Shown: positions 1-64,000 of the stretch, in pieces
Layout of the letters: each line of letters opens with the position of its first letter
Numbering within the stretch: position 1 is the first letter of the stretch
Assembly (NCBI GenBank): GCA_963662795.1
Contig: OY759746.1
Span: 224,001-288,000 of the forward strand
Source of the DNA: Spirochaetia bacterium
Lineage (GTDB): Bacteria; Spirochaetota; Spirochaetia; CADAEX01
DNA length: 64,000 nt
Direction of reading: 5' to 3'
Notes under the pieces: model-generated
The model's database searches: none
Seen by the model: the letters and a program-made list of their open reading frames with translations, nothing else
Told to the model about the DNA's origin: nothing
Program-made: the position numbers and the translations under genes

Positions 1-888
1 ATCAGCGTATTTGCTTCTTACCTCGGTGAAAAGTCCCCAGAAGGTCCTTTCCCTGTTTTCAACTACATGCTCATCGACAAGAGGTTTATAGAAACTCGGC
101 CATCCTGTTCCCGAATCAAATTTTTCCTTTGATGAGAAGAGGGGTTCGCCGCTGATTATGTCAACATAAATGCCGGGCTTTTTATTGTCATTGTATTCAT
201 TTTTGAAGGGAGGCTCGGTATCATTGCGTCTTGTGACATTGTACTGCATGGGAGTCAGTATTTTTTTAAGTTCACTGTCCGGTTTTATTGTATACCCCCC
301 CTTTTTCTCTCCCCATGTTTTCTTTATAAACCCTTCCCTTCCGGAACCTGCTTTGTATCTTGAATAGTTAAACGGGTTCTTTTTGAAATAATCCTGATGA
401 TATTCTTCAGCTTCATAAAATTTTTTAAACTTCACAATCTCTACATTTATCTGATGCCCGAACATTCCCGACTGCTCAATCTTTTTTTTCGAATCAAGGG
501 CCGCTTTTTTCTGGCTGTTATTATGATAATAGATACCTGTCCTGTACTGGCTTCCCCTGTCGGCGAACTGCCCTCCGGCATCTGTCGGGTCTATCTGCTG
601 CCAGAAAACATCAAGCAGTTTTTCATAGCTGATAATCTTCGGATCAAAGGTAACCTGCACAGCTTCTGTATGGCCTGTTTTACCGGTTGAAACCTCTTCA
701 TAGGTAGGATTTACTGTTTTTCCGCCTGTATAGCCCGAAACTGCCGATTTTACCCCTTCCAGATTTTCAAACGGCTGTTCAATACACCAGAAACAGCCTC
801 CGGCAAAGGTTGCAACCTCTGTCTCCGCGAAAACTCCAAAGGAGAGGATAAACAGAAAAAGAATAATAAATATATTTTTATTTGTCAT
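1..888 (-). CDS. msrAB: Secreted bifunctional peptide-methionine sulfoxide reductase MsrA-MsrB (3' end runs off the window; absent from the ORF track)
   Basis: Manual translation from ATG 888 (SD AAGGAG): signal peptide MTNKNIFIILFLFILSFGVFA-E, then the MsrA motif ATFAGGCFWC...EEYHQDY, then the MsrB motifs TEPPF, GIYVDIISGEPLFSS..KFDSGTGWPSF. Confidence 0.93.
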   Translation of the reverse strand, partial: MTNKNIFIILFLFILSFGVFAETEVATFAGGCFWCIEQPFENLEGVKSAVSGYTGGKTVNPTYEEVSTGKTGHTEAVQVTFDPKIISYEKLLDVFWQQIDPTDAGGQFADRGSQYRTGIYYHNNSQKKAALDSKKKIEQSGMFGHQINVEIVKFKKFYEAEEYHQDYFKKNPFNYSRYKAGSGREGFIKKTWGEKKGGYTIKPDSELKKILTPMQYNVTRRNDTEPPFKNEYNDNKKPGIYVDIISGEPLFSSKEKFDSGTGWPSFYKPLVDEHVVENRERTFWGLFTEVRSKYAD

Positions 889-986
889 TTCAGCACACTC
901 CTTAAAAAATAGTCTTCATTAAAAATAAGTATGCTTTAAGCTATATTCAAATATTTTCATATAGAATTAATATAACTTTCTGTTAT

Positions 987-2357
987 TCATTCCGGTACTG
1001 TCTCCGCCTTTAAGGCTATTCTGCATTTGTCCCTGTATACCTTTCTTGCCCATATAAATGTAAACACGGCGGCAGACCAGTTTACAAACACAAGGCCCCA
1101 CCATACCCCGTCCTGCCTCATGGCAAGGGCAAAACAGAGGATCGAAAAGACAACAGCGGGGGCTGCTATCTGCCTGTAAAACCCCATCCACATTATCATT
1201 GAAGGCTTTTTCAATCCCTGAAGCAGCGAATTGCTCTGAAAAAGGACAATATAGCTGTAGTAGGTTAAACCCTGTATTAATAGATACTTATACCCCATCG
1301 AGATAACTGCTTCAGAACCGGTAAACGCTGAAATAATCTTTTTCCCGAAAATCAGGACAGGAGGAAGCATAACCAGCATGATTAAAGCACCTCCGTAAAG
1401 GCTTTTTTTAAATGAATCAATTACCCTCTCCATCCTGCCGGCTCCGTTATTCTGGCCTACCAGGGAAGCAAGGGCGATATTAAGCCCTGCTGTCGGCACA
1501 AGCGCAATCTGCTCGACCCTTACCGCAGCTCCATAGGCAGCTACAGCTTCACTTCCGAATGAAGAAATAAAATATGTTATTACAAATGTTCCCAGGGCCA
1601 TTGTAAGAAAATTCATTGAGGCCGGGACAGCCTGCTCAAATATCCCGATTACAATTTTCTTCTCCGGTATGAAATCCTTAAAAGATATACCTGAAAAAGC
1701 GTTTGATTTTTTTGCAATAAATATCATATAAATCATGCTTAATAGCTGTATCAATATTGTCGCAAGCGCAACTCCTGCTTCCTTAAGGCCGAATGTATAC
1801 ATAAATAGAGGATCCAGCGCAAGATTAAGAAAAAAACCGCCTATGAGAATGTTTCTGTAGGTTCGCGTATTGCCTCTCGCGGTAAGTCCTGCATTTAAAA
1901 CAGGCACAAGACTGATAACAATAAGCCCCCCTACAATTACCCTTCCATACCTCATTGCGGATTCAAGAACTTCACCCTTCCCGTTTAAAACCGTAAATAA
2001 AGGCTTTAGAAAGATAAAAAATAATATAGTAAGAGCAACAGAAAGAATTACAGTCAGTGAGATAGACTGTGAAAGATAGCGGTTCGAAGTTTTCTCCCTG
2101 CCGGCGCCGATTTCATTTGAAATCAAGGCTCCTGCTCCACTTGAAAAACCAACGCCAAGAGACATAATCAGCATGTACAGGGGAAAATTAAGGGAGAGTC
2201 CTGCAAGAGATGCTGTCGAAAGCTGCCCTGCCCAGAATGTGTCAACCACATTATACATCGTGTTAAAGAAAAATCCGATACTTGCAGGCAGTGCAAGATG
2301 AAGCAGATGACTTTTTATCGAGCCGGAAGTTAAATCCGAAGAATATATTTTATTCAT
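987..2357 (-). CDS. MATE family efflux transporter
   Basis: About 12 TM segments; LALPASIG..FNTMYNVVDTFW, LNLALDPLF, GQNNGAG MATE motifs. Confidence 0.92.
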   Translation of the reverse strand: MNKIYSSDLTSGSIKSHLLHLALPASIGFFFNTMYNVVDTFWAGQLSTASLAGLSLNFPLYMLIMSLGVGFSSGAGALISNEIGAGREKTSNRYLSQSISLTVILSVALTILFFIFLKPLFTVLNGKGEVLESAMRYGRVIVGGLIVISLVPVLNAGLTARGNTRTYRNILIGGFFLNLALDPLFMYTFGLKEAGVALATILIQLLSMIYMIFIAKKSNAFSGISFKDFIPEKKIVIGIFEQAVPASMNFLTMALGTFVITYFISSFGSEAVAAYGAAVRVEQIALVPTAGLNIALASLVGQNNGAGRMERVIDSFKKSLYGGALIMLVMLPPVLIFGKKIISAFTGSEAVISMGYKYLLIQGLTYYSYIVLFQSNSLLQGLKKPSMIMWMGFYRQIAAPAVVFSILCFALAMRQDGVWWGLVFVNWSAAVFTFIWARKVYRDKCRIALKAETVPE

Positions 2358-2487
2358 ATAATTTACACCTTAACAGTAAATATACTATTCTCAATATATA
2401 TATCAATTATAATTCATTATTTTCCTGTTTATTTCCATACAAAGTTTATGGGATTTTAAATAATCATTAAAAATACTTAAAAACCTC

Positions 2488-2540
2488 TTGACGAAAAAGC
2501 TCTTTATTTATATTTTTGAACAATTGAGTTATTTGTTCAA
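2488..2540 (+). promoter_or_regulatory. Sigma70 promoter (TTGACG-17-TATTTT) with adjacent palindromic TetR operator
   Basis: TTGAACAA-N9-TTGTTCAA inverted repeat at 2516-2540, between the -10 element and the AGGAGG SD of the tetR gene. Confidence 0.7.
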
Positions 2541-2561
2541 TTCTTCAAAAAGGAGGATGTT

Positions 2562-3137
2562 TTGTCTGATGTAGAAATGAGAGATGAGTTAATAAATGCC
2601 GCATCGGGAGTTTTTGCCAAATACGGTTACAAAAAAACCAATATGGATGACATCGCTGCCGTTTTAAGCAAGGGAAAAACCTTTATTTATTATTATTTCA
2701 AAAACAAAGAGGATATTTTTCAGGCTGTTCTTGCTGATGAGGCTGACAAGCTTTTGAAAGCACTTGCGGAAACAGCAGAATCAGAATCACTCCCGGAAAA
2801 AAAGCTTAAAATATTTGTACTGGTATGGGCAAACACACTCATGGAACTTGACAACTATTATCAGATTATTAAAACCGAGTATTTCAGCAATAAAGATTTT
2901 TTCAAAACCCTCAGGGAAAAAATTGATGAAAAGCAGCATGAAATACTCACTTCAATTTTCAGAGAGGGAACATTATCGGGAAGATTTAAAAAACTTGACC
3001 CCGAATGGCTGGCCTTGACCTTTTTTACTGCCATGAAAGGATTTGAGCTGCCTCTGCTTAAGAGGAACAGCTTTGAGGATATAGCAACAAGAATTGATGA
3101 TCTTTTAAATCTTCTTTTAAACGGGCTACTTGCTTAA
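2562..3137 (+). CDS. TetR/AcrR family transcriptional regulator
   Basis: N-terminal HTH: FAKYGYKKTNMDDIA...GKTFIYYYFKNKEDIF; TTG start after AGGAGG. Confidence 0.93.
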   Translation: MSDVEMRDELINAASGVFAKYGYKKTNMDDIAAVLSKGKTFIYYYFKNKEDIFQAVLADEADKLLKALAETAESESLPEKKLKIFVLVWANTLMELDNYYQIIKTEYFSNKDFFKTLREKIDEKQHEILTSIFREGTLSGRFKKLDPEWLALTFFTAMKGFELPLLKRNSFEDIATRIDDLLNLLLNGLLA

Positions 3138-3151
3138 CAGCAGCTATTACA

Positions 3152-5830
3152 TTGGAAAAGGTGGAGGAATACCTGGTGAACAGAATTTTAAAGCATCCGA
3201 AGACAGTAATAACAATTATACTGCTTCTAACAGTTTTTCTTGGAATACAGATACCCGGGATAAAGATAAACAACGAGGTTGAGATATTTCTTCCGGAAAA
3301 CCACAAATCAAAAATCGAATATAACAAAATGAAGGAAACATTCGGCAGCCAGATAATTATGGATGTTGCTGTAAAGGCGAAAGAAGGAACTATTTTTACG
3401 GCAGATAGAATCAACCTTATCAAATCCCTTACAGAGGAATTTGAAAAAATTGAAAATGTTGAGGACGTAACTTCCCTTACAAATGCTGATTATATCGAAG
3501 GGACGGCAGACGGGATGACAGTCTCTCCTATTGCTGAAGACTTTACAGGCAGCGATGAAGAATTAAAAGAAATAAAGCGTAAAGTGACAGACTGGAAAGA
3601 TATGTATGAACTCAACCTCATATCGGAAGATCTTAAAGCGACCCAGATCCTTGTTAAAATCAAACTGGGGGTTTTGGCAGACGGGAAAGAAAAAGTTTAT
3701 CATGAAATGAAAAACATTATAGCGTCACATGACAGCGCGGGAACCGACTTAAGCATTGCGGGAGATCCGGCTGTTATTGTTCTCATAGAAAAGTACATGA
3801 AAAGCGATCTCGTACGTCTTGTCCCTTTTGTAATAATTGTTGTGCTTATTACCCTTTTCCTCTGCTTCAGAACTTCAGGGGGTGTAATTCTGCCGGTAAT
3901 TACTGTCCTTATAAGTACTTTATGGACAATAGGCCTTATGGCCCTGACCGGTGTATATTTTTCTCTTGTTTCTACGACACTTCCGGTTGTCCTTATTGCA
4001 GTGGGCAGCGCATACGGCATTCACCTTGTAAACGATTACTACAGTGAAATAAGGGTTGCCGGAAAAAAGCTGTCCCACGAAGAACACAGCAGCATTGTTG
4101 AGCAAAGCCTTCACAAGGTGGAAAAACCTGTGTTTCTTGCAGCTCTTACTACAATAGTCGGATTCGGCTCCCTTGCGACCAGCCCGATTATACCGCTGAA
4201 GCATTTTGCCCTGTTCTCCGGAATCGGAGTACTGGCAGCTCTCTTGGTTACTTTAACAATGATACCGGCGCTTCTTGTTATGCGCCACAACGCGATGAAG
4301 CTCAACAGAATATCGGAAAAATCCATTCTGGACAGATTTTTTAAAAGTCTGTCGGTATTTATCGAAAAAAGAAAAACAGTACTGTCTGCAATTGTTTTTA
4401 TAATACTTGTAGTTTCCTGCATAGGGATATTAAGGATCAATGTTGACAACATACTTATATCCAACTTCAGGGAAAAAGAAGATATCCGTGTAGCAGATAA
4501 CATGATAAGGGAAAATTTCGGAGGGACAAAGGTATTCAGCATTATTGTCAAAGGAAAGGAAAAGGGAGACCTTACTGACCCGGCAATACTCAAGGCAATG
4601 GATAACCTTGACACTTACCTTGAAACAGGCTTTGCCGAAGTCGGAAAGGTAATTTCCTTCTCGGATTTCATAAAAAGAATGAACCGGGTTATGCACTATC
4701 CTCAGCAGGACAGTTCTGAAGTGGCAATGGAAAATACAGCCGCCGCCGGGAAACAGGAGGCTGGAGGCTTTGGCAGCTTTTTCAGTACAGATGATGCCGG
4801 TACATCATCATTTTTTGAATCAGCAGAAACTGTTGATACAGTTTCATCAATACCTGAAGTAATATTTGATAATCTTGATGAAAAGATGACAGCCCGCAGT
4901 TTTCTTGAAATACTCTCCGGCGCGGCTTCAGAGTCAGACACTTTAAACCCTGACGCAGACACGGTCCTCAGGGGAATTTACAGAAAATACAACTACAGAG
5001 GTGAAGATTATAATGAAATACCTTCAGACCCTTCTAGATATCCTGTTGAAACAAAAGAAGAGCTGAAAAATCTGATTTCCCAGTACCTGCTGCTTTATTC
5101 AGGGAACCTCGACTCATACTCTGATGATGCAATAGAACCTTCTCAGGCTTTAATGATAGTCGAGCTGAAAACAATAAATACAATTCCGGTAAAAAAGATT
5201 ACAAAGGAAATAAACAGTTATGTCTCTGAAAACTTTCCTGAAGGGTATGAAGTAGACATCGCGGGAATTGCGGATATGGAAAACTCGCTTACGACATTAA
5301 TTACCGGGTCGCAGATTTCAAGTCTTGCAGTCTCACTGCTTCTCGTATTCATAATTATTGCGATATCGTATAAATCATTTGCTGCAGGGTTATTCGGGGT
5401 GATACCTCTGGCCTTTACAATAATAATCAATTTCGGCGTCATGGGGTTTACAGGTATCAGACTTGATATGGTAACAGCCCTGATCGCATCAATAGCGGTC
5501 GGAACAGGTATAGATTATACCATCCATTTCATGAGCGCCTATAAAAGGGAAAGAAACTCAGAAAGCAGGCTTGAAGTTGTTACTGAAAAAACACTTTCCT
5601 CAACCGGCCGTGGTATATTATTCAATGCAGGCGCGGTGGCCGCAGGATTTCTTGTCCTTTGTTTCTCAAACTTTACAACGCTTAGATATATCGGATTTCT
5701 GACAGCACTTACAATGTTTACATCATCATTTGCATCCCTTACCGTACTGCCTGTGCTGCTCAATACATTCAAGCCCGCTTTTATGGCAAAAAAAACAGAA
5801 CAGAAACTTGTTACAGAATCCAATAACTGA
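3152..5830 (+). CDS. MMPL/RND superfamily transporter
   Basis: Two repeats of TM + periplasmic domain + 5 TM; GSAYGIHL and GIDYTIHF MMPL motifs. Confidence 0.9.
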   Translation: MEKVEEYLVNRILKHPKTVITIILLLTVFLGIQIPGIKINNEVEIFLPENHKSKIEYNKMKETFGSQIIMDVAVKAKEGTIFTADRINLIKSLTEEFEKIENVEDVTSLTNADYIEGTADGMTVSPIAEDFTGSDEELKEIKRKVTDWKDMYELNLISEDLKATQILVKIKLGVLADGKEKVYHEMKNIIASHDSAGTDLSIAGDPAVIVLIEKYMKSDLVRLVPFVIIVVLITLFLCFRTSGGVILPVITVLISTLWTIGLMALTGVYFSLVSTTLPVVLIAVGSAYGIHLVNDYYSEIRVAGKKLSHEEHSSIVEQSLHKVEKPVFLAALTTIVGFGSLATSPIIPLKHFALFSGIGVLAALLVTLTMIPALLVMRHNAMKLNRISEKSILDRFFKSLSVFIEKRKTVLSAIVFIILVVSCIGILRINVDNILISNFREKEDIRVADNMIRENFGGTKVFSIIVKGKEKGDLTDPAILKAMDNLDTYLETGFAEVGKVISFSDFIKRMNRVMHYPQQDSSEVAMENTAAAGKQEAGGFGSFFSTDDAGTSSFFESAETVDTVSSIPEVIFDNLDEKMTARSFLEILSGAASESDTLNPDADTVLRGIYRKYNYRGEDYNEIPSDPSRYPVETKEELKNLISQYLLLYSGNLDSYSDDAIEPSQALMIVELKTINTIPVKKITKEINSYVSENFPEGYEVDIAGIADMENSLTTLITGSQISSLAVSLLLVFIIIAISYKSFAAGLFGVIPLAFTIIINFGVMGFTGIRLDMVTALIASIAVGTGIDYTIHFMSAYKRERNSESRLEVVTEKTLSSTGRGILFNAGAVAAGFLVLCFSNFTTLRYIGFLTALTMFTSSFASLTVLPVLLNTFKPAFMAKKTEQKLVTESNN

Positions 5831-5846
5831 TTAAGGAGAAAATATA

Positions 5847-6641
5847 ATGTACAGAAACGGTTTAATGAAAAAGTATTTTTTTACGGCAGCAGCAGCCCTG
5901 TCAGCCTTACTTGCCCCTTCTGCTTTCGCAATAACAGGAACAGAAATAGCTCAGAATGTTCACGACAGGGACAATGGCGATTCAGTGCATGCCCTGATCC
6001 AGATGGACCTTGTTGATAAAAACGGAGGCATCAATTCAAGACTGGTTGAGACATGGGAAATGGAAGATGAAAAGGACCTTGACATGATGGTCATGATGTT
6101 CCACCAGCCTGCGTCAGTCGCTAACACAAGATTTCTTGTTATGGAAAATGAAGGAAGGGACGACGACAAGTGGATATACCTGCCTGCCCTCAAAAAAGTA
6201 AGACGAATTGATTCAAGCGAAGGAAGCAACTCATTTATGGGAACAGACTTGAGCTATGATGATATGGAAACACGAAAAGTTGAGGAAGATACTCACGAAC
6301 TCTTAAAAGAAGAGAAAATCGGCGACTATGACTGTTATGTTGTCAAGGCTGTTTCAATTGATCCTTCAAACTCACAATATTCACAGAGGATAAGCTGGAT
6401 TGATAAAAACACATGGATTCCCGTAAAAATGGAACTTTATGACAAGAAAGGGACCCTCGAGAAAGTTATGACGGCGGAAAAAATAGAAAAGGTACAGGAT
6501 TACTGGTCTATTCTCCATACAACAATGAAAAATGTCCAGACAGGGCACAGTACGGTTCTTACAATGAAAAAACTTGTTTACGATGAGAAACTTAACAGGG
6601 CGTTATTTACCACGCAGTTCCTTTCAGCGGGAAGAATCTAG
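5847..6641 (+). CDS. LolA-like outer-membrane lipoprotein-sorting protein
   Basis: Signal peptide; DDKWIYLPALKKVRRI and FMGTDLSYDD motifs typical of LolA-like proteins next to MMPL genes. Confidence 0.85.
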   Translation: MYRNGLMKKYFFTAAAALSALLAPSAFAITGTEIAQNVHDRDNGDSVHALIQMDLVDKNGGINSRLVETWEMEDEKDLDMMVMMFHQPASVANTRFLVMENEGRDDDKWIYLPALKKVRRIDSSEGSNSFMGTDLSYDDMETRKVEEDTHELLKEEKIGDYDCYVVKAVSIDPSNSQYSQRISWIDKNTWIPVKMELYDKKGTLEKVMTAEKIEKVQDYWSILHTTMKNVQTGHSTVLTMKKLVYDEKLNRALFTTQFLSAGRI

Positions 6642-6655
6642 GGAGATCATAGATA

Positions 6656-7963
6656 ATGAACAGATTTTTTAAATATTCCGGAATAATTTTAATATGCTTA
6701 CTCGCCTCTTCATTGCAGCTTTACGCACAGGAAGGCTCATTTTTCAGTGAGACAACCGGTCTGTCCGTGGATAAATCGGCGCTCTCTATAGGAGGAAAAG
6801 CAATAAGCCAGATCAGATATTTCATAGATAATGAAAATCCGGAATCTTCAGAAATTGAATCTTTTCCTGAAGTAAGACTTGATTTTGATTATGATAATGA
6901 AAACTCATCAATGACAGCAAAACTCATATTCAGCCGCGATAAAATCTACAGCGATATTGAGGATATTATAGATGAGGCATATACGACTGTGTATTTCAGC
7001 AATTTTAATATTGAAACAGGCTTCATGAAAGTCGTTTGGGGAAAAGGGGATGAACTCAAGGCTCTCGACATACTTAACCCGATAGACTATACAGACTTTT
7101 ACAATAAAACTCTTCTTGAAAGAAAAAAAGCAGCCCTTATGGTAAAGCTTAATAAATATACCGGTTTAAACAGCCTGCTTGAACTTGTTTATATTCCCGT
7201 CTACACAGGGGTGCAGTTTGACAGCGCCGGGGACAGAAGATGGGCGCCTTACAGCGTCAGACAGCTTGCAGCATTTACCGCCGCAGGAGGAACTGTCTCC
7301 GAGGAAGATACAGATACTGTAGAGTATTCACAGGTTGCTGCAAGATTTACAAGCACATTCAGCGGCTTTGATTACGGATTCCTGTACAGCTACGGATTTA
7401 CACCTCTACCGGCAGCAGTAGTGGAAACACCGGCCCTGATTGAAGTAAAACCGCAAAGGGCCCACATATTCGGCGCTGAAGCGGCAAAGGTTTTATTCGG
7501 CCTTAACGCCAGGGCCGAAGCCGGATATTTTCTTACAGAAGATATTGAAGGCAATGACAGCGATGTAAAGAACAACCTCCTTATCTGGGTCGCCGGATTT
7601 GATAAAGACCTGCCCTTAAGCCAGCTTAACTTCCTTGCGGAAACTCAGGGGACTTATATACTCTCAAACAGCGGTTTAAAATCAGGAGATGTCGATTACA
7701 GCGAAAGCGGCAATTATTCACAGAATATAATTATCCTGCGCCTTAAGGATTCATGGGCGCATGAGAAAATACAGCCCCAGATATCAGCCACAGTTCACAT
7801 CGAAGAGGGGGATTTTATGCTGAAGCCGTCAGTAGCTCTTATTCCAAAGGATGATGTTGAATTCGAGTTTCTCTGTACACTATTTGAAGGTGATGAGGAT
7901 ACAGTTTTCGGAGTATACGATGACAATGACTTCATCCAGGCAAAATTCACATTCGCTTTTTAA
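6656..7963 (+). CDS. Putative outer-membrane beta-barrel protein (DUF1302-like)
   Basis: Signal peptide; VVWGKGD..LDILNP.D motif; C-terminal alternating FTFAF (BAM signal); operon context. Confidence 0.7.
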   Translation: MNRFFKYSGIILICLLASSLQLYAQEGSFFSETTGLSVDKSALSIGGKAISQIRYFIDNENPESSEIESFPEVRLDFDYDNENSSMTAKLIFSRDKIYSDIEDIIDEAYTTVYFSNFNIETGFMKVVWGKGDELKALDILNPIDYTDFYNKTLLERKKAALMVKLNKYTGLNSLLELVYIPVYTGVQFDSAGDRRWAPYSVRQLAAFTAAGGTVSEEDTDTVEYSQVAARFTSTFSGFDYGFLYSYGFTPLPAAVVETPALIEVKPQRAHIFGAEAAKVLFGLNARAEAGYFLTEDIEGNDSDVKNNLLIWVAGFDKDLPLSQLNFLAETQGTYILSNSGLKSGDVDYSESGNYSQNIIILRLKDSWAHEKIQPQISATVHIEEGDFMLKPSVALIPKDDVEFEFLCTLFEGDEDTVFGVYDDNDFIQAKFTFAF

Positions 7964-7974
7964 ACTGTTAAATC

Positions 7975-8009
7975 AGGGAAATGCATCGTGAAGATGCTTC
8001 CCTTTTTTA
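7975..8009 (+). terminator. Rho-independent terminator of the tetR-MMPL operon
   Basis: AGGGAA-ATGCATC..GATGC-TTCCCT stem followed by a T-run. Confidence 0.75.
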
Positions 8010-8174
8010 TATTATCACTCCGGGCAGCCGTGTCGTTGACAGGGCTGCCTTCTATTTTCAAATAAAGGAACTGAAAAATAAGGCCCTCAATTGATTTGAC
8101 ATTACTCAAGATAAATACATATACTTAGCTCATAATTTTAAAAAATTAAAAAAATACAGGATTGGCCATTATCA

Positions 8175-10814
8175 ATGTTGAAAAAAACAATCCGGGTATT
8201 GCGTTCCATTTACAGGGGGTTTAACAGAATATCCGGGGAGCTCTTGAAACGCAGAAGGAATAAACCTCCGCTGATCTCAAATATTCCCGGTATGGCTTAC
8301 AGGTGCAGGTTTGATCACGAGTGGACCATGGAATATGTTTCTGATAAATGCTTCGAACTGACAGGCTATCATAAAAATGAGCTTCTCAGAAACAAAGTAC
8401 TTTCATTCAATGATCTGATACTGCCGCAGTACAGGGAGCATCTGTGGAAAGTATGGGATGATGCAGTACGGAATCATAAACCAGTATATGAGGAATATAA
8501 AATCCTCACTGCTGATAATCAGGAAAAATGGGTATGGGAACAGGGTATTCCGGTTTACGATTTCAAAGGAAAACTTGAAGGACTTGAAGGGCTTATAATA
8601 GATATTACAGACCGGAGAAAAGCCGAATTCGGACGGGAATCAGCGTTCCTGAATCTTGAAAAGCGCATGAAGGCTCTTGAAAACCCGGTTGAGGATAGTG
8701 AAAATATAACATTTGAGACTTTATTCGACCTTGATAAAATTCAGAAACTGCAGGATGAATTTGCAGAGGCGACAGGAGTCGCTTCCATAATTACATGTCC
8801 CGATGGAACCCCGATTACAAAGCCCAGCAATTTCTGCAGACTTTGTGAAATAATAATCCGCGGCAATGAAAAGGGAGTTATGAACTGCCATATTTCTGAT
8901 GCAATGATAGGGCGCCAGCACCCTGAAGGCCCGATTGTTCAGAAGTGCCTGAGTGCCGGACTCTGGGATGCCGGAGCCAGCATAACAGTCGGAGAAAAAC
9001 ATATCGCTAACTGGCTCATCGGCGAGGTAAGGGACGAAAACCAGGATTCAGAGGGAATAAGGGAATATGCGCGGATTATTGGTGCGGATGAAGATGAGGC
9101 AGCAGATGCCTACAGTAAAACCTATTCGATGCCACTGGCAAAGTTTAAAAAAATCGCACAGGTACTCTTCACACTCGCAAACCAGATTTCTGATATAGCC
9201 TGGCAGAACTGGAATCAGGCAAAATTTATTTCAGACCTTAAAATCGCTGAGGACCAGCGGGAAAATGCACTTGAAACCCTGAAAAAAAGCGAAGCAAAAA
9301 ACAAAGCTCTTTTACAGGCTCTGCCGGATATGATGTTTTTATTTGACAGGGAAGGAGTGATTCTGGATTATCACGCTCCTGATGAAACACTTCTGATAGC
9401 ACCTCCTGAAATATTCCTCGGGCACAATATAGCTGAAGTTTCACCGGGGTTAATTACAGAATTGACCATGAACAGTATAGAAACTATTGCAGAAAAAAAA
9501 GAGACTGCATTATACAGTTACAAAATTGAAAGCGGAGGTGAACCATGGTTCTATGAAAGCAGAATGGTTGCCTGCGGAAAATATTTTCTTGCCATAGTCA
9601 GGGATATAACTGAGAGAAGAAAAATGGAACACCAGCAGGAAGCCTCACTTGCTGAAAAGGAAAAACTTCAGGCAATGCTGACTCAGTCTCAAAAAATGGA
9701 ATCAGTTGGAAGACTTGCCGGCGGAGTTGCGCATGACTTCAACAACATGTTAAGCGTCATATTGGGCCATTCAGAACTTATGCTAGAGCAGATTGATTCA
9801 AACCATATATTTTATATGAGCCTGAAGGAAATAAAGCAGGCCGCCGAAAGGTCTGCGGCCCTTACCCGCCAGCTTCTTGCCTTTGCCCGCAAACAAAGTA
9901 TAGCACCTAAAATTTTAAACCTTAATAAAACGGTAGAAGGGATGCTCAGTATGATGAAACGTCTTATAGGAGAAAACATCAGGCTTTCCTGGAAACCGGG
10001 TGAAAAACTCTGGAATGTCAAAGTCGATATTTCCCAGATTAATCAGATACTGGCAAATTTATGTGTCAACTCACGGGATGCAATAAACGGCAGCGGAGAG
10101 ATTACAATCGAAACATCGAATACTATACTGGACAGCGGTTTCACAGCTGCTCATCCCGGTTTTTCTGAGGGTGCCTATGTCAAGCTGGCAGTAAGTGACA
10201 ACGGATGCGGTATAAAGGCAAAAAACCTCGAAAACCTTTTTGAACCATTCTTTACGACAAAAGTCAGCGGCAAAGGTACCGGCCTGGGGCTTGCAACAGT
10301 ATACGGTATAGTTAAGCAGAATAACGGTTTTATTGATGTATCAAGCCAGCCGGGAACCGGAAGCACCTTTACAATTTTCCTGCCCCGTGTTTATGGAAAA
10401 AATACAGCACCGCAGGAAAATGAAACGCAAAAAGAGATAATAAAAGGAATTGAGACAATACTGCTTGTCGAGGATGAAACAGCAATACTGGAAATAACAG
10501 CAATAATGCTTAAAAATATGGGATACAATGTTATTTCCTCTTCAGTGCCGGAAGAGGCCCTCAGCCTTGCAGAAAAACATGCAGGTGAGATAAATCTGCT
10601 GATAACGGATGTTATTATGCCCGGTATAAACGGGCGCGATCTTTCGGAAAAAATCCTTGCTTTGTCCCCGGATATGAAATGTCTTTTCATTTCAGGGTAT
10701 ACTGCTGATGTTATTGCCAGCCAGGGAATTCTGAACGAAGGAATACAATTTATTCAAAAACCATTTTCAATGAATGATCTTTCAAATAAAATCAGGATAG
10801 TTCTTGAATCATAA
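8175..10814 (+). CDS. Hybrid sensor histidine kinase/response regulator (PAS-PocR-PAS-HisKA-HATPase-REC)
   Basis: PAS (NIPGMAYRC..WTMEYVS); PocR domain (LQDEFAEATGVAS..SNFCRLC..GLWDAGASI); H-box AHDFNN; G-box GKGTGLGLA; REC LLITDVIMP. Confidence 0.92.
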   Translation: MLKKTIRVLRSIYRGFNRISGELLKRRRNKPPLISNIPGMAYRCRFDHEWTMEYVSDKCFELTGYHKNELLRNKVLSFNDLILPQYREHLWKVWDDAVRNHKPVYEEYKILTADNQEKWVWEQGIPVYDFKGKLEGLEGLIIDITDRRKAEFGRESAFLNLEKRMKALENPVEDSENITFETLFDLDKIQKLQDEFAEATGVASIITCPDGTPITKPSNFCRLCEIIIRGNEKGVMNCHISDAMIGRQHPEGPIVQKCLSAGLWDAGASITVGEKHIANWLIGEVRDENQDSEGIREYARIIGADEDEAADAYSKTYSMPLAKFKKIAQVLFTLANQISDIAWQNWNQAKFISDLKIAEDQRENALETLKKSEAKNKALLQALPDMMFLFDREGVILDYHAPDETLLIAPPEIFLGHNIAEVSPGLITELTMNSIETIAEKKETALYSYKIESGGEPWFYESRMVACGKYFLAIVRDITERRKMEHQQEASLAEKEKLQAMLTQSQKMESVGRLAGGVAHDFNNMLSVILGHSELMLEQIDSNHIFYMSLKEIKQAAERSAALTRQLLAFARKQSIAPKILNLNKTVEGMLSMMKRLIGENIRLSWKPGEKLWNVKVDISQINQILANLCVNSRDAINGSGEITIETSNTILDSGFTAAHPGFSEGAYVKLAVSDNGCGIKAKNLENLFEPFFTTKVSGKGTGLGLATVYGIVKQNNGFIDVSSQPGTGSTFTIFLPRVYGKNTAPQENETQKEIIKGIETILLVEDETAILEITAIMLKNMGYNVISSSVPEEALSLAEKHAGEINLLITDVIMPGINGRDLSEKILALSPDMKCLFISGYTADVIASQGILNEGIQFIQKPFSMNDLSNKIRIVLES

Positions 10815-10826
10815 ACAGGATTAAAA

Positions 10827-11921
10827 ATGGAAAAAGAAAAAACAATTTACGTGATATACGGCAATAATCCCGCAGAGATGACAAAAAAAATACTTGCCGA
10901 AACCCGGATTGAAAATAAGATCAGGCCGGGATCACTTATAGGGCTCAAACCGAATCTCGTTGTTTCAAAACCTTCATCATCAGGTGCTACAACTTCACCG
11001 TTAATTGCAGGTGCGGTTATTGAATATCTCAAAGATAAGGGTTTCGATAATTTATTGATACTGGAAGGTTCCTGGGTAGGCGACAGCACGAAAAGGGCTT
11101 TCAGGACCTGCGGATATGAGGATGTCTCAAAAAAATATAATGTTCCGCTTTTTGACACAAAGGATGACAGTTTTACCGTAAAAACAAGCGGCGGCATGGA
11201 AATGGAAATCTGCGACAGGCTTTTTGATGTGGACTTTCTGATTAACATGCCGGTAATCAAGGGGCACTGCCAGACCCTCGTCACAGGTGCGCTGAAAAAT
11301 ATGAAAGGATGCATCACAGACAGGGAGAAAAGACACTTTCACTCTCTCGGGCTTCATGACCCGATAGCTTACTTAAATAAAATCAGGTGCGCTGATTTTG
11401 TAATCGCAGACGGCCTGTGCGGCGACCTTGATTTCGAGGAAGGGGGTAACCCCGTGCAGATGAACAGGATCGTATGCGGAACTGATTCTGTCCTTACTGA
11501 CGCCTACATTGCGTCCATTATGGGCTACAGGCCTGAAGATGTTGAGTACATAGCCACTGCCGCGGAAATTGGTGTCGGAAGCTGCAATCTTGATGAAGCG
11601 GATATAGTTGAGCTTAACAAGGACAGAACAATAGCATCCGCCGCTTCAACCGGAAAGGTCAGCAGGCTTGCAAAACACACAGTACAGAAGAATGCCTGTT
11701 CAGCATGCTACGCAAACCTCATACACGCCCTTGCAAGACTTGAAGAAGAGGGAGAGCTGTCAAAGCTAAAAGGGAAAATATCAATCGGGCAGGGCTTCAG
11801 ATGGGTAGAGTCAGACGGAACAGGCATAGGGTCGTGCACAAGCAGCTTTGAAAACTATCTCCCGGGCTGTCCCCCTGCCCCGCTCGATATCATTGATTTC
11901 CTGAAAGATCAGATAGATTGA
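10827..11921 (+). CDS. DUF362 domain protein with Cys-rich C-terminal extension
   Basis: LKPNLV, ILEGS, INMPVIKGH, ALKNMKG motifs; C-terminal CSAC...GSCT...PGCPP. Confidence 0.82.
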   Translation: MEKEKTIYVIYGNNPAEMTKKILAETRIENKIRPGSLIGLKPNLVVSKPSSSGATTSPLIAGAVIEYLKDKGFDNLLILEGSWVGDSTKRAFRTCGYEDVSKKYNVPLFDTKDDSFTVKTSGGMEMEICDRLFDVDFLINMPVIKGHCQTLVTGALKNMKGCITDREKRHFHSLGLHDPIAYLNKIRCADFVIADGLCGDLDFEEGGNPVQMNRIVCGTDSVLTDAYIASIMGYRPEDVEYIATAAEIGVGSCNLDEADIVELNKDRTIASAASTGKVSRLAKHTVQKNACSACYANLIHALARLEEEGELSKLKGKISIGQGFRWVESDGTGIGSCTSSFENYLPGCPPAPLDIIDFLKDQID

Positions 11922-12028
11922 GTTTTTAAATAAGCAAACTGCTTTTCATTCTATGATAATTGGATGACCTATTATTTATAATTGCTGCCGGATGTTCACC
12001 TGAAGTGTTAAAATATTCAGTTTGTTTA

Positions 12029-12067
12029 TTTACTTTTTTCCCCTGTTCAGCTACATTCAAAAACATG
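12029..12067 (+). promoter_or_regulatory. Promoter predicting a leaderless mRNA (TTTACT-17-TACATT-7-ATG)
   Basis: -35 at 12029-12034, -10 at 12052-12057, ATG at 12065, no SD. Confidence 0.5.
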
Positions 12068-13345
12068 AATATTATCATGAGCTCACCTGTAATTCTTAAA
12101 ATACTGATTTCCCTTACAGTTATACTGGCCGCAGACAGAATGATTAAAAACCTTGCCCTTTCCATGGCAATCGGCACTCTGGTACTCGCACTATGGTCCG
12201 GTCATGCTCCACTTTCTGTGCTGTCGATCACTATAGATACTATGCTTACTCCGGATTACATAATCCTTCTGATTATGCTTTTCCTCCTTATCTGGTTAAG
12301 CTCGCAAATGAAAGAAACGATGATGATGGACGACCTTGTAAAAGGGCTTCAGATGCGCCTTACAGGAAAAAGCCTTCTGGCTGTAGTGCCCGCGATCATA
12401 GGCCTTATTCCAATGCCGGGCGGGGCCCTTTTTTCCGCGCCTCTTGTCGATGACTGCGATACGGATAAATCAATGGATCCGTATCTTAAAACAAAGATCA
12501 ACTACTGGTTCAGACACATGTGGGAATACTGGCTTCCGTTATATGCAGGAGTAATTCTTGCACTTCAGATTACAGGACTCGAAATATGGCAGATGGCAAT
12601 TGTAAACTTCCCCCTGACAATTTTTTCCGCCGCGGGCGGGTATTTCTTTCTTCTCAGAAAAGTCAAAACTGAAAAAAGGATTCTTACCGGTTTAAAATCC
12701 CCTGTTTTAATATATCTGCTTCCCATAATTCTGATTGTTGTTCTATACACAATAATTGGATTTACCTTCCCTGTGCTTAAGGAAAAATCAAAATATCTTC
12801 CCATGGGGATAAGCATATTCCTTACAATGTTATATATACAGCTCTACAGGCCTCTTCCATCAAAAAAATGGGCAAAGATTATCTTTTCAAAAAGCATTCT
12901 GGACATGGTCGTGGTTGTCGCTGTAATAAGTATCTACGGCGCTTTTATCAGGGCGCAGCTGCCTGACGGCAGATTTCTTATGGATATAATGAGGGATGAA
13001 CTCACAGTATCAGGAATCAGCCCGGTGCTGCTGATTATTCTCCTTCCCTTTATAAGCGGATTCGCAACAGGCATTGCAGTAGGTTTTGTCGGGGCAAGTT
13101 TTCCGATTATCATAAGCATACTCGGACAGGACCCCCTGCTCAAAGACCTGCTTTCCGCGGTTGTCCTTGCCTACGCAAGCGGCCATATCGGGCAGCTTCT
13201 TTCACCTGTCCATGTCTGTAATATTGTCTCAAACAAATACTTTAAAACAGATCTTCTGAAATCAACGGCCCAGCTCATCCCTGTCTGCCTTTTTGTTTTT
13301 GCAGGCGCTGTATTCTCCATCAGCATGATTCATCTGGTATTGTAG
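12065..13345 (+). CDS. DUF401 family membrane protein (IT-superfamily-like permease)
   Basis: IGLIPMPGGALFSAPLV, NYWFRHMWEYWLPLY and LLSPVHVC motifs; ATG 12065 preferred over TTG 11960. Confidence 0.82.
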   Translation: MNIIMSSPVILKILISLTVILAADRMIKNLALSMAIGTLVLALWSGHAPLSVLSITIDTMLTPDYIILLIMLFLLIWLSSQMKETMMMDDLVKGLQMRLTGKSLLAVVPAIIGLIPMPGGALFSAPLVDDCDTDKSMDPYLKTKINYWFRHMWEYWLPLYAGVILALQITGLEIWQMAIVNFPLTIFSAAGGYFFLLRKVKTEKRILTGLKSPVLIYLLPIILIVVLYTIIGFTFPVLKEKSKYLPMGISIFLTMLYIQLYRPLPSKKWAKIIFSKSILDMVVVVAVISIYGAFIRAQLPDGRFLMDIMRDELTVSGISPVLLIILLPFISGFATGIAVGFVGASFPIIISILGQDPLLKDLLSAVVLAYASGHIGQLLSPVHVCNIVSNKYFKTDLLKSTAQLIPVCLFVFAGAVFSISMIHLVL

Positions 13346-13496
13346 ATACTATCAATTTTTGCCGTTGAATTAATGTAAAAATGCAGTTCAGGACTCTTTA
13401 TTAATGTTTTTTAATCAATTTTTAACCGACTGTTTACCCGTTTTTTATATAAATATAATATTCTTAATTATAGAAAAATGATGCAGGAGGCCGAAT

Positions 13497-13613
13497 ATGG
13501 AACTTTTTAGTACAATCGTAATTCTTGCAGTGGTATTTGTCTTTGTTCTTGCTTTTATTAATGATGTGCATGATGTTTCAACCGGTTCAAAACCATTGAA
13601 GAAACATAAGTAA
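13497..13613 (+). CDS. 38-aa single-TM small protein (below ORF-track cutoff)
   Basis: AGGAGG SD 6 nt before ATG; TATAAT at 13454; MELFSTIVILAVVFVFVLAFINDVHDVSTGSKPLKKHK. Confidence 0.6.
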   Translation: MELFSTIVILAVVFVFVLAFINDVHDVSTGSKPLKKHK

Positions 13614-13665
13614 GTGACTGTAACCTGATCAGCCCCCATCTCAGGGTTCAGGGGCGGGACATAAT

Positions 13666-15126
13666 TCAGCAGGAAGAACTGCCCGCAGTTGTATACCCTC
13701 CTTCAGGGTGCGGTGTAAATGCAAGATGATAGTTAAAACCTTTCGGGTCAATATGCATGCCGTGGCTTACAAGTAGGATTGTGCTCTCCCTGAAAGATGA
13801 GAGCTTTTCAATTATATTGATTACAGAGGCGGTATTTTCTTCATCAAGGCCCTGACAGGGTTCATCAAGTATTATCAGCTCAGGCATTTTCACAAGAGCC
13901 CTTATTATAAGAGTTTTTCTTTTTTCCCCAAACGATAGTTCATTAAAAGGAACATCTTTTTTACCTGTCATTCCCGAAACCTCAATAAGTGAGAGGGCCT
14001 CTTCAAGCTGAAGACCTGAGACATCCTTATAAAGCCCTATTGAATCGAAGAACCCGGAAAGCACGGTATCAAGCAGGCTTGAGCGGACCCTGTAGTTCAT
14101 CTGAAAATCGCCTGAGACAAGTCCGATCCTTTTTTTTATATCCCAGATTGTCTCGCCGCTTCCCTTTTTAATTCCGAACAGGGTTATGTCATTCATATAT
14201 GCTTTGGGATTATCCGCATTAACAAGGCTTATAAGTGTAGATTTTCCGCAGCCGTTGGGGCCGGTTATCTTCCACTTCTCTCCTTTCTGAACCTGCCAGT
14301 TTATATCTGTAAGTATTTTGACATTTTCGTATGAAAGATTAACATTTTTCATGCTGATAACGGGGGGGGTGTTCCCGTCAGAAGAGGCTGATGATGTACC
14401 ATGGGTAATAAATATCTCTGAAGCAGCCGTGCCCCATCCTTCAGAAATCCGGATATCCGGTCCGATACGCACTGATGATCCGATAGATTTAATCCTTCCG
14501 TTTTCAAGTTCAATCACCCGGTCTGTCCATTCAGGGATTTCAGACTTCCTCGGGGTTACGATGAATATCCTCTCTCCTGATTCGACAAGAGCCTTAAAAA
14601 GCTGATGCAGATTTTTTTGAGCTGATACATCAAGTCCATCAAACGGGTCATCAACAATAAGGATATCGGGTTTTGCCATTAAAGCCCTGCACAGCATGGT
14701 TTTTCTGAACTCTCCTGTAGAAAGATAACGGAGGCCCCTCTCAAGTATGTCTTGAAGATCAAACATGGATGTATATTTCCGGTAAAGGGTCTCATCTGAA
14801 GAATTGCAGTCCTTTAAGATAAAATCCTTTACCCGTGTTCCCGGATCAACGCCTCCCTGCATAAAACGGGAGTTATCCTTTTTCCGCTCTTCTGCCATAA
14901 TTTTCTGCTGAAGTTCGAATGAGGCATACCCTGTATTTCCATCAAGTACAACACGGCCTGCGCTTTCTTTAAGGGTCCCTCCCATAATCATTGCAAGGAG
15001 TGATTTGCCGCTGCCGTTGGAGCCGGTTATTGCCCAGCATTTCCCTTCAGAAAAATCAACTGAAATACTGTCAAGCAGAACTTTGCCGCCGGTTTTATAG
15101 GATATATTTTCAAGCTTTATCACCAT
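13666..15126 (-). CDS. ModF-like ABC ATP-binding protein (two ATPase domains)
   Basis: Two Walker A motifs (GSNGSGKS, GPNGCGKS); LSTGE/LSFGE signatures; GSGETIWDIKKRIG typical of ModF. Confidence 0.85.
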   Translation of the reverse strand: MVIKLENISYKTGGKVLLDSISVDFSEGKCWAITGSNGSGKSLLAMIMGGTLKESAGRVVLDGNTGYASFELQQKIMAEERKKDNSRFMQGGVDPGTRVKDFILKDCNSSDETLYRKYTSMFDLQDILERGLRYLSTGEFRKTMLCRALMAKPDILIVDDPFDGLDVSAQKNLHQLFKALVESGERIFIVTPRKSEIPEWTDRVIELENGRIKSIGSSVRIGPDIRISEGWGTAASEIFITHGTSSASSDGNTPPVISMKNVNLSYENVKILTDINWQVQKGEKWKITGPNGCGKSTLISLVNADNPKAYMNDITLFGIKKGSGETIWDIKKRIGLVSGDFQMNYRVRSSLLDTVLSGFFDSIGLYKDVSGLQLEEALSLIEVSGMTGKKDVPFNELSFGEKRKTLIIRALVKMPELIILDEPCQGLDEENTASVINIIEKLSSFRESTILLVSHGMHIDPKGFNYHLAFTPHPEGGYTTAGSSSC

Positions 15127-16054
15127 CTTTCTCCGAACCACTATTTTTCAAAGTATTTAAATCCCCAATTCCGGGGTTTCCGTCAAGAGCAGAGTTTCTG
15201 AATGCCCGGACAAAGGGGTTTGCCGCCCTTTTTTTCTGACTGCATAGTCCGACATGATAGGGTTCAAGAGGAGGTGAAAAATCAAGAATCCTTACTGAGT
15301 TTTTAAACGGGCTGTTGTCGACAACAAGCTGAGGAACAAGTCCTATTCCGCAGCCGAGGCTTACCATTGAAAGGATTGCCTCGTTACCTGATACCTGCGC
15401 ATATATATCCGGTTTGATACCGCTCAGCGCAAACCTTGAGTCAATCCTGTTCCTTGCAACTCCTTTTTCCGGGAGTATCAGCGGACATTTTTCAAAGCTG
15501 AGATTCTTCTCGTTTTTCCCGATAAATTTAGTATCAAAATCCGGCGCAATAAAAACAAGCGGTGTAACTGTAAGCGGTAAAAAATCAATGTTTTCAGGAA
15601 GCCTGTCAGGAAGGACAGCAATGGAAACATCAACTTCATTATCAAGAACCTTCTGCAGTGTAATGCCGGCATCTCCTGTCTGAAGCTTTATGTTTATTTC
15701 AGGGTAATCAATTCTGAACTTTTTTATTATCGGCAGCAGTATACTGTAACTTGCTGTTACCGTGCAGAAAAGGGATATCTCACCTTTCAGGGTTTTTTCG
15801 CTTATTACAGCGTTGTGCTGAAAATCATTCAGACTGTCAAGGATATCAGATGCATACTGTCTGAAAAGCTGACCTGCCGGGGTGAGTGCTACATACCTGT
15901 TGCTTCTTTCAAGCAGCCGGTATCCCAGTTCTTCTTCAAGCCTTTTAATGCTTCTTGTAAAAGCAGAGGGACTTAAGTTGCATTTTCTGCTGGACTTTCC
16001 AAAGTGAAGAGTTTCCGCAATGCTGAGAAAATGGCCAAGCTGGAGGATATCCAT
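15110..16054 (-). CDS. ilvY: LysR-family activator IlvY
   Basis: LHFGKSS..CNLSPSAFTRSIKRLEEELG; SLFCTVTASYSIL; IKLQTGDAG; IYAQVSGNEAILSMVSLGCG; divergent from ilvC as in E. coli. Confidence 0.88.
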   Translation of the reverse strand: MDILQLGHFLSIAETLHFGKSSRKCNLSPSAFTRSIKRLEEELGYRLLERSNRYVALTPAGQLFRQYASDILDSLNDFQHNAVISEKTLKGEISLFCTVTASYSILLPIIKKFRIDYPEINIKLQTGDAGITLQKVLDNEVDVSIAVLPDRLPENIDFLPLTVTPLVFIAPDFDTKFIGKNEKNLSFEKCPLILPEKGVARNRIDSRFALSGIKPDIYAQVSGNEAILSMVSLGCGIGLVPQLVVDNSPFKNSVRILDFSPPLEPYHVGLCSQKKRAANPFVRAFRNSALDGNPGIGDLNTLKNSGSEKDGDKA

Positions 16055-16103
16055 CAAAACTCCTTGTAATTCTTTTTATGATTCATAAATATGCCCTTTA
16101 TAG

Positions 16104-16170
16104 TTGCATAATTATCAATAATTTTATATAAATAAATCGTTTGACACAATATATTTTCATAGGTTATTGT
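16104..16170 (+). promoter_or_regulatory. Putative IlvY operator and ilvC promoter
   Basis: TTGCATAATTATCAA dyad (LysR T-N11-A) at 16104-16118; TTGACA at 16141. Confidence 0.5.
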
Positions 16171-16203
16171 GTCAATAGTTATGTTCAGGGAGGTATCCGG
16201 AAA

Positions 16204-17670
16204 ATGAACTATTTTAATTCGTTACCATTCAGATTAAAGATCGAAGAGCTTGGCCAATGCAGATTTATGGATAAATCAGAGTTTAACGGTGTTGAGAAGC
16301 TGAAAGGGAAAAAAATTGTTATTGTCGGCTGCGGAGCCCAGGGTTTAAACCAGGGACTCAATCTAAGGGACAGCGGACTTGATGTTTCATATGCTTTGAG
16401 AAAAAGTTCCATAGACGCCAAAAGACAGTCATGGAAAAACGCTTCAGAAAACAGCTTTAAGGTTGGGACTTATGAGGAGATGATTCCCGTCGCGGACCTT
16501 GTCTGCAATCTCACACCAGACAAGCAGCACACTTCAGTAATCGGGGCAATTATGCCGTTTATGAAGAAGAATTCCGCCCTTTCCTATTCACACGGTTTTA
16601 ACATTGTCGAAGAAGGGATGAAAATACGGGATGACATCACAGTTATAATGGTTGCGCCCAAGTCCCCGGGAACAGAACTCCGGGAAGAGTATAAAAGAGG
16701 GTTTGGAGTACCGACACTTATCGCGGTGCATAAATTGAATGATCCAAACGGCGACGGCCTTGAAATCGCAAAAGCCTATGCCGCAGGGACAGGCGGAGAC
16801 AGGGCGGGAGTGCTTCAGTCATCTTTTGTCGCTGAGGTAAAGTCAGACCTCATGGGAGAACAGACTATTCTCTGCGGCGTGCTCCAGACCGGTTCGCTCC
16901 TCTGTTTCGATAAAATGATTGAGAAAGGTGTTGATCCCTCCTACGCTGCAAAACTTGTACAGTACGGCTGGGAGACAATTACCGAGGCATTAAAGCACGG
17001 CGGAATTACAAACATGATGGACAGGCTTTCAAATCCGGCAAAAATAGCGGCCCATCAGATGTCTGAAGAACTTAAAAAGATAATGACGCCTCTTTTCAGA
17101 AAACATATGGACAATATTTTAGACGGTGATTTCTCGGCAACAATGATGAAGGACTGGGAAGCCGGCGATAAAGACCTGCTCAGATGGCGCGAAGAGACTA
17201 ACAAGAGCAAATTTGAAAACACTGAAGTTACATCAAAAGAGATAAGCGAACAGGAATATTTCGATAACGGCATACTGATGGCGGCATTTATCAAGGCCGG
17301 CGTTGAGCTTTCTTTCGATACAATGGTATCGGCAGGAATCAAGGCGGAATCAGCCTATTATGAATCACTCCACGAAGTTCCCCTTATCGCCAACACAATT
17401 GCAAGAAAAAAACTGTATGAGATGAATGTTGTAATTTCAGATACCGCTGAATACGGCAATTACCTTTTCTCAAACAGCGCAATCCCCCTCCTTGCGGGTT
17501 TCATGAAAAAGATTGACACTGATGTTATCGGGAAAGGTCTTGATCCTGATGATACAGGCGTTGACAACATTAAGCTTATTGAGGTCAATGAAGCGATCTG
17601 CTCAACAGGTGTTGAGAAGATAGGAAAAACACTGCGCGGTTACATGACTGCCATGAAAGCGCTGATATAA
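16204..17670 (+). CDS. ilvC: Ketol-acid reductoisomerase, long (class II) form
   Basis: MNYFNSL...[44 protein letters not shown]; about 488 aa; SD GGAGG. Confidence 0.97.
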
Positions 17671-17685
17671 ATGTAAAATTCAAGG

Positions 17686-17724
17686 AAACTCCCCCTTCTT
17701 TTTTTAAAAAGACCGGGGAGTTTT
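17686..17724. terminator. Bidirectional terminator between convergent ilvC and the MBL hydrolase
   Basis: AAACTCCCC...GGGGAGTTT inverted repeat. Confidence 0.7.
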
Positions 17725-18484
17725 AATAAAATAAGTATGTATCCAGATCATTTGCAATTGTGATATTTTTATCCTGCTTAATTAATTCAAAATCCTTACT
17801 AATTATTAATTCCGGATAAAAATGGGAAATAAGTAAATTATCTGTTTTTACTCTTTTAGAATATTTAGTGACATCGGAAGCCGTCATATGCCCCGATGTA
17901 TTATGATAATTATTGCTGTGAGAGCATTCAATAACAGCTATTGTTGCACCGTTTCCAAGTAAAACAATATTTTCATTATAATTACTGTCTCCGCTGTAAA
18001 AAAATGATTTTCCGCTTTTATCGTTAATTCTGTAGCATATACTGCTTGAGGTGTGATAAGTAAACAGACACTGAACTGAGTGGTCTGCAATCTCAAAAAA
18101 AGTTTCTCCAACTTCATTGAGTACAATATTTTCAGGCGTAATCCATTTTTCATTCTTGAAAAAGCTTTTTATGGAATCATTAATGATATCACGAAGTCCA
18201 TAAGGTCCTGTCAGAAATAAAATATCATTATCAGGAACACCCCTGAGCCATCTTGAATGAATTACTGCAAAAAGATCAGAAATATGGTCAATATGAAAAT
18301 GCGTCAGAAAAATGTATTTAATCTGTGAAAAATCAACGTTCAGGTCTGATAGCTGCATTAATGTGCCTGGTCCGCAGTCAATAAGAATAAGGCAATTATC
18401 AGTTTCAAGCAGATATCCGGCACACTTTCTTCCCGGCACTGAAACTATAGTACCTGTACCGAGAATAGTTAATTTCTGTAACAT
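17723..18484 (-). CDS. MBL-fold metallohydrolase, RNase Z/phosphodiesterase-like
   Basis: ILGTG, DCGPG, THFHIDH, YSGDS, ECS, GHMT, SHFYP motifs. Confidence 0.85.
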   Translation of the reverse strand: MLQKLTILGTGTIVSVPGRKCAGYLLETDNCLILIDCGPGTLMQLSDLNVDFSQIKYIFLTHFHIDHISDLFAVIHSRWLRGVPDNDILFLTGPYGLRDIINDSIKSFFKNEKWITPENIVLNEVGETFFEIADHSVQCLFTYHTSSSICYRINDKSGKSFFYSGDSNYNENIVLLGNGATIAVIECSHSNNYHNTSGHMTASDVTKYSKRVKTDNLLISHFYPELIISKDFELIKQDKNITIANDLDTYLFY

Positions 18485-18490
18485 TTTAAA

Positions 18491-19561
18491 TTATCCTTTA
18501 ACACAAATATTCTGCATGATATGAAGTTTTTCAGGAGCAAAGTAAAGATAAATATCGCCATCAAGTATTGTCTGATATCCGGGATTATATTTATCGACAA
18601 CCAATGTAATTCCCAGTATGTCCACCCAGTATCTTACGATAGAGCCTTCAAAAATATTGTTAATAATTTTACCCTTTATAACATTTTTCCTCATGTCTTT
18701 TTTATCAACTATTTCTATCATTTCAGGTCTTATACATAATTTACCCGGACCATCTGAATATTTATCCTGAATGTCAAACTTAAAACCATTTATTCTGAAT
18801 TGACATCTTTGTCCTTCATGATTGACCTGGCCGTCTATAATATTACTTGTTCCAATGAAGCTTGCGGTAAAATCATCTGAAGGTGAAAAATAAATATTCT
18901 GGGATGAATCATACTGAAGAATCCTGCCATTATTCATAACTGCAATTTTATCAGAAAGAGCCAAAGCTTCACCCTGATCATGGGTAACATATACAGTTGT
19001 AATTCCAAGTTTTTTCTGAAGCTGTCTCAATTCCGCCCTTATGTTAATCCTTAATTTAGCATCCAGATTGGACAGAGGTTCATCAAGAAGCAGTACTTCC
19101 GGTTCCATAACAAGAGCTCTGGCTAATGCAACCCTCTGCTGCTGTCCCCCCGACAGCTGAGAAGGAAAACGGTCAAGAAGGTTTTCGATGTCAAGATATG
19201 AAATTGTTTTATCAAGACGCTGTTTAATTAACTTCGAATCCATTTTTTTTATTTCCAGGCCATAACAAATATTCTTTTTTATGCTAAGATGGGGGAAAAG
19301 AGCATAATCCTGAAACACCATAGTTGTATTCCTGAGATGTGTGGGAATATTATTAATTACATTTCCTCCAATCGAAATTGTTCCTTTTTCAATTTCATAA
19401 AATCCGGCAATAGTTCTCAGCAACGTTGTCTTACCGCACCCGGATGGTCCCAGAAAAGTTGTAAACAGTCCTTTATCGATCTCGAGATTTATATCATGTA
19501 AAACTTCGTTTTTTCCAAAAGATTTAAATAGATTCTGTATAACAAGATGTTTTTCAGCCAT
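18491..19561 (-). CDS. ABC transporter ATP-binding subunit (FbpC/AfuC/PotA type)
   Basis: GPSGCGKTT, LSGGQQQRVALARAL, DEPLSNLDAKLR. Confidence 0.93.
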   Translation of the reverse strand: MAEKHLVIQNLFKSFGKNEVLHDINLEIDKGLFTTFLGPSGCGKTTLLRTIAGFYEIEKGTISIGGNVINNIPTHLRNTTMVFQDYALFPHLSIKKNICYGLEIKKMDSKLIKQRLDKTISYLDIENLLDRFPSQLSGGQQQRVALARALVMEPEVLLLDEPLSNLDAKLRINIRAELRQLQKKLGITTVYVTHDQGEALALSDKIAVMNNGRILQYDSSQNIYFSPSDDFTASFIGTSNIIDGQVNHEGQRCQFRINGFKFDIQDKYSDGPGKLCIRPEMIEIVDKKDMRKNVIKGKIINNIFEGSIVRYWVDILGITLVVDKYNPGYQTILDGDIYLYFAPEKLHIMQNICVKG

Positions 19562-19577
19562 TTCCCACTCCAGTATT

Positions 19578-21185
19578 TTAATAAAATATTTCGATTTTTT
19601 TCCCTGCTATTTTTTGTCCGATTAATAGGATAATAAATGCCAGGAGAAGCAGAACCGTTGTAAGCGCTGCAGCTTTACCAAATAATCCGTCACTTACAAA
19701 ATTCATGATAGTAAAAGTTGCGACCTTATTCCTGGAAGTAGCCAGAAAAACAATCACACTTAATGTTGTAATTGATCTTATAAAGGAAACAATAAAAGCA
19801 GATATGAATGAGCTCTTAACAAGAGGTGCTTCGATCTGCCAGAATATTTTAAACTGATTCGCTCCAAGATTTGATGCTGCCTCGCTTAAAGAAACTGATA
19901 TCTGTTTAAATGAATTAAGCCCTGTCTGATATCCCATTGAAATATTCCAGAATATCATGGCTAAGATTACAATGAAGGCACTACCGTAAAGATCTACAGG
20001 ATATTTTGTGAATGAAATGGAATATCCTATGCCGATAAAAATTCCGGGAAGTGCTGCAGGCAGAATTGCAGAAAAATCAATGAATTTTGTCAGGATTCCT
20101 TTATTCCGGCTAACCAGATAAGCAGCTATTATGGCAAGTACTGCACTTATTACTCCTGCTGTCACTGAGTAGAATATACTGTTAAAAAGCTCCGGTCCAC
20201 GGTTTAAAACATCTAACATCCACTTACCGGTGAGAGACCAGTCATATCCCCAGCCTTTTACAAAAGCTCCAAGAAGTATTCCAAGGTATACAAGTAAAAT
20301 CATTATGGCAATAATTGAACAAAACGCAAAAAAAAGTATTTTAGCATAAACTGCAGTTGGTTTTTGCCTGATATTTACAATTTTACCGGTTATTGTTACA
20401 TAAGATCTTCTCTGTACCCAGAATCTCTGAAAAGCAAAAATTAATATTGAAGGAAGGAGAAGAAGAATTGAAATGACAGCAGCACCGGCAACATCGCCCC
20501 ATCCTTCTACACGCATCCAGGCCTCTGTGGCAAGTACGGAAAAATCCCCTGAAATCATTATCGGATTTCCAAAATCGGCCAGAACCAGAATTGATACAAG
20601 TAAAGCAGCTCCGGCAATTCCTGGAGTGGAAAGAGGCAGCGTTACAGTTTTAAACAATTTAAAGCCGTCCGCACCCAGATTTCGTCCGGCATATTCAACG
20701 CTTGGTGATATTGAGTTCAATACTCCTTCAATTGACATCGCAGCCACGGGGAAAAATGCAATAGTCTGTGACAGCCACAAGCCATGCCACCCCAGAATTG
20801 ATGCCCTTATTCCGAACAATTCATATGTGATAAGTCCATTATTTCCGAAAAGCATCAGATAACTGAATGCCACCATGAATGGAGGGGAAAAAAGAGGCAG
20901 TATGGAAATTATCTTGAAGTATTTTTTTAAAGGTATATCTGTTTTTACAATACTATAGGAATATATAAACCCAAAAAGCGTTGCAGTTAAAGTTGACAGG
21001 AACATTATAAAAACACTATTTAATGCTGATTTAATGTATCGCTTCTCACTAAATAATTTTATATAGTCTTTAATTTCAGGGAAAATAAATACATTTATAA
21101 AAGGATAAATAACAAAAACAGCAAGTATAAACGCAGTAAAAGTTAACATAAAAAGAAGTATTGGATCGCGAAAAATTTTCTTCAT
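19578..21185 (-). CDS. ABC transporter permease (FbpB/AfuB type, duplicated domain)
   Basis: Two EAA-like loops (EYAGRNLGA, EAASNLGA); LADFGNP. Confidence 0.9.
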   Translation of the reverse strand: MKKIFRDPILLFMLTFTAFILAVFVIYPFINVFIFPEIKDYIKLFSEKRYIKSALNSVFIMFLSTLTATLFGFIYSYSIVKTDIPLKKYFKIISILPLFSPPFMVAFSYLMLFGNNGLITYELFGIRASILGWHGLWLSQTIAFFPVAAMSIEGVLNSISPSVEYAGRNLGADGFKLFKTVTLPLSTPGIAGAALLVSILVLADFGNPIMISGDFSVLATEAWMRVEGWGDVAGAAVISILLLLPSILIFAFQRFWVQRRSYVTITGKIVNIRQKPTAVYAKILFFAFCSIIAIMILLVYLGILLGAFVKGWGYDWSLTGKWMLDVLNRGPELFNSIFYSVTAGVISAVLAIIAAYLVSRNKGILTKFIDFSAILPAALPGIFIGIGYSISFTKYPVDLYGSAFIVILAMIFWNISMGYQTGLNSFKQISVSLSEAASNLGANQFKIFWQIEAPLVKSSFISAFIVSFIRSITTLSVIVFLATSRNKVATFTIMNFVSDGLFGKAAALTTVLLLLAFIILLIGQKIAGKKIEIFY

Positions 21186-21248
21186 AACCGGCTCCGATGC
21201 ATTATAGTTAAGGCAGAAGATTTGCCTCTGCCTTAATCAAGTAACAAA

Positions 21249-22280
21249 CTATTTACCTGTGATTTCCGCCCATTTTTTCTTCCATATGTCAATATTTTCT
21301 GCAGCAGCGACAAGGTCCCACTTTGCCAGACTTAATTCTTCAAATGCCGGAACTCCTGAAGGAAGTTCAACACCGCTTCTTACCGGATACCTGTATCCGT
21401 TTTCAGCATTAATTTTACCGGCTTCTTTTGAAAGGAGAAAATCGATGAATTTTTTAGCATTTTCAAGATTAGGAGCACCTTTTATTATGGATGCAGCACC
21501 TATTTCAAAACCTGTATCTTTTGGAAAAACCACTGTAATAGGAAGATTACCCTGTATTTTTTGTTTCAAAGTATCATGACCCCATGCAAAACCTACAATA
21601 GCTTCTCCCTGGCTTACCAGCGGAATTGAACCATTGGCTCCTTTTGTATATTGTGCAACATTTTGATGCATTTGCCTGATAAATTCAAAACCCTTCTCTT
21701 CGCTGTTTAATCTGAAAATCTGGGCTGCCATCATCAGATATGCCCCACCTGTAGTTGCAGGATTGGAAGCAATTATTTCCCCCTTGTATACCGGATTGAG
21801 CAGATCATCCCATGTATTTGGGGCTTTTATCCCTTTTACAGCAATTTCTTTTTCAAATCTTTCGGTATTATAAATCATGCAAAGAGCTCCAAGATACCAT
21901 CCAGTCCAATAGTTTGATTTATCCATAAAATCCTTAGAAATACCCGCTTCTTTAATAACAGGGGATTTATAAGATTCAAGAAGATTATTGCTTGCAAGAT
22001 CTGAATGATAGTTTGAATTACCGCCTATAAAAACATCAGCTCTTGACGAACCAGCTTCTGTCTTGATTCTACCGGTTATGCTCCCCGCCTGTTCAATCTG
22101 AAGAGCAAGATCAGCCTTTATACCGGTTTGTTTTTCAAAAGCAGCACATAGATCTTTTGCGGTCTTTTCATCAAGCGCAGCATATACAATCACATTGCGT
22201 CTTTGCTCTTCTTTTTTTCCTCCTGCGAATAATGATGCAGTTGTTACAGCAATAAGCAGAATTAAAAAAACTTTCTTCAT
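21249..22280 (-). CDS. ABC transporter substrate-binding protein (AfuA/FbpA-like; sugar-phosphate/phosphoester class)
   Basis: Signal ...LFAGGKKE; ADVFIGG; PNTWDDLLNP.YKGEI...NPATTGGAY; GTGFEIG-like; AKKFIDFLLS. Confidence 0.85.
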   Translation of the reverse strand: MKKVFLILLIAVTTASLFAGGKKEEQRRNVIVYAALDEKTAKDLCAAFEKQTGIKADLALQIEQAGSITGRIKTEAGSSRADVFIGGNSNYHSDLASNNLLESYKSPVIKEAGISKDFMDKSNYWTGWYLGALCMIYNTERFEKEIAVKGIKAPNTWDDLLNPVYKGEIIASNPATTGGAYLMMAAQIFRLNSEEKGFEFIRQMHQNVAQYTKGANGSIPLVSQGEAIVGFAWGHDTLKQKIQGNLPITVVFPKDTGFEIGAASIIKGAPNLENAKKFIDFLLSKEAGKINAENGYRYPVRSGVELPSGVPAFEELSLAKWDLVAAAENIDIWKKKWAEITGK

Positions 22281-22362
22281 AAAATCATCTCCTTTTAATA
22301 TTTTTAAAAAGCCAATACAGTTTTCTGTAAAAGACTTTTGATTTCATCTTCGAATTATTTTT

Positions 22363-23361
22363 TTAATTAGTTCTTTCAATACATGATTTCCTTATGATAA
22401 GTTCAGTGGGAAGAATCACTTCTTTTGAGACAGAATTATCTTTATTTATCATTAATAGTATATTCTGCATGGCGATTTTACCGATTTCATACATTGGCTG
22501 CCTTACGGTAGTAAGTGGCGGCCACAAATATTCAGAAAAAAAAGTATCATCAAAACCCGCAACCGATACCATTTCGGGAACTTTAATGTTATTTTCATTC
22601 AGAAAATGAAGAACACCCATTGCACTGTTGTCATTTGCCGCAAATACCGCATCAAAGTCATTGTTACTCAGATATTCTTTTGCAATCTGGTATGCTTTTT
22701 CCTTGGAAAAATCTCCTGCGGTCTCAATAAGATTTTTCAAATCAAATCCACATTCCGCAAGTCCCATTCTGAATCCATATTTTCTGTCATTGGAGTCGAT
22801 ATTGTCTTCTCTGCCTGAAATAAATAATATTTTTTTGTAATTATTACCTGCAAAATAATGGGCCATTTTTCTGGCACCGCCGACATTATCAACAATTACG
22901 GAAGGAGATCTGCTATCACTGAAAGGTTTACCGATAAAAATAACCGGAATATTTGTCCTGGATATTTTTTTTAACAGCACATTGATTTTCTCATAGGCGC
23001 TTGAATGCCGGATAATAAATCCGTCTACCATATTTGAATCCACAAGGTCATAAGCCAGATCAATTTTGGAAATTGATTTAATTATTGTATGATAATAAAC
23101 ATCCTGGGAAACATCAGTTATTCCTCTTAAAAGATTTGTATAATATGGAGAAGTCACATCCGGAAGTAAAACGGCAACAGCATTTTTCCTGCCATTTGAA
23201 AGTGCTCTTGCCACCATATTGGGTTTATACCCAAGCCTTTTCATTGATTCTTTAATCTTTCCCACAGTTTCGGGTTTAACCTGAGATTCGTTATTTATAA
23301 CTCTTGAAACAGTTGCTCTTGAAAATCCGGAATCAAGTGCAACATCCTCCAGTCTTACCAT
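22363..23361 (-). CDS. LacI family transcriptional regulator
   Basis: LEDVALDSGFSRATVSRVIN HTH; YKPN..ARAL; GFDD; PLTTVRQP. Confidence 0.95.
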   Translation of the reverse strand: MVRLEDVALDSGFSRATVSRVINNESQVKPETVGKIKESMKRLGYKPNMVARALSNGRKNAVAVLLPDVTSPYYTNLLRGITDVSQDVYYHTIIKSISKIDLAYDLVDSNMVDGFIIRHSSAYEKINVLLKKISRTNIPVIFIGKPFSDSRSPSVIVDNVGGARKMAHYFAGNNYKKILFISGREDNIDSNDRKYGFRMGLAECGFDLKNLIETAGDFSKEKAYQIAKEYLSNNDFDAVFAANDNSAMGVLHFLNENNIKVPEMVSVAGFDDTFFSEYLWPPLTTVRQPMYEIGKIAMQNILLMINKDNSVSKEVILPTELIIRKSCIERTN

Positions 23362-23377
23362 ATCTTTTCAAAACTCC

Positions 23378-23510
23378 AATGAAAGCGCTCTCATTTCATG
23401 GTATCATTGAGTTTTATAACCGTCAACATTTTTTTATAAAATTAATAATTCCTTTTATTATCTTTATTTATATAAAGGTATAATTTATTTAAAATGATAG
23501 CGCTCTATTT
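23378..23510 (-). promoter_or_regulatory. Promoter (TTGACG-17-TACCAT) with two LacI-type operators
   Basis: AATGAAAGCGCTCTCATT (23378-23395) and AATGATAGCGCTCTATTT (23493-23510), both with the central AGCGCT dyad; -35 at 23421-23426. Confidence 0.78.
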
Positions 23511-23773
23511 TTTGTTATAATATGAAACTTTATAATGTCTACAAAGTCCTCAGTAGTATCTATTTCAATTGAAATAGTTGGGAAAAAATACAGAAAAATA
23601 AAGATTACCTGGTGTGGGCAGGAAAGTTCACACAACCGTTAAAACGCAAACTGCCGGGGAAATTACGGGTAACTGCTTATATATGATAAATAAGTCATTG
23701 AAAAATTGATATCGGCTTCTTATGTTTTTTAAGCATCTTACATTGGCAGTTAATTTGTTGTATAATCCGCATA

Positions 23774-24322
23774 ATGGAAATCAAACTTTTTGACAAATGG
23801 TGGCTGCAGCTGCTGAAAGGGATTTTTTTCGTTACAGGCGGAATACTTATCCTGAATCTGGGTCCTTATAAATATCTGATAAACCCCCTTTTTGCCGGAA
23901 TATTTCTTATGGTTTTCGGTATTCTTGATATTTTTACGTCACTTTCCAACCGCACCCTGAATTACGCATGGCAATGGCTCCTTGCAGAGGGGCTTCAATA
24001 CCTCTTCTTCGGCCTTATTCTTATGATGAAACAGGATATTACCTTTTCCATTATTCAGCTTCTTTTTGGAATTCTTGCGATGTTCACCGGCATACTCCAC
24101 TTTTCAGCGTCCATAAACTTCAGAAACGCCGGTGTCAGAAGATGGTTTGCCGCAACTTTTAACGGCCTTGTAGCAGCCGCTTTAAGCATTGTCATCATTT
24201 TCTATCCGGAAAGCGAGCAGAATATCAGTGCAATTATAATCGCAGCTTACATAATTGCTGAAGGAGTTCTTGTAATGCTTAACGCGCTTCTCCTCGAACA
24301 GGTGGCATTTGATTATTCCTGA
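23774..24322 (+). CDS. HdeD/DUF308 family membrane protein
   Basis: KWWLQLLKGIF..GGILIL, six TM segments; TATAAT 7 nt upstream of ATG (likely leaderless). Confidence 0.78.
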   Translation: MEIKLFDKWWLQLLKGIFFVTGGILILNLGPYKYLINPLFAGIFLMVFGILDIFTSLSNRTLNYAWQWLLAEGLQYLFFGLILMMKQDITFSIIQLLFGILAMFTGILHFSASINFRNAGVRRWFAATFNGLVAAALSIVIIFYPESEQNISAIIIAAYIIAEGVLVMLNALLLEQVAFDYS

Positions 24323-25538
24323 AACCAGAGGCACAATCCCCTCTTCTTCCATAAAAAAATCAGCAATCCCTTTTTTTACGGCAGTTCTTCTGGCTTTCCT
24401 GCCTGAACTGTTTTTAACACCGGTTTGTTCCTTTTCAGAGTCCTTTTCAGAGTCCTTTTCAGAGTCCTTTGCAGAGTCTTTTACCGCTCCTGCTTCTGAC
24501 GGCAATCATTACCTTAAGGAATTCTCTTCCCCTGCAGATGAATGGGGAAACGGAGTAGAGGCCGTAATCGAGGAAGCCTACAGGGCATGTTTTAAAACAT
24601 ACATTATAGACGGGCGGGTGATCACAGTCCGCATGCCGTTTGCAGAGAATAATGAAAGGGCACAGCTTATCGACGGGGAACTGATCGTAAACGGCGGAGG
24701 CAAGGCAGATGCAGAACAGCTGTGGATTGAAGCTGATGAACTGCTGAAATCTGAAGATTTCAAGTCATACGCTGCAGTTCTTGGAGACGGACGCGAAAAA
24801 CTGATTACCCTTGATCTTGATTCACGAAGCTGGTCTGTTTCCAGGGATTTGTTCTCTGTCGCCAGGATGAAAGCGGACGCATATCCCGGCCTTCCTCATC
24901 AGCCTTTGATCTACTCAGACGGAAAAGGCATAAGGGAATCAGATGTCTACAACTACCTCTACTGTATGGGGCGGCTCGGGATGGACTGTTCAGGTTTTGT
25001 CTGGCAGGTGCTTTCGACTGTAGCAAAGCGCAGCCGCATCAATCTTGCCAGAGCGCTCACCCCATCGCTTCACGCACCGGGGCCTTCATATGCGCCGCTT
25101 TATTTCGGAACATGGTACTTCAGGACAAGAAAGAGGGAAGCGCCCGATGTTCCTGACATAATAAAAAACCTTAAGCCTCTTGATCTTATCCTTTTCCGGG
25201 GAGAAAAAGGTGAAATAGTACATTCCACCGTTATCCAGTCGATAGACAGAAAAGCCGGTATCATACGCTACCTGCAGAGTACAGATGAGGCTCCAATGAA
25301 TGAAAGAGGTGTCCATGAATCATTTATCCATTTCAATCCTGAAAATGATAATGTGAGCCTCAAAAACCCTTCCCTCATCTGGACACAGAAAAGGCTGCCT
25401 CCCTTCGATGGGGAACGCCCTTCGTCATTTACAGATGACGGTGACCGTTACCGTGCGTTTAGTGAATATGGAGGGGGAAAAGTAGTAAGGATCAAAGCGC
25501 TGTCAGGCCAGTTGAAATTTACTGATATAAAAAAATAA
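24309..25538 (+). CDS. Secreted NlpC/P60-like (putative peptidoglycan) cysteine peptidase
   Basis: GMDCSGFVWQV catalytic-Cys motif; LKPLDLILF..IVHSTV histidine motif; hydrophobic N-terminus. Confidence 0.65.
   Translation: MIIPETRGTIPSSSIKKSAIPFFTAVLLAFLPELFLTPVCSFSESFSESFSESFAESFTAPASDGNHYLKEFSSPADEWGNGVEAVIEEAYRACFKTYIIDGRVITVRMPFAENNERAQLIDGELIVNGGGKADAEQLWIEADELLKSEDFKSYAAVLGDGREKLITLDLDSRSWSVSRDLFSVARMKADAYPGLPHQPLIYSDGKGIRESDVYNYLYCMGRLGMDCSGFVWQVLSTVAKRSRINLARALTPSLHAPGPSYAPLYFGTWYFRTRKREAPDVPDIIKNLKPLDLILFRGEKGEIVHSTVIQSIDRKAGIIRYLQSTDEAPMNERGVHESFIHFNPENDNVSLKNPSLIWTQKRLPPFDGERPSSFTDDGDRYRAFSEYGGGKVVRIKALSGQLKFTDIKK
24429..24483 (+). repeat. In-frame 12-bp tandem repeat (TCCTTTTCAGAG x4.5)
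   Basis: Three exact copies, then TCCTTTGCAGAG and a partial copy; encodes SFSE-SFSE-SFSE-SFAE-SFT. Confidence 0.92.
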
Positions 25539-25542
25539 TCTT

Positions 25543-27765
25543 TTATTGCCTGCGGCGGAGGCAGAAAAAATATTTCCTGCTTTTATCAATTTCCGGAATA
25601 ATCCTGTCAAGTTTTACTGCCTCAAACCCTTCACAGATATTTGTTGCGACGTCTTCGGTAATGAGTATCCGGCATTTGTAGCGCTCTCCCAATCCGGAAA
25701 GGATGCCGGCGCGGGCAGGCACATCGCCTGATGCTATATATTCGGGCAGACCGTCAATATCATCGCTGCCGAATCCGCATAATCCCGTATCAATACCGAC
25801 ACTGACGGCGCCTGCTTTATAAACTATTCCTGCATTTTTAAAGCTTTCCTCCAGTTTATCTTCCTCTTCCAGAACAGCCGCAGCGGCAAGTTCCGCCTGT
25901 ATCCTGTGGCCTTTGCCCGGTATCCGTCCTCCGAATGAAGCAAATATTACTTCTCCTTCCAGAGCATAGAGAAAGGCCCCATTTTCCCTGAGTACGGCAC
26001 CGATTGTTTCGTGGTAAATATGCAGAGCTGATATTATTTTATTTCCGGCAGATGAGTCAGGAGACCATGTTATTCCGTTCAGCCGGAACCGCACTGCTAT
26101 AATACTTGCTTCTATTTTTTCTCCTTCAGGAGGATTTGATTCGGGAGTCGGATGCAATGACGGATATTTTGACAACTGCAGTAATACAGATGATTGCCGG
26201 GATATGCTCTCATTAATCCTGTAGGCGCTGATCGAGCCGGTAAAAACCGAAACAATCGCTGCTGCTGCCGCGCTTCCTGCTGCAAGGAGAGGATTAAACC
26301 ATATACCGGTGTGAACAAAAAAAAGTGATGCTGCCGCAGCTGAAAGAATAACCGCGGCAATTCCGGCAAATGCAGCTGAAACCGGAGCAAGAGCTGCCAA
26401 TATCAGGGAAACAAAAACTGCAAGGAGTCCTGAAACCAGAAATGCTTCAAGTGAGGGGAAAATACTGAAAAAATGCCCTGAAAGGAGAGCATCCGCAAGT
26501 CCTGCGGCAGCCCTGACACGGGATACCGGATCCTTCAGTTCAGGAGCAATGATGCAGATTGATGATTGTATCTCCCTTTCCAGAGTATCCCTCAACTTAA
26601 GGAGCTCACCAAAAGTCTTCCCTGCACGGTCGAAGGAGCTGCGTGCAGCGTTTTTTAAGGCAAGAATGTTTCTTTTCCCTTCCGGTGTAAGAGTGGATGA
26701 CTCAAGCAGCAGAGAATAACCGTCATCAATTTTTTTCTCTGCAATTCCTGACAGAAAACCGGCTGTAATCCGGTAAAACTGTTTTCTGAGTCTCCGCCAA
26801 TCTTCAGTATCAATACTGCCGGGCTTTCTTGAAAACTCATAGAGAGCCAATGGCGACATGGCCTCTCCTGACCAGGAGAGGTACCCGGCCTGTTCCATTG
26901 CCTTAATTTCATTAAACAGTTCAGCTTCAAGGATTGAATGCCTTACAAGAAGATTTAAGGAAATACGGCGGAATGAGCTTTCCGGGGTTCCTTTCGGGAA
27001 TTCAGGGAGTATTGCCCCTCTTTTATCAAGCGGGATCACTATATCGCTTTCATTTTTTCCGTCAGGAAAAGCTTTATGCAATACCAGAAAACCCGGGGAC
27101 TCTTCTACGGCAGGATTGCCAAGCCTGACAAGGACAGCCTGTAAAACAGCATGCACAAGAGGATCTGATATTTCAGGAAGCTCAAGGCGCTCAAGAGAGG
27201 GCCTTATAAAGCGCAGACTGGAATCGAGGGGACTTTCTGCATGATATATATGCCTGTACATCATCCTGTCAGGTACACTGCTGCCGGATGCTTCCATTAG
27301 ACGTATTTTGCTTTTATCCGTAAGGGAGAGTATATCATCCACAAAGGATGCCGTGTCTTTCGGCCGCACGGAACCGAGACGGATTGCATTAAACAGCGTT
27401 TTGATATTGTCTTTTATTAAAGTGAATTCCCGTTCAAATGAATCACGAAGCTTATCATTTAAATCCGAATAGAGCAGATTGCCCTTTTCTACCGCAGAAT
27501 CAAGAACAACTGCCTGTGCCTTCATCTCCGTAAGTATCATCAGTCCTTCGGAAATAGTTTCACTGTCCCAGGGAAGGCTGCCTGCTGCTGCTGCAGATTC
27601 TTCGTCAGCTTCAAGCAGGAGTATTTCGCTGCTCGGCACTATTTCCGGCCGCTTCTTTTCCAAAGCATGAAACAGGGGCCCTTCCGCAGAAGAGAAATAT
27701 CCTGAAAAAGATAATATGGAAAAGAATATACCGAATGCGGCAGAGATAAGGATGCGTGTTATCAT
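25543..27765 (-). CDS. CHASE2-domain membrane protein with degenerate class III adenylate/guanylate cyclase domain
   Basis: ILLLEADEES..GSLPW (CHASE2 N-terminus), three TMs, cyclase-like C-terminus (VGIDTG, ILITEDV); alternative start 27792. Confidence 0.7.
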   Translation of the reverse strand: MITRILISAAFGIFFSILSFSGYFSSAEGPLFHALEKKRPEIVPSSEILLLEADEESAAAAGSLPWDSETISEGLMILTEMKAQAVVLDSAVEKGNLLYSDLNDKLRDSFEREFTLIKDNIKTLFNAIRLGSVRPKDTASFVDDILSLTDKSKIRLMEASGSSVPDRMMYRHIYHAESPLDSSLRFIRPSLERLELPEISDPLVHAVLQAVLVRLGNPAVEESPGFLVLHKAFPDGKNESDIVIPLDKRGAILPEFPKGTPESSFRRISLNLLVRHSILEAELFNEIKAMEQAGYLSWSGEAMSPLALYEFSRKPGSIDTEDWRRLRKQFYRITAGFLSGIAEKKIDDGYSLLLESSTLTPEGKRNILALKNAARSSFDRAGKTFGELLKLRDTLEREIQSSICIIAPELKDPVSRVRAAAGLADALLSGHFFSIFPSLEAFLVSGLLAVFVSLILAALAPVSAAFAGIAAVILSAAAASLFFVHTGIWFNPLLAAGSAAAAAIVSVFTGSISAYRINESISRQSSVLLQLSKYPSLHPTPESNPPEGEKIEASIIAVRFRLNGITWSPDSSAGNKIISALHIYHETIGAVLRENGAFLYALEGEVIFASFGGRIPGKGHRIQAELAAAAVLEEEDKLEESFKNAGIVYKAGAVSVGIDTGLCGFGSDDIDGLPEYIASGDVPARAGILSGLGERYKCRILITEDVATNICEGFEAVKLDRIIPEIDKSRKYFFCLRRRQ

Positions 27766-27865
27766 ATCGCTTCTTGATTTAATATAATACATACTATTGA
27801 ATTCGGAGTATTAATTGCCGAAAATTAAATATATAAGTATATTAGCTGCAATTGGAGGATATTTC

Positions 27866-28453
27866 ATGAAAACAATAAAATTGCTGACCTTAATTATAAT
27901 ATCTCTTACTCTGATCCTGGCTCTTGGATCCTGCGCAAAACCGCCGACAGCAGAAGCTGATGCGGCCAGGGCTTCTGTTGCCGCAGCAGAGAGTAATCCG
28001 GATGTTCCCATGTACGCAGCAAATACCCTTTCGCGTGCCAAAGATTCACTTTCCAGGATGCAGAATGAGCTTGATGCAAAAAAGTACGATTCTGCAAAAA
28101 CGCTTGCACTTGAAACAGTGAAGATTGCTGATGAAGCTGCAGCAGAGGCAAAAACTGCAAAAGAAAGGGTTAAATCCTCCGCCTCTTCCGTGTTTGATTC
28201 ATTGAAGAAAAACATTGCAGAAACAGAAAAAGCCCTTGCAGCTGCAAAAAAAACACGCGGAATCAAGCTTGATTTTACAGCAGCTGCTGCAGAACTTGGA
28301 GAAGTAAAAAAAATAATGGATTCAGCAGGAAGCGACTTTAATTCAGGCGCTTTTAAAGCTTCTCTTGAAAAAGGAGAATCCGCACAGTCAAGGCTCACAG
28401 CTTTAAACAGACTGATCTCTGACGCAGTACGGGACGCATCAAAAAAGAAATAG
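27866..28453 (+). CDS. Ala/Lys-rich helical lipoprotein (DUF4398-like)
   Basis: SD GGAGG; spirochaetal lipobox LALGSC-AKPP. Confidence 0.75.
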   Translation: MKTIKLLTLIIISLTLILALGSCAKPPTAEADAARASVAAAESNPDVPMYAANTLSRAKDSLSRMQNELDAKKYDSAKTLALETVKIADEAAAEAKTAKERVKSSASSVFDSLKKNIAETEKALAAAKKTRGIKLDFTAAAAELGEVKKIMDSAGSDFNSGAFKASLEKGESAQSRLTALNRLISDAVRDASKKK

Positions 28454-28479
28454 CAGGACAACAACGTTATTTCAGGTTG

Positions 28480-28531
28480 AAAGCCGGTAAGAACAGTTCT
28501 CCTTTAGGAGATGGCCAATTTACCGGCTTTT
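28480..28531. terminator. Bidirectional hairpin between convergent genes
   Basis: AAGCCGGTAA...TTACCGGCTT with inner TCTCCT/AGGAGA stem. Confidence 0.65.
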
Positions 28532-30002
28532 ATTTGAATTTATCAAGGGAGGATAGTTTTTTCAGGCTGTAGAAAAGCATTACCGCTGCGGATATCCAGC
28601 TGATCGCAGCAATTCCGGCAAATATTCCCTCCGCACCAAGCCCTTTTACTCCGCAGATATAATAAAAAACCGCCGCAGGAGCTGCAATCTGCCTGAAAAG
28701 ACCTGCAAGCAGAACAAAACCCGGTTTTTTTATCCCCTGCAGCATGGAATTGCAGCAGAAAAGAATAATATAGCTGTAGTATGTAATCCCGACAATGCGA
28801 AGATAGTAAACCGCATAAAACAGCACATCCTGATCTTTTGAGAAAATTGATATTATCAGGCCGGATAGAGGAAGAATAATTGTAAGCATAACCGCCATCA
28901 GGACTGCGCCGAAAAAGAGCGCTGTTTTAAAGGCAGTCTTCACCCTGTCGATCCTGCCGGCGCCGCTGTTCTGCCCAGTAACTGCAAGAAGAGCGGTATT
29001 AAGTCCCAGCGCGGGTAGAAGCGCTATCTGTTCAATCCTGAGGCCTATAGCGTAGGCGGCGAGCGCCTGATGGCCGCCGTATCTGTTAAGAAAAAAATTT
29101 ATGACAAAAAATCCCAAAGCTACTGACATCATATTGAGCCCTGAAGGTATACTCTGTCCAAGGATCTCTTTTATATAGGATATTTTCGGAATAAAAAACC
29201 TGAAAACATCCCTGTTGATCTTTCTACAGTCCCTGTCGCCTTCAGTTTCAGAGAATCCCGGCGGGAAACCGGTTGAAGCTGTAAAATATCTGCAGAAAAC
29301 ACCGGTCTTCACCACCTCAGAAAAAAGATAGATGAGCGCTCCTGCCTGAACAAGCACGGTGGCAAATGCAATACCTTTTATCCCCATAGCGGGAATAAAC
29401 CCGAAGCCGTAAAGGAAAATCGGGTCAAGCATCAAATTTACTGCAAAACCGGCAGCAAGAACATTTCTGTAGCTTTTTGTATTTCCCCTTGCGTTGAGCA
29501 TGCTGTTAAGAACATTATTAAGAAGGAAAAAAGGGATCCCCAGCAGAATGGTATTTATATATTGGGAGGCATAATCCCCGACTGCGCCCGAGGCTCCCAT
29601 AAGTGAAAATACAAAACCGGTATAACTGTCCCTTAAAAAAAGAAGAACAAGGGCAAGAACAAGGGAAAAAGAGATAGCCTGCACAAAATATATAACTGCT
29701 TTTTTATTTTCACCTGCTCCAAGCGCATTGGAGATCAGCGCGGTTGAGGCTGTTCCCAGGCCGAGAGCCAGGGCAAGGATTATAAAAAATACAGGAAAAG
29801 ATATGGAAAGGCCTGCAAGAGCTTCTGTTGAAATCCTGCCTCCGAAAAATGTGTCAGTAATATTGTAAAGTGTATTGAACAGCAGGCCTGTGCTCGCGGG
29901 TATGCTTATTTTAAGCAGAAGGCGGGGAATTTTCCCTTCTGTCAGTTTTTGATCACTGATAATATTGATTTCAGGGTTTTCCGCATTCCATATTTTTCTC
30001 AT
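28530..30002 (-). CDS. MATE family efflux transporter (paralog of 987-2357)
   Basis: SIPASTGLLFNTLYNITDTF, LDPIF, EQIALLPALGLN, GQNSGAG. Confidence 0.92.
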   Translation of the reverse strand: MRKIWNAENPEINIISDQKLTEGKIPRLLLKISIPASTGLLFNTLYNITDTFFGGRISTEALAGLSISFPVFFIILALALGLGTASTALISNALGAGENKKAVIYFVQAISFSLVLALVLLFLRDSYTGFVFSLMGASGAVGDYASQYINTILLGIPFFLLNNVLNSMLNARGNTKSYRNVLAAGFAVNLMLDPIFLYGFGFIPAMGIKGIAFATVLVQAGALIYLFSEVVKTGVFCRYFTASTGFPPGFSETEGDRDCRKINRDVFRFFIPKISYIKEILGQSIPSGLNMMSVALGFFVINFFLNRYGGHQALAAYAIGLRIEQIALLPALGLNTALLAVTGQNSGAGRIDRVKTAFKTALFFGAVLMAVMLTIILPLSGLIISIFSKDQDVLFYAVYYLRIVGITYYSYIILFCCNSMLQGIKKPGFVLLAGLFRQIAAPAAVFYYICGVKGLGAEGIFAGIAAISWISAAVMLFYSLKKLSSLDKFK

Positions 30003-30316
30003 TATATGGTATCTGATGCCTTTATAAAGTGCCAGGCCGGCATTTCATATGGATGGGATGATAAAAGCGCGTCCTTCACCTTTTGTGCACAGGCTTCTTC
30101 GCACACCATTTCAACACGGTATTCTTCAACCCTGGACACAGTACCTTCTATTCCGGTATATGGTATGCTCCCCTCCTCCGGCCTGAACTGCCCTTCCCCC
30201 TGTATCTGCCAGCAGCAGCAGCTGTATGCTCCGATCTTTCCCGCTCCGGCGGCAAACAATGAGGATTTTACAGATTCGAGATGGCTTTCAGGTACGTAAA
30301 AAACAAGTACAAGCAT
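30002..30316 (-). CDS. Stand-alone NIF3/YqfO PII-like domain protein
   Basis: FYVPESHLESVK.SLFAAGAGKIG.YS.C, GQFRP, HPYEMPAW. Confidence 0.85.
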   Translation of the reverse strand: MLVLVFYVPESHLESVKSSLFAAGAGKIGAYSCCCWQIQGEGQFRPEEGSIPYTGIEGTVSRVEEYRVEMVCEEACAQKVKDALLSSHPYEMPAWHFIKASDTI

Positions 30317-30318
30317 TT

Positions 30319-31767
30319 TCAGCCCTTTATTCCGCTGCCACGTTTAAGAAACATTATATCGTAGCTTTCCCTGTCAGGCCCGGAGACACTTTCCTCATTT
30401 ATGCCGTATTCGCGGGCTATAAGCGCCCTGACCCTCTTCCGGCAAAAAGCCCCCTGGCACCTTCCCATTCCGGCCCTTGTCCTTCTTTTCACTCCGTCAG
30501 TAGATGTAATTGTAATTCCCCGCCTGAGAGAATCAAGTATTACGCTTTGCCTGACCTGCTCACATCTGCATACTATTCTGTCATCAGATGTATCAGGCAG
30601 TTTTATAAGCCGCTCCACCTCATCCGGTGGAAGGTTAAGCCGCTCTTTTATAACTGAAGCCCTTTCAGGGTTAAAATCTTTTCTTTCTTCAAGTTTTCCA
30701 AGATATTTTTCAACAAATCCTTTTACTAATAACGCGATGGCAGGGGATGAGGTAAGTCCCGGAGAATCAATCCCGCCGGTATTTATAAAACCCGGCGCGG
30801 GGGACGCAACAACAAAATCACCGGTAGAGCTCACAGCTCTTATGCCTGAAAAAGTCCTGATAATTTTTTGGGGGTCAGGTATCAGATATGATATTTTTGA
30901 AACCTCAAGGATATTGAGCAAAGCTTCCCTGTCCGGAAGGTAATCGTACCTGCTGTCGATATTAAGCGCGTCAGGGCCAATCATAAGATTGTTGTGAAAC
31001 GTCGGTGTAACAAGTATTCCTTTACCCATTTTTCCCGGGACCTGAAACAGGACATGATTTATATCCAGTCCGCTCCATCTGTCAAAGATGAGGTACTGTC
31101 CTTTTCTGGGTTTTACTGAAAAATCAGAGAATCCTGCCATTGCCGAGATAATATCGCTGAATAATCCGGCTGAATTGATAATAATATCTGCCTCAAAACT
31201 GCCGGCAGCTGTTTCCACATGCCAGGTTTTGCCGTCCCTTATGATCCGTTTCACTTCCGCACCGGGGACGAATACCGCCCCGTTGGCCAGGCTGTTTTCA
31301 GCAAATGCAATTGCAAGTTCATAGGGGGATGCCACCCCTGCGCTGGGAGCATAAAGGGCGCACAGGACATCAGGGTTTATTCCCGGATCAAGACCCAGTA
31401 TTGCATCCCGGCCGATTATTTCAAGCCCTTTTACATTGTTTTCCTTACCGCTTGCAAGCAGTTTTTCAAGCTCAGTCCTGTCTTCCTCAGTAAATCCAAG
31501 GACAAGTGAGCCGCACCTTCTGAAACCAAAGTTAAGCTCTTTTTCAAGATTGTCGTAAAGGGCGTTTCCCTTGACACAAAGCAGGGTTTTAAGGCTTCCC
31601 GGCGATGTGCCGTAACCTGCATGGATTATACCGCTGTTTGCCTTTGTTGAACCCATCGAGACATCATGTTCTTTTTCAAGGATTGTTATATCAAGCTCAT
31701 ATTTTGAAAGCTCTCTTGCTATTGCGCAGCCGACAACACCGGCTCCGATAATACATACTCTGTTCAT
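30319..31767 (-). CDS. FAD-dependent oxidoreductase (glycerol-3-P dehydrogenase/LhgO-like) with BFD-like [2Fe-2S] domain
   Basis: IIGAGVVG, TKANSGIIHAG, SPGLTSSPAIA, VCRCE..KRRTRAGMGRCQGAFC. Confidence 0.88.
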   Translation of the reverse strand: MNRVCIIGAGVVGCAIARELSKYELDITILEKEHDVSMGSTKANSGIIHAGYGTSPGSLKTLLCVKGNALYDNLEKELNFGFRRCGSLVLGFTEEDRTELEKLLASGKENNVKGLEIIGRDAILGLDPGINPDVLCALYAPSAGVASPYELAIAFAENSLANGAVFVPGAEVKRIIRDGKTWHVETAAGSFEADIIINSAGLFSDIISAMAGFSDFSVKPRKGQYLIFDRWSGLDINHVLFQVPGKMGKGILVTPTFHNNLMIGPDALNIDSRYDYLPDREALLNILEVSKISYLIPDPQKIIRTFSGIRAVSSTGDFVVASPAPGFINTGGIDSPGLTSSPAIALLVKGFVEKYLGKLEERKDFNPERASVIKERLNLPPDEVERLIKLPDTSDDRIVCRCEQVRQSVILDSLRRGITITSTDGVKRRTRAGMGRCQGAFCRKRVRALIAREYGINEESVSGPDRESYDIMFLKRGSGIKG

Positions 31768-31918
31768 AATTACCTTTGGTAATTATCTTATATAAACTCA
31801 TATTTTACAATTTAATCTTATTGATTGAAAAATATTATTTAACTATTATTCTTATAGTTTAACTACAGACATCAGAAATCAGCTCTGCGGCAATCATATA
31901 AACTACAAATGGAGAATT

Positions 31919-33280
31919 ATGGACAGAACACATCAGCTTGAGAACGACAGCATACCGGTTCTTCTTGTGAGATACTCGCTACCTGCCATTGCGGGGATGC
32001 TTGTCCAGGCACTTTATAATATAACAGACAGGGTTTTCGTAGGACGAAGCGTAGGGATTGACGGAATATCCGCACTTACAGCAAATTTCCCCATCATGCT
32101 TGTGCTGATGGCTTTCGGCATGCTGTTCGGGATAGGAGGATCTGCGGCATTCTCAATATATCTTGGAGAAAAGAATACGGAAAAAGCTGAAAAGGTTATA
32201 GCAGGGACACTGTTCATGCTTATTGCGGCAATACTTGCCCTTTCTGTAATCGGACAGATATTCGCGGTAAGAATACTGTCGCTTTTCGGCTCAAGCAGAC
32301 AAATTCTTGATCTGTCACTCGATTACCTTAGAATTATCCTCGCAGGAGCTGTAATAAACTCATTTGCCCATGCCATGAACAATTTCATAAGGGCTCAGGG
32401 CAGTCCGCGGACTGCAATGATCGCAATGATTGCAGGCGGTCTTACAAATATAGTACTCGACTATATTTTAATATTTATTTTCAACATGGGAGTAAAAGGC
32501 GCAGCAATAGCAACTGTAATCAGCCAGGCATTGAGCGCTGTTATAGTTTTTTCATACCTTTTCGGAGAAAAAAGCTTTATAAAAATACATTCAAGAAACC
32601 TCATTCCTGAAATTGCCATAGCCAAAAGGATACTATCCATTGGTTCCGCCCCCTTTGCGATGCAGCTTGCTTCAAGTCTCACCAATGGCCTGCTTAACAA
32701 TCAGCTTCAGAGGTACGGAGGGGATGCAGCGCTTTCCATAATGGGGATGATATTTTCATTCATGACATTGCTCTTCATGCCTGTACTCGGGGTGAATCAG
32801 GGCAGTATGCCGCTTATAGGATATAATTTCGGGGCAAAGCGGTATGACAGGGTCATAAGCACAGCGCTGACGGCAATTACAGCCTCGACAGTTATCATGA
32901 CGGCAGGTTTTATTGCGACAAGGATATGGCCGCGGGAGATACTGCTGCTTTTCGGGAAAAACAGCGACAGGATTATGGATGACGGAATCACGGCAATAAG
33001 AATTTTCTTTTTCATGTCGCCCTTGATCGGATTTCAGATAGTCGCATCAGGTATGTTTCAGGCAATCGGAAGGCCCTCCCTTGCCCTCATCATGAGCCTT
33101 TCAAGACAGGTGCTTTTTCTGATACCGCTTATTTTTATTGTTCCGGTTTTTTTCGCTCTTGAAGGAATCTGGCTTGCATGCGCATCAGCAGATCTTCTCT
33201 CGGCAATTGTCACTGCCGCATTTTTCATCAGGGAGATTGCCGGTATGAAAAAGAAGCATGAACTGGCCTCTGCAGGCTGA
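31919..33280 (+). CDS. MATE family efflux transporter (MepA-like)
   Basis: YSLPAIAGMLVQALYNITDRVFVG, NIVLDYILIF, GYNFGAKRYDRV. Confidence 0.92.
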   Translation: MDRTHQLENDSIPVLLVRYSLPAIAGMLVQALYNITDRVFVGRSVGIDGISALTANFPIMLVLMAFGMLFGIGGSAAFSIYLGEKNTEKAEKVIAGTLFMLIAAILALSVIGQIFAVRILSLFGSSRQILDLSLDYLRIILAGAVINSFAHAMNNFIRAQGSPRTAMIAMIAGGLTNIVLDYILIFIFNMGVKGAAIATVISQALSAVIVFSYLFGEKSFIKIHSRNLIPEIAIAKRILSIGSAPFAMQLASSLTNGLLNNQLQRYGGDAALSIMGMIFSFMTLLFMPVLGVNQGSMPLIGYNFGAKRYDRVISTALTAITASTVIMTAGFIATRIWPREILLLFGKNSDRIMDDGITAIRIFFFMSPLIGFQIVASGMFQAIGRPSLALIMSLSRQVLFLIPLIFIVPVFFALEGIWLACASADLLSAIVTAAFFIREIAGMKKKHELASAG

Positions 33281-33337
33281 TTTTCAAACGTGACACAGTA
33301 TCCGGCGCTGGTTAAGGCTCCGGGTTAAAGTGCCGGG

Positions 33338-34732
33338 TTACTCCTGCGAAAGGGTAAAATCACCAGAGCCTGCGGCTGGGAGGATATCATCCTCATCAAG
33401 TGAGAATGAATCCGGAAGCCGCTTGTTTGTAGGGGCTCCAAGCTGTCTCAGGTTTTCAGAAAGTCTTACAAGATTACCCTTGCCTGTTGAAAGCTTATTT
33501 ACCGCCTTGTCATAACTCTTCCTGGCGTTATCAAGTCCTTTCCCCATGTCCTCAAGGTCAGTCACAAACCCGATAAATTTATCATAAAGAAGCCCGGCCC
33601 TCCGTGCTATCTCCCTTGCGTTCCTGCTCTGGTTCTCGTACTTCCAGATATTCTCTATAGTCCTCAAGGACGCGAGCAGAGTAGACGGGCTAACCATGAT
33701 AATATTTTTCTCAAAAGCTGCAGTAAAGATTGTGCTTTCCGCCTGGACCGCGGCAGAAAATGCCCCTTCAATCGGTACAAACATGAAAACAAAATCAAGT
33801 GAATTTATACCGAGGAGTTTATGGTAATCCTTGTCGCCCAGCCCCTTGATATGTGCTTTTATTGAAAGGACAAGATCCTTTTCCGCAGCAAGCTTTTCAA
33901 TATCAGTATCAGATGCGACAAGCCTTTCATAAGCTACAAGGGATACTTTTGAGTCAATTACAATATCCCTTCCCTCAGGCAGATGTACAATCACATCAGG
34001 CTGATACCTTTTGCCGTCAGGCGATTTCAGACTCTCCTGGACCTCAAACTCCCTTCCCCTGACAAGCCCGGACTTTTCAAGCACCTTTTCAAGAATCATC
34101 TCGCCCCAGGTCCCCTGTGTCTTAACCTCTCCCCTGAGCGCTTTTGTAAGGTTTTCCGCTTCTTCTGTTATCTGCTGGTTTAATTTGGCAAGCCCCTGTA
34201 TCTCTGTTTTAAGCGATGCCCGCTCTGACAGGTCCGCCTCCCTTGAGGTATCAAGCTGTTTTTTAAAATTCTCTATCTGCTCGCGGAAAGGACGGAGAAG
34301 CTGATCCAGCGCCGAACTTGTCTGGGAGGTAAAAACCTTGTTTCTGCTGTCAAATATATCGCCGGAAATCGCCTTGAACTGGGCGGTAAGCTCCTCTTTT
34401 GCGCTGTTTAAAAGGGCAATCTTCTCTTCATTCTGGCTGCGTTCTTTAAAGAGTGTTGTCTCTGAAACAGAAAGCCTCTCCTGCAGGGAGGATAACCGCT
34501 CGGTAAGCACGTCAATTTTTCTGTTCTTTTCATCAAGATCTTTTCTGTACTCAAGAGCCCTTTCATCAAGTCCCTTTATCCTCTCTGCAAGGGCCGCATT
34601 CTCCTTTCCGGCTTCTGCCGCGCCTGATTCCCATGCACGGGCAATATTACCCCTTAGTATAATAAACGCGGTAAAACCGCCGAGAAATATACCGCTTAAA
34701 ACCGCTGCCGCAAGAATAAAAGAATCTCCCAT
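33338..34732 (-). CDS. rmuC: DNA recombination protein RmuC
   Basis: N-terminal TM + coiled coil; KTQGTWGEMILE, QPDVIVHLP..IVIDSKVSL, FMFVPIEGA, SPSTLLASLRT. Confidence 0.93.
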   Translation of the reverse strand: MGDSFILAAAVLSGIFLGGFTAFIILRGNIARAWESGAAEAGKENAALAERIKGLDERALEYRKDLDEKNRKIDVLTERLSSLQERLSVSETTLFKERSQNEEKIALLNSAKEELTAQFKAISGDIFDSRNKVFTSQTSSALDQLLRPFREQIENFKKQLDTSREADLSERASLKTEIQGLAKLNQQITEEAENLTKALRGEVKTQGTWGEMILEKVLEKSGLVRGREFEVQESLKSPDGKRYQPDVIVHLPEGRDIVIDSKVSLVAYERLVASDTDIEKLAAEKDLVLSIKAHIKGLGDKDYHKLLGINSLDFVFMFVPIEGAFSAAVQAESTIFTAAFEKNIIMVSPSTLLASLRTIENIWKYENQSRNAREIARRAGLLYDKFIGFVTDLEDMGKGLDNARKSYDKAVNKLSTGKGNLVRLSENLRQLGAPTNKRLPDSFSLDEDDILPAAGSGDFTLSQE

Positions 34733-35066
34733 AAACTCCTCCCGTAATATCAGCCGCTATCCTCAAGGTGAATCTGTCCGCAGTGCCGGGAGACTTCCGG
34801 CTGTCAGCCGGCTGCACTTCTGCAATTACTCTGACCGCATATCAACCTCACGTTACCCCAGCCGCACACCAGCTGTATCCCAATCATACCTCAAAAATCC
34901 TGCAGCAGAAAGCCGTATTTTCATTTTTCCGTCAGGCTGCTTAAGGCGAAAGTATATGATAATTTTCAAGTCAGCATTGTTAAAAACAGTATAACCGGCT
35001 AAGTTAATTCATTCCTTCCCGGATTGAGTGTATTTTTTTTTTAACATATCTTTTATTCAGTAAAAA

Positions 35067-35969
35067 TTAACGGCTGAAAGCTTTCCGGAGAGCTGCAATA
35101 TCAAACTTTTTCATTTTCAGAAAAGCTTCAGTCAGATTTCTTATCTGCTTGTCGGTGCCCGAATTCATCATCTCATCCATAATGCGGGGAACAATCTGCC
35201 AGGATATTCCGTACTGGTCTTTTACCCAGCCGCATTGTTCAGAATCTGGAACTTTCGAGAGCTTTTCCCAGTAATAATCAATTTCTTCCTGAGTATTACA
35301 GTAAATTATAAGTGACTGCATCTCGTTAAAGAAAAAGTCATGATCCCCGGCACTTTCCATAACAACAAATTCCCTGCCGGCAAGGGTAAATCTTGCATAG
35401 TTTATGTTTCCTTCCCTTTCGGGGGCCTCTCCAGCCCCGTAACGTGAAAGATGCCCCGGCAGCAGAGCCGCATTTTTATTTATTGAAATATAATATTCCA
35501 TTGCCTCTTCTGCCCTGCCGCAGACATCTCCGGTAAACATAAGAGCAGGTGTCAGGCTCTGGACCTGCATGCCGCCGTTATGCATTATCTGCCAGGATAC
35601 CCCGTATTTATCTTTGAGCCACCCGTACCGCAGGCTGAAGTCATATCTATTAAGCGGCATCAGTACATCGCCGCCTTCAGACAGCTTATTCCACAGCCCG
35701 TCAACCTCTTCAGCTGTTGAGCATGCAATCATATATGAAAATGAAGGATTCCTGTCAAAGAGTTTTCCCGCGCTTATAAACTGGAAATTCTGACCCCACA
35801 GAGTGAGAGTTACAATATCAGCATCGCCGGACGGGGTGTCATGCAGGATGACGTTATTGTGTATCCTTGAGTCCCTGAAAATACTCACATACCAGAGTGC
35901 CGCTTCAAGCGCTTCTTTCTCAAACCAGATGTGAGGTATTATTTTTTGAAATTCAAATAAATTAACCAT
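35067..35969 (-). CDS. VOC/PhnB (3-demethylubiquinone-9 3-methyltransferase-like) two-domain protein
   Basis: QKIIPHIWF..EAALWY, YGWLKDKYGVSWQ, CGWVKDQYGISWQIVP, MKKFDIA. Confidence 0.88.
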   Translation of the reverse strand: MVNLFEFQKIIPHIWFEKEALEAALWYVSIFRDSRIHNNVILHDTPSGDADIVTLTLWGQNFQFISAGKLFDRNPSFSYMIACSTAEEVDGLWNKLSEGGDVLMPLNRYDFSLRYGWLKDKYGVSWQIMHNGGMQVQSLTPALMFTGDVCGRAEEAMEYYISINKNAALLPGHLSRYGAGEAPEREGNINYARFTLAGREFVVMESAGDHDFFFNEMQSLIIYCNTQEEIDYYWEKLSKVPDSEQCGWVKDQYGISWQIVPRIMDEMMNSGTDKQIRNLTEAFLKMKKFDIAALRKAFSR

Positions 35970-36194
35970 TTTAATCTCCTGTTTAGAGGTTCTCTTCCGC
36001 ACTATTGCAGAATATTGAATATATTACACAGTTCTCATCCGTATATTTTCAAATACTATATATAATAATACATATAGATTCTTACAGCAAATAATTCCAA
36101 AGGTCTTACTAAAATTATATCCCTGCAAAACAACCCGCTTTTCTTTTATGCCGTAAATTTTAATATCAGGTTTTTATAATTTAAATGGATTTTT

Positions 36195-36233
36195 TTGCAA
36201 ACACAAAAAGCATCTTCTATAATTTACATTATG
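36195..36233 (+). promoter_or_regulatory. Promoter predicting a leaderless mRNA (TTGCAA-17-TATAAT-7-ATG)
   Basis: -35 at 36195-36200, -10 at 36218-36223, ATG at 36231, no SD. Confidence 0.6.
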
Positions 36234-36977
36234 ATGAAAGTATTAGGCATGTTAGATCAGATAAAAATTAATCCTGATTATAATCGTATTATAAAATACG
36301 CACGATCCAAAAACGAACTTGCTTTCCTGCTTGTAAGCGAAAAGGATGCCAAATGCCTTGTAATGGAGTACGCCGATATTTCTCAATCAGATAAGGAATT
36401 CATAAACTCTGTCAGACAAAATTTTACCAGGGTCGACACTGCGGTTGTATCTCCATCTGTTTATGAAAGTTCATTTAATATAATTCAGGATACCGGCTCA
36501 TTTAAATTTATCCCGATTGACGGCAGCGATATTGATACTTCAATCGAAAATTTTATAACCGCCTCAAAAAGCGAAAACAAGAGAGGCAGCAACAGATTCT
36601 GCTGGCCTCTTACTGCCGGGTTTTCAATTGATAACGGTGAAGTAAGCAAGCTGGATATTTACTCTATCAGCTCCGGCGGCGCATACCTTGAGAGTGCAAA
36701 ACTTATTCCTCCTGCGGGAAAAGAGGCATTTCTGAAGATAAACTTTAAGAACTCGCAAATAGAAACAAAATGCGTTATCAATGATTATTACTCAAGGTCA
36801 AGCAAGTATCCCTTCGGGTTCAGCGTATCTTTTACATCGCTTTCCGATCAGGCAAAACTCACTCTTGACCGGATGGTTGATGACGCTATAATCAGGATAC
36901 TTCTCGATCCCCATACTGAACCGGATATACCGTCTCTTGATTCTGACATGCTTACCATTGATTCTTTTTCTCTCTGA
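36231..36977 (+). CDS. PilZ-domain protein
   Basis: RGSNR (RxxxR) and SISSGG (D/NxSxxG-like) motifs; GFSVSF in the C-terminal beta-barrel. Confidence 0.7.
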   Translation: MMKVLGMLDQIKINPDYNRIIKYARSKNELAFLLVSEKDAKCLVMEYADISQSDKEFINSVRQNFTRVDTAVVSPSVYESSFNIIQDTGSFKFIPIDGSDIDTSIENFITASKSENKRGSNRFCWPLTAGFSIDNGEVSKLDIYSISSGGAYLESAKLIPPAGKEAFLKINFKNSQIETKCVINDYYSRSSKYPFGFSVSFTSLSDQAKLTLDRMVDDAIIRILLDPHTEPDIPSLDSDMLTIDSFSL

Positions 36978-37006
36978 AAGTGCAGCCAGCTGCCTGACGC
37001 CGGACT

Positions 37007-38173
37007 TTAGTCTGTTTCTTTTCTTTTTTCCTTAAGAAGGGCGGCAAAAGGATTATAGCTGCCGGAATCCTCTTCCATATACTTTTTATAATCCTTATTA
37101 TCAGGATTATTTGAAGCCGGTTTAAGTGATATTCTTTTTTTCCCGGTGTCGATACTGTTAATCTGAACAGTAACGCTGTCCCCTTTCTTCAGGACTTTTC
37201 CGGAAGGATTATCCCGTGTGTCGCTTTCGAGGTCGGAGATGTGGATAAGGCCGTCAAGTCCCGGTTCGAGCGAAACAAAAGCCCCGAAGTTTGTAATCCG
37301 GACAACTTCGCCGGTGTGCCTGGTTCCTGTTTTATATTTTTTTTCAGCTTCATCCCATGGATCAGACAATAATTTTTTCATACTCAGACTGATCCGTTCA
37401 TTTTTCCAGTCAAGTTTAATAATTTCAGCCTCAATTTCCTCACCGACTGTCAGTGATTTTTGTATATCCTCAACACGGCTTCTGCTGATTTCAGAAATAG
37501 GAAGAAGTGCCTGGACACCGTCTATATCAACAAAAGCGCCGAAGTTCTGAAGTGATATGACTTTCCCCCTGACAATCATGTTTTCATATAATTTCTCTTT
37601 AAGAATTTCCACTTTATTCTTTTTATCTTCTTCCAGTATTGCCCTGCTGGAAACAAGTATATTTCGTCCATTTTCACCGTATTCCATAATTTTAAATGTA
37701 AAATGTTTTCCAATATACTGATCAGGATTTTCAGCGCGTTTCTCTCCCATCTGGGAAAACGGGCAGAATGCCCTTGAATCCCCTATTTTTATCTCATAAC
37801 CGCCTTTAATCTCTTTTTCAACTGTACCCTCCACAGGAATACTGTTTTCAAAAGCATTAGCAAGGACATCCTTTCCGGCTTTGTCGCCGCTGATCCTGGT
37901 TGTAAAATGCATTTCCCCGTTTTTTGCATAAAGGAAAAACGCTTTTATCTTATCCCCCTCTTTTACAGTAATATTGCCGTCTTTATCTACAAATTCCGCT
38001 GTATCAAGCAGGCCTTCACTCTTGCCGCTTAATTGCAGGAAAACACAGTCTCCCGAAACAGAAACAACTTCGGCTTCTATTATTTGTCCCGGCTTCAGCG
38101 TTGTTATGCCGGAAAAGCTTTTTTCCAGAAGTTCTTTGAAATTTTCTTCTTTTTCGTCAAAATCTTTATTCAT
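37007..38173 (-). CDS. Four-domain S1 RNA-binding protein (ribosomal protein S1-like)
   Basis: KSEG, RAFCPFSQ, NFGAFVDI.GVQALLPISE, NFGAFVSLEPGLDGLIHISDL. Confidence 0.88.
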   Translation of the reverse strand: MNKDFDEKEENFKELLEKSFSGITTLKPGQIIEAEVVSVSGDCVFLQLSGKSEGLLDTAEFVDKDGNITVKEGDKIKAFFLYAKNGEMHFTTRISGDKAGKDVLANAFENSIPVEGTVEKEIKGGYEIKIGDSRAFCPFSQMGEKRAENPDQYIGKHFTFKIMEYGENGRNILVSSRAILEEDKKNKVEILKEKLYENMIVRGKVISLQNFGAFVDIDGVQALLPISEISRSRVEDIQKSLTVGEEIEAEIIKLDWKNERISLSMKKLLSDPWDEAEKKYKTGTRHTGEVVRITNFGAFVSLEPGLDGLIHISDLESDTRDNPSGKVLKKGDSVTVQINSIDTGKKRISLKPASNNPDNKDYKKYMEEDSGSYNPFAALLKEKRKETD

Positions 38174-38379
38174 TATTTCTTTACTCCAGAATTAAATATA
38201 TCCGCAAATTATTAATTACATTAAACAATATATAGAGCATAAATAGCAATATTTGTTAATGTGACTTATCAGGATTTATGTAATAATTTGGAATCTATAT
38301 TTTCGTCAATAATCATGCGGCATCAGGTCACTGCCGACAGTTCCGTTCCCGGAATAAACAAAACCTTTAGATTTCATAC

Positions 38380-38889
38380 TTATTTTTTAATTATATCAAA
38401 TACTCCCTTAACAACGTCAATAATTGAATAAACCGTCATGATAAATGCTGAAATCGGCATGCAGGAATAAAGAACTGCTTTTGGCATTCCGATTACCGGT
38501 GTAAATTCGTGGGATTTAAGTGTAATTTCCAGGGCATAAATAAGGAAAATAAAAATAAATGTGAAACAGGCCGTACTTATAAAAAACCTGTAGATGGCTT
38601 TTAGCCGGTTGCTTTTAGCATATTTTGATATCCAGTCGCCGATACTGAAATGAGCTTTTCCGATCCAGACTATCGCTGATCCGTAAAAAACAAGGGATGC
38701 GTAAAGCATTTCCACAACTTCGTCAAACCAGTGCAGGGATATGACAGGCACAAAACGGACAAAAACGTTAGCCGTTAGTATAACAGTAAGCGCTGTAAAA
38801 AGAATTATTGTGAACCATTTCAATGCAGATTTAATAATGCGGTCCATGGAACTAAAAATACTGCCAGCTATCTTTCCGGTACGCGTCAT
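38380..38889 (-). CDS. TRAP transporter small permease (DctQ)
   Basis: NVFVRF..W.DEV, HFSIG, four TMs. Confidence 0.88.
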   Translation of the reverse strand: MTRTGKIAGSIFSSMDRIIKSALKWFTIILFTALTVILTANVFVRFVPVISLHWFDEVVEMLYASLVFYGSAIVWIGKAHFSIGDWISKYAKSNRLKAIYRFFISTACFTFIFIFLIYALEITLKSHEFTPVIGMPKAVLYSCMPISAFIMTVYSIIDVVKGVFDIIKK

Positions 38890-40175
38890 TTTACATCTCC
38901 CATAACAAGGTTTGGCAGAAATGTTGATATTTCAGGGATAAATGCTATAAAAAGTGTTACAATCAGTATTCCAAAGATATAGATCCACGATTCCCTGGCT
39001 AGAACCCATACACCGACTTTACTGAAACTGGATACAGCAAAGAGGCACATTCCTACCGGGGGAGTAAGATTGCCTATCATAATAAGCAATGTCATGACAA
39101 CACCGAGATTGACCAGGTCGAGACCGAATCCGAGAGCGATAGGAAGAAAAATTGGAATTGTAATAATAAAAATAGCGTTCCCCTCCATAAATAAACCGAG
39201 GATAAATACTACTGTGATAATAAGAATCATTACCTGGGTAGATGACGCGCTCATACCGGTAAGAACCGCAATAATATTATCAGGTATTTTTTTATAAATA
39301 GTAAGCCAACCGAAGAAATTCGCGGCAGCCATGATAAAAAGAAGTGATACTGTCTGTTTTATTGACTGATAAAGAATTTCCGGAATATCTTTTAATTTAA
39401 GATCCTTATAGAAAAAACCCAGAAGCAGAGCATAAAGACAGACAACAACAGAGGCCTCTGTCGGAGTGAAAATACCTGATAAAATCCCCCCGATAATAAT
39501 AACCGGGGCAAGCAGAGGAAGGAAAGCTTCACGGAAACTCATTATTACTTCCCTTAACCCGGCTTTTTCAAAACTCGGAAATTTACGCGGTCCCGACATT
39601 ATGCCGACCGCAGCCATCAGGGCCAGTCCCATTAGAATGCCCGGGACAAATCCGGCAAGAAAAAGCCGTGCTACTGACACTGTTGTCAATGCACCGTAAA
39701 GAACAAATGGGATACTAGGCGGTATAATCGGTCCTATTGTTGACGCAGATGCAACAATAGCGGCGGAAACTTCAGGCTTGTATCCGTTGTCAACCATCGC
39801 TTTATGCTGGATCTGACCAAGTCCTGCTGCATCGGCGACGGCAGAACCCGACATACCGGAAAAAATCATGCTTGATATGACTGAAACCTGTCCAAGTCCT
39901 CCCGGTACATGACCTACAATCGCCCGCGCAAAACGGAAAATCCTGTTGGTTATTCCGCCTGTGTTCATGAGATTACCTGCAAGAATAAAAAAAGGTACCG
40001 CGAGAAGAGTAAAACCGGTCGTTCCTGCATACATCCGCTGGGCAAGCATTGAAAGAAAATTGCCCTCGCCAAGCGCTATGAAAAAACCGATGGCAGTCAG
40101 ACCCATGGCTACAGCTATCGGAAGATTTAGAATTATCAGGATCAGCAGAACTATGAAAATTGATATAGTCAGCAT
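38886..40175 (-). CDS. TRAP transporter large permease (DctM)
   Basis: LLAVPFFILAG, SGSAVADAA, IIPPSIP, FTPTEAS, TPPVG. Confidence 0.93.
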   Translation of the reverse strand: MLTISIFIVLLILIILNLPIAVAMGLTAIGFFIALGEGNFLSMLAQRMYAGTTGFTLLAVPFFILAGNLMNTGGITNRIFRFARAIVGHVPGGLGQVSVISSMIFSGMSGSAVADAAGLGQIQHKAMVDNGYKPEVSAAIVASASTIGPIIPPSIPFVLYGALTTVSVARLFLAGFVPGILMGLALMAAVGIMSGPRKFPSFEKAGLREVIMSFREAFLPLLAPVIIIGGILSGIFTPTEASVVVCLYALLLGFFYKDLKLKDIPEILYQSIKQTVSLLFIMAAANFFGWLTIYKKIPDNIIAVLTGMSASSTQVMILIITVVFILGLFMEGNAIFIITIPIFLPIALGFGLDLVNLGVVMTLLIMIGNLTPPVGMCLFAVSSFSKVGVWVLARESWIYIFGILIVTLFIAFIPEISTFLPNLVMGDVK

Positions 40176-40257
40176 AAATTACTCCTAAAAAATTGTATCA
40201 TGAAACTGCTGAAAGTACGGTGCGGTTTTCCGGCCGCACCGTTATTCTGATATTCAG

Positions 40258-41268
40258 TTACTTATTTTTTGCAAGCATTTCCATGAATTTATCATAATCA
40301 GCCTGTCCCACCTTTGCCTTGAGTTTCTCATAAGCCGGGCCCATGGCTGCCTTGAAAGGTTCAAGATCAGGATAGGACACTTCCATACCGAGTTTTTTAA
40401 GCTCTTCAATCTGTCCTGCTTCCTGGTCGCGCACAGTCTTTCTCATGAAAGCGGATGCTTTCAGGGATTCTTCCTTAATTATATCCTGATATTTTTTAGG
40501 CAGGCTGTCATAGGTTTTCTTATTCATTACATGCGTCATCGAGGCATAGGTATAATTGAGAATCGACAGGTACTTCTGCGATTCATATATCTTGTTTGAG
40601 TATATTACTCCGATCGGGTTTTCCTGGCCATCTACTACTCCGGTTTTCAGAGCCATAAGCAGTTCAGTAAAGGAAATGGTCTGAACAATTCCCCCAAGCG
40701 CTTCAACTGTAGCCTGGTTAACAAAATCAGGAGGAGTACGTATTTTTAGACCTTTGAAATCCTCGGGTTTCAATAATGGTCTTTTAGAGTTGGTAAAGGT
40801 TCTGAATCCCCATTCCCAGTTTGAAAGGTGTACAAGCCCGGCTTTTTCAAGATCCGGCTGAACCCATTTTATGAAGTCACCGTCAAGAAATTTATCCGCG
40901 GCCTTATAATCCCTGAACGCAAATGGCATGCCTACCAGATCAAACTTTTTTACATATTTTGCCAGTGCCGCCTGTGTCGGCAGAGTCATATCCACAACCC
41001 CGAGAGTAACCTGCTCAAGAACCTCCGGCGGAGCCCCAAGCGCGTTGTTCGGAAAAACAGTGACTTTAACCTTTCCCCCTGTCCTTTCCTCGACGGCCTT
41101 TGCAAACATCAGAGAAGCGGCCTGGCTGGGATGATTTTCCGCACCGTAATGTCCAAGCTTTATCTCAATAGTTTTCTCCGGATCCGCTGCCTTTTCCTTG
41201 CCTCCGGCAGCGAAAACCAGACTTCCGACAAGAAATATAACCAAAACCAGTAATGCGCATTTTTTCAT
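40258..41268 (-). CDS. TRAP substrate-binding protein (DctP)
   Basis: GFRTF, DFKGLKIRT, GVVDGQENP; signal ...VFAAGGKE. Confidence 0.92.
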   Translation of the reverse strand: MKKCALLVLVIFLVGSLVFAAGGKEKAADPEKTIEIKLGHYGAENHPSQAASLMFAKAVEERTGGKVKVTVFPNNALGAPPEVLEQVTLGVVDMTLPTQAALAKYVKKFDLVGMPFAFRDYKAADKFLDGDFIKWVQPDLEKAGLVHLSNWEWGFRTFTNSKRPLLKPEDFKGLKIRTPPDFVNQATVEALGGIVQTISFTELLMALKTGVVDGQENPIGVIYSNKIYESQKYLSILNYTYASMTHVMNKKTYDSLPKKYQDIIKEESLKASAFMRKTVRDQEAGQIEELKKLGMEVSYPDLEPFKAAMGPAYEKLKAKVGQADYDKFMEMLAKNK

Positions 41269-41483
41269 TTTGCGCCTCCTTTATAAAACATAAAATTGTT
41301 AAAGCGGAGCAGCCGCATACCGCGGCAGCTTATACCCCGGAATTTAACCGCGGGTGATCCGCCGTCTAATACAATTGAACGCAATACGGTAGTAAATAAT
41401 ATCCGGTACATCAGCTTACAGACAGAAAGTTACCGGAAAAATAACCGTTTTCACTATGGCACCCAGTACTTTTCAGCCTTATT

Positions 41484-41600
41484 ATTTCATATTATAAAAC
41501 ATCGTTCCCATATAATGGCAAATAAAAGTTTTTGTTTCATATTGCAAAACTTCTGTCCATGTTATGAAATAATATTAGCATAGTTGTTTCCTGCTGTCAA
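41484..41600 (-). promoter_or_regulatory. dctP promoter (TTGACA-17-TAATAT) followed by four IclR-type operator-like dyads
   Basis: -35 at 41595-41600, -10 at 41572-41577; 17-mers at 41484, 41504, 41534 and 41554 resembling GTTTCATATNATGAAAC. Confidence 0.7.
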
Positions 41601-41692
41601 ATTAAAAAAAGGCAGCCCTGTTTATTGAATTAAGTATTATTACTATTATGCTATATTGGCAAAATCATATAAGCAGGCTACTATTAGCTTAA

Positions 41693-42457
41693 ATGACTGT
41701 ACAATCGATAGAAAGAGTATTTGATATAATTGAACTTCTGTCCCAGGAACACAAAGGATTGCAGCTGACTGAAATAAGCCGTCGTCTTGATCTGCATAAA
41801 AGCACTGTTTACAGACTTATGGCAGTATTAAGAAAAAGGGGATATATTGAAAAAAGTGAGTACAATCTTTACCGCATAGGCATTCAATTTATTGAATTAT
41901 CAAGTATTTACCTGAATAATGTTGAGTTAAAAACCGAAGCCGAACCATTTTTACGGAAATTATCCATGGAAACATCACAGACTGTATTTCTTGCAATGAT
42001 CCAGGAAGGAGAAGTTATATACCTGGATAAATTTGAACAGTTTAACAGTATCCGCAAGTATTCAATTATCGGCAGAAGAAGACCGGCTTATTGTACTTCA
42101 CTTGGAAAAGCAATGCTGATGGATAAAAGCGCCGAAGAAATAGAAAAAATATTTTCTAATATCCCGCTTAAGAAGTATACGGAAAACACAAAAACCGATC
42201 TGCCTTCCCTGCTTGAAGATTTAAATGAATCACAATTAAGAGGATGGAGTTTCGACAATGAGGAATATGATTACGGAGAAAATTGTCTGGGAGCGCCGCT
42301 TTATGATTATCGAGGGGCCGCAATAGCAGCCATCAGCGTTGCCTGGAGAAAAGAAAGCAATATCAAACCAGAAGAAGTCTGTAATCAGGTTACGCAAACA
42401 GCGAAAGAGATATCCAAAAGGCTTGGATATACAGGAAAGAAAAAAAATCAATCCTAA
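41693..42457 (+). CDS. IclR family transcriptional regulator
   Basis: VQSIERVFDIIE, LHKSTVYRL, CTSLGKA, DNEE; TTGGCA-17-TACTAT-8-ATG (near-leaderless). Confidence 0.94.
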   Translation: MTVQSIERVFDIIELLSQEHKGLQLTEISRRLDLHKSTVYRLMAVLRKRGYIEKSEYNLYRIGIQFIELSSIYLNNVELKTEAEPFLRKLSMETSQTVFLAMIQEGEVIYLDKFEQFNSIRKYSIIGRRRPAYCTSLGKAMLMDKSAEEIEKIFSNIPLKKYTENTKTDLPSLLEDLNESQLRGWSFDNEEYDYGENCLGAPLYDYRGAAIAAISVAWRKESNIKPEEVCNQVTQTAKEISKRLGYTGKKKNQS

Positions 42458-42638
42458 GCAGACTTATTGTCAGCAGAAATTACTATCCCTGTCGACTTTG
42501 AACTTTTATTTTTTCTCTATCACTCATTCTATAGCTTCTCAGACTTTTTAAAAACCCCAAACTTTTCGGTTTACTGATATTTATGAATTGGTTTCCTTAT
42601 CCGGTATACAACAGTTACAGGATCCGATGTATTCAATA

Positions 42639-43157
42639 CTACTGATTCAAAGTAAAACGCCAGGAACAGTTACAAGAATCGTCTGTGATATCTGGAAAAC
42701 AGCTGATGCATTCGCATGAAAACCGATTATCAATAATCTTTGCAAATCCTGTGTATTCTATTATTCCTACCGGTTTACATGGATGTAGATTTATCCCTTT
42801 CCGTACCCTTGCTCTCTGGACACGGCACTCAAGGATCCTGTAAACAAGAGTGTTATCTGAAATTATTATTTCATCGCGATTAATATTTGCATAAAAACGC
42901 AAACTCAAAGCCTTTTTTAATCCTTGCAGTCCGGGGTGAACAGGAAGTTTTAGAAATGCCTTAATTTTATTTGCCTCAATTCCCGTAAAACTGCGCCAGA
43001 CTTCTGCATCATGAAACATTGCTTCTTTCATTCCTGCTTTTTTTTCAATGGACTGGAACCAGAGACCATCCATTGCAAGAGTATTTTTTGAGTATATTTC
43101 AATCAGGTCAATTAACTCCTCCCTGGATAAGTCATGTAATACACTGTTTTTATTCAT
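42639..43157 (-). CDS. DUF6125-like protein (Cys-containing, V4R-like fold)
   Basis: AMDGLWFQSIE, CRVQRARVRKG...CKPVG..EY..FA..ID, C..C.PD...C.W.F. Confidence 0.72.
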   Translation of the reverse strand: MNKNSVLHDLSREELIDLIEIYSKNTLAMDGLWFQSIEKKAGMKEAMFHDAEVWRSFTGIEANKIKAFLKLPVHPGLQGLKKALSLRFYANINRDEIIISDNTLVYRILECRVQRARVRKGINLHPCKPVGIIEYTGFAKIIDNRFSCECISCFPDITDDSCNCSWRFTLNQ

Positions 43158-44155
43158 AAGATAATATTTTCCCTTTATTGTAATTTTATACAATTATCGC
43201 TAAAAGTGAAACACAATCCAAAGATAAGCGGAATAATATATGCTTCTATATAACAGGCATGAAGATATGAAGGGACTGCCGCAGATGCCATTTTGACAGC
43301 ACTGCTGCCCGTTTTGTGCTTTTTTCTCAAATTGATTGCTTAGCGGTCATCACAGATACTGCACCGGCAAAAAGGTTTTTATTGTCGCAATTGACAGTTG
43401 GCCCCGGAAAAATGATAAGAATATTGTGAAAATCCCGGAAATAAAACTGGCAGTCATTCCAAAAACAATCCGGCCGCAATCGGAAATACATTCATAAGAA
43501 CAAAACAACCTTTTCCCACCAGTATGTGAACTGTTTTGAAAAAATGTTATAGCCAATAATCGCGAATACCAATATGTAGAGATCGTATTTTTAATGTTCT
43601 TCCAGGATTCCTAGACCACTCCTACCGGCTGGAAACAGCAGTTTACAGTTGCATCAGGCATATGTAATTTTAATTTCTTTTTCCGTTACACGGCTATGCA
43701 TTAACAGTTCGTGACAGATTGTGCACTCTGTCACAAATCTCTTAAAGTTTGTATCTGTTCTTTTTATTTCAGGTACAGTAACAGAAGCCGGGTCTGCTGC
43801 GAATGTTTGTTTAAGCTTCTATTTTTTAAATTTTTCAGAAAATCCTTACTTGGAATTTTTTGAATACAAATAAATTTTTAACAATTATAGTTTAATTAGT
43901 TTTTTGCATTAATAGAATTATTCTGTTTACTCTTTTTTTTTATGAAATCAAGAATATTTTATTGTTAGGAATCGCCTGCCGGCCGTCATTTGCTTAGCCC
44001 AGCATCAGTCATTTTCAGTTTTTACATAAAAGCCTGGTGATCACGGTCAAAAGTATAATTCTATATGACCGCGGGCACACAGACGAACGATGCATTCCTG
44101 ATGAGTGTCTTTGTCCATGGTAAAAAAATGTGAGGCGTCAATTTTATCAGATTTT

Positions 44156-44821
44156 TCATATATGTCTGCAACACTTATTATTAAACACTTCCTGTGAACT
44201 ATGCTGCCAATCCTGCTGAAGTAAAACATCCTCTCCCCGTTTGTATAAACAAGAGAATCCACCATTTACTGGATCGGGAATTCTAGGTAACCTTGACAGT
44301 GGAGTGAATGAATAGTGTGCAAGGGCGACTTTAATCGCTATCCAGTGAGAAACCACAAATATGTTCTTATTTTTATTATCAGCAAATATGATCTCCAACT
44401 CTTCTACCATCCGATTCTGCAGTTCCTGAAATGTGTCAGCTCCGGGAAGATTGAATAAATCGGGGCTCTCCCAAAAAGATATGTATTCATCAGGATGAGA
44501 AATCGCTGTTTCCTCTCGTGTCTTACCTTCCCATGGTCCAAGATTTATTTCTCTGAGATTGTCTTTAACAGCAGCTTTAATTTTCCTGTCCTGCAGGATT
44601 ATTTCCGCCGTGTCCCTTGCTCTTTTTAACGGACTTACATATGCAAGGTCGACCGGAAACTGTTCAAGAGATTTTTTTACCTCATAGGCTTGTTTAATCC
44701 CTAAAGCGGTTAACGGAGAATTTTTATTACCCTGCAGTCTGTTCTGTTTATTCCATTCAGTCTCGCCATGCCGCACGAGGAATATTTTTGTTTCCACAGG
44801 CATTGCTACGCAGTCTAACAT
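44156..44821 (-). CDS. Histidine phosphatase family protein (PGM/CobC-like)
   Basis: LVRHGETEWN, SPLKRA, LREINLGPWEG, VVSH; alternative start 44803. Confidence 0.92.
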   Translation of the reverse strand: MLDCVAMPVETKIFLVRHGETEWNKQNRLQGNKNSPLTALGIKQAYEVKKSLEQFPVDLAYVSPLKRARDTAEIILQDRKIKAAVKDNLREINLGPWEGKTREETAISHPDEYISFWESPDLFNLPGADTFQELQNRMVEELEIIFADNKNKNIFVVSHWIAIKVALAHYSFTPLSRLPRIPDPVNGGFSCLYKRGEDVLLQQDWQHSSQEVFNNKCCRHI

Positions 44822-44865
44822 ATTATACTTCCCTGTTTATTAATATTATAAATGATACTCATCAA

Positions 44866-46443
44866 TTACAATCCTGATTTTTCAGCGATTGCATCAGCGC
44901 ATCTGACTCCATCCACGGCAGAACTTATTATGCCTCCCGCATACCCCGCCCCTTCACCTATCGCGTAAAGACCTTTGGTATTAATGCACTGAAAATCTTC
45001 ACCCCGGAGGATTCTAACCGGAGATGAAGTTCTTGTTTCAACTCCGGTCAGGACTGCCTCGCCGGTTATAAAGCCGCGCATTTTTCTTTCAAATGTCTGT
45101 ATTCCTCTTTTCATCTCGGAAACTATCCACCCGGGAAGGAATTCTTCAAGCGATGCCGGCCTGATTCCGGGAAGATATGAAGAGGTTATACCGCTGTCAA
45201 TCCTGTCATGCTTTCTGCTTAAAAATGAGGTCAGTTTCTGAGCAGGCGAATGAAACATCCCTCCGCCTGCCAGGAAAGCCTTACGTTCGAGTTCCCTCTG
45301 GAATTCTAGTCCGCCCAGCGGCCCATCAGGGCAGTCTTCCGGTCTCACAGTTACAACAATAGCTGCATTTGACATCTCATAATTTCTTTCTGAATTGCTC
45401 ATGCCGTTAGTGCAAAGGCCTCCCGGCTCTGAAGAGGAATTGATTATTCGCCCGCCGGGGCACATGCAAAAAGAATATATCCCGCGACCTGTCTCAGGAT
45501 TTGTATACACAAGACGGTATTCAGCGGCAGGAAGATTATATTTCTTATAATCTTGTCCGTATTGTATTTGATTTATAAGGTGCGCCGGATGTTCCAGCCT
45601 GACACCTGCGGCAAATCCTTTCTTTTCCATAATAACATTTTTTTTATACAGGACTTCCAGAGTGTCCCTGGCAGAATGTCCTATTGCAAGAATCAGATTT
45701 TCAGCAGATATTTCCCTGCCGGCGGCAGTTATAAATCCATGACATTTTCCGCTGTTGATCTGTAAATCAATTATTTTTTCCTTAAAAAGTATTTCAGATC
45801 CTGCTGATAATATTGAAGAACGAATATTCTTGATAACTCCTGCGAGTCTGTCTGTTCCAATATGGGGATGACTTTCCCAGGCAATTTCTTCCGGCGCGCC
45901 GTATTCAAGAAGTTTATTATAAATCCATTCCGATTCCGGCCTGTTCGAGCGTGTATAAAGTTTTCCGTCAGAATAAGTTCCTGCGCCTCCTTCCCCGAAA
46001 AGTACGTTGCTATCCGTATCAAGCGTCCCTGATTTTTCAAGCAGGCGGATATCCTTAAATCTCTCCTCAACCGGTTTCCCCTGTTCAAAGAATAATACTC
46101 TGGCGCCATGACTTATGAGTCTTAGACCGCAAAACAAGCCCGCGGGGCCTGTGCCGATTATATGAAAAGTTTTTCCGGATAAAGATTTATGCGTCACATT
46201 CGTTTCTGAGCGCGTATGTATTTTCACATCCTCACGCTGTTTAATCTTTTGATACTGCTCCCGTGTAACCTCTGCGATTATTTTATAGCGGTATACAATA
46301 TTATTCCTCTTGCGGGAATCGAGTGATTTTTTGGATATTTTAAAGCTGCAACCGCGAAGACCGTAAACAGAGCTGAGAATCGAGGCTATGTCATTGATAC
46401 TTTTATTCGGAGAGAGCGCGATTGAATCAATAAGAATCTGCAT
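44866..46443 (-). CDS. FAD-dependent oxidoreductase (COG2509 type)
   Basis: IIGTGPAGLF, FGEGGAGTYSDGKL, PHIGTD, SFCMCPGG, ETRTSSPVRI, GEGAGYAGGI. Confidence 0.9.
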   Translation of the reverse strand: MQILIDSIALSPNKSINDIASILSSVYGLRGCSFKISKKSLDSRKRNNIVYRYKIIAEVTREQYQKIKQREDVKIHTRSETNVTHKSLSGKTFHIIGTGPAGLFCGLRLISHGARVLFFEQGKPVEERFKDIRLLEKSGTLDTDSNVLFGEGGAGTYSDGKLYTRSNRPESEWIYNKLLEYGAPEEIAWESHPHIGTDRLAGVIKNIRSSILSAGSEILFKEKIIDLQINSGKCHGFITAAGREISAENLILAIGHSARDTLEVLYKKNVIMEKKGFAAGVRLEHPAHLINQIQYGQDYKKYNLPAAEYRLVYTNPETGRGIYSFCMCPGGRIINSSSEPGGLCTNGMSNSERNYEMSNAAIVVTVRPEDCPDGPLGGLEFQRELERKAFLAGGGMFHSPAQKLTSFLSRKHDRIDSGITSSYLPGIRPASLEEFLPGWIVSEMKRGIQTFERKMRGFITGEAVLTGVETRTSSPVRILRGEDFQCINTKGLYAIGEGAGYAGGIISSAVDGVRCADAIAEKSGL

Positions 46444-46573
46444 GTAAAGTCCATCCTCTATTTTAATACCACACAATATTGGAAATAAACTTCATTATCA
46501 ATAGAAAAATTCACCCGCTTGTAATTTCAAGCGGGATATAATCACTTCATATTACTTTGTCATGCCGGTGAGG

Positions 46574-47638
46574 TTAATCCGGCTTGCTTTCAGGCAGTGT
46601 GAGTACAATTTTTCCGGTGTGCTGTTTTGTCAAAAAATATTTTTGGGCCTGGGCAATCTGCTCTAAAGGAAATGTCCTTGCTATAACCGGGACAACAGAG
46701 CCCTGTTCAATGTGCCTGACAAGACTGGCAAAAACCTCTTTTCCCAGTACTGTGCACCCGAACAGACTCAAGTCTTTTAAATAGAGAGTCCGGACATCAA
46801 GCTCAACAAAAGGGCCTCCTATTGCTCCTGATACCGCATAACGTCCTTTGGGCCTGAGTACTTCCAGAAATTCCGGCCACTGTTTACCGGCAACAAGATC
46901 AATGACAACATCAACACTGCCGGTTCCGAGAGTTTTAACAAGACTATCTTCCCGTAATAAAACATTATCAGCCCCGAGACTTAGCACATTAACTGTCTTG
47001 GATCGGCTTGTAATGCCGATGACCCTGGCTTTACGGACTTTTGCCAGCTGTATTACAGCCGAACCGACACCACCGGATGAACCTGTAACCAGTACTGTAT
47101 CATTTTCAGTAACGTTTGCTCTGGTTAAGAGGTTTTCTGCAGTGGAGTAGGAACAGGGAAAGGACGCCAGTTCAATATCAGTCAAACTGCTTTCAATTTG
47201 ATAAGCATGACAGGATGCAACAACCATGTATTCGGCGAATCCGCCGTCACATTCTGAACCTAAATACCAGGTCTGCTCCAGTATTTTACCATGGGCTTCT
47301 CTTAAACATGGTTCAACTATAACTCTTTCTCCTAACCGCTCTTTTCCGACTTTATCACCGACAGCAACAATTCGCCCGCACACATCAGCGCCTTGAATCA
47401 GGGGGAACCGGATAGAATTACCCGTCCAGCCTGCATCACTGCTTTCTCCATCACCTTTCGAGTACCAAGCCTCCCGTGTATTGATATCAGTATTGTTAAC
47501 CGCGGCAGCCCCTACCCTGATTAGAACATCGCCTGGACCGGGTCCGGGGACAGGAATATCATCTCGTATCACTAATTTATCAAGTCCGCCATGACCTGTT
47601 AAATAAACACCTGTCATCTTTTTTGGTAATTCACTCAT
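46574..47638 (-). CDS. MDR-superfamily alcohol dehydrogenase/quinone reductase-like protein
   Basis: AAVNNTD, IQGADVCG, DGGFAEY, VTGSSGGVGSA, GKIVL. Confidence 0.88.
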   Translation of the reverse strand: MSELPKKMTGVYLTGHGGLDKLVIRDDIPVPGPGPGDVLIRVGAAAVNNTDINTREAWYSKGDGESSDAGWTGNSIRFPLIQGADVCGRIVAVGDKVGKERLGERVIVEPCLREAHGKILEQTWYLGSECDGGFAEYMVVASCHAYQIESSLTDIELASFPCSYSTAENLLTRANVTENDTVLVTGSSGGVGSAVIQLAKVRKARVIGITSRSKTVNVLSLGADNVLLREDSLVKTLGTGSVDVVIDLVAGKQWPEFLEVLRPKGRYAVSGAIGGPFVELDVRTLYLKDLSLFGCTVLGKEVFASLVRHIEQGSVVPVIARTFPLEQIAQAQKYFLTKQHTGKIVLTLPESKPD

Positions 47639-47763
47639 GATTTAATTCCTTTTTTATCTTACAGAACTTTGACAGTCTTTATAAGATTTCACTGCAAACA
47701 TCATAATATATTATAGTTTAAGTTCATCAGCTGCCGAAAACAATTTTCCGTTTATAGGATTAA

Positions 47764-47796
47764 TAAAAAAGCCCCCATCAGGGTTGATGGGGGACT
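47764..47796 (-). terminator. Rho-independent terminator
   Basis: Minus strand AGTCCCCCATCA-ACCC-TGATGGGGGCT followed by a T-run. Confidence 0.85.
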
Positions 47797-47904
47797 TAAT
47801 TGCTGTGTATTTTCATCCCGCAAACGGGAACACCATGAACTCGCAGCCTATCGGCTTCCATGCCTCCTCTGCTGTCCCCGTTTACGTGGGTTTTTTCCTC
47901 CATG
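47797..47904 (-). ncRNA. Candidate GGA-rich structured sRNA (CsrB/RsmZ-like), unvalidated
   Basis: Six GGA motifs in 86 nt, including the hairpin GGC-AUGGAA-GCC; bracketed by two terminators. Confidence 0.35.
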
Positions 47905-47945
47905 AAAAAAAAACCTGGAATGCCCGTAACGGGATAGCCAGGTTT
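47905..47945 (-). terminator. Probable rrn operon terminator
   Basis: Minus strand AACCTGG..CCCG-TTA-CGGG..CCAGGTT followed by a long T-run, about 70 nt after the 5S. Confidence 0.7.
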
Positions 47946-48011
47946 ACATTTCTTTTCAAGTAAAATATTCAGCACAGTCATTCAAATCAGCAGTGTAAAT
48001 AAATAAAAAAA

Positions 48012-48123
<112 letters not shown>

Positions 48124-48213
48124 TTAATTTAATTTTTTATTTCACCACAGTTATCAGGTGAAAACCTGATAACTCCAGCAAAATATATATTAAAAGAAGG
48201 GTTAAATAATAAT

Positions 48214-51212
<2,999 letters not shown>

Positions 51213-51420
51213 TATTACTTTTTAACCCTTCTCTATATTCTCCGTACTACTTTTCTTTCATACAGGAATCTTCTTTTTAAAGACCGAAGCCATTGATGGC
51301 GTATTTCTGCTTTAGCCCGTTTACCGGGTCAGCCGTAAAGGCAGTTAAAAGCAGTAATCGGAAATTTTAGATAAATGAAAAAAAGAAATTAAGAATATTT
51401 AAATTTTTTCATTTATTTAC

Positions 51421-51494
51421 TGGGCCTGACAAGACTTGAACTTGTGACCTCGCGCTTATCAGGCGCGCGCTCTAACCACCTGAGCTACAGGCCC
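51421..51494 (-). tRNA. tRNA-Ile (GAT), CCA not encoded
   Basis: GGGCCTGTAGCTCAGGTGGTTAGAGCGCGCGCCT-GAT-AAGCGCGAGGTCACAAGTTCAAGTCTTGTCAGGCCCA. Confidence 0.97.
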
Positions 51495-51676
51495 AATTAA
51501 AGGGAACAATGCCCTAAAAAGGGTATTATACCCCATAATATTATAAAAAAAGAGGGAGACCTGAAGCTTAAATGGGCCGCCTTACTGCCGGTGTGATTGC
51601 TCACAACCCTGCGGCAAGGACTTTGATTACTCAACTGTAAATCCTTTCGGTTCTACTTAGAGCTTTATACCTTTCT

Positions 51677-53227
<1,551 letters not shown>

Positions 53228-53494
53228 TATTCCATCAAGCCTAAGCTTGATAGTTTCTAATTTCGTTTCTCTCCCAGCTTCACTCTTACAAAAAAATGAA
53301 ACTGTCAAAAATTACTTCTTGACCCGCTTCAGGTCCCTTCTCTTCTTCTTTTAAAGAACATACCATTCATCCTGTAATGCAGGGAGGATGGCTTTGTACC
53401 GGCCTGCCATTTTTTATCCCGCATTGCGGGGGGATGGCGTAATGGACGGTACTTGTTTTCACACCCTAGCAACTTACGTGCCAAAATGCTCAAT

Positions 53495-53659
53495 ATTTGT
53501 AGCAGTTATAATTTTCAGTGTCAACCGGTTTTCTTAAAGAATTATTATTAAAATCAATAAAAAAAACTGAAGGAAAAACTCATTAACCGCCTGCACTTTG
53601 CAGGATTAATTCCTGTTTCGCGCAAGGACAAATATATGTTTTTTAAAAATTTTTGTCAA
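53495..53659 (-). promoter_or_regulatory. Tandem rrn promoters P1/P2
   Basis: TTGACA-17-TATATT (53631-53659) and TTGACA-17-TACAAA (about 53496-53524); boxA-like TGTTCTTTAAAA near 53349-53360. Confidence 0.7.
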
Positions 53660-53701
53660 CACGGGACAACAGTTTTTCGCAGCAACATAAAGCTTTTCAA
53701 A

Positions 53702-54289
53702 TCACTTTTCGCTGCCGTAGAATTTATGTTTCAGCATAATCAGATAATCGGCAAGTGATGCCAGCGCTGATACAGCGGACAGGATAAAAAACACTTTTGC
53801 CGCGAGAAGGGCGCTGCCTGAATATCCGGTAAAAAACCCTGTTCTTAAGATGGAGACATAAAGCAGTCCTGATATTCCTGAAAAAGCATAACTCCAGGCC
53901 TTAAGCTTTCCGCCTGCCCTGGCTCCCATAACGAACCCCTTTTTAACAGCAAGCATTCTTATAAAAAGGATACCGAGTTCCCTGTACATAATTATCGCAA
54001 AAACAAGAACCGGCATAAAACCGCTTACCGCAAAACAGAGGAAATAGGTCAGGCGGCTGACAACATCTGCAAAAGGATCAAAAACCTTGCCGAGATCGCT
54101 CACCTGGTTCGCGGCCCTTGCTGCCATTCCGTCAAAAAGATCAGAGAGTTCCATGAGGATGAATAAAGACCAGCAGATGACAACGGATGAAAATCCGAAC
54201 CTTCCTGTCCATACAGGAGTAAAATAAACAATCAGAAAAACGGGAGACATTACGATCCTGCTCCCGGTAAGGATATTTGCCAGATTCAT
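53702..54289 (-). CDS. pgsA: CDP-diacylglycerol-glycerol-3-phosphate 3-phosphatidyltransferase
   Basis: MNLANILTGSRI, SDLFDGMAAR..VSDLGKVFDPFAD, GKLK. Confidence 0.88.
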   Translation of the reverse strand: MNLANILTGSRIVMSPVFLIVYFTPVWTGRFGFSSVVICWSLFILMELSDLFDGMAARAANQVSDLGKVFDPFADVVSRLTYFLCFAVSGFMPVLVFAIIMYRELGILFIRMLAVKKGFVMGARAGGKLKAWSYAFSGISGLLYVSILRTGFFTGYSGSALLAAKVFFILSAVSALASLADYLIMLKHKFYGSEK

Positions 54290-54325
54290 GGTAAAAAATC
54301 TAAAACGTTACCACTTTAATGTCAA
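54287..54325 (-). promoter_or_regulatory. Promoter predicting a leaderless pgsA mRNA (TTGACA-17-TAGATT-7-ATG)
   Basis: -35 at 54320-54325, -10 at 54297-54302, ATG at 54289, no SD. Confidence 0.6.
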
Positions 54326-54350
54326 GACAGCCGGAATGATGCAAGACGGG

Positions 54351-55862
54351 TTAAAACCCGTAAACATCTGAATACTTCCTGTCCAGATAATCAAGAAAAT
54401 ATCCCGGATCAGCTGATTCACCTGTAACCCTCTGAATAAGCTCATCAGGTGTATATAAACTTCCATACTTATGGATATTTTTGCGGAGCCAGGCGAGAAT
54501 CACACCGAAATTACCCTGTGAAGCAAGAAAATCAAGTGATCCGGTCTCTTTTTCCATTGTGGAAACAAACTGGGCCCCGTAAAGATTCCCAAGCAGATAT
54601 GTCGGAAAATAGCCTATGGCTCCGAAAGACCAGTGGACATCCTGAAGCACCCCTTCCGCATCGGAAGAAGGTTTCACCTTTAATAGTTTTCCGCTCATGC
54701 TGTTCCACGCTTCAGGCAGGTCGGAGACTGAGATTCCCCCTTCAATTAATGCTTTTTCAAGCCTGTAGCGCATGATTATATGAAGATTATAGGTTACTTC
54801 ATCTGCATTTATCCTGATAAGGGAAGGCTCAACCCTGTTTACCCCCCTGAAGAAATCATCAGCCTTTCTTCCCCTGCCTGCTTCAGGAAAATACCCGGTA
54901 AAATGAGGCCAGATAAATTCAGCGAATCCGGCGCTCCGGCCGACTACATTCTCCCACAGCCTGGACTGTGATTCATGTATTCCCAGCGATGTACCTTCGG
55001 CAAGACAGGTATCCTTTATATCATCAGCGAAACCCTGTTCATAAAGAGCGTGGCCGCATTCGTGAATAATGCTGTAAAGACCGGAAAGAAAGTAATCTTC
55101 CCTGTATCTGGTTGTTATCCGCACATCGGAGAAACCGAGTGTTGTTGTAAAGGGATGGGCAGATACATCCATCCGCCCCCTCTTCGATTCATATCCCAGC
55201 CAGTCAAGGACTTTTCTGCCCAGTTTATCCTGTCCATCCGGGCTGAAACTGCCTTGAAAAAGGGAATCATCTATCTGATTGGCCGAAAGGATTTTTTCAA
55301 GCAGATTTCCAATCCGTTTTTCAACAGTATTGAAAATGCTCTCGAGGGCAGATGAGGTTATCCCTTTTTCATACTCATCAAGCAGTGCATCATAGGGAGT
55401 CTTCTCATACCCCAGGCACTCTGCCTTCTCTTTGACCAGATGAAGCATTTTTGAAAACTCTCCCGAAAAAAGAGGATAGTTGTTTTCTGTCCTGGCTTTT
55501 GCCCAGATGTGCTGGGTAACGCTTGCCTGTCTTGAAAGCTCAGAAACAAGGGATGAAGGCATCAAAGCCTGCTTTCTGTATCCGTCAAAAAACTTCCTCA
55601 CAAACGCCCTGTCCGCTGCTGCGGCACTCTCGAATTCAATATCCTCAAAGCGCTCTGCTCCTGAAAAAACGGATTTTACGCTTTCGGAAGTTATTCTTTC
55701 GTGAACAAGACTGCTTAAAAGAGAAAGTTGCCTGCTCCTTTCTTCAAGCGCTCCGGAAGGCATATACGTCTCCTGGTCCCAGCCGAGGGCGGCCGCGGTA
55801 TGCGACAAAAGAAGTACTTCGCTGTCAACCTTTTTAAGCAGCTTGATATCACTTTTTTTCAT
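54351..55862 (-). CDS. Carboxypeptidase M32 (Taq-type)
   Basis: WDQETYMP, HPFT, DVRITTRY, HECGH, HESQS, IRINADE, QDVHW, GYFPTY. Confidence 0.95.
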   Translation of the reverse strand: MKKSDIKLLKKVDSEVLLLSHTAAALGWDQETYMPSGALEERSRQLSLLSSLVHERITSESVKSVFSGAERFEDIEFESAAAADRAFVRKFFDGYRKQALMPSSLVSELSRQASVTQHIWAKARTENNYPLFSGEFSKMLHLVKEKAECLGYEKTPYDALLDEYEKGITSSALESIFNTVEKRIGNLLEKILSANQIDDSLFQGSFSPDGQDKLGRKVLDWLGYESKRGRMDVSAHPFTTTLGFSDVRITTRYREDYFLSGLYSIIHECGHALYEQGFADDIKDTCLAEGTSLGIHESQSRLWENVVGRSAGFAEFIWPHFTGYFPEAGRGRKADDFFRGVNRVEPSLIRINADEVTYNLHIIMRYRLEKALIEGGISVSDLPEAWNSMSGKLLKVKPSSDAEGVLQDVHWSFGAIGYFPTYLLGNLYGAQFVSTMEKETGSLDFLASQGNFGVILAWLRKNIHKYGSLYTPDELIQRVTGESADPGYFLDYLDRKYSDVYGF

Positions 55863-55866
55863 AATT

Positions 55867-57609
55867 CTATATCAGTTCCTTCGCCGCTATTTTGTTCCCG
55901 ATAAATGATACAGCCTCATCAAGGGGCAGCCCGTTCATCTGCTCTCCCGTCCTTAACCTTATCGAAACAGCGTTATTCTCAGCCTCTTTTTCTCCGCAGA
56001 TAATCATGTACGGAACTTTATCATTCTGGGCGTTTCGTATTTTAGCGTTCATCCTCTGGTCACTCAGGTCGGATTCAACCCTTATCATTTTAGCTTTCAG
56101 CGCTTTTTCAACCTTTTTGGCATAATCATCAAAGGCTGGAGCGACAGGTATTGTAACTGCCTGTACAGGGGACAGCCATACTGGAAAAGCGCCTGCATAG
56201 TTCTCTATAAGAACGCCGAAAAACCTTTCAAGAGATCCTAAAAGCGCCCTGTGAACCATATAAGGCCTTTTTTCTTTGCCGTCAGCGTCTACATAAGTCA
56301 TGTTAAACCTGTCCGAAAGGTTGAAATCAAACTGGATTGTCGTCATCTGCCATTCGCGGCCTATCGCGTCCCTTATTTTAAGGTCAATCTTGGGCCCGTA
56401 GAAAGCTCCGCCGCCCTCATCCACTTCATACTCAAGTCCTTCGGCTATTACCGCTTTTTTAAGCGACTCGGTCGCCTTGTCCCATCTTTCCTGGTCCCCG
56501 ACGCTCTTCTCAGGCCTTGTTGATAGATAGGCTTTTATCTCTGTAAACCCGAAAGCTTTCCATATACTGAGTGAAAACCTCAGAACCTCAAGAATCTCAT
56601 CCTCTATTTGCTCAGGCGTGCAGAATATATGGGCATCATCCTGTGTAAAGCCCCGCACCCTCATGAGGCCGTGAAGTACGCCTGATTTTTCGTATCTGTA
56701 GACCGTTCCAAGCTCCGCCCATCTGCATGGCAGTTCCCTGTAGGACCTTTTTTTATTGTTGTAGATCAGGATGTGGAAAGGACAGTTCATCGGCTTGGAA
56801 TAATAGTCCGCGTTATCCATCTGCATCGGCGGATACATCCCGTCGCTGTAAAAATCAAGGTGCCCTGAAGTCTCCCAGAGCCAGGATTTACCGACATGGG
56901 GTGTAAACAGCATCTCATATCCGTTTTTGATATGCTCGCTTCTCCAGAAATCCTCTATTGCCATCCTTATACGGGCTCCCTTCGGGTGCCAGTAAACAAG
57001 TCCGGGACCTGCCTCTTCGTGCAGGGAAAAGAGGTCAAGCTCTTTGCCGAGTTTCCTGTGGTCGCGCTTTTCCATCTCCTCAAGGTGCTGGAGATGAAGG
57101 CGCAGATCCTTCGGGTTTGTCCAGGCGGTCGCGTAGATCCTCTGAAGCATGGGCCTTTTTTCATCACCTCTCCAGTAAGCTCCTGCTACAGACAGGAGCT
57201 TGAACGACTGGGGATTGAGCTTTGATGTGTTTTCCACATGAGGGCCTCGGCAGAGATCTGTAAATATTCCCTGGGTATATGTTGATATCTCCACATCTTC
57301 GGGAAGGTCTTTGATAAGTTCGATTTTATAGTCCTGCCCTTCAAACATCTTAAGTGCTTCTTCCCTGGTAACAACTTTCTTAACAAAATCAGACTTTCCC
57401 GCAATAATTTTCTTCATCCGCTCTTCAATCTCTTCAAGATCTTCCGGTTTGAGCGGCCTGGGCAGGTCAAAATCATAGTAAAAACCGTTTTCTATAGCAG
57501 GGCCGATAGCTATTTTAGCTTCCGGAAACATCTGCAGAACAGCTTCCGCCATTACATGAGACATCGAGTGCCTGATTCTTTCAATCTGTTCAACTTTTTC
57601 TTCAGCCAT
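55867..57609 (-). CDS. thrS: Threonine--tRNA ligase (lacks N-terminal TGS/N1 domain)
   Basis: RHSMSH, DLCRGPH, RDHRKLG, KPMNCPFH, RVRGFTQDDAH, GAFYGPKID, HRALLGSLERF. Confidence 0.98.
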   Translation of the reverse strand: MAEEKVEQIERIRHSMSHVMAEAVLQMFPEAKIAIGPAIENGFYYDFDLPRPLKPEDLEEIEERMKKIIAGKSDFVKKVVTREEALKMFEGQDYKIELIKDLPEDVEISTYTQGIFTDLCRGPHVENTSKLNPQSFKLLSVAGAYWRGDEKRPMLQRIYATAWTNPKDLRLHLQHLEEMEKRDHRKLGKELDLFSLHEEAGPGLVYWHPKGARIRMAIEDFWRSEHIKNGYEMLFTPHVGKSWLWETSGHLDFYSDGMYPPMQMDNADYYSKPMNCPFHILIYNNKKRSYRELPCRWAELGTVYRYEKSGVLHGLMRVRGFTQDDAHIFCTPEQIEDEILEVLRFSLSIWKAFGFTEIKAYLSTRPEKSVGDQERWDKATESLKKAVIAEGLEYEVDEGGGAFYGPKIDLKIRDAIGREWQMTTIQFDFNLSDRFNMTYVDADGKEKRPYMVHRALLGSLERFFGVLIENYAGAFPVWLSPVQAVTIPVAPAFDDYAKKVEKALKAKMIRVESDLSDQRMNAKIRNAQNDKVPYMIICGEKEAENNAVSIRLRTGEQMNGLPLDEAVSFIGNKIAAKELI

Positions 57610-57687
57610 TTATTTCCTCCATATAGTCTGACCTTTTCATAGTGAGGATGATTGAGTATTTTAAGGCTGTTGTCCCCGTCCACGGGG

Positions 57688-57803
57688 GTATTTACATCCA
57701 TGTAACTCAGCCTTCCGGCGTCCATGCCTCGGCTGAGTATTTACATCCCTGTAACTCAGCCTTCCGGCGTCCATGCCTCGGCTGAGTATTTACATCCCTG
57801 TAA
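57688..57803. repeat. 49-bp tandem repeat (2.4 copies) of nested hairpins in the thrS 5' leader
   Basis: Unit GTATTTACATCC(A/C)TGTAACTCAGCCTTCCGGCGTCCATGCCTCGGCTGA at 57688, 57737 and partially at 57786. Confidence 0.93.
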
Positions 57804-58160
57804 ATAAAAAAAGCCTTGCATGCCAATCATCCAAACACAACTGCATTAAGCCAAAGCTTAAACAATTGTAAGGACGATAAACATCAAGACTTTGAATGTT
57901 TCCGCGGTTCCACCTTACTTCAGCATCAAATGCTGCGCTCGAGGTGCCTTTTTAACGGGGGCAAAACCGGCCAAATCTACTCAGCTTTCATTTTAAACCA
58001 TCAGGTTAGGTAAAAAGCTTTTCGGATGGCAGCTCGGGAGTGGTTTTCATCTGCACTTGTGCCGGAAATCTTCCAGCCAGCCGTATTTCATTAAGTCTTA
58101 CGGATCGGATTCCCTCTCTCTTGACACAGCGGCGCAGTTACTTTTCTCCGTCAATGCTGT
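57804..58160 (-). ncRNA. T-box riboswitch (Thr, specifier ACC) upstream of thrS
   Basis: Stem I GA motif/AGAGA box/GGCTGGAA; specifier GAAA-ACC-A (58042-58044); AGTA and CCGTTA stem II motifs; T-box AAGGTGGAACCGCG (57903-57916); antiterminator partner CGTCCTT; U7 tract at 57806-57812. Confidence 0.9.
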
Positions 58161-58167
58161 TAGGTAA

Positions 58168-58196
58168 AAAATATTACTGTTGAAATTAAAAGTCAA
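58168..58196 (-). promoter_or_regulatory. thrS promoter (TTGACT-17-TATTTT)
   Basis: Sigma70-like spacing directly upstream of T-box stem I. Confidence 0.55.
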
Positions 58197-58267
58197 GAGT
58201 CACCATTAAAAATTGCAATTCTTATTTTTAATTATTTTAACTTCTATATTTAAATACAAATAAATAA

Positions 58268-59254
58268 TTAAAATTCTAAAATTGTTTCATCAATAATTTT
58301 TTCTGTTATATTCACCATTTCCTTTTTGCATACTTTTATAATTACATCTCTGTAATCAACATTCTTTTCCAAAGATTTTTTCTTGATTATTGGTAAAAAA
58401 CTGGAGTGAAGACCTGAATAACCACAAACAATTTCATCAGTTGAAAATCTATTTTTCTCCGAAAGCATTGGGAAAATTACTTCATCGTTTAATGCAGAAA
58501 GGATTTTATAATCAAAATTATTAGTATATCCATATCTTTTTAATAACAGAGTTAATATTTCTGTTGGAGCATTTCCAGAACTTCTACCCAGACCTCCAAC
58601 ACTTGCATCAATTTCCTCAGCCCCGCATTGTACAGCTGTTATAGCATTTATTACTGCTAATTGCATGTTATTATGGGCATGAAAACCTATTGGTATATCT
58701 GTATTCATGTTTGCGTTTATAATATACTCTTTTACCATCTCCGGGATAAAACTTCCAGCAGAATCCATAAGTGTAATTAAATCAATTGGCCACTTAGACA
58801 TGTTTTCAATAATTATACAAAATTCTTTTAAATTAACTGCATATGATTTCATAAGACATACATTCACCCATAATCCTAGTGATTTTGCATATTGCACTGT
58901 TTCAATTATTTGTAAATATTCAGTAATATTTGTTCCAATGCGGATAAATTTCATGCCTTTTGAATATGCCTTTTTAATATCTTCATCTGTACCGTATTTT
59001 TTTAAAAAGAAGAAACCATATTTTGATTTATGTAATGTTTCTTTAGCAATACTCAAATATTGATCATCTGTAAGTGCTGCAGCTTTTTGTAAATTACGAC
59101 TTGCACCCAATCCAAAACCATGCCCCATATCTATCCATTCAATACCAGCTCTTTCTAAATCACTTAGTATTCTTCTTGTCTTAATTTCATCAAATTGAAA
59201 ATCAATAGCATTACTACCATCTCTGAGAGTGCAATCTATTAATTGAAGTCTCAT
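58268..59254 (-). CDS. 4-hydroxy-2-oxovalerate aldolase-like DRE-TIM metallolyase (DmpG/MhpE-like)
   Basis: DCTLRDGS, GHGFGLGAS, MDSAG, GFHAHNN, GGLGRSSGNAPTE, GYSGLHSSFL. Confidence 0.8.
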   Translation of the reverse strand: MRLQLIDCTLRDGSNAIDFQFDEIKTRRILSDLERAGIEWIDMGHGFGLGASRNLQKAAALTDDQYLSIAKETLHKSKYGFFFLKKYGTDEDIKKAYSKGMKFIRIGTNITEYLQIIETVQYAKSLGLWVNVCLMKSYAVNLKEFCIIIENMSKWPIDLITLMDSAGSFIPEMVKEYIINANMNTDIPIGFHAHNNMQLAVINAITAVQCGAEEIDASVGGLGRSSGNAPTEILTLLLKRYGYTNNFDYKILSALNDEVIFPMLSEKNRFSTDEIVCGYSGLHSSFLPIIKKKSLEKNVDYRDVIIKVCKKEMVNITEKIIDETILEF

Positions 59255-59353
59255 TTAACGCTCCTTCATAAAAATATTTTAAAAGCTTAACTGCTGATTT
59301 AAAATATTTACTCTTTATTCCCTTATAAAATAATCATTCCAACAACATACTAT

Positions 59354-60064
59354 CTATATCCCTAAAAACGCTTTTCTAACAATTTCAGATTTTAATAGTT
59401 CTTTACCACCTTCTTCTATTATTTTACCCGTCTGAAGCACATAAACCTTATCTGCAACTTCAATTGATTTTTTAACGTTCTGTTCAACTAGTAATATACT
59501 GATATTCATATTCGTTTTTAAAACTTCTATAGCTTTAAATAGATCTCTTACAAGTGTAGGCATTATACCTAAGCTTGGTTCATCTAACATTAGTAATTTC
59601 GGATTAGACATAAGTGCTCTTCCAACAGCTAACATCTGTTGCTCTCCACCACTTAATGTTCCAGATATTTGATTATATCTTTTTTTCAACACAGGAAACA
59701 TTTGAAATATTGTTTCTATCATATCTTTTCGAAATATTTTATTTTGTATTTTGTAAGCACCTAAGTTGAGATTTTGCTGTACAGTTAATCTTGTAAATAA
59801 ATGTTTTCCTTCCGGTACTAATGATAGACCAATTTCTAATCTTTCTTGCGGTTTTAATTCAACAATATTTTTATCTTTATACAATATTTCCCCTGTTGTT
59901 TCTTTCATCAGCCCAGAAATAGTTTTTAGAATCGTACTTTTACCTGCACCATTTGAACCGATAATTGAAACTATAGTACCTTGATCAATACTGAAATCAA
60001 TCCCGTTTATTACATTATTTCCCTCAAAATATCCTATTTTAAGATTCTTGACTTGAAAAAACAT
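59354..60064 (-). CDS. LIV-type ABC ATP-binding subunit (LivF-like)
   Basis: GSNGAGKST, LSGGEQQMLAVGRALM, DEPSLG, VEQN. Confidence 0.92.
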   Translation of the reverse strand: MFFQVKNLKIGYFEGNNVINGIDFSIDQGTIVSIIGSNGAGKSTILKTISGLMKETTGEILYKDKNIVELKPQERLEIGLSLVPEGKHLFTRLTVQQNLNLGAYKIQNKIFRKDMIETIFQMFPVLKKRYNQISGTLSGGEQQMLAVGRALMSNPKLLMLDEPSLGIMPTLVRDLFKAIEVLKTNMNISILLVEQNVKKSIEVADKVYVLQTGKIIEEGGKELLKSEIVRKAFLGI

Positions 60065-60778
60065 TTATTCTCCTCCAAGATAGCATTCAATAACGGATTG
60101 TTCTTTTGATATTATGGATGGCTTCCCTTCAGCTATTTTATTTCCAGCATTAATAACAACAACTTTATCAGATATTGGCATTACAATTTCCATAACATGT
60201 TCTACAATAATTAAACTAATTCCTATATCACGTATTTTATTGACCATTTCAATTGCTTGATTGGATTCTAATGGAGTTAGTCCAGACATTGCTTCATCCA
60301 ATAATAATAATTCAGGTTCAGTTGCTAATGCACGTGCGATACTTAATATTTTTTCATCAGCTAATGTAAGTTGATTCCCATAATAATCTTTTTTATCATA
60401 AAGATTTGTAAAATTTAAAACACTTTTCGCTTTATTAATTGCTTCATTTTTACTATTAGTTCTACAGAATGATCCTACCATAACATTTTCTAAAACTGTC
60501 ATTTTTCTAAATGTCTGAGGGATTTGAAAAGTTCGGGCAATTCCTTTTTTATTTATTATATAGGGTTCTTTATTTTGAATTTCATCTTCACCAAAATATA
60601 TTTTGCCAGAATTAATATTTAAAAAACCAGTTATACAATTAAAAATTGTAGTTTTACCAGCACCATTAGGACCTATAAGTCCAACAATTTCACCAGGATT
60701 AACATTAAATGAAACAGCATTAGTTGCTAATAAGCCTCCGAAATATTTGAAAATATTTTCAATCACAAGTTTTTTCAT
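60065..60778 (-). CDS. LIV-type ABC ATP-binding subunit (LivG-like)
   Basis: FGGL, GPNGAGKTT, GIARTFQ, VEH, YLG. Confidence 0.92.
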   Translation of the reverse strand: MKKLVIENIFKYFGGLLATNAVSFNVNPGEIVGLIGPNGAGKTTIFNCITGFLNINSGKIYFGEDEIQNKEPYIINKKGIARTFQIPQTFRKMTVLENVMVGSFCRTNSKNEAINKAKSVLNFTNLYDKKDYYGNQLTLADEKILSIARALATEPELLLLDEAMSGLTPLESNQAIEMVNKIRDIGISLIIVEHVMEIVMPISDKVVVINAGNKIAEGKPSIISKEQSVIECYLGGE

Positions 60779-61778
60779 TACATCTATCCTTACAAGATTT
60801 TGTTATTTTAGCTTTATATATACCAAGAATACCATTTGGCTGATAAAGAGCCATTATCATTATTATTAATGCATATATAATTAAATCTATTGCTCTTCCA
60901 GTTCCACCAACATAAACCCTAAATATTTCACTAATAGGTACTAAAATTAATGCTCCAATAAATGGACCCCATAAATATCCAACCCCACCAACAACTGCTA
61001 CTAATAATGCATATAAAGATGTTCTGAATTCAAAAAATGTCTCATGACTAAGATATAAAGTATATTGAGCCATAAACACACCTGGAATTGTTGCTATAAT
61101 TGCACTAATAATAATAGCGGTTGTTTTAATATTTCTTATATTAACACCGAGGCTTAAAGATGCATCTTTGCTTTCTTTCATTGCTTTTAAATAGTATCCA
61201 TATTTTGAATTCAATAAATATTTATTAAATATTATTATTGTGATAAAGAAAATAAAAATTATAAAATAATATGGATTTTTAGTTGTTACAAATTGAAACG
61301 CAATCCAACTATTAGTTTTTTCAAATGGAATAAAAAGACCAACAGATCCACCAACATATTTCCAATTCATTATAAGTGTACGAGTTATCTCTGCTAATGC
61401 TATAGTGGCTATTGCATAATAATGTCCAGCTAGTTTTGAAAATATTTTACCAAGCAAATATCCTAATATGCTATTAATTAAAATAGCTAATATTAAACCA
61501 ATCCAAGGATTTATCCCGTACTTAATATTAAATACTCCTACGACATAAGCACCCAATCCAAAAAAGACAGTTTGACCTAATGAAACTATTCCTGATGATC
61601 CAAGAATATTCCACGAAATACCAAGAATAGAATACATAAAGACCGTAATCATTAAATGAATCGGGAAAGTTGTTTTTATAAATAAAGGAAATAAAAGAAA
61701 GATGAAAAACCCACTAATAATTATTTTATTTTCTATTTTACTGAATGTGCTTAAAAGATTCAAATTAATACCTCCCAA
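60759..61778 (-). CDS. LIV-type ABC permease (LivM-like)
   Basis: SWNILG..VSLGQTVFFGLGAY, YYAIATIA, GGVG..WGPFIGA, PNGILG; start uncertain. Confidence 0.88.
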   Translation of the reverse strand: MGGINLNLLSTFSKIENKIIISGFFIFLLFPLFIKTTFPIHLMITVFMYSILGISWNILGSSGIVSLGQTVFFGLGAYVVGVFNIKYGINPWIGLILAILINSILGYLLGKIFSKLAGHYYAIATIALAEITRTLIMNWKYVGGSVGLFIPFEKTNSWIAFQFVTTKNPYYFIIFIFFITIIIFNKYLLNSKYGYYLKAMKESKDASLSLGVNIRNIKTTAIIISAIIATIPGVFMAQYTLYLSHETFFEFRTSLYALLVAVVGGVGYLWGPFIGALILVPISEIFRVYVGGTGRAIDLIIYALIIMIMALYQPNGILGIYKAKITKSCKDRCNEKTCD

Positions 61779-62625
61779 AAAAGCCTCTTGGTTTTATAAT
61801 TAGAACTATAATAAAAGTAATCATAACTGCTGTAAGTTTAAAACTTGGTTCAAAAAAATAAGCAGAAAAAACTTGTATAAATCCAACTAAAAAAGCTCCT
61901 AAAAAAGCTCCACTGATACTTCCAAATCCGCCCATTGCTACGGCAATAAATGAAAGTGTACCAAAACTTGAACCAACCGTAGGGTATGCATAGTATAAAC
62001 CACCTAACAAGGCCCCTGTTATACCTATACAAGATAAGCTTATTCCCCAAACCAACATATACATTTTATCAGGATCAATTCCCATCAAAGAAGCTGTTTC
62101 AGGATCTTCGGATACTGCTAAAATTGCCTGTCCAGTCTCAGTTTTTTTAATAAACCAAAACAGTGCTACTAGTATAAAAATTGAAACAATAATAATAATT
62201 ATATTGCCTACTTGTATTGATAAACCATCAATAATATCAATTCTATTTTTTACAATTGCTTTATTTACAGATCTAAAATTAGATGACCAAAAAAATTGTG
62301 CCAAACTCGATAATAGAAGAGATAATCCATATGTAGCAAATATTTGAGTTACCATCTCAGCTTTGAGTATTTTTTTTATTAAATAACGATGCGTTAATAC
62401 ACCAACAATAAATAAAATAATTGCTGCCAAAGGTATTGAATATAATGGATCCAAACCAGTAATCGAATATGTCCAGAATGCAATATACATTGACAACATT
62501 AATGCTTCACCGTGAGCAAAATTTACAATCTCAACTGTTCCAAATATTAGACTCAACCCTATTCCTAATACAGCAAATGTAAATCCAAGACTAATTGCAT
62601 TTATTAACATTTGTATAAAAGCCAT
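61765..62625 (-). CDS. LIV-type ABC permease (LivH-like)
   Basis: GLSLIFG...VNFAHGE, ASLMGID, GGFGSISGA, KPRGFFG. Confidence 0.92.
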   Translation of the reverse strand: MAFIQMLINAISLGFTFAVLGIGLSLIFGTVEIVNFAHGEALMLSMYIAFWTYSITGLDPLYSIPLAAIILFIVGVLTHRYLIKKILKAEMVTQIFATYGLSLLLSSLAQFFWSSNFRSVNKAIVKNRIDIIDGLSIQVGNIIIIIVSIFILVALFWFIKKTETGQAILAVSEDPETASLMGIDPDKMYMLVWGISLSCIGITGALLGGLYYAYPTVGSSFGTLSFIAVAMGGFGSISGAFLGAFLVGFIQVFSAYFFEPSFKLTAVMITFIIVLIIKPRGFFGRY

Positions 62626-62737
62626 TTATTATTCCCTTTTAATACGTCCTCCCATGCAAATATTTCAGAAAATATTACAGTGAAGGACAAATATTTTATT
62701 TTACACATTTTAAAAAAATATAAAATATTATTTTAAG

Positions 62738-64000
62738 TTATTTTCTTTCTCTCCATTTATGAAGTGGGTAACTTACATCAGTTATAGATGAATCAAAAGG
62801 CCATATTTGATGTAACTCACCATTTAAATATTGTACAAGAATTCCATTCGATTTTATATTTAATCCATTTGAGTTAAATTTAACTCCGTTCCATGGTAAA
62901 AATAATTTATCTGCAGGTATATCAGTTTCTTTTAATGCTTTTTGTATTTCTACAGGATCCGTAGAGCCTGCTCTATTAATTGCGTCTGCAAGTACAATTA
63001 TACCATCAATAGCTCGAGGAGCATTTCCAAAACCTCCACTGTTTTTCTCGTGCCATAATTCAGAAACTATTTGAGCATTTTTATTTTTTTTAGTAAAATC
63101 TTCGTTAAAGACTTCTCTAAATATCATTCCCTCTGCATCGTTACCTAACGCTTTAAAAATTGCTGGATACTGTACACCGCTAAAAATCATCTCGACATTA
63201 AAATCTAAAAGTTTCATAGTATTTATCAATAATATCTGATCCTGAGCAAAGCATATTTCCAGTAAAATATCCGGATTTGATTTTTTTAATTTTGATACTT
63301 CAGAAGATAAATCAACTGTACCAGACGGAAAAGAAACTTTTTCTACAACATTATAACTATATTCTTTTGCATATTTATCAACAATGTTTGCACAATCTGT
63401 TCCCCACAAACTATCTTCATGTATTATAGCTATTCTTTGATAAGCAACATTATCTCTTTGTTTTAAATCTTTTAAAAAATCAAAAAAAGATTTTAATAAT
63501 ATTTCATCATCAGGTGTAGTTCTAAAAAACCATTCTAATCCTTTTTTATTCAACATTGGCGATGAAGCTAATGCATTCAAAAAAGGGAACTTATGACGTT
63601 CAGCTATCATTTGAGCAGTTGCAGTTACTGAACTAGTATATGATCCTGTTATTGCAACTACTTTTTCTGAGGTAATCAATCTCTCAGTTTCGCTCATTCC
63701 TTTTTCCGGCAAACCTTGATCATCTGCATAAACTAACTCTATTTTTGCATTTCCGAGTGCTGGTAATCCAATTGTTCTTGCAAGCGGCATATCTGCATCA
63801 ACGGCGTTATTAACAATATAAGCACCTAGATCATAACCAGCTTTTAGGTATTCACCGTCAAGAGCCATTTTGCCACTTAAAGGTAATAATACTCCGATCT
63901 TAATAACATTTTCTTGAGGTGTTTTTACTTCTTTCTGCCCGCCTGAATAGACCAGACTAATCGTACAAAATGCTATTAGCATTATTAACACGATTTTTTT
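62738..64000 (-). CDS. LIV-type ABC substrate-binding protein (true start just beyond the window)
   Basis: Frame is open to 64000 (KKIVLIML...YSGGQKE); IKIGVLLPLSG, ITGSYTSSVT, FFRTTP, LADAINRAGSTD. Confidence 0.9.
   Translation of the reverse strand, partial: KKIVLIMLIAFCTISLVYSGGQKEVKTPQENVIKIGVLLPLSGKMALDGEYLKAGYDLGAYIVNNAVDADMPLARTIGLPALGNAKIELVYADDQGLPEKGMSETERLITSEKVVAITGSYTSSVTATAQMIAERHKFPFLNALASSPMLNKKGLEWFFRTTPDDEILLKSFFDFLKDLKQRDNVAYQRIAIIHEDSLWGTDCANIVDKYAKEYSYNVVEKVSFPSGTVDLSSEVSKLKKSNPDILLEICFAQDQILLINTMKLLDFNVEMIFSGVQYPAIFKALGNDAEGMIFREVFNEDFTKKNKNAQIVSELWHEKNSGGFGNAPRAIDGIIVLADAINRAGSTDPVEIQKALKETDIPADKLFLPWNGVKFNSNGLNIKSNGILVQYLNGELHQIWPFDSSITDVSYPLHKWRERK

Follow-up and report, generated by a model that had tools for sequence, protein, structure and literature searches.

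A tandem array of GGA-loop hairpins, candidate CsrA-binding sites, between a T-box terminator and thrS in a spirochaete

In the window (the whole 64-kb stretch of DNA that we analyzed), the gene downstream of the hairpin array encodes a threonyl-tRNA synthetase. A domain scan of the window's ORFs identified tRNA-synt_2b, HGTP_anticodon, and tRNA_SAD in its product, and the protein's relatives in the Spirochaetales, including proteins at 78-86% identity, are annotated as threonine--tRNA ligases. Both results agree with an earlier sequence-only reading of this DNA, which had called the gene thrS.

Upstream of thrS is a T-box leader. We scanned 1 kb (57,400-58,400) against Rfam with E up to 10, and RF00230 was fully matched (model positions 1-219) at 58,163-57,867 with 78.4 bits and E = 4.2e-17. 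This hit is missing from the gathering-threshold scan because its score is below the gathering score of 93. UGAAAACCACUCCC is aligned with the specifier region of the model, whose specifier position is occupied by ACC, a Thr codon, and AAGGUGGAACCGCGG is aligned with the T-box sequence. In the Rfam alignment, AUCGUCC is the 5' arm of the terminator and also the 3' strand of the antiterminator. The terminator hairpin with its U7 has a predicted energy of -47.1 kcal/mol (z = -5.57; 0 of 200 shuffles were as stable). The leader has a specifier codon that fits thrS, the conserved T-box sequence with its UGGN bulge, and a mutually exclusive antiterminator and terminator, which are the hallmarks of these switches. 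We conclude that it is a genuine Thr-specific transcriptional T-box with a terminator. A promoter-like site lies just upstream of it (Table 1). Promoter-like sites are no more numerous in this region than in shuffles, so we take from this one only that its position is consistent.

Table 1. Features of the thrS leader and of the related element in the 5S rRNA trailer.
Feature	Coordinates	Strand	Basis or details
thrS, 580 aa	55867..57609	-	ORF, domains, protein relatives
thrS SD, AUGGAGGA	57,622-57,615	-	CAUCCUC complementary to SD
Remaining 5' UTR: UAAAAUACUCA, CAUCCUC, SD	57610..57673	-	sequence, fold
Hairpin C, CCCC(C)G-UGGA-CGGGG, then ACAACAGCC	57674..57688	-	sequence, fold
Hairpin X3, UUAC-AUGGAU-GUAA	57692..57705	-	sequence, repeat comparison
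Hairpin Y2, same as Y1	57705..57738	-	34-mer matches both sites with 0 mismatches
Hairpin X2, UUAC-AGGGAU-GUAA	57741..57754	-	sequence, fold, SELEX-core match
Hairpin Y1, outer stem ACUCAGCC/GGCUGAGU, inner GGC-AUGGAC-GCC, internal loops GA and GGAA	57754..57787	-	sequence, fold
Hairpin X1, UAUUUAC-AGGGAU-GUAAAUA	57787..57806	-	-5.6 kcal/mol, z = -5.2; contains UACAGGGAUGU
T-box terminator hairpin ending GGC + U7	57806..57893	-	fold; U tract 57,812-57,806
T-box leader: stem I, ACC specifier, T-box sequence GGUGGAACCGCG, antiterminator	57867..58163	-	RF00230
Promoter-like TTGACT-17-TATTTT, just upstream of T-box	58168..58196	-	9/12 consensus positions
Terminator T3, CCCCCAUCAACCCUGAUGGGGG + U6	47766..47793	-	closes the trailer element
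Diverged paralog X'-C'-Y'-X''	47826..47915	-	similarity searches; 5S rRNA trailer, ~10 kb from array
Terminator-like hairpin T2, AAACCUGG...CCAGGUU + U run, directly before X'	47905..47945	-	sequence, fold

The array lies between this terminator and the thrS Shine-Dalgarno (SD) sequence. Because the T-box is transcriptional and its terminator shares AUCGUCC with the antiterminator, the array should be transcribed only upon read-through. The sequence-only reading had proposed this gating, and the ACC specifier, the shared AUCGUCC, and the U7 before the array make it the expected arrangement. Read 5' to 3' on the minus strand, U7 is followed by UAUUUAC-AGGGAU-GUAAAUA, GGC-AUGGAC-GCC, UUAC-AGGGAU-GUAA, GGC-AUGGAC-GCC, UUAC-AUGGAU-GUAA, CCCC(C)-GUGGAC-GGGG, and then AUAUGGAGGAAAUAAAUG and the thrS start at 57,609. 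All of the array sequences that had been quoted are present at the positions that had been given. We call the modules X, Y, and C, so that the order is X-Y-X-Y-X-C. The 5' arm of X1 begins at the final U of the U tract, and X1 forms a 20-bp palindrome whose arms are 8 bp long. Every GGC-AUGGAC-GCC hairpin is surrounded by an outer stem of 8 bp, ACUCAGCC/GGCUGAGU, which had been missed before. Behind hairpin C, UAAAAUACUCA resembles an X-Y junction.

Tandem Repeats Finder reports 57,688-57,803 as a repeat of period 49 with 2.4 copies and 98% matches (score 225), which matches the 49-bp unit described earlier. A second repeat finder agrees with the 49-nt tandem repeat, and the copies are head to tail, as in variable-number tandem repeats. 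The sole difference among the copies is a change from G to U in the loop of X3. Because X1 is the same as X2 and Y1 is the same as Y2, base for base, the size of the array is evolutionarily young; how many sites there are reflects a recent accident, not a design that has been conserved, and most of the array is too young for selection to show.

The read-through UTR has a strong predicted fold (-72.7 kcal/mol vs. -51.9 +/- 4.1 in shuffles; z = -5.05, 0 of 200 as good). Y1 and X2 together give -20.9 kcal/mol (z = -4.2), and hairpin C alone folds no better than shuffles (z = -0.46). The complementary strand is as stable as the transcribed one (-72.4 kcal/mol, z = -5.97). With Watson-Crick pairs in all stems and comparable stability on both strands, structure alone cannot separate an RNA function from a palindrome at the DNA level. 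Two further pairings appear in the minimum-energy fold: CAUCCUC (57,650-57,644) with the SD and, at the start codon, ACAGCC with GGCUG. The UCCUC/GAGGA pairing at the SD has -11.5 kcal/mol and is not significant (z = -1.1; 27 of 200 shuffles were as good). GGAUG in the X loops is complementary to the CAUCC of CAUCCUC as well.

Two other ideas about the array were set aside. There is no plausibly started frame through the array that could be a leader peptide. The operator of thrS in E. coli mimics the anticodon arm of tRNA-Thr; no loop of the array reads U-NGU-A, so we rejected such mimicry. In a translated search for other copies, the 42-residue stop-to-stop frame through the array was compared to 1.84 billion representative proteins; its single match, to an unrelated repeat protein of 1,239 amino acids, is uninformative.

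Ligands of CsrA selected by SELEX have the consensus RUACARGGAUGU with invariant ACA and GGA, and most are hexaloops in which AC is paired to GU, with stems of at most 4 bp; CsrA dimers bridge sites that are 10-63 nt apart (PMC7652899, in the sections available). The preferred target is described, in the accessible part of another paper, as short hairpins that expose ANGGA (PMC7366521). From the spirochaetes, an excerpt of PMC8668096 reports that CsrA of Leptospira binds a GGA hexaloop, that changing GGA to AAA abolishes binding, and that the flgN-flgK-flgL-fliW-csrA locus is syntenic with Borrelia and Treponema.

X1, X2, and X3 are all hairpins of the SELEX type, UUAC-A(G/U)GGAU-GUAA. This supports the earlier claim that the hairpins have the architecture of published CsrA ligands (a hexaloop in ACA...GGA...GU, with AC and GU paired and a stem of ~4 bp). 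The Y loop, GGC-AUGGAC-GCC, is closed by C-G and lacks the ACA and GU flanks. Neighboring sites in the array are 24-25 nt apart, inside the bridging range of 10-63 nt for dimers. Judging from these features, CsrA binding to the array is biochemically plausible. A domain scan of 47 ORFs in the 64-kb window did not find csrA or fliW. Between 57,400 and 58,400, the Rfam scan at E up to 10 listed only the T-box, CRISPR-DR40 (E = 1.6), and Ocean-VII (E = 7.7), with no match to a CsrB or Rsm family.

The 49-nt repeat and the SELEX-type motif exceed chance. UACAGGGAUGU, which had been reported as a SELEX-core sequence occurring twice, is found exactly twice in the window (0.03 expected from 100 shuffles), and so is TACARGGATGT, the core of the SELEX ligand, which X matches at 11 of 11 positions (again 0.03 expected); this match was found post hoc, by a reader searching for anything unusual. 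CANGGANG has five sites within 105 nt (57,800, 57,775, 57,751, 57,726, and 57,702; spacing 24-25 nt), ACANGGANGT occurs 8 times vs. 1.15 expected, with 3 of the 8 in the array, and tandem duplication inflates every such count, the independent module types being X, Y, and C. Nowhere else in the window do three or more CANGGANG fall within 141 nt. Among 100 dinucleotide shuffles, the densest 141-nt segment contained one site in 57, two in 42, and three in 1; none reached five. Intergenic sequence (7,675 nt) contains nine CANGGANG sites: five are in the array and two are in the paralog described below.

Looser measures do not single out the array. It has 9 GGA in 141 nt (the sequence-only reading had counted 9 in about 135 nt), and at least 9 are found in 293 of 63,860 segments of 141 nt on the minus strand, mostly in coding sequence, with a maximum of 12. 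If we count GGA in any hairpin of at least 3 bp, the array is again not unique. Matches to GGCRTCCATGCC with up to two mismatches are at chance level in the window (7 vs. 5.8 expected); the match with one mismatch, at 47,853, is part of the paralog.

Another GGA overlaps the thrS SD, as the sequence-only reading had stated: it is contained in AUGGAGGA, as in any GGAGG SD. Hairpin C, the nearest GGA hairpin upstream, is ~60 nt away and X3 is ~80 nt away, so bridging would be marginal. Because ~60 nt is at the edge of the bridging range, the translational CsrA lock on thrS that had been suggested is not clearly favored over other readings.

The array has a diverged paralog, which the sequence-only reading had missed, after the 5S rRNA and between T2 and T3. 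Comparing the modules with the whole window, we found 39 nt at 79% identity (E = 3.5e-5) and an adjacent 28 nt at 82% (E = 0.008). The gapped local score is 90.6 vs. 36.5 +/- 6.2 in shuffles (maximum 56.6), and covariance model R1 gives the paralog 55.4 bits. X' keeps a hexaloop, AUGGAG, on a stem with one double change from A-U to U-A, and its arms, with U/A runs, differ in sequence from those of X. Y' keeps GGC-AUGGAA-GCC. GGA has been lost from the C loop (GUAAAC), the Y internal loop (GAUA), and X'' (AUGGUG). Sequences that are roughly 80% identical would be expected to lose about this much, which gives no indication that GGA has been under selection. As read from the sequence, the trailer shows no 18-19 nt copy of the 3' end of the 5S rRNA. 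The paralog has no Rfam match (best 19.3 bits, E = 0.035).

Because there is a diverged paralog in an rRNA trailer, the modules are a repeat family and not an invention specific to thrS. The sequence-only reading had cautioned that similar palindromes can be dispersed, REP-like repeats. The paralog shifts the balance towards a repeat family, but there are only two loci in 64 kb, both in the transcribed orientation, and the other ACATCCMTGT sites (14,763, 29,206, and 42,777) are not copies: all are in ORFs and none has wider similarity. Both of the module loci are intergenic and on the minus strand, with a mosaic of modules whose order differs between them. In the 64-kb window, we found no third copy of the modules (by blastn, nhmmer, or a covariance model with filters off), no other dispersed small-repeat family, and no transposase-like or RAYT-type ORF. 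A blastn search of a plasmid collection gave no match to the array.

We also compared 80 thrS loci from among the matches listed, whose ThrS proteins are at most 71% identical and mostly from other phyla, a set that stops short of the relatives at 78-86% identity. The modules are absent from these distant loci (by pattern, nhmmer, blastn, and covariance model R1; best E = 0.83). A T-box motif lies upstream of the same type of ThrS in 10 of the 80 loci, eight of Chloroflexi type and two of Rectinema type. In most of the 10, the start codon is 92-140 nt past the motif, with no comparable insert.

The thrS 5' UTR is thus real and unusual. The reading that we favor, tentatively, is that an element of hairpin modules was recently amplified in tandem here and that its likeliest activity would be to bind dimers of a CsrA-type protein. 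What we observed is the sequence with its repeat, the T-box and the paralog, along with predicted folds and a motif match; a CsrA in this organism, its binding to these hairpins, and any effect of that binding are inferred.

It is also possible, if somewhat doubtful, that the array represents a structured repeat of a neutral or selfish kind: a palindromic element like REP, BIME, or MITE would have landed or persisted behind terminators, its GGA loops would be incidental, and it would be tolerated in the 5' UTR. The thrS copy would then have grown by slippage between the 18-nt direct repeats of X into a variable-number tandem repeat. This would explain full repeats that are identical save for one base of X3, a diverged paralog 10 kb away with a different module order, and stems that are Watson-Crick throughout, so that the complementary strand folds equally well. 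It also fits a repeat unit with G+C above the 41% of the window, a loss of GGA in the paralog as in neutral decay, and the absence of the modules from 80 distant thrS loci. Yet there are just two loci in 64 kb, both on the transcribed strand, and blastn, nhmmer, and the covariance model found no third; nor does the window have another dispersed small-repeat family or a transposase-like ORF. An exact match to the SELEX core, together with a second module that has a C-G-closed AUGGAN hexaloop, is improbable by chance.

We consider a cis-acting RNA element that is independent of CsrA to be quite unlikely. Its stem-loops might shield the mRNA from 5'-end-dependent decay or guide processing, or the GGAUG-type loops and UCAGCC arms might compete with the CAUCCUC/SD and start-codon pairings and so tune initiation. 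The UTR does fold strongly, its minimum-energy fold includes the CAUCCUC/SD and ACAGCC/GGCUG pairings, CAUCC complements GGAUG in the X loops, and the thrS leader of B. subtilis is processed. But the SD hairpin is no better than shuffles (z = -1.1, 27/200), processing sites cannot be inferred from sequence alone, and ANGGA hexaloops in both types of module are left unexplained. DNA operators are very improbable. TATTTACATCCCTGTAAATA and its shorter copies 49 bp apart could bind a dimeric DNA-binding protein, given the regular spacing and the 20-bp palindrome with 8-bp arms in X1. However, the sites are downstream of the promoter and the attenuator, where little is left to control; the internal copies retain arms of only 4-5 bp; the arms of X' in the paralog differ (U/A runs); and no regulator gene is adjacent.

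In the reading that we favor, the modules belong to a small repeat family, and each copy follows directly after an intrinsic terminator and is on the transcribed strand. With charged tRNA-Thr, transcription would end at U7 and the array would not be made. Upon read-through, the 200-nt UTR would fold into six independent hairpins, five of which are predicted to expose a C-G-closed ANGGAN hexaloop, 24-25 nt apart. The most likely activity would be the binding of CsrA-type dimers across adjacent loops. Read-through thrS transcripts would then be a CsrA-binding platform, and either the translation or stability of thrS would be altered or some CsrA would be held. We hypothesize a two-input T-box/CsrA regulator. 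The interpretation in the sequence-only reading is partly supported: the T-box gating, the identity of thrS, and the ligand architecture hold up, and the translational lock is not clearly favored.

A broader proposal, which we regard as unlikely, is a family of CsrA-titrating RNAs in this free-living spirochaete, all dependent on read-through and assembled from shared GGA-hexaloop modules. The copy in the thrS leader would be released by uncharged tRNA-Thr, the copy in the rRNA trailer would be made in proportion to rRNA transcription, and thrS would be controlled by both tRNA charging and CsrA. Both amino-acid starvation and growth rate would thereby influence how much CsrA is available and, via the FliW-CsrA-flagellin circuit, motility. 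To our knowledge, the protein FliW is the only established antagonist of CsrA in the spirochaete phylum.

If CsrA binds this leader, the spirochaetes would gain an RNA antagonist or co-target beside FliW. The leader would be a natural two-input 5' UTR in which an attenuator decides whether a protein-binding platform gets transcribed, and tRNA charging would be linked to a global post-transcriptional regulator. If the array is merely a repeat, then an essential gene under T-box control tolerates 150 nt of inserted hairpins, and repeat elements can bring ready-made CsrA-type sites into leaders.

Canonical T-box leaders of thrS, in Firmicutes and Chloroflexi, have the same specifier, T-box sequence, antiterminator/terminator, and then the synthetase gene. 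Unlike them, this leader has ~200 nt of structured repeat after the U tract, ahead of the start codon; in most of the 10 T-box loci used for comparison, at most a few tens of nucleotides separate the start codon from the terminator upstream. Full-text literature searches (CsrA with T-box riboswitch or thrS), judged mainly by titles and the starts of abstracts, found no paper among those listed that couples a T-box to CsrA.

REP/BIME and MITE-like repeats are extragenic, relatively G+C-rich, imperfect palindromes with modular order and local tandem arrays. The thrS array and its paralog are likewise extragenic imperfect palindromes with a mosaic module order. They differ in having two loci in 64 kb, a single orientation, and no RAYT-type or other transposase in the window.

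Among mRNA leaders that CsrA represses, glgC and pgaA of E. coli have several sites. In Campylobacter jejuni, where FliW is the main antagonist of CsrA, CsrA targets the flaA mRNA and is also titrated by it, according to the available part of PMC4894983. Like these leaders, the thrS UTR has several GGA hairpin loops and a GGA that overlaps the SD, with bridgeable spacing between neighboring hairpins. By contrast, its predicted sites follow a T-box terminator and would be absent from transcripts that stop there, they are units of a near-identical tandem repeat and not diverged sites, and the gene encodes an aminoacyl-tRNA synthetase rather than having a flagellar or carbon-storage role.

The array also resembles the CsrB/CsrC and RsmX/Y/Z RNAs in being a series of short hairpins that expose ANGGA, and X fits the CsrB-like SELEX ligand. 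In contrast to those sRNAs, it is inside an mRNA leader, with no stand-alone sRNA gene and no Rfam match, and it has 5-6 sites vs. the about 18 that are cited for CsrB in an excerpt of PMC8144298. The same paper describes E. coli sRNAs from rRNA trailers (RrA, RrB, and RrF) that lie between two terminators and bind CsrA in vitro. As far as it describes them, our paralog is similar: it is downstream of the 5S rRNA and between two terminators, it is GGA-rich as is RrB, and both repeat families are tied to stable-RNA or terminator contexts. RrA, RrB, and RrF are members of the tRNA-linked repeat, whose hallmark, a final 18-19 nt copy of the upstream rRNA 3' end, was not seen in our trailer. We liken them by position and GGA content; no sequence similarity is expected. 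If CsrA binds, this echo of RrA/B/F would suggest that CsrA-binding RNAs behind leaky terminators are a recurring design.

Between the T-box terminator and the Shine-Dalgarno sequence (SD) of thrS, the 5' UTR contains an array of six hairpins, X1-Y1-X2-Y2-X3-C (see table). X1 begins at the last U of the terminator's U tract, and ~65 nt follow hairpin C, terminating in AUAUGGAGGAAAUAAAUG. All six hairpins of the sequence-only reading are present, and each module adopts the drawn hairpin when folded separately. That reading had overlooked an 8-bp outer stem around each GGC-AUGGAC-GCC hairpin. For the 216-nt UTR as a whole, the predicted fold has -72.7 kcal/mol, versus -51.9 +/- 4.1 for shuffles. 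The array is a tandem repeat with a period of 49, 2.4 copies, and 98% matches (Tandem Repeats Finder). X1 is identical to X2 and Y1 to Y2; the sole difference between copies is a G to U change in the loop of X3. (A 12-nt tandem repeat, TCCTTTTCAGAG, with 4.6 copies and 93% matches, lies at 24,429-24,491, within ORF 24,309-25,538, which has no match in Pfam.)

Features of the thrS leader and of the related modules near the 5S rRNA
Feature	Position	Strand	Composition or basis
Promoter-like TTGACT-17-TATTTT	immediately upstream of T-box	-	sequence match
T-box leader	58,163-57,867	-	RF00230, E-value scan
T-box terminator, long hairpin ending GGC + U7	U7 57,812-57,806	-	-47.1 kcal/mol, z -5.6
X1		-	UAUUUAC-AGGGAU-GUAAAUA, read from sequence
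Y1		-	ACUCAGCC-GA-GGC-AUGGAC-GCC-GGAA-GGCUGAGU, read from sequence
X2, Y2, X3 (loop AUGGAU)	after Y1, in this order	-	read from sequence
C		-	CCCCG-UGGA-CGGGG, read from sequence
thrS, 580 aa	55,867-57,609	-	domains tRNA-synt_2b, HGTP_anticodon, tRNA_SAD
Paralogue modules X'-C'-Y'-X''	rRNA operon trailer, 47,826-47,915	- (same as array)	alignment

Two other complementarities are visible in this region. CAUCCUC (57,644-57,650) has complements in the SD and in the GGAUG of the X loops, and ACAGCC (57,664-57,669) and the UCAGCC of the Y arms are both complementary to the GGCUGA that lies at the start codon of thrS. A local fold with the CAUCCUC/SD and ACAGCC/start-codon pairings is no better than shuffles.

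The thrS leader is an ordinary transcriptional T-box. It was not reported at Rfam's gathering score; in an E-value scan, the full model aligned with 78.4 bits (cut-off 93; E = 4.2e-17). The specifier region of the alignment is ACC, a Thr codon, and the T-box/antiterminator region holds AAGGUGGAACCGCGG. The terminator hairpin shares an AUCGUCC strand with the antiterminator. As the T-box is real, the thrS copy of the array should be transcribed solely on read-through.

Relatives of this ThrS are threonine--tRNA ligases from Spirochaetales: the top non-self match in a protein search is 86% identical, and named matches, such as those from Marispirochaeta and Spirochaeta isovalerica, are ~74% identical. 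Across this ThrS and its relatives, lengths run from 577 to 591 amino acids, and Pfam identifies no N-terminal TGS domain. Among the matches listed, the short type is also found in loci from Chloroflexi, Kiritimatiellia, and Acidobacteria. We compared 80 listed ThrS loci from a contig search (71% identity or below, mostly from other phyla, with the source genome absent). A T-box motif lies upstream of the same type of ThrS in 10 of the 80 (2 Rectinema-type and 8 Chloroflexi-type), mostly with the start codon shortly after the terminator. Because at least eight Chloroflexi-type loci with the short ThrS also carry a T-box, there are hints that gene and leader may have moved jointly. The array modules are absent from all 80 loci, and a plasmid collection contained no match to the array. 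Besides the leader in the window, spirochaete thrS T-boxes are found in two Rectinema-type assemblies (locus L028, 9,534-9,831, 45.5 bits, E = 1e-8; locus L002, about 1-200); none of the three reaches Rfam's gathering cut-off. No T-box was found in locus L004. Table 3 of a 2008 survey covers six spirochaete genomes, none of them with a T-box (PMC2494555).

Is the array more than a chance cluster? The nine GGA motifs that had been claimed are there (9 in 141 nt), but their density is unexceptional: 293 of 63,860 same-strand stretches of that size match or exceed it, and the maximum on the - strand is 12. When GGA is counted permissively, in small hairpins of any kind, the array is not unique within the window. 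The specific motif, unlike raw GGA density, is exceptional: there are two TACARGGATGT sites in the window (0.03 expected), and the array's five copies of CANGGANG, spaced 24-25 nt apart, form the window's only cluster with at least 3 per 141 nt. Across 100 shuffles, the maximum per 141 nt was 3 once and 5 never. Since duplication inflates motif counts, the independent observations are the module types X and Y, plus a third type, C. X and Y have a C-G-closed ANGGAN hexaloop, and C has GUGGAC. The pattern ACANGGANGU occurs 8 times in the window (1.15 expected), with 5 of the 8 outside the array and one within the 5S rRNA. ACAGGGAAGU, at 44,827-44,836 (-), fits this pattern and overlaps the SD of a histidine-phosphatase-family gene (44,156-44,821).

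While mapping CANGGANG sites, we spotted a second small cluster (47,764-48,002) at the 5S rRNA trailer. Alignment shows this cluster to be homologous to the thrS array. In a whole-window search, 39 nt aligned at 79% identity (E = 3.5e-5) and the adjoining 28 nt at 82% (E = 0.008). The gapped local score was 90.6, versus 36.5 +/- 6.2 for 200 shuffles (maximum 56.6). A covariance model built from modules Y plus X (R1) gave 55.4 bits, and the next best score in the window was 15.5 bits. The 64-kb window contains no third copy. The paralogue is flanked by two hairpins: T2 before it, terminator-like and bearing a U run, and T3 after it, a strong terminator that precedes a promoter-like site belonging to the next gene. 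As in the thrS leader, the U run of the terminator in front (here T2) supplies the 5' arm of the X module, X'. X' retains its AUGGAG hexaloop, and one pair of its stem has switched from A-U to U-A; Y' retains GGC-AUGGAA-GCC. Three places have lost GGA: the loop of C' (GUAAAC), the internal loop of Y' (GAUA), and X'' (AUGGUG). These losses match neutral decay at ~80% identity.

The paralogue falls within a segment of ~150 nt (47,766-47,915, -) between two terminator-like hairpins downstream of the 5S rRNA. The segment has ~7 GGA motifs, folds at -68.3 kcal/mol (z = -5.8), and has no match in Rfam. It holds an ATG-to-stop frame of 33 codons, for which no SD is visible. By analogy of position with RrA/B/F of E. 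coli, it is a candidate read-through sRNA. Also, the 3' end of the 5S rRNA plus trailer (TGCCAGGCTTTTTTTATTTA, 48,000-48,014) agrees with the end of the T-box terminator (TGCAAGGCTTTTTTTATTTA, 57,806-57,822) at 19 of 20 positions, which may be low-complexity chance or a portion of a shared element.

We read the array as a recent tandem expansion of one module of a small repeat family. Both visible copies of the family lie directly behind intrinsic terminators and are oriented with transcription. What might it do? The SELEX consensus for CsrA is reported as RUACARGGAUGU, with ACA and GGA invariant; the ligands mostly have a hexaloop, AC paired to GU, and stems of at most 4 contiguous pairs, and a CsrA dimer can span two sites separated by 10-63 nt (PMC7652899). 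X2 and X3 (UUAC-ANGGAU-GUAA) have exactly this architecture, as does X1, with a longer stem. CsrA from Leptospira is reported to bind a GGA hexaloop and not an AAA mutant, and a flgN-flgK-flgL-fliW-csrA locus to be syntenic in Borrelia and Treponema (PMC8668096). The array region does not match Rfam's CsrB/Rsm families. Sequence could not show a better CsrA ligand than these hairpins, and we therefore tentatively predict that binding by a CsrA-type protein is the array's most likely activity.

A neutral or selfish repeat is nearly as likely, given that the array's repeats are identical to one another, that every stem is Watson-Crick and the complementary strand folds equally well, and that there is no sign of selection on GGA. 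A role in mRNA stability or SD access that does not involve CsrA seems improbable, and a DNA operator is very unlikely.

The nearest precedents are multi-site CsrA leaders, the E. coli rRNA-trailer sRNAs RrA/B/F, and the leader-sponge of Campylobacter flaA, whose mRNA leader is described as CsrA target and sponge at once (PMC4894983). Among the titles and abstract openings listed by a literature search (CsrA with T-box riboswitch or thrS), none coupled the two systems. RrA/B/F are reported to bind CsrA in vitro (PMC8144298); they closely parallel the paralogue in the rRNA trailer.
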